From Pseudomonadota bacterium (GTDB lineage: Bacteria; Bdellovibrionota; FAC87; UBA2466), in contig JAYUGC010000072.1 of assembly GCA_043767805.1 (NCBI GenBank), positions 1-13,996 of the forward strand: 13,996 nt of DNA, written 5' to 3'. Shown here in pieces: positions 1 to 13,996 of the stretch; positions within the stretch are counted from its first letter, which is position 1, and every line of letters begins with the position of its first letter. The notes under the pieces were generated by a model, which was not told the DNA's origin, did no database searches, and saw nothing but the letters and a program-made list of their open reading frames with translations. A program made the translations under genes and the position numbers.

Positions 1-46
1 GGTTCGCGGTCTGGTTGTTCGTGGTTGATTTGAGCTGTTTTGGGTT

Positions 47-72
47 GGGATGTTCCCAAAATGTTCCCATTT
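47..72 (+). repeat. 26-bp direct repeat, copy 1 (GGGATGTTCCCAAAATGTTCCCATTT); probable integrase arm-type site pair
   Basis: Exact match to 7062-7087. Contains TGTTCCCA twice with an 11-bp period. Confidence 0.8.
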
Positions 73-91
73 TCTGTTGGATCGGGCGGAA

Positions 92-139
92 GAGGGATAG
101 GCGGTATTAACGTGCATTCTGGAAGGCGCCTAATAGCCA
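92..139 (-). repeat. oriIS-like end A', exact 48-bp copy of 3822-3869
   Basis: GAGGGATAGGCGGTATTAACGTGCATTCTGGAAGGCGCCTAATAGCCA is identical at both sites. The minus strand ends ACGTTAATACCGCCTATCCCT. Confidence 0.85.
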
Positions 140-226
140 AAGGGAACGGTCTCTAGAGGGTCACATAACGTCGATAACGGCGCTTGAGAGCCGAAGGCAA
201 ATCTAGCGTTTGTCCTGCCTATCCAC
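140..226 (+). repeat. oriIS-like end B', 87-bp copy of 3279-3365 (one mismatch)
   Basis: 86/87 identity (C178 vs T3317). Ends GCGTTTGTCCTGCCTATCCAC, with a GCC-GAA-GGC mini-hairpin at 190-198. Confidence 0.85.
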
Positions 227-286
227 GCTCAGCTATCAAACCAGACGCCGTTACGCCTTCATGGATTACGTTCCTCAAATCCCCGT

Positions 287-430
287 GTGGATAGGCAATT
301 TAGCCGCATGATTTTGTGAACGCTGGCCTGCGGGGAGAACTCTTTTTATACGACGGAGGCGAGGGGATCACCTCTACCATGTTATTACCTCTACCAACCC
401 AAAAACCGGGCTGGCCGGGCCGGGGTCGGC
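287..430 (-). mobile_element. diverged oriIS-like tail C, with no transposase attached
   Basis: The minus strand ends GCGGCTAAATTGCCTATCCAC. Internal GTAGAGGTGATCCCC (363-377, minus) matches GTAGAGTGATCCCC at 3231-3244. Patchy similarity to the transposase 3' tail extends to ~430. Confidence 0.65.
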
Positions 431-543
431 CGCGGACTTCGGTCTACGGAAAGTCGACGCGAATCTTTCCGCAGTTAAAACATTTGACGGTGCCTTTGGC
501 CGTCAGTTTGACCTCGAAAGCTTAAGAAGCGACGGTTTGTCGC

Positions 544-670
544 TTATAGGAAAGCGACTGTCCGTTCGAAGCGGCATCTAAATGTTGAAGCTGGCCTGAA
601 ACCGAGGCAAAATTGGGGTTTTCAAGAAAGTACGGGCCCGAGGCTACTAAAACGCTGACTGCCTATAGAC
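544..670. other. candidate second back-to-back ori doublet (D/E), degenerate
   Basis: TATAGG at 545-550 and CCTATA at 662-667 face outward. The right end has a GCC-CGA-GGC hairpin (636-644) followed by CTGCCTAT, as in end B. Positions 571-598 resemble 303-330 of tail C. Confidence 0.35.
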
Positions 671-708
671 TGTTTTTTTGCATCGCTCGATCTTTAGGAG
701 ACTTTTTA

Positions 709-2547
709 ATGAATACCTCTCGACTGGCTCAGGGCACATTTTGGTTACTTTTCTTACTTGGGTCCATCGGCAGGCATTCGGTTGGTGAAACAAGGTCTCC
801 CCGTCCATACCCCACTGTTTCTCCGAATCCAATGCCAACCGCTCCCCAAATCCCAATCTCGCCAAGTCCGATTCCCGGGGCAAGCGTGTCTCCAACCCCA
901 CCCAGTCCGAATCCAAAACCACCCGCGTCTCCAAGCCCAACCCCAGCAATTCACGGCTGTTCTAATGGAAGCTGCGTACCAGGGGGGCGAGGTGTGTATT
1001 GCCAATCAGGGGACGATACCCCGTGTTTGGTAAAGCGATGTGACGATAGTGGAGTTTGTTCGTTAGGAGGTACAAAACAGGGGTGCGCAACTTTCGCAGA
1101 TTGTAAGTTGGGTTGCAGTACCGAGGGCCAGTGTGTTCCTGGGGGAACGAAGGGGAGTTGTATAACTGGGCGTGATTGCCAAGTCCTTCGATGCCACAGC
1201 AGTGTCCAAGGCCAAGAGTGCATTTTAGGAGGCGAAGGGCGCCCCTGTCTGGATAGAAATGACTGTAATCACTCCACCTGCGGAAATTTCATCCAAGAAT
1301 GCTTGCCCTCTTATTATCCTTCCGCGTCCAATATTGAGTGTCAAAACGATGCTGCCTGCGCCATTGTAACCAACAGATGCAGCACTGACGGGACTGCGCA
1401 GTGTCTCCCTCCACCCGCGCAGCAAGGAGCTCCTTGTCAAACGGACGATCAGTGTGGCGGCCTTCGGTGCACTGGATACGTGTCACGTGGAAAGACCTGC
1501 AAAACCGATGGTGCCACGTGCACTAAAAACGAGGATTGCCAGTTTTATCGCTGCAATAAAGGCAAGTGCACGATGGGGAGCAACTACTATGGGCGCCCCT
1601 GTTCCGGTAATTCAGAATCGGGGTACGAGGAGTGTCAGGCTTACACTTGCGAGGACTTAAATCCGGGAAACGGAGAGCTCAGTAAAATAGTTTGTGTGAT
1701 TAATCACGATGGGCCGGCAAGTGCCAAGCCGTGCGATCCAAAGGCAGACAATCCCTGTGGCCACAAAGTGTGCTCCTCGGGTCAGAATGAGGGGGAATAT
1801 ACTTGCATTAACGGCCCAGGAGCCGGTCACGATGAATGCAAAACGGCTGATGACTGCCCTTTTGTCAGAAAAACCTCGGATGACGAACGACGGGCCAATT
1901 CCACGCGTCCACCAAATTCTCCTCATTTTGCCAGCGCTGGAATTGGTCCTTTCGCAGGAAATGAAGCCGAGAAACCCGAAGTCGCTATCAGGCTATTAGG
2001 CAAGCTCGATGGCCCGCGGCCAACTCTAGGGAAAAAGACGGCACCGGTGCACATGTACCTGTTTCAGGATCTAGCCTGCGGAATGTGCAAGAATTTTTAT
2101 AGAAAGACGATGGCTGAGTTTGAAAAACTTTATCTTAGTAAGGGCAAAGTTTATCTGACTTTCGTGGAGTTTCCTCTGGGGATGATGGCTGGCAGCACGC
2201 GACTTGCCGAGACCGCACTCTGTGCAAAGGACGAGGGGAAGTACGAGCAGTTTTTGAAGCTTGATTTGGAAGATGATGCCAATACGGAAGATTTCAAAAT
2301 CGCGGAAGCGCGGGTGAAGGTATACAAGAAAAAATTGGGTCTCAATTCAGCCAGATTCAATTCTTGTTTGAAAAATCACAAATACCTGCCGCTAATCAAG
2401 GAGGGCTTCGAAATCGGGGAAAAGCTCCAAGTACGCGGAACGCCGAGCTATTTTATAAATGGGAAATCCAAGGGGGGAACGAAACCCTTCAAAGATTTCC
2501 AAAAACTCATCGAAGAAGCCTTGAGCGCCGAACAAACTCGGAGTTGA
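709..2547 (+). CDS. secreted cysteine-rich repeat protein with a C-terminal DsbA-like (thioredoxin-fold) domain
   Basis: AGGAG RBS precedes ATG709, preferred over the TTG at 613. The protein has a hydrophobic signal peptide, a Pro/Ser linker and ten 4-Cys repeats (958-1857). These are followed by TLGKKTAPV...FQDLACGMC and VRGTPSYFING, typical of DsbA/Thioredoxin_4 domains. Confidence 0.85.
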   Translation: MNTSRLAQGTFWLLFLLGSIGRHSVGETRSPRPYPTVSPNPMPTAPQIPISPSPIPGASVSPTPPSPNPKPPASPSPTPAIHGCSNGSCVPGGRGVYCQSGDDTPCLVKRCDDSGVCSLGGTKQGCATFADCKLGCSTEGQCVPGGTKGSCITGRDCQVLRCHSSVQGQECILGGEGRPCLDRNDCNHSTCGNFIQECLPSYYPSASNIECQNDAACAIVTNRCSTDGTAQCLPPPAQQGAPCQTDDQCGGLRCTGYVSRGKTCKTDGATCTKNEDCQFYRCNKGKCTMGSNYYGRPCSGNSESGYEECQAYTCEDLNPGNGELSKIVCVINHDGPASAKPCDPKADNPCGHKVCSSGQNEGEYTCINGPGAGHDECKTADDCPFVRKTSDDERRANSTRPPNSPHFASAGIGPFAGNEAEKPEVAIRLLGKLDGPRPTLGKKTAPVHMYLFQDLACGMCKNFYRKTMAEFEKLYLSKGKVYLTFVEFPLGMMAGSTRLAETALCAKDEGKYEQFLKLDLEDDANTEDFKIAEARVKVYKKKLGLNSARFNSCLKNHKYLPLIKEGFEIGEKLQVRGTPSYFINGKSKGGTKPFKDFQKLIEEALSAEQTRS

Positions 2548-2572
2548 CACTGTACGGGCAAACGGTCGCCGG

Positions 2573-3201
2573 TTAAAGCCAACCGCAAATGCGGAGAAAT
2601 CGGCTCAGCAAAATACCGCCGTTGCTTGAAGGTGAGGGGGCGCGATTGCCCAAAGCACTCGGGAGAGGCAGTTTTTTCAGCCGCTTGTATTGCTCCGGAA
2701 TGTGGCGGTGGAGAGCGGCGTAGAAGGCTCGCTGGTTCTTGGCGTCGGGAAACTTGCGCAGGGCATTGGCGACCGAGCCGAAAAGGAACTCATCTCCCAG
2801 GGTTACGATCTCCTGTTTGTTGCCCTGGGTATCCTGGATGGAAATGCGATAGTTTCCGTCTCCCGTAGGCTTTACGTTCGGGTCGTTAGGAGAAGGCTTG
2901 CGCAAGAGTCGGTTGAGAAGATCGGGCGTGTTGGAGAGCTTCTGCTTCACGAAACTCTCGTCCCCTTTAAGCTCCGTGCCGCGAACCCGGTGCTGCTCGG
3001 CAACGAGCTTTCCGTTTGTCGGCTTGAGGGACTTGGAGGAATGAGCCTTCTGAACTCAACTTCCGGCACCTGCATGGCATCTCGCGGTAGGGTCATCCCG
3101 GCCGCTCCGAAAGCATTCTCAGGCTTGAGCTCGTCGTCCGCAAGGGACGCGACCGACGTTAGTAGCAAAACGAGACACCAGATGACACTGAATCGTTGCA
3201 T
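2573..3201 (-). pseudogene. probable secreted protein gene split by a frameshift near 3050 (ORFs 2947-3201 and 2573-2950)
   Basis: GAGGGG RBS and signal peptide MQRFSVIWCLVLLLTSVASLA. The downstream ORF's frame stays open back to ~3055 (QKAHSSKSLKPTNGKLVAEQ...), while the first ORF degrades into a Ser-rich tail. Two coupled genes (GTGA overlap) remain possible. Confidence 0.5.
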
Positions 3202-3229
3202 TTGTGGACCCCTCAGTCAGCGCGGAGTC

Positions 3230-3365
3230 CGTAGAGTGATCCCCGCCGTCCCCGGCCCAATCCGCGCGCCCTTTTCGGAAGGGAACGGTCTCTAGAGGGT
3301 CACATAACGTCGATAATGGCGCTTGAGAGCCGAAGGCAAATCTAGCGTTTGTCCTGCCTATCCAC
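3230..3365 (+). mobile_element. oriIS-like tail B (fuller copy), no transposase attached
   Basis: Ends GCGTTTGTCCTGCCTATCCAC. CGTAGAGTGA at 3230-3239 is the inverted copy of 3934-3943 in the transposase tail. An extra TATCCAC follows at 3366-3372. Confidence 0.75.
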
Positions 3366-3821
3366 TATCCACTTTGATATCTCTCGAAGTCGGCATCGAA
3401 TTTTGGCGCTCGCCTGAGAAATCATTGCTGAAGCAATTTCATCTTTAAGTAACCTCATCTCGCTGTCATCCAGGTGAAGAATGACCCCTTGGGAAGTTGG
3501 TTCGGCGCAAAATAATAGGCTTTCGATTTCGGGCTCATATTCGAATTCTTTGCGAAGAAATCTATATTGAGATTGGGTAAAAGAAATGCGTTTCGAACTC
3601 CCTTCTCTTCCTTTTTTCTCTGCCCAAGAAAAATTCCACGGAATATTTGCCCAGCCTCTGATTTCACCGCTCTCGCCGCAATCGGAGCATGACCAACAAA
3701 CCAGTTCATGTGATTTTTGGAGAATGACTTTGATATAGCCCGAACAGAGTCTCCTCTTGGGTCGCCTGCGGCACCGAAGGGCCGTGAGGATTGCGGTGTC
3801 TTTGTTAAGGGCGGTAGCGGC
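3342..3821 (-). pseudogene. 5'-truncated gene for a putative zinc-ribbon protein, not in the ORF track
   Basis: A stop-free frame of ~160 codons reads AATALNKDTAILTALRCRRRPKRRLCSGYIKVILQKSHELVCWSCSDCGESGEIRGWANIPWNF...REISKWIVDRQDKR*. It has no start codon, and the frame closes inside ori A just above 3830. Confidence 0.65.
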
Positions 3822-4013
3822 GAGGGATAGGCGGTATTAACGTGCATTCTGGAAGGCGCCTAATAGCCATAAATTCAAATATCAGCAATAAACCCACAGA
3901 GCCGCTTATGGCGCAGTGGCCCAACTGCGGACTTCACTCTACGATGGAATATTAAGCGGTAGTTTTGCCTGTTTTGGGGAGCCTGGACGGACGGGTCCAT
4001 TGCGTCAGCGGTT

Positions 4014-5476
4014 TCAATCGAAAGACGCTTGGTAAAACTCGTCGGTTTCGGCGGGCGGCACTTCGAACATCGCCATCTGTGGTGGGGCTCGTGGCGGAAA
4101 AAGCTGTGGCGCCTCAGTTGGAAGGCCCAAATGACCACGAACGGCTCTTCGACATGGGAAACGAACCGCATCTTCCCGCCACACGAAGCGCACGCCATGA
4201 TATCGATAGAAAAGGATCTCTTTAAGAGATCCGACCAACTCCGGTTCGGGCGCTCTTGTCTCCCTTCAGCGGATTCACTAGGGGATCCCGGAACTATCCT
4301 TTTTCTATCTTTGAAATTCGGGGCAAAGACCCCGTGGTATCTGAGTAGGTTGGCTCTCGGCGGTGGAATGAGCGCGACCACCTTCTCGACAAGTTCCATG
4401 GGATCAAAGAGCACATGGGTCGTGCCATCGGAGTATTGGGTCTTTAACCGGTAGAGGATTTTCCCATCCTCGGTTTCGCTCAAACGCTCCAGCGCCACCG
4501 GCGGGCGGGCCGTGTAGCGGCAGAGCTTTTCCAACTTATCTCGGTCTTTGCCGTCGATTTTGACGTTGGCGTGAAGGCTGAACCCGTCGCAGACGGAGCA
4601 TCGGTTGCCTATACGGTAAACGTCTCCTTTGGAAGCATCATTGCCAACACGTCTGACTTTTTGCCCAGCTCGTTCTCCCAGAGCTATCCGACTTTGAATC
4701 GAGGCTCCCGTGAGCTCTGCCATGGCCGGCTGCTCAAAGGCAAATGGGCCTTCGGAAAAATCATCGATGCTGTAGCCCTTCTTGGTTAGATACCGAACGA
4801 CTCGATCCCGAATTCGTTGAACCAGAACGGCAATCTCATCTTCCGAAGGATCCGGGACGCGGAAGAATTTCAACTTTCCACGGTCCTCAAAGTACACGCC
4901 GTCCAAGAAAAGGCTATGGAGATGCACGTTGAAATTTATCGCCCCCCCGAACCTCTGAACGAAGGTAATGGCCCCGGTTTTGCCCTGGACCCCCTGTCGT
5001 CTGGCGCGCTTCACGATAGAGTTTGAGACGGTGCGGGCAAAGATTGCGAGCACCCCCGTTACGAGATGGGCCTTATAGGCCAGGACGAATCGGACGGAGA
5101 ACGGGAACGAAATTACCCATTGCCGGATCGAAACGTGCGGGATGACGGAGTCCACCAGGTGGGCCGCCACTTCGTTCATCCGCTTTCCGCCACAAGAGGG
5201 ACAGAAGCCTCTTTTTTTGCACGAGAAGGCGACAAGGCGTTCATCCTTACACGACCCGCACCGCAGGCGAATAAAGCCGTGAGCCAAAATCCCGCAGCGA
5301 AGGTAGGCGTCGACCTACTGGTGGACGTGGCGAGGGAGCGAGACCCGTTCGGGGTCCCTTTGGGAGGCGGCGAGAAAAGTCTCAAAGTTCTCCTGGACCG
5401 CTCGGTACAGAACCGAGCGCTCGGGCTCATGGCGAAAATACCGGGTCGAAAGCGCTGCTGAGAACGAGGAGGCTAC
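4014..5476 (-). pseudogene. IS91-family (ISCR-like) HUH transposase, inactivated
   Basis: Zn-binding RCGSC...SCKKRGFCPSCG, HUH motif NVHLHSL, catalytic LCRYTAR and RYHGVFAPN are present. The N-terminus YFRHEPERSVLYRAVQENFETFLA is cut off by an in-frame TAG at 5315-5317. A frameshift near 4135 puts the natural C-terminus HLGLPTEAPQLFPPRAPPQ...ASFD* (stop 4014) in another frame. No ATG/GTG/TTG lies upstream in frame. Confidence 0.9.
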
Positions 5477-5536
5477 CCCCTCCCTTCAATGCAATGCCCT
5501 CGACCTATGCTGGGGCTTGGGAACTGAACGCAACGC

Positions 5537-5551
5537 GGCCGGGAACCGGCC
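5537..5551. other. perfect GC hairpin GGCCGG-GAA-CCGGCC; candidate terIS structure
   Basis: 6-bp stem ~60 bp upstream of the transposase 5' region, with GAAC/CTTG tetranucleotides nearby. Confidence 0.35.
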
Positions 5552-5715
5552 TTGAGCGGCCAAAATTCGATTCTGGACAGGGACGGGATGGGCGGTTGCG
5601 TCGATGGGCTGGTAAGGCCTGGACGCCCAATACGTGAGAGCGAGCACGACGTCTCTTTTCCCGGCTACCCTTTTCGCAACGGCTTTGTGGGGATGGCAGG
5701 AGGGAATCTACAGAA

Positions 5716-5731
5716 CCCGGATTGCTCCGGG
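5716..5731 (-). terminator. possible terminator hairpin for the TA-like operon
   Basis: Minus strand CCCGGA-GCAA-TCCGGG with a GNRA loop, ~22 bp after the 5754 stop. The U-tail is weak (TTCTGT). Confidence 0.4.
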
Positions 5732-5753
5732 GTCAAGCTTGGATGAGCAGGGC

Positions 5754-6053
5754 CTAAGCGGCCCTCAGTTGAATCCGTGTTCCCGTCGCCGCGATAATTT
5801 TAATAAGCAGATCACATGATACGGATACGGTGGCCTCGTTTTTTACTGCCGAGACCTTGGACCGCGCTACACCCGAGAGTTTAACGATCTCGTTGACACC
5901 CAGATCCGATTCTCGGACGGCTTTGGTGGCAATCTCGGAGAGTTCTGCCTTGTATTTCATCAACGCGATATCACCCTTCGAAAGCCCAAGAATCTTGCCC
6001 AACTCTTCCGGGTTATGGGTGACAGCGTGTTTGGTCTTATTTCTTTTCTTCAC
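5754..6053 (-). CDS. XRE-family HTH protein (HigA-like antitoxin)
   Basis: 99 aa with an HTH segment LGVNEIVKLSGVARSKVSAVKN and a VSCDLLIKII tail. GGAG lies upstream of the GTG start. Confidence 0.75.
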   Translation of the reverse strand: MKKRNKTKHAVTHNPEELGKILGLSKGDIALMKYKAELSEIATKAVRESDLGVNEIVKLSGVARSKVSAVKNEATVSVSCDLLIKIIAATGTRIQLRAA

Positions 6054-6078
6054 GTTTACCTTTGCTCCCTAGTCCTTT

Positions 6079-6384
6079 TCACTGGGCAATCTTAAACTGC
6101 ACCTTGGGATTGATGGTTTCGTTATAGGTGATGAGCTTATCCGTCGAGACTTTGTCGATTCTATGATTAACGATCTCGCTGACTCGTGCCTGATCGATGC
6201 CGAGAAGACTTGCGAAGTCTACTTGGGACAATTCCTTTTCAACCATGTGACGCACCAGATTTTGGCAAAGATCCCACCGGAATCGATCGATCGGAGGGGA
6301 GCTGGGGCCAACCATCACGGTTCCCTGGACGTTCTTCAGCTTTTTGTCCATCTCCGCTAATTTTTTCTTGCTCGGGTAACGCAT
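6079..6384 (-). CDS. XRE-family HTH protein, putative antitoxin
   Basis: LSQVDFASLLGIDQARVSEIVNHRIDKVSTDKL is an HTH. An AGGAG RBS overlaps the restored upstream stop. Confidence 0.85.
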   Translation of the reverse strand: MRYPSKKKLAEMDKKLKNVQGTVMVGPSSPPIDRFRWDLCQNLVRHMVEKELSQVDFASLLGIDQARVSEIVNHRIDKVSTDKLITYNETINPKVQFKIAQ

Positions 6385-6387
6385 CCT

Positions 6388-6686
6388 TTATCTCCTATAG
6401 GCGTTGGCGATTCCAACGAAGAGTTCTTTTTCATGAAGCAACAAATCAACTTATAAAAGCGCCCATCTAGTTCCATGTGGTCGTTCACGAAATACTGGAA
6501 ACCGTCTTCATCCACATCCACATCCGCTGCCCGGAAGCTCTTGCCATCGAGAAGCTTGACCAAAGTAAGAATAATCTCGTCGCTCACTGACTCCGCATGC
6601 TTCTCCTCGTAGTGAGGGTCAATGAGGACACTCTCTAGTACGCGCCCGTTGATGACTAGGCTGGTTGGGTAAACTCGGCGACTCAC
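6388..6686 (-). pseudogene. putative type II toxin (RelE/BrnT-like RNase), frameshifted near 6442
   Basis: Restoring one G (ATT TG[G] TTG) gives ...[22 protein letters not shown], with a stop at 6388-6390, 3 nt before the antitoxin ATG. The gene is ~100 aa and lies upstream of an HTH gene. Confidence 0.6.
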
Positions 6687-6702
6687 AAAGGAAGCTTAGC
6701 AG

Positions 6703-6724
6703 ATCTTGCAATATATTGCAAGAT
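6703..6724. promoter_or_regulatory. 22-bp perfect palindrome ATCTTGCAATATATTGCAAGAT, likely an antitoxin operator
   Basis: Exact palindrome 16 bp upstream of the toxin start codon. Confidence 0.75.
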
Positions 6725-6819
6725 TGAGGGCTTCGGGTGGAAGCGAAATTGCACACCTTAGTCTGCCTGGCCGAGTTTGAGGCTGGGAGTATAGGGAAGG
6801 GATCGATGAGGGCTGGAAG

Positions 6820-7125
6820 ATGCTCGATTATTGGATGTACCGCAAAGTTCTGAAGCAGTACTGCCAGGAGGCGAAGGTGGCGGTCATCGCGACCCACGGT
6901 CTACGCCACTCGACGAGTGAGCTGTACCAGACCTACGGCGCAAGCCGCGACGATCTGCGGCAGCTTTTCGCTCACTCATCCGTGAGTACGACTGAGAGAT
7001 ACATCCATCGAAAGAGTGACAGTTTGGGAAAAGTGGCGAAGGTGATCCAGTTGTTTCCCACGGGATGTTCCCAAAATGTTCCCATTTCAAACGCGGATTC
7101 GAAAGGAGGCACTATAACTAGCTAA
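6820..7125 (+). pseudogene. C-terminal fragment of a tyrosine recombinase/integrase
   Basis: THGLRHS (HxxR), FAHSS and TTERY (catalytic Tyr) are present. An in-frame TGA lies at 6778-6780, and the N-terminal two-thirds are absent. Confidence 0.85.
7062..7087 (+). repeat. 26-bp direct repeat, copy 2; probable arm-type sites
   Basis: Identical to 47-72 and 45 bp from the tRNA 3' end. A degenerate third unit (TGTTTCCCA) lies at 7052-7060. Confidence 0.8.
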
Positions 7126-7132
7126 AATTAAT

Positions 7133-7206
7133 TGGGCCCAGTTGGATTCGAACCAACGACCCCCAGATTAGAAATCTGGTGCTCTATCCGACTAAGCTAT
7201 GGGCCC
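7133..7206 (-). tRNA. tRNA-Arg (anticodon TCT); CCA not encoded
   Basis: GGGCCCA acceptor stem, D-arm TAGCTTAGTCGGATAGAGC, anticodon arm CCAGA-TTTCTAA-TCTGG and T-arm GTTGG-TTCGAAT-CCAAC. Confidence 0.96.
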
Positions 7207-7374
7207 TCAAAAAGAAGGACCCACAGAATAGCGGGCTGCCCCAGAGAATCAAGGTTCACCTCACGTCGATTATTTTCAGGCGGAACACTTGCTGCGGGGG
7301 CAGCTCTCATGCCCCGGATTCTACCGCGACCGAACCCCTTTCAACCGCCGCCCCGCCCCGGTTAAGATAACTCC

Positions 7375-7584
7375 GTGGACGAATACGTGTACCAGGCCGG
7401 CGACACCGTAGAGCTACTTTGGGAAATCGTCGTGGAGACCTCTGAAGGGAACGTCTACACGTACCCCACCGGCACCCGCCTCATCTACCTTCAGGCAGGG
7501 GCCATCGCCGGCACGGCCGACTTGGACGATGGAAGCGGAAACGTCTTTCCTTGCGTCTCCGGCGCTACCTTCGTCAAGGTGTGA
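7375..7584 (+). CDS. small acidic hypothetical protein, probably beta-rich
   Basis: 69 codons with strong GC3 bias, GTG start and a downstream hairpin. No family recognised. Confidence 0.6.
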   Translation: MDEYVYQAGDTVELLWEIVVETSEGNVYTYPTGTRLIYLQAGAIAGTADLDDGSGNVFPCVSGATFVKV

Positions 7585-7596
7585 AGCCTCCGATAT

Positions 7597-7620
7597 CCCG
7601 GTCTTTTCCTGGAGACCGGG
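7597..7620. terminator. stem-loop after the 7375-7584 ORF
   Basis: CCCGGTCT...AGACCGGG 8-bp stem, with no U-tract. Confidence 0.35.
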
Positions 7621-7665
7621 GGGTCCGAAGTTGTGTTCAACTATCGATTCCGGTAAGAAGCGTCG

Positions 7666-8382
7666 GTGAGTTTAGTTCTGGCGGCCATTTTAGTGTCTCT
7701 GGTCATCGGCGTGTGCTGCGCGTTGCCCTGGATTTTCCCGGTCATCCGCCTTTATTCCCGGCCGCTTCTGCTCATCGGCACGTCCGTGCTCTTGGGCTTT
7801 CTCGCTTTCGACATCATCCCCGAAATGGTCGAAATGGGCGGTTACTGGAGCCTAGTCCTGGTCCTCATTTCGTCGGGCCTTTTCACCTGGCTCCACGCCC
7901 TCGCGGACAAGAGCCAAAGCATGAGCCACAAGCACGACGACGAAGAGGGCCCCTCTCACGGCGTCGCTTTCCTCATCGGGTCCATGGCGCTCCATTGTTT
8001 CGCGGGCGGTATGCTTCTCGTCAGCTCCTACGAGATCTCGACCCAGCTCGCTTTCGACGTTTTCTTAAGTCTCGTCGCCCACAAGGCCTTCGAGGCGGTC
8101 TCGGTCTCGTCCGTCCTCATCCAGAGAATTCCGTCCCTGAAGCGGGCGCTCAAAGCGTCCGCGGTCTACGTCCTGTCCTTTCCGGTCGGAGTCATCCTGA
8201 CCGAGCTGGCCCGCCGACTCTTCCTTGGCAGCCTGTCCCCGGACGGGGTAAAAGACGTCGCTATCGTGCTTACCGCGGTCGCCGTGGGCAGCCTTTTCGG
8301 CTGCTTGATCCAAGACTTTCTCCTGCCCGCCATGCGCGAGTTTCGCCGCCCGTCTTGCAAGGATCACAGTCATTCTCACTGA
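7666..8382 (+). CDS. ZIP-family (ZupT-like) divalent metal transporter
   Basis: Multiple TM helices, AFDIIPE, a His-rich loop SHKHDDEEGPSH, ALHCFAGG and VAHKAFEA metal-site helices, and a His-rich C-terminus. Confidence 0.85.
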   Translation: MSLVLAAILVSLVIGVCCALPWIFPVIRLYSRPLLLIGTSVLLGFLAFDIIPEMVEMGGYWSLVLVLISSGLFTWLHALADKSQSMSHKHDDEEGPSHGVAFLIGSMALHCFAGGMLLVSSYEISTQLAFDVFLSLVAHKAFEAVSVSSVLIQRIPSLKRALKASAVYVLSFPVGVILTELARRLFLGSLSPDGVKDVAIVLTAVAVGSLFGCLIQDFLLPAMREFRRPSCKDHSHSH

Positions 8383-8385
8383 CTC

Positions 8386-8414
8386 TTGACCGCTCGCCCC
8401 GCCTTCTCTAAGGT
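8386..8414 (+). promoter_or_regulatory. sigma70-type promoter for the ABC operon
   Basis: TTGACC-N17-TAAGGT, ending 23 bp before ATG8438. Confidence 0.6.
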
Positions 8415-8437
8415 TCCGGCGGAAGGGGTGGGTCGAT

Positions 8438-9435
8438 ATGGTCCCAAATTTCTTGAAATTAGCCGTGGTTGGTCTCTTGGTTTCCGTGGGCCTCCAGGCC
8501 GCGGATCTCAAAGTCGGTTTGGTTCTCGATAAGGGCGGCCGGGACGATAAGTCCTTCAACGCCGCCGCCTTCCGGGGCGCGACCGACGCTCAGAAAAAGC
8601 TCGGCATCCAGCTCAAAGTGGTCGAGTCGGGAGACGACACCGCCATCGAGCCGAACCTCCGCACCTTCGCTCAAAAGGGGTACGACCTCGTCATCGGCAT
8701 CGGCTTCGTCCAAGGGACGGCGCTTGCGAAAGTCGCCAAAGAATTTCCGAAGACCCATTTCCTTCTCGTGGACAATCTCCTCGAGCTTCCCAATGTCCGC
8801 TCGGTCATCTTCAAGGAGCACGAAGGCTCTTATCTCGTGGGCGCCATCGCGGCCCTCACCAGCAAGACCAACACCATCGGTTTCGTGGGCGGCATGGACA
8901 TCCCGCTCGTCCGCCGTTTTGAAATGGGTTACGCCGCCGGCGCCAAAGCCGTGAATCCCAAAGTCACCGTGCTGACCAACTACATCGGCAGCGGCTCGGA
9001 TGCCTGGAAGAACCCCATGAAGGGCAAAGAGCTCGCGCTCTCTCAGTACAACAAGAAAGCCGACGTGGTCTTTCACGTGGCGGGCGCTTCGGGGCTCGGC
9101 ATTTTCGATGCCGCCGAAGAGACCAAGAAATTCGCCATCGGCGTCGACTCGAACCAGAACTGGATTAAGCCCGGCCGCGTGCTTACCAGCATGATCAAGG
9201 GTGTCGACGTCGCGGTCTATAAGACCATCGAAGAGCTTAAAGCCGGTAAGTTCGCGCCCGGCAAGTTCAGCATGGGATTTGCGGAAAACGCCATCGACTT
9301 CGCGCTCGACGAGCATAACCGCGCCATTCTCACTCCCGAAGTGGAGAAGCGCGCGAACGCGCTCAAAGCCGACATCATCTCGGGCAAGATCAAAGTGCCC
9401 GATCTGTACGAGCTGAATAAGAACAAGAAGTCCTA

Positions 9436-9436
<1 letters not shown>
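8438..9436 (+). CDS. BMP-family (PnrA/NupN-like) ABC substrate-binding protein, probably for nucleosides
   Basis: GGRDDKSFN, EGSYLVG, IGFVGGMDIP, AIGVDSNQ and VLTSMIK motifs. Sec signal peptide without a lipobox Cys. Confidence 0.93.
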
Positions 9437-10940
<1,504 letters not shown>

Positions 10941-10944
<4 letters not shown>

Positions 10945-12026
10945 AGGCGCTAAAGAAACTCGCCCTCGCGTTGCGAGCCCCCGCTCTGGGACTTGCGATT
11001 TCCCTGCTTTTGACGAGCGTTCTGCTTCTTGTGCTCGGCGAGAGTCCCATGGTGCTCGCTAAAGCCCTAGGGACGACGCTCTTCACCGATTTCGGCCTCG
11101 GCTATACGCTGTACTACGCGACGCCGCTCATCTTCACCGGCCTTTCGGTCGCGGTAGCGTTTCATTGCGGTCTGTTCAATATTGGCGCCGAGGGCCAGCT
11201 CTATCTGGGCACTATCGCGGTCGTGGCGCTCGCTTCCGTTTTTCCCAATTTGCCCTGGCCCATCGCCTTTCCTATGGGCATCGCTATTTCCGCTCTAGTC
11301 GGGGGCGTTTGGGGTGGCGCCGTCGGAGTTTTGAAAGCCAAGCGCGGAAGCCATGAGGTCATCGTCACCATCCTGATGAACTTCATCGCCATCTTCCTCG
11401 TCGACTACGCGATTTTGTACCTCTTCAAAGATCCCGACATTCAGGGACCCGAGACCATTACCGTGAACGCGGGTTATCATCTGCCGCTTTTAAACGACAT
11501 GGCTCATTGGGTGGGGCTCGACCTCTTTCACTCCACGCCCGTGAACTTCGCCTTGCTCATCGCCATCGCGTGCGCGGGGCTTTGCTATCTCTTTCTCTTT
11601 TTTACGACGTACGGGTACGAGCTTCGGTCCGTGGGCCAAAGCCCCACCGCCGCGCGGTTCGCCGGCATCTCGGTCTCCAAAAACACCATCGTCGCTTTCT
11701 TCCTGAGCGGCGGCTTGGCCGGATTGGTCGGCGTCAACGAAGTCATGGGCTACCAGCACAAGGTGGTGGAAGGGTTCTCGCCCGGCTACGGCTTCACGGG
11801 CATCGCGGTCGCGCTACTCGCGCGCAATCATCCTTTGGGTCTCATTTTCTCGGCGCTCCTCTTCGGGGCGCTCCAAAACTCGGCGCGCGAGCTCGAGTTC
11901 GAGAGCGAAAAAGTCACCAAAGAGCTGTCTCTTGTTCTCCAAGGCATGCTCATCGCGTTCGTCGCGAGCCATTATCTTTTGGAAAAATGGCTGAAACGTA
12001 AACCGAAGGAGTCGAAAGGTGCTTGA
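10941..12026 (+). CDS. ABC permease (BPD_transp_2, nucleoside type)
   Basis: GLFNIGAEGQ, HEVIVTILMNFIA and GYGFTGIAVALLA. GTGA overlap with the ATPase gene. Confidence 0.93.
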
Positions 12027-12930
12027 GCTCTTAGCTTCTTCCCTTCGGCTTTCCACGCCGCTGATTTTCGCCGCCATGGGGGGCGTCATCTGCGAGCGCT
12101 CAGGTGTCGCGACCATTTGTCTCGAGGCCGCGATGATCATGGGCGCCTGGGTGGCGGCGGTAGTCAATTTCGGGACGAACGATCCTTGGCTCGCGCTTTC
12201 TCTCGGCATCTTGGGCGGCGCGGCCACGATGGCGCTCCATGCGTTTCTCTCGGTGACCGCGCGCGCGGATCAAATCGTAAGCGGCGTCGCCGTCAATTTA
12301 CTCGCGGCGGGCGTGACCCCGCTCTTTAATAAGAGTCTCTACGGCAGTCCCACGAACACGCCGGCCATTCCCCTCGAGTTTCGTTTTCACGACGTGCCGA
12401 TTCCGCTCCTCTCCAAGATCCCGTTTCTGGGAGAGCTTCTCTTCGATCAAAAGGCGCTTCTCTATATCGCGCTCGTTTTGCCGTTTCTCGTGCATTGGTT
12501 TCTTTTCCGAACCGGTCTGGGACTTCGCGTGCTGGCGAGCGGGGACGCTCCCGAGGCTCTCAGAACGGCGGGCGTCTCGCCGTCCAAAGTGCGTTACGCC
12601 TCGCTCATTGCGGGAGGCGCAATAGCGAGCTTGGGCGGGGTGTATCTCTCCATCGGCCATGCGAGCCAGTTCACTCGCGACATGACGGCGGGCCGTGGCT
12701 TCATCGCGCTCGCGGCGGTGATTTTCGGAAAGTGGCGCCCGTTGCCCGCTTTCCTTGCCTGTCTTTTTTTCGGCTTCACGGACGCACTTCAAATTCAGCT
12801 TCAAAGTCTCACCGTCTTTGGCTGGCAGTTCCCGGTTCAGTTCATTCAGCTAATGCCTTACGCGGTCACGCTTTTGGTGCTTGTCGGCTTCATCGGCCGC
12901 GCCCGTCCGCCGCTATCCATTGGTAAATAA
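12019..12930 (+). CDS. ABC permease (BPD_transp_2, nucleoside type), second subunit
   Basis: ERSGV, ADQIVSGVAVN, MTAGRGFIALAAVIFGKWRP and MPYAVTL. Confidence 0.93.
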   Translation: MLELLASSLRLSTPLIFAAMGGVICERSGVATICLEAAMIMGAWVAAVVNFGTNDPWLALSLGILGGAATMALHAFLSVTARADQIVSGVAVNLLAAGVTPLFNKSLYGSPTNTPAIPLEFRFHDVPIPLLSKIPFLGELLFDQKALLYIALVLPFLVHWFLFRTGLGLRVLASGDAPEALRTAGVSPSKVRYASLIAGGAIASLGGVYLSIGHASQFTRDMTAGRGFIALAAVIFGKWRPLPAFLACLFFGFTDALQIQLQSLTVFGWQFPVQFIQLMPYAVTLLVLVGFIGRARPPLSIGK

Positions 12931-13367
12931 TGTGGGGTGCCCTGACACCTGCTCCATTCGAGAGCGGTGACATCATCTCGCCGTAAGCCCACGTATTCCG
13001 CGGGTGCAAACAGCGGCGAGTCGCCCTCGAAGGCCGTGACTTCTCCGGCAAACAACGAGGAGTCTCATTCGATGGCCGCTTCCGTGCCTTCGACTCCGGC
13101 GAGTTCCGAAGGACGCACGTGAGAAGTCTCCAGCGCAGGCACCACCTCGGGCCAAATGGCGAGCGTAAGTCTCGAAGCTCAGCCGCTCGTCCTCGATTTC
13201 AATAAGCTCATGGCCGACATTGCTAATGCGCCCGTTCAAACGGTAAGCGCAAGCTCTGGAGAAAGTCAGGCCATCGAGAGTAGCTCGGCTCATGCGAGCT
13301 CCGGCGAAGAATCCGGCAAAAGCGCGTCCGCCGTAGTGCCTCCGAGCGCGGTAACTGGCGCTAGGCC

Positions 13368-13996
13368 TTAGGTACCGGTGGGAAAATAGTATTTCCGCGC
13401 TAGCGCAAGGGCTCTGGGCAATCTTCCTTTGATGAACATACGCACGGTTTCGACCACAATCCAGCCGCAATAGATGGCGAGGACCGGCTCGTGTAGCGAC
13501 GGCACCACGAACTGGGCGCCCCACAAGATGAAGATCGCGAGCGCCTCCCAGAAGCCAAAGCTCATATCGAGAAGCAGCATCCCTCCCAAGGCCGACTGGG
13601 CGATGGTGAGCGAAAGCTCGAGCGTGTGCATGCGGTCGAAGGTGATGGCCTCGAGCCTTCCGAGGGAAAGGTTGAACACCAGCGGGATCATGGCGGCGAG
13701 CATCGTCCATTGGTTGATGTTGCTGGACACCATGTTCATGAGCGCCATGGGCGCCTTCTTTGGCTGGCGGGCCCAGTTGAACGCGGTGACCTTCTCCGGG
13801 AACTCGGAGAGAAACGGCGCGAGCCACTGGACGAAAACGAAAGTGCTGATGCCGGCCGCGACCGACCAGCGTTGCAGCGTCTCGACGAAAGGATGCGCAC
13901 TCAAGTAAAGCGCGACGCCGCCCACGGCGAAAAGAGCGGTGACCGCGATTATGCGAGGCAAAGGGCTTAACTTCACGACGTGGCGGGCGACCCACG
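13368..13996 (-). CDS. Na+/Ca2+ (CaCA-family) exchanger, C-terminal part; starts beyond the window
   Basis: Alpha-repeat-like VQWLAPFLSEFPE and MVSSNINQWT motifs with hydrophobic helices. The frame is open to the window edge. Confidence 0.85.
   Translation of the reverse strand, partial: WVARHVVKLSPLPRIIAVTALFAVGGVALYLSAHPFVETLQRWSVAAGISTFVFVQWLAPFLSEFPEKVTAFNWARQPKKAPMALMNMVSSNINQWTMLAAMIPLVFNLSLGRLEAITFDRMHTLELSLTIAQSALGGMLLLDMSFGFWEALAIFILWGAQFVVPSLHEPVLAIYCGWIVVETVRMFIKGRLPRALALARKYYFPTGT

Follow-up and report, generated by a model that had tools for sequence, protein, structure and literature searches.

The window, i.e., the whole stretch of DNA analyzed here, comprises 13,996 nt of a Pseudomonadota bacterium (GCA_043767805.1 JAYUGC010000072.1:1-13996), the genome of which is a metagenome bin assembled in 204 contigs. 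It carries five CCTATCC motifs, all between positions 95 and 3831, while 1.14 ± 1.02 are expected by chance and five or more were seen in 2 of 200 shuffles. Each motif ends an oriIS-type sequence, and one of these sequences lies next to a transposase pseudogene. The features are as follows, where a complete "tail" runs from an inner CGTAGAG-type box to the CCTATCC terminus.

92-139, minus strand: A1, 48-nt orphan A-type oriIS fragment with its terminus at 92-94, truncated on the inner side and without box
140-226, plus strand: B1, 87-nt orphan B-type oriIS fragment with terminus CCTATCCAC at 226, truncated on the inner side
227-286: spacer of 60 bp across which the B1 and C termini face each other
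287-448, minus strand: C, full-length orphan tail of the C lineage, 162 nt, with box CGTAGAC at 448 and terminus CCTATCCAC at 287
449-3229: inter-tail DNA separating the box (inner) sides of C and B2
709-2547, plus strand: gene for a secreted Cys-rich protein with a C-terminal DsbA-like thioredoxin domain
2573-2950, minus strand: ORF, no family
2947-3201, minus strand: ORF, no family
3230-3365, plus strand: B2, full-length orphan tail of the B lineage, 136 nt, with box CGTAGAG at 3230 and terminus CCTATCCAC at 3365
3366-3821: spacer of 456 bp across which the B2 and A2 termini face each other
3455-3847, minus strand: ORF, no family, with its start inside the A2 tail
3822-3943, minus strand: A2, oriIS tail of the resident insertion sequence, with box CGTAGAG at 3943 and terminus at 3822
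about 4014-5473, minus strand: transposase pseudogene, IS91 family, ISCR-like
5474-5650, minus strand: terIS-side (upstream) part of the insertion sequence

The tails and the pseudogene occupy strain-specific DNA near a tRNA-Arg gene, which is all that Rfam detects at gathering thresholds in positions 1-7300. Next to the tRNA lies the only tyrosine-recombinase signal, a 101-aa C-terminal integrase remnant (6820-7125). An integron-like cassette platform was rejected as an identity for the locus, given that the bounding repeats are IS91-type origin ends and that the tyrosine recombinase is this remnant.

The initial annotation, made from the sequence of the window, had described five CCTATCC termini on the strands given above, three 21-nt end strings, and GTAGAG boxes at 3230-3239, 3934-3943, and 363-377 (the latter two on the minus strand). 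All of these were recovered. In the C tail, however, the box at 363-377 is not the inner limit; it lies within an internal 16-nt duplication that includes GGTAGAG, and the tail extends to the further box at 448. Two pairs of termini are near-identical, and hence the five represent only three sequence types. Positions 92-139 and 3822-3869 (type A) agree at 48 of 48 nt (100%), positions 140-226 and 3279-3365 (type B) agree at 86 of 87 nt (99%), and type C is the single tail at 287-448. The outer flanks of A1 and A2 are unlike each other, as are those of B1 and B2. In nhmmer searches with a tail profile, which favors full tails, B2 and C match model positions 1-131 (E = 4.4e-26 and 3.2e-16, respectively), A2 and B1 score 7.6e-19 and 5.5e-11, and A1 matches positions 76-131 with E = 0.13.

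A1 and B1 are fused at 139/140 in back-to-back orientation, with no box at the joint, and the inverted-end appearance of this pair is merely that of two fused origin ends. An origin of the joint by circular permutation or tandem duplication was discarded, since the DNA flanking the joint does not resemble 3366-3821. The tails have neither matching inverted ends nor flank duplications, and identification as MITEs was also rejected. The orientation of the five ends alternates (A1 minus, B1 plus, C minus, B2 plus, A2 minus). This arrangement is atypical in that all tails point in the same direction in 12 of 17 multi-tail contigs, and it does not fit origin-to-origin units. The only same-strand origin-to-origin segment in the window is 227-3365, from B1 to B2, which itself holds the opposed C tail. 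The five window ends, whose outer flanks differ, would be separate events.

Comparison with intact elements addresses what these termini are. In L003, L004, L024, and L028, the transposase is followed by tails that can be aligned with A, B, and C; among them, the tail downstream of the intact L003 transposase aligns with B2. Together with A2, these loci show the conserved origin end downstream of the transposase gene that characterizes the IS91 family. When the ISCR1 and ISVsa3 (ISCR2) ends, taken from plasmid records, are included, CCTAT.C is invariant in all seven aligned ends. Moreover, in nine of nine relatives with at least 58% identity, the stop codon is followed, after ~70 nt, by TT(A/T)ATATTC and then a CGTA... 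box. A2 starts at the corresponding distance from the true stop of the transposase frame, and the orphan tails start at that same CGTA, without the TTAATATTC part. In agreement with the initial annotation, the alignments thus identify the window termini as true oriIS-side ends of IS91/ISCR-like elements, and they support three related lineages of ends (A, B, and C).

The resident element has decayed. The pseudogene, of which the ORF at 3875-5287 is a part, matches Pfam Y2_Tnp (6.5e-28) and Zn_Tnp_IS91 (3.2e-12) and is 77% identical to the intact 501-aa L003 protein. It lacks a start codon at the homologous place, is interrupted by an in-frame TAG, and changes frame near 4133-4142. Its product, a Y2 HUH transposase that carries a zinc-binding domain at the N terminus, places the element in the ISCR-like branch of the IS91 family, and the annotated ISCR1 and ISVsa3 transposases are 44-45% identical to it over 385 residues. 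One transposase had been proposed for the cluster; it is indeed the sole Y2-transposase gene in the genome, apart from one 76-aa fragment, but it is not intact, and no intact transposase was found in the genome as assembled. Upstream of the gene, homology with the L003 and L024 upstream regions, including the palindrome GGCCGGTTCCCGGCC, dwindles between about 5540 and 5640, and no exact left end could be fixed. Genomes with two copies gave no boundary: the copies in G006 are just 66% alike, and those in G104 (81%) represent a distant subfamily that lacks CCTATCC. A short YCGA(A/T) motif occurs in four of six upstream regions. Elements of the IS91 family have a distinct terIS, in which a palindrome lies beside a cleavage tetranucleotide, and lack terminal inverted repeats. 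The decayed ISCR-like element spans about 3822-5640 on the minus strand.

The orphan ends behave differently from random scars and are discrete units of about 120-160 bp that run from the CGTAGAG box to CCTATCC. Each of 34 full-length tails (i.e., those matching from the model start; nine genomes) begins at CGT(A/G)NA(G/A/C), preceded by C or T and then by unrelated flank. Tails of ~144 nt in G014, G197, and G186 align with C while their flanks are unrelated, and three 520-bp queries covering tail loci of G186 matched three same-genus genomes through the tail portion alone. Public-run contigs break away exactly at 3228/3230 and at 3365, the limits of B2, and diverge at 3944, on the box side of A2 (four contigs of run X2 and two of run X3); in one public contig a B box is joined to the intact-element motif. 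Past CCTATCC, the second base is a pyrimidine in all 44 scored ori ends (T in 36), which may belong to either target or element, the two being indistinguishable without empty sites. In the IS91 family, a tetranucleotide with T as its second base is preferred beside the origin end. Flank duplications do not exceed 3 nt in the 26 tails with both flanks, as in randomly re-paired controls, so that these flank pairs show no target-site duplication, as is characteristic of the IS91 family. No empty site was found for the C115 tail (a 2-kb region against 20 relatives) or for the three G186 loci in the three same-genus genomes, and as none was found for any tail, simple tail insertion was not directly seen.

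With respect to structure, consensus folding of the A- and B-type tails gave none. A subterminal stem ending in CCT is weak at the ori end (at least 5 bp in five of 15 tails, none in three). Two hairpins near the box were noted by eye in A-type tails. Since the true terIS of the subfamily could not be fixed, any likeness of the box to terIS would lie in a short YCG(A/T) motif shared with four of six upstream regions.

A profile scan, which the initial annotation had proposed, revealed that, both here and in related genomes, tails without a transposase are frequent and occur in clusters. This genome has at least 13 tails (nhmmer, E<0.01; 12 by covariance model). G182 has 23 tails and one partial transposase, while G186 (16 tails), G010 (six), and G005 (four) have none that the transposase query used could find. 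In G005, 99% identical tails occupy three sites. Of 91 tails in 16 family genomes, about 41 have another tail no more than 5 kb away, and one-direction arrays with a spacing of 1.5-5 kb are seen at G005:C6, G182:C297, G182:C130, and G186:C117.

Tails had also been suggested to mark cargo boundaries. This holds outside the window, at C92, G005, and C193, where the limits of gene fragments coincide with tail ends. At C92, the box adjoins the beginning (48 codons) of a CoA-transferase gene that is 80% identical at the nucleotide level to the intact C14 copy. In G005, a 3′ piece of purA, which shares 89.5% identity with the resident copy, is bounded exactly by one tail's box and by the ori end of the neighboring tail. 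Among 24 ORFs adjoining tails, four have a Pfam family (CoA_trans, ACR_tran, Peptidase_C25, and Adenylsucc_synt), and no single gene split cleanly by a tail was found. At C92, in G005, and at C193, the interrupted or copied gene adjoins just one side of the tail, and extra events, either read-through capture or adjacent deletion, must therefore be assumed. Such footprints are consistent with rolling-circle, one-ended transposition of ends that may be mobilized in trans.

Within the window, the 709-2547 product carries Pfam Thioredoxin_4 (7.3e-24, residues 470-635), and its relatives in 33 family genomes are related through the thioredoxin domain alone, at 33% identity or less. The inter-tail DNA, including the spacers at 227-286 and 3366-3821, has no second copy in the genome (blastn and tblastx), and the inter-tail segments have no DNA counterpart in 30 relatives. 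Hence, the proposal that the tails delimit moving cassettes is not borne out, as cassette movement is not demonstrated in the window.

Taken together, the locus is best explained, with a probability of roughly three in four, as one decayed ISCR-like IS91-family element plus four transposase-less oriIS copies of three lineages, the tails being miniature non-autonomous derivatives. Rolling-circle transposition would begin at the CCTATCC end and halt at an internal terminator-like site, a pyrimidine followed by CGTAGAG, 120-160 nt in and short of the transposase gene and terIS. The freed unit would insert at a new site without target duplication, and it would retain what is needed in cis for a restart once a related transposase acts in trans. 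Upon read-through of the box, the tail may carry neighboring DNA along (one-ended transposition). Several observations count against this explanation: A1 and B1 do not begin at a box (the pair would be a later deletion or rearrangement scar), no empty site was found for any tail, genes at C92, in G005, and at C193 adjoin just one side of a tail, the likeness of the box to terIS concerns a short motif, the tails have weak stems and gave no consensus fold, and the assembled genome has no intact transposase.

Could the cluster instead be a working gene-capture or shuffling platform, in which orphan origins bound integron-like cassettes moved by a transposase in trans? The clustering of tails, the same-direction arrays, and the purA copy filling exactly one inter-tail interval in G005 speak for it, as does the gene-capturing two-oriIS "sandwich" of ISCR28 reported in PMC12772301 (citing Yuan et al.). 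However, the window tails alternate, and no same-strand pair bounds a segment other than the one interrupted by C; the intervening segments recur neither in the genome nor in relatives; and the platform would be without a dedicated recombinase (the integrase being a remnant) and without recurrent cassette structure. Clustering is equally expected from target preference and build-up in dispensable island DNA. We therefore consider such a platform improbable.

Somewhat less probable still is that each tail is an in-place deletion scar of a separate full-length insertion sequence and was never mobile as a short unit, a possibility that the initial annotation had itself named as fatal to its reading. 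The irregular truncation of A1 and B1 with their boxless joint, and the visible decay of the resident transposase, would agree with such scars, and PMC3189936 reports, from a retrospective study of Pseudomonas syringae genomes, that IS801 fragments mostly stem from reorganization. Random deletions, however, would not share an end nucleotide as the 34 full-length tails do, tails are far more numerous than transposase remnants, and G005, although without a transposase match, carries near-identical tails at three sites. As for an assembly artefact, through misjoining of the 48- and 87-nt repeats, the bin is fragmented, and the A1/B1 joint is made of two repeats and not bridged among the public contigs listed. 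Yet independent contigs from three runs of one study match 197-3257 and 3336-3851 without differences, the word sizes used in final assembly usually exceed the length of both repeats, and many other genomes hold tails with the same limits. We regard the chance that the arrangement, in whole or in part, arose in this way as very slight.

Much of this pattern has precedents, and it is not as novel as the initial annotation supposed. According to PMC3189936, PMC6354349, and PMC12772301, orphan ori ends and miniatures have been described for IS801 and two-oriIS capture for ISCR28. IS801 gives rise to ori-end derivatives of 229, 360, and 679 nt with a left-end-like tetranucleotide boundary in 26% of events (PMC3189936). 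Up to eight ori801 occur on one P. syringae plasmid, the pieces can be mobilized in trans, and one-ended events take gene fragments and cause deletions (PMC3189936 and PMC6354349). For IS91, the last 82 bp of the element, together with the flanking tetranucleotide, suffice at the ori end (PMC13181058). Like the IS801 miniatures, the tails lack a transposase, retain the origin end, and start with a short motif, which resembles the left end in IS801 and may do so here. Unlike them, the tails are 120-160 nt long with one conserved box, reach up to 23 copies per genome, and persist where the transposase query found none, whereas the IS801 pieces measure 229-679 nt and are mostly not fixed as families.

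ISCR1 and ISVsa3 move neighboring DNA by rolling-circle, one-ended transposition, as outlined in PMC12772301 and PMC13181058. Their origin end, about 210-235 nt past the stop codon, closes with ...TTCCTATAC, which the alignment places against ...(G/C)CCTATCC of the present termini. In contrast, they reside on resistance plasmids, while the present host belongs to another phylum and no resistance genes are seen; the CGTAGAG box is not evident by eye in two plasmid copies; and the orphan tails here form a discrete multi-copy family. In the ISCR28 sandwich, an oriIS-only remnant upstream of the cargo is followed by a second oriIS (PMC12772301), resembling the one-direction arrays of G005, G182, and G186 but not the alternating window tails. 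Non-autonomous Helitrons of eukaryotes share just their termini with autonomous partners and gain gene fragments upon failed termination (PMC4778049). They use a RepHel transposase rather than one with Y2 and zinc domains.

The window itself is mostly ordinary, being island debris of a known element kind; the pattern is mostly known as well, and it is as a family in this bacterial group that the orphan ends are unusually discrete and numerous. A broader reading, which we offer tentatively, is that the tails form a self-standing non-autonomous rolling-circle family, a bacterial counterpart of non-autonomous Helitrons, in which the CGTAGAG box would be a programmed terminator setting unit length. 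Mobilization of the tails in trans would fall to rare ISCR-like transposases present in the community, and box read-through might build one-direction arrays of captured DNA plus tail beside existing origin ends, thereby assembling accessory islands from gene fragments of other hosts across the bacterial family.

Work on IS91/ISCR elements has chiefly concerned their role in carrying resistance and virulence genes among Proteobacteria, and their ends, termination rules, and capture of genes are still poorly defined. Here, genome data alone show that a related lineage, found in environmental bacteria of predatory type, has an orphan-origin unit with sharp boundaries and a conserved motif on its inner side, in many independent copies and with gene fragments that have their limits at the ends of the unit. 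For annotation, the 120-160-nt repeats flag potentially mobilizable DNA even where there is no transposase gene. The orphan tails constitute a natural substrate set for understanding how a Y2 transposase is brought to a halt and how DNA is captured in one-ended events.

The window is the complete contig C72 (13,996 bases), one of the 204 contigs that make up the source genome. The motif CCTATCC, which forms the outer end (terminus) of each oriIS-type end or "tail", occurs in it five times, always within 95–3831, while the chance expectation is 1.14 ± 1.02 and five or more occurrences were seen in 2 of 200 shuffles. A repeat finder applied to the window returned two direct repeats, pairing 92–139 with 3822–3869 (48 nt, 100%) and 140–226 with 3279–3365 (87 nt, 99%). 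The positions and strands of the five termini, and the positions of three GTAGAG boxes, agree with those in the initial annotation, and the ends represent three sequence types, A, B, and C. The tails and their surroundings are arranged as follows.

92–139: tail A1, terminus at left, fused at 139/140 to B1
140–226: tail B1, terminus at right, fused at 139/140 to A1
Between B1 and C: 60-bp spacer
287–448: tail C, terminus at left, inner limit at 448
Between C and B2: 2.8 kb of non-tail DNA
3230–3365: tail B2, terminus at right
Between B2 and A2: 456-bp spacer
3822–3943: tail A2, terminus at left, transposase frame next to it
7133–7206: tRNA-Arg, near the tail region
Also near the tail region: integrase remnant, 101 residues

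The box placed at 363–377 in tail C is present but is not the inner limit, being located inside a 16-nt internal duplication. This duplication is an extra feature of the window copy; C-type tails constitute a separate lineage, with ~144-nt representatives in three relatives (G014, G197, and G186). The outer flanks of A1 and A2 are unlike, as are those of B1 and B2. At the A1/B1 joint neither a box nor microhomology is visible, and no bridging contig was found among the public-run contigs listed; a rearrangement scar is the best reading of the joint.

The ends in the window are oriIS ends, because A2 lies downstream of the transposase frame, because the transposases of intact relatives (loci L003, L004, L024, and L028) carry matching tails downstream, and because the ends of ISCR1 and ISVsa3 align with those of the window. 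In L003, whose transposase is 79% identical, the stop codon is followed by ~70 nt, a CGTATAGAG box, and a 136-nt B-like stretch ending in CCTATCCAC, and L004, L024, and L028 also have A-, B-, and C-type tails. ISCR1 and ISVsa3, with ends taken from two plasmid records, terminate in ...TTCCTATAC about 230 nt past the stop. CCTAT.C is invariant in all seven aligned ends (the window's three, two intact relatives, ISCR1, and ISVsa3). Failure of the ends to align with the oriIS of intact homologues would have counted against the initial annotation; they do align.

The resident transposase frame (ORF 3875–5287, minus strand) carries Y2_Tnp (6.5e-28) and Zn_Tnp_IS91 (3.2e-12) domains and is 77% identical over residues 2–453 to the intact 501-residue L003 protein; its closest named relatives in the plasmid collection are ISVsa3 (ISCR2) and ISCR1 (44–45% identity over 385 residues). 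Three lesions are apparent: the start codon is absent at the homologous place, there is an in-frame TAG, and the frame changes near 4133–4142, with the true end of the reading frame near 4014. This copy is the only Y2_Tnp match in the source genome, where a further transposase fragment of 76 residues is found on C180, and the assembled genome contains no working transposase.

In the source genome, a tail profile gave 13 matches with E<0.01, and A1 matched with E 0.13. C72 has five of these tails, C180 two to three, and C92, C115, C29, C177, C193, C127, and C110 have one each. The full-length tails always start with CGTAGAG or a near variant and have unrelated DNA upstream. In intact elements, TT(A/T)ATATTC precedes the box (nine of nine relatives with ≥58% identity), a motif that is missing from the orphan tails, i.e., those without a transposase gene. 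When tails from the source genome and eight relatives were pooled, all 34 that matched from the model start had a pyrimidine (22 C, 12 T) followed by CGT(A/G)NA(G/A/C), and a pyrimidine stood two bases past CCTATCC in 44 of 44 scored termini (T in 36). Among 26 pooled tails with both flanks, no flank duplication exceeded 3 nt, and randomly re-paired flanks gave the same result. Public-run contigs, all belonging to one study, leave the window sequence at precisely 3228/3230, 3365, and 3944; one of them runs on upstream of 3230 as ...TTAATATTCCCT, which is the intact-element context.

Several tails adjoin gene fragments. On C92, the box is directly joined to 48 codons from the start of a CoA-transferase gene; C14 has an intact copy, with 89.6% protein and 80% DNA identity, and the rest of the gene is not in the DNA past the origin end. 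In G005, a relative with three 99%-identical tails within 7.3 kb, a purA 3′ fragment and 200 bp of downstream DNA (89.5% and 86.5% identity to the resident locus, intact elsewhere) span the interval bounded exactly by one tail's box and, to within one base, by the next tail's terminus, the fragment being split by a 4.4-kb insertion. On C193, a tail terminus is the starting point of a 362-bp segment that copies the 3′ end of the neighboring AcrB-type gene at 85% identity. The match between fragment limits and tail ends suggests that a transposase made the joints. Such joints could reflect read-through capture or adjacent deletion, and the limits fit either and do not tell them apart.

The G005 insertion (G005:C6:675483-680923; L056 5483–9923) lies directly 3′ of the copied purA fragment's stop codon and contains two large ORFs as well as two minus-strand ORFs that resemble the transposase pair of an insertion sequence. 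On C92 and C29, a repeated ~115–150 bp segment just past tail termini, the 5′ part of a small opposite-strand gene, is present in at least five copies (segment or repeat places: G000:C92:3560-3900 and 9080-9209; G000:C29:29909-32943; G000:C123:18764-18859). An additional repeat starts with GGCTCTACTCCACCAACGGGG; its C92 copy comes after a tRNA gene. Both are other mobile or island-linked repeats.

The initial annotation read the five ends as a possible gene-capture or shuffling platform. The inter-tail DNA has no second copy in the source genome, and the tail-region DNA is absent from the 30 relatives searched. Tail directions alternate, so same-strand origin-to-origin units are not formed. 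Because the inter-tail DNA is unrepeated, the directions alternate, and the assembly lacks a working transposase, neither a functioning platform nor cassette shuffling is supported at this locus. The best reading of the window is one dead ISCR-like element together with four orphan origin ends from separate events. With a related transposase present, each of the two full tails, C and B2, would in principle be able to initiate one-ended transposition.

Between C and B2, a gene at 709–2547 (plus strand) encodes a 612-aa secreted, Cys-rich protein that comprises a Pro/Ser-rich start, Cys-rich repeats over ~350 residues, and a DsbA-like thioredoxin domain at the C terminus. Relatives in the family were found for the DsbA-like end only; none of 33 family genomes has a match to the Cys-rich part. 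Another orphan Cys-rich secreted ORF adjoins the tail on C193. Two small HTH genes are also near the tail region: at 5754–6686 (minus strand), two adjoining HTH_37 genes (99 and 101 aa) and a familyless 109-aa ORF sit between the insertion sequence and the integrase remnant and may represent an antitoxin-type or island-regulator module. The 26-bp sequence GGGATGTTCCCAAAATGTTCCCATTT forms a perfect direct repeat at 47–72 and 7062–7087, the right copy within the 3′ end of the integrase remnant and 45 nt from tRNA-Arg; a further occurrence is at G000:C113:50116-50138. The repeat is possibly a marker of tandem islands or of where related integrase genes end. Several relatives match the contig's first 70 bases at 85–92%, and public contigs branch at 82. 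In two public runs, a contig links sequence ending at 73 to 3849 via 38 other letters with a variant ...GGATAGG... end, which is a diverged A-type origin end inserted a few bases from the A1 site, in another strain or locus.

Transposase matches (E at most 1e-20) were found in 44 of 301 phylum genomes and 10 of 33 family genomes, and a covariance model built on 13 tails detected tails in 16 of 34 family genomes. The tail-to-transposase ratios below are upper estimates, because metagenome assemblies tend to drop repeated transposase genes.

Tails and transposase matches in relatives
G182: 23 tails; one transposase match, partial
G186: 16 tails; no transposase match
G197: 9 tails; five transposase matches
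G014: 7 tails; one transposase match, partial
G010: 6 tails; no transposase match
G005 (8 contigs): 4 tails; no transposase match

By hand count, ~41 of 91 tails have another tail within 5 kb on the same contig, and direction is uniform in 12 of 17 multi-tail contigs. Orphan origins are both common and clustered, as had been anticipated. The source genome has a second cluster at G000:C180:100-3073.

G000:C180:100-189: truncated B-like tail
G000:C180:1101-1328: 76-aa transposase fragment, other strand
G000:C180:2677-2800: full A-like tail
G000:C180:3018-3073: box-only fragment

Published accounts describe related behavior. For IS91, the final 82 bp and the flanking tetranucleotide are enough at the origin end, the origin region has one or two subterminal palindromes, terIS has a palindrome beside the cleavage tetranucleotide (CTCG in IS91), targets have T at the second position, and 1–10% of events fail to terminate (PMC13181058). 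IS801 origin-end pieces of 229, 360, or 679 nt, bounded by a left-end-like tetranucleotide, make up 26% of trapped events, and gene fragments were co-mobilized (PMC3189936); plasmids carry one to eight copies of ori801, "any fragment containing ori801 is potentially mobilizable," and deletions arise from one-ended events (PMC6354349). In ISCR28, a gene that has a remnant bearing an extra oriIS on its upstream side, and another oriIS after it, is reportedly captured between the two (PMC12772301, citing others). The open-access literature searched yielded no miniature or non-autonomous IS91-family elements closer than these cases. The orphan-origin phenomenon is accordingly less novel than the initial annotation supposed; what is new here is that the tails form a sharply bounded family, delimited by the box, and that they are abundant in this group of bacteria at the family level.

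Follow-up and report, generated by a model that had tools for sequence, protein, structure and literature searches.

Elements of the IS91/ISCR type carry their origin end, oriIS, on the side downstream of the transposase gene, as described in PMC13181058, PMC6218425 and PMC13393415. According to the account of IS91 given in PMC13181058, in the circles formed by this element the outer terminus of oriIS is linked to that of terIS. For IS801 it is reported that trapped products of one-ended transposition start with a tetranucleotide like that of the left end, that most genomic IS801 fragments do not have this tetranucleotide and were judged to be products of reorganisation, and that such fragments are found clustered on plasmids and in islands (Bardaji et al. 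2011, PMC3189936). In the descriptions of ISCR elements in PMC6218425 and PMC13393415, orphan origin ends mark the junctions between blocks.

The DNA analysed here, the window, is the whole of contig C72 (13,996 bp), one of the 204 contigs of a 4.52-Mb assembly (G000). As the window is a complete contig, the doublet under study, at positions 92-226, lies only 91 bases from a contig end. A repeat search over the whole window found 92-139 to be identical to 3822-3869 (48/48) and 140-226 to match 3279-3365 at 86 of 87 positions, the sole mismatch of the right half being a C at 178 where 3317 has a T. The halves abut at 139/140 with a spacer of zero, and the bases beside the source blocks differ from those of the doublet (g at 3278 against a at 139, t at 3870 against a at 140), so that there is neither overlap nor microhomology at the join. 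Exact repeats of 48 and 87 nt inside 14 kb cannot have arisen by chance. GGATAGGC at 95-102 and GCCTATCC at 217-224 both face outward, and the 8-bp terminal inverted repeat that they form corresponds to two IS91-type origin termini pointing away from each other. At either outer edge a true element terminus meets sequence that has no relation to the source loci; each half therefore arrived by a transposition event specific to the origin end. The two source blocks are separated by a 456-bp spacer (3366-3821) that lies between two convergent ori termini, contains no recognisable gene and has no second match in the 4.52-Mb assembly.

An earlier note on this DNA had described the 48/48 and 86/87 identities with their direct abutment at 139/140, the outward-facing ends with a terminal inverted repeat and the absence of the 456-bp insert from the flanks of the doublet. 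The repeat search reproduced the first of these, and the 8-bp match of the two ends and the uniqueness of the spacer bore out the others. Its remark that the join is the one that circularising 3279-3869 would make is correct as geometry, and its assignment of the ends to an IS91-type (HUH) origin stands, both halves being oriIS ends of IS91/ISCR elements. The doublet consists of two truncated ori modules of different subfamilies, placed tail to tail with their termini outward. The left half, B1 (92-139, minus strand, terminus at 92 facing left), comprises the final 48 nt of a resident element's oriIS end and matches positions 91-138 of an ori-module model on the minus strand (E 0.0017); the right half, A1 (140-226, plus strand, terminus at 226 facing right), comprises the last 87 nt of a solo ori module and matches positions 55-139 (E 8e-12). 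The inner join thus connects module positions that are not homologous, 48 nt from one terminus and 87 nt from the other, and the inner boundaries begin AAGG and TGGC; complete modules begin CCGT or TCGT. Two described arrangements were tried and rejected. A canonical mini-IS91, with terIS and oriIS in the same polarity, does not fit, as there is no terIS in the doublet, and neither does the junction of an IS91 circle, as 139/140 lies well inside both termini.

The left half is the terminal 48 bp of the oriIS tail of an IS91/ISCR-type element, here called IS-1, that runs from 3822 to at least 5450 and is longer than 1.6 kb. Its non-coding tail forms an ori module at 3822-3945 on the minus strand (model positions 2-138, E 1.2e-14), the last 48 nt of which resemble B1. 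Between 3825 and 5440 the DNA is homologous to a relative on a public MAG contig (L014), the homology breaking off at the same terminus, which identifies 3822-3869 as the last 48 bp of the IS-1 tail. The CCTATCCCTC terminus is common to three copies with three different flanks, at 92, at 3822 and at C180:2800. The tail belongs to a Y2 HUH transposase pseudogene of the ISCR/IS91 family at 4014-5431 on the minus strand, which is interrupted by an in-frame stop codon (TAG, 5315-5317) and, near 4127-4136, by a frameshift. The ORF at 3875-5287 on this strand carries the Pfam domains Y2_Tnp (98.4 bits, cut-off 20.9) and Zn_Tnp_IS91 (46.7 bits, cut-off 26.3), that is, it encodes a Y2 HUH transposase in which a zinc-binding domain occupies the N-terminus. 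Of the NCBIfam models, ISCR clade Ia matches best, at 338 bits against a cut-off of 925, the IS91 model also matching below its cut-off, and the protein is about 45% identical to the transposases of plasmid-borne ISVsa3 (ISCR2) and ISCR1. The TAG replaces a conserved Glu, and the transposase ORFs of relatives are open and encode 499-504 aa; the gene is dead, and IS-1 is not autonomous. Apart from this gene, Y2_Tnp matches only a short fragment on C180, and the assembly was found to contain no intact Y2 transposase.

On the terIS side the BLAST homology of IS-1 ends near 5440-5449, which places the left boundary beyond about 5450, and an alignment of the upstream regions suggests that a conserved hairpin-rich sequence lies farther out. 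The possibility that the left half of the doublet is an inverted mimic of the IS-1 terIS was considered and rejected, since an alignment of the left end of IS-1 with its inverted right end scored 16 against a shuffle mean of 15.9, a score reached by 249 of 500 shuffles. Two HTH_37 genes (5754-6053 and 6079-6384), upstream of the transposase and with its orientation, are possible parts of IS-1. An ORF at 3455-3847 on the minus strand, the start of which lies inside the IS-1 end, has no family match.

The right half is the terminal 87 bp of a 137-bp ori module that has no transposase. The complete module, X, occupies 3229-3365 on the plus strand (model positions 2-139, E 2e-25), its last 87 nt resembling A1. 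Further copies occur on C115 and C92, with a partial one on C127, and their shared homology extends about 50 bases further inward than A1, which has lost the inner 50 nt of the module. Contigs from public sequencing runs that carry other copies of X diverge from the window exactly at 3228/3230 and at 3365, and the flanks beyond the X-type terminus CCTATCCAC/T differ between C72, C92, C115, C180 and the public-run contig that diverges at 3365. The last seven bases of the X terminus (TATCCAC) are repeated in tandem just outside it (3359-3372), which could be the trace of an older terminus at the site of insertion. A third module of the window, Z, is also complete and solo and belongs to another subfamily (288-451, minus strand, model positions 2-139, E 2.8e-22). 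Its terminus at 288 faces A1 across 61 bp, and relatives of it are present in G024:C37, G020:C209, G014:C626 and others.

X, Z and related units align with the tails of IS-1 and L014, and ori modules were searched for with a sequence-only model of 139 positions. The five matches in the window are X, Z, the IS-1 tail, A1 and, on the opposite strand, B1; an nhmmer profile of a similar alignment gave 14 module matches in the genome, five of them on C72. Among 34 genomes of the same bacterial family within the Bdellovibrionota, the model found 73 matches in 11, of which 52 are full length, seven contain only the ori side and 11 only the inner side. Modules in the family measure 120-165 nt, start with a (C/T)CGTAGAG-like sequence and end in GCGTTTGTCCTGCCTATCC, both boundaries being conserved, and RNAalifold applied to an alignment of 12 sequences gave no consensus pairs. 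In all three relatives inspected a module lies directly downstream of the Y2 transposase ORF, and a public-run contig continues leftward from an X-like module into the sequence found before it in full elements; this continuity indicates that the modules are the origin tails of full elements. Solo modules outnumber transposase genes by 20 to one in G033, and 12 and three solo modules stand against no transposase gene in G020 and G005. Arrays of modules in the same orientation, 1-6 kb apart, occur in G005:C6, G033:C268, G033:C66, G024:C37, G020:C117 and G031:C279, and close divergent pairs in G010:C62 (a 66-nt fragment, gap of 79 bp) and G033:C38 (gap of 154 bp). In the assembly studied here two ori termini stand in tandem, 66 nt apart, at C127:3893-3990. 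The odd arrangements on C180 (100-190 and 2670-3170) are a module start with a second start 28 nt further on and an ori-side fragment cut at model position 57, nearly as A1 is (55).

The doublet is located at the edge of what appears to be a decayed island. A 26-bp repeat, D3, at 47-72 on the plus strand, 19 nt (73-91) to the left of the doublet, holds two ATGTTCCCA units and is identical to 7062-7087, so that the initial 7 kb of the contig lie between its two copies. The copy at 7062-7087 falls within the 3' end of a fragment encoding the C-terminal part of a tyrosine recombinase (6820-7125), 45 bp from a tRNA-Arg(TCT) gene (7133-7206, minus strand) which this fragment adjoins. D3 may be the end of a tRNA-Arg-linked island, and together the repeats, the tRNA gene and the recombinase fragment give the first 7 kb the look of such an island in decay, with the doublet at its far edge. 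D3-like motifs are also present at C113:50115-50134 and C177:20531-20550, the latter after a partial tRNA, and may be island ends or binding sites of a recombinase. In G005 (C4:2632609-2663725) the 3' part of tRNA-Arg is repeated several times within 30 kb, and in G001 (C1:7943-15797) tRNA-Arg lies about 6.7 kb from its neighbours in the window, which suggests that this tRNA is a recurrent site of island integration. Contigs of three public runs (X1-X3) match the window up to position 82 and then run into unrelated sequence that was not found in the assembly; this continuation may stem from either a paralogous locus or a strain without the island content seen here. The 87-bp end and its direct copy enclose, as cargo, a gene (613-2547, plus strand) for a 644-aa protein, the C-terminal third of which matches Thioredoxin_4/DsbA and, below the cut-off, the NCBIfam family of Rcas_1661 thioredoxin-like (seleno)lipoproteins. 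The N-terminal 440 aa of the protein have no family match. A search of positions 1-700 for an outward promoter of the ISCR1 type returned no sigma-70-like or terminator-like site.

The 139/140 junction occurs once in the assembly. With up to two mismatches (<=2) it was found in one of 401 genomes of the phylum, namely G000 itself, and in none of the 400 others; a junction 22-mer had no match in JGI metagenome contigs or in IMG/VR, and window positions 1-420 had none among PLSDB plasmids. A 23-mer of the A-type terminus was likewise without a match in JGI metagenome contigs. Neither half was matched over most of its length in 60 relatives, G033 alone giving short matches, which cover 21-38 nt at the end of the right half. 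In the relatives neither 227-287 nor any cargo gene was matched, the sole hits being copies of the Z module, and no orthologous empty or ancestral site came to light. Among the Logan contigs of four runs that match window positions 1-5600, none of the 27 pieces listed, 77 more being unlisted, bridges 139/140. The earlier note had taken several copies with different flanks as the sign of mobility and a unique junction, best explained by a single deletion, as what would speak against its reading. A unique junction is what was found, the search of the genome, the phylum genomes, metagenome contigs, IMG/VR and plasmids having returned a single copy.

It is accordingly highly improbable that the doublet is a mobilisable, REPIN-like mini-element of 135 bp with two origins that is moved in trans by a Y2 transposase. 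The exact termini at both edges, beside flanks foreign to the source loci, and the terminal inverted repeat of 8 bp would suit such an element. On the other hand, it is single-copy everywhere searched and has no terIS-like part (the two halves, on opposite strands, align with the ori-side half of the module model alone), the left end of IS-1 is not an inverted copy of its right end, and the assembly is without an intact Y2 transposase, so that the non-autonomous element proposed in the earlier note goes unsupported. The left half measures 48 nt, whereas the length of the IS91 right end described as sufficient in PMC13181058 is 82 nt. The doublet DNA folds no better than its shuffles (z -1.58, with 13 of 200 as good, and z -0.42, with 66 of 200), and only about 8-10 terminal bases pair consistently. 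REPINs form many-copy populations, pair as hairpins and depend on Y1 enzymes; the likeness to them suggested earlier finds no support in a sequence with no significant hairpin and no family of copies, next to a broken Y2 gene rather than a Y1 RAYT. The three weak Y1_Tnp matches in the assembly are all on contigs other than C72. Only slightly less improbable is a 591-bp circle, or a tandem duplication, of 3279-3869 the junction of which was cut at the origin termini and re-inserted. Such a molecule would give exactly the observed join, yet the doublet is not flanked by the 456-bp spacer, no second copy of that spacer exists in the assembly and three steps are required. Moreover, the IS91 circles described in PMC13181058 join termini, not internal points, and here internal points are linked and the termini face outward, which leaves the circular-intermediate footprint of the earlier note unsupported. 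An artefact of assembly or of strain mixing near a contig end of a metagenome-assembled genome is improbable too, if less markedly so. The proximity of the contig start and the different continuation after position 82 in three runs would fit it. However, there is no base in common between the halves at the join, so that only reads containing it would let a graph assembler cross it, and 140-226 differs by one base from 3279-3365. In addition, a run contig covering 197-3257 ties the last 30 nt of A1 to the right flank, and both outer edges lie exactly on element termini, unlike those of a chimera.

The doublet is instead read, with moderate confidence, as an inactive chimeric relic of two truncated oriIS ends, most likely the scar of a deletion between divergently inserted elements. 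It is proposed that a second full copy of an IS-1-type element inserted beside the 26-bp D3 motif, that a second complete ori module lay next to it in divergent orientation and that a single deletion then removed both interiors, leaving an illegitimate join free of microhomology at 139/140; we infer both this order of events and the deletion itself. The near-identity of the halves to copies 3.1-3.7 kb away points to a recent and local origin. Full copies do insert at such sites, given that a public-run contig contains a variant of the IS-1 end 13 nt from a D3 motif which runs on into the body of the element, close divergent pairs of modules in G010 and G033 offer a parallel, and truncation is ordinary in the module family, as the 11 inner-side and seven ori-side matches among the 73 illustrate. 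Both halves retain an intact origin terminus, and the tetranucleotide resembling the left end or target is absent from both of their inner ends; by this yardstick, which is taken from IS801 (PMC3189936) and extended here to the subfamilies of the doublet, both look like products of reorganisation. Against the deletion, a second full element and a second complete module are required, neither of which left a trace, the adjacency of the source-like copies, 456 bp apart, becomes a coincidence, the join has zero microhomology in an assembly in which no Ku gene for end joining was found, and the relatives searched provide no orthologous or ancestral locus. The main rival to the deletion, which is nonetheless considered unlikely, is a pair of abortive 'short-stop' one-ended transpositions from the convergent origins at 3365 (minus strand) and 3822 (plus strand), in which the transfers end after 87 and 48 nt and the strands join one target site and are sealed in one or two events. 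This would account for the 99-100% identity of the halves to two neighbouring sources, and each strand of the doublet begins, at the 5' end, with an origin terminus, as the transferred (bottom) strand does in the account of IS91 in PMC13181058. IS801 is reported to yield right-end miniatures at high frequency by one-ended transposition (PMC3189936), and seven other fragments in the module family have only the ori terminus. Fragments without that terminus are, however, at least as common (11 against seven), as expected of generic decay, the inner ends do not show the terminator-like tetranucleotide of trapped miniatures, the only transposase gene in the assembly is broken, and the cutting and sealing go unexplained where no Ku gene is available for blunt sealing. 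More doubtful still is the specific form in which a Y2 transposase would have nicked both facing origins, 3365 and 3822, and passed both 5' ends to one nearby target before aborting after 87 and 48 nt. It is equally doubtful that such an 'inside-out' event with two origins, which features in no current IS91/ISCR model, took place; if it did, double firing could be a general way for orphan origin ends to seed sites of cassette accretion.

The doublet itself matters little: a deletion scar of the kind preferred here is IS91/ISCR debris, a case in which the ordinary decay of rolling-circle elements has produced a striking permuted repeat. It is a single-copy relic of known kinds of elements, and the orphan ori-module family is the more interesting feature. 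This family of Bdellovibrionota holds a sizeable population of transposase-less origin modules that outnumber the transposase genes, and their arrays show the pattern expected if orphan origin ends serve as landing pads or mark the junctions of gene blocks. Such a landing-pad role has been proposed for ISCR elements in clinical bacteria, and the pattern is seen here in environmental predators. For the locus itself, the 87- and 48-bp direct repeats make the intervening block of 3.1-3.7 kb, with its thioredoxin-like lipoprotein gene, liable to be lost or amplified through recombination.

Compared with described systems, the doublet resembles the REPIN doublets moved by RAYTs (PMC3337134) in having two close, inverted recognition ends of an HUH enzyme, and is unlike them in being single-copy, in having halves that are dissimilar except for about eight terminal bases and in adjoining a Y2 gene. 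It shares with mini-IS91, described in PMC13181058 as a terIS of 89 bp, a marker and an oriIS of 82 bp, a gene-less make-up bounded by ends of the IS91 family; whereas mini-IS91 has one end of each kind with a common polarity, the doublet combines two partial oriIS of opposite polarity and lacks terIS. Like the right-end miniatures of IS801 in Pseudomonas syringae (PMC3189936), the halves have no transposase and keep the intact right (origin) terminus. Unlike the IS801 fragments given there, which measure 229-679 nt, they are only 48 and 87 nt long, and the ends of two subfamilies are fused tail to tail. ISCR1 and ISCR2 (ISVsa3) differ from IS-1 in their setting, its host being an environmental member of the Bdellovibrionota and its surroundings devoid of resistance genes, and the tail of IS-1, about 120 nt after a linker of about 70 nt, differs from the 232 bp of ISCR1. 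The likeness to these elements nevertheless includes a Y2 HUH transposase with about 45% identity and, as ISCR1 is described in PMC6218425, a non-coding tail after the gene that ends in a terminus of the CCTAT(A/C)CC type, a closely similar motif being present about 232 bp after the stop codon in a plasmid copy of ISCR1.
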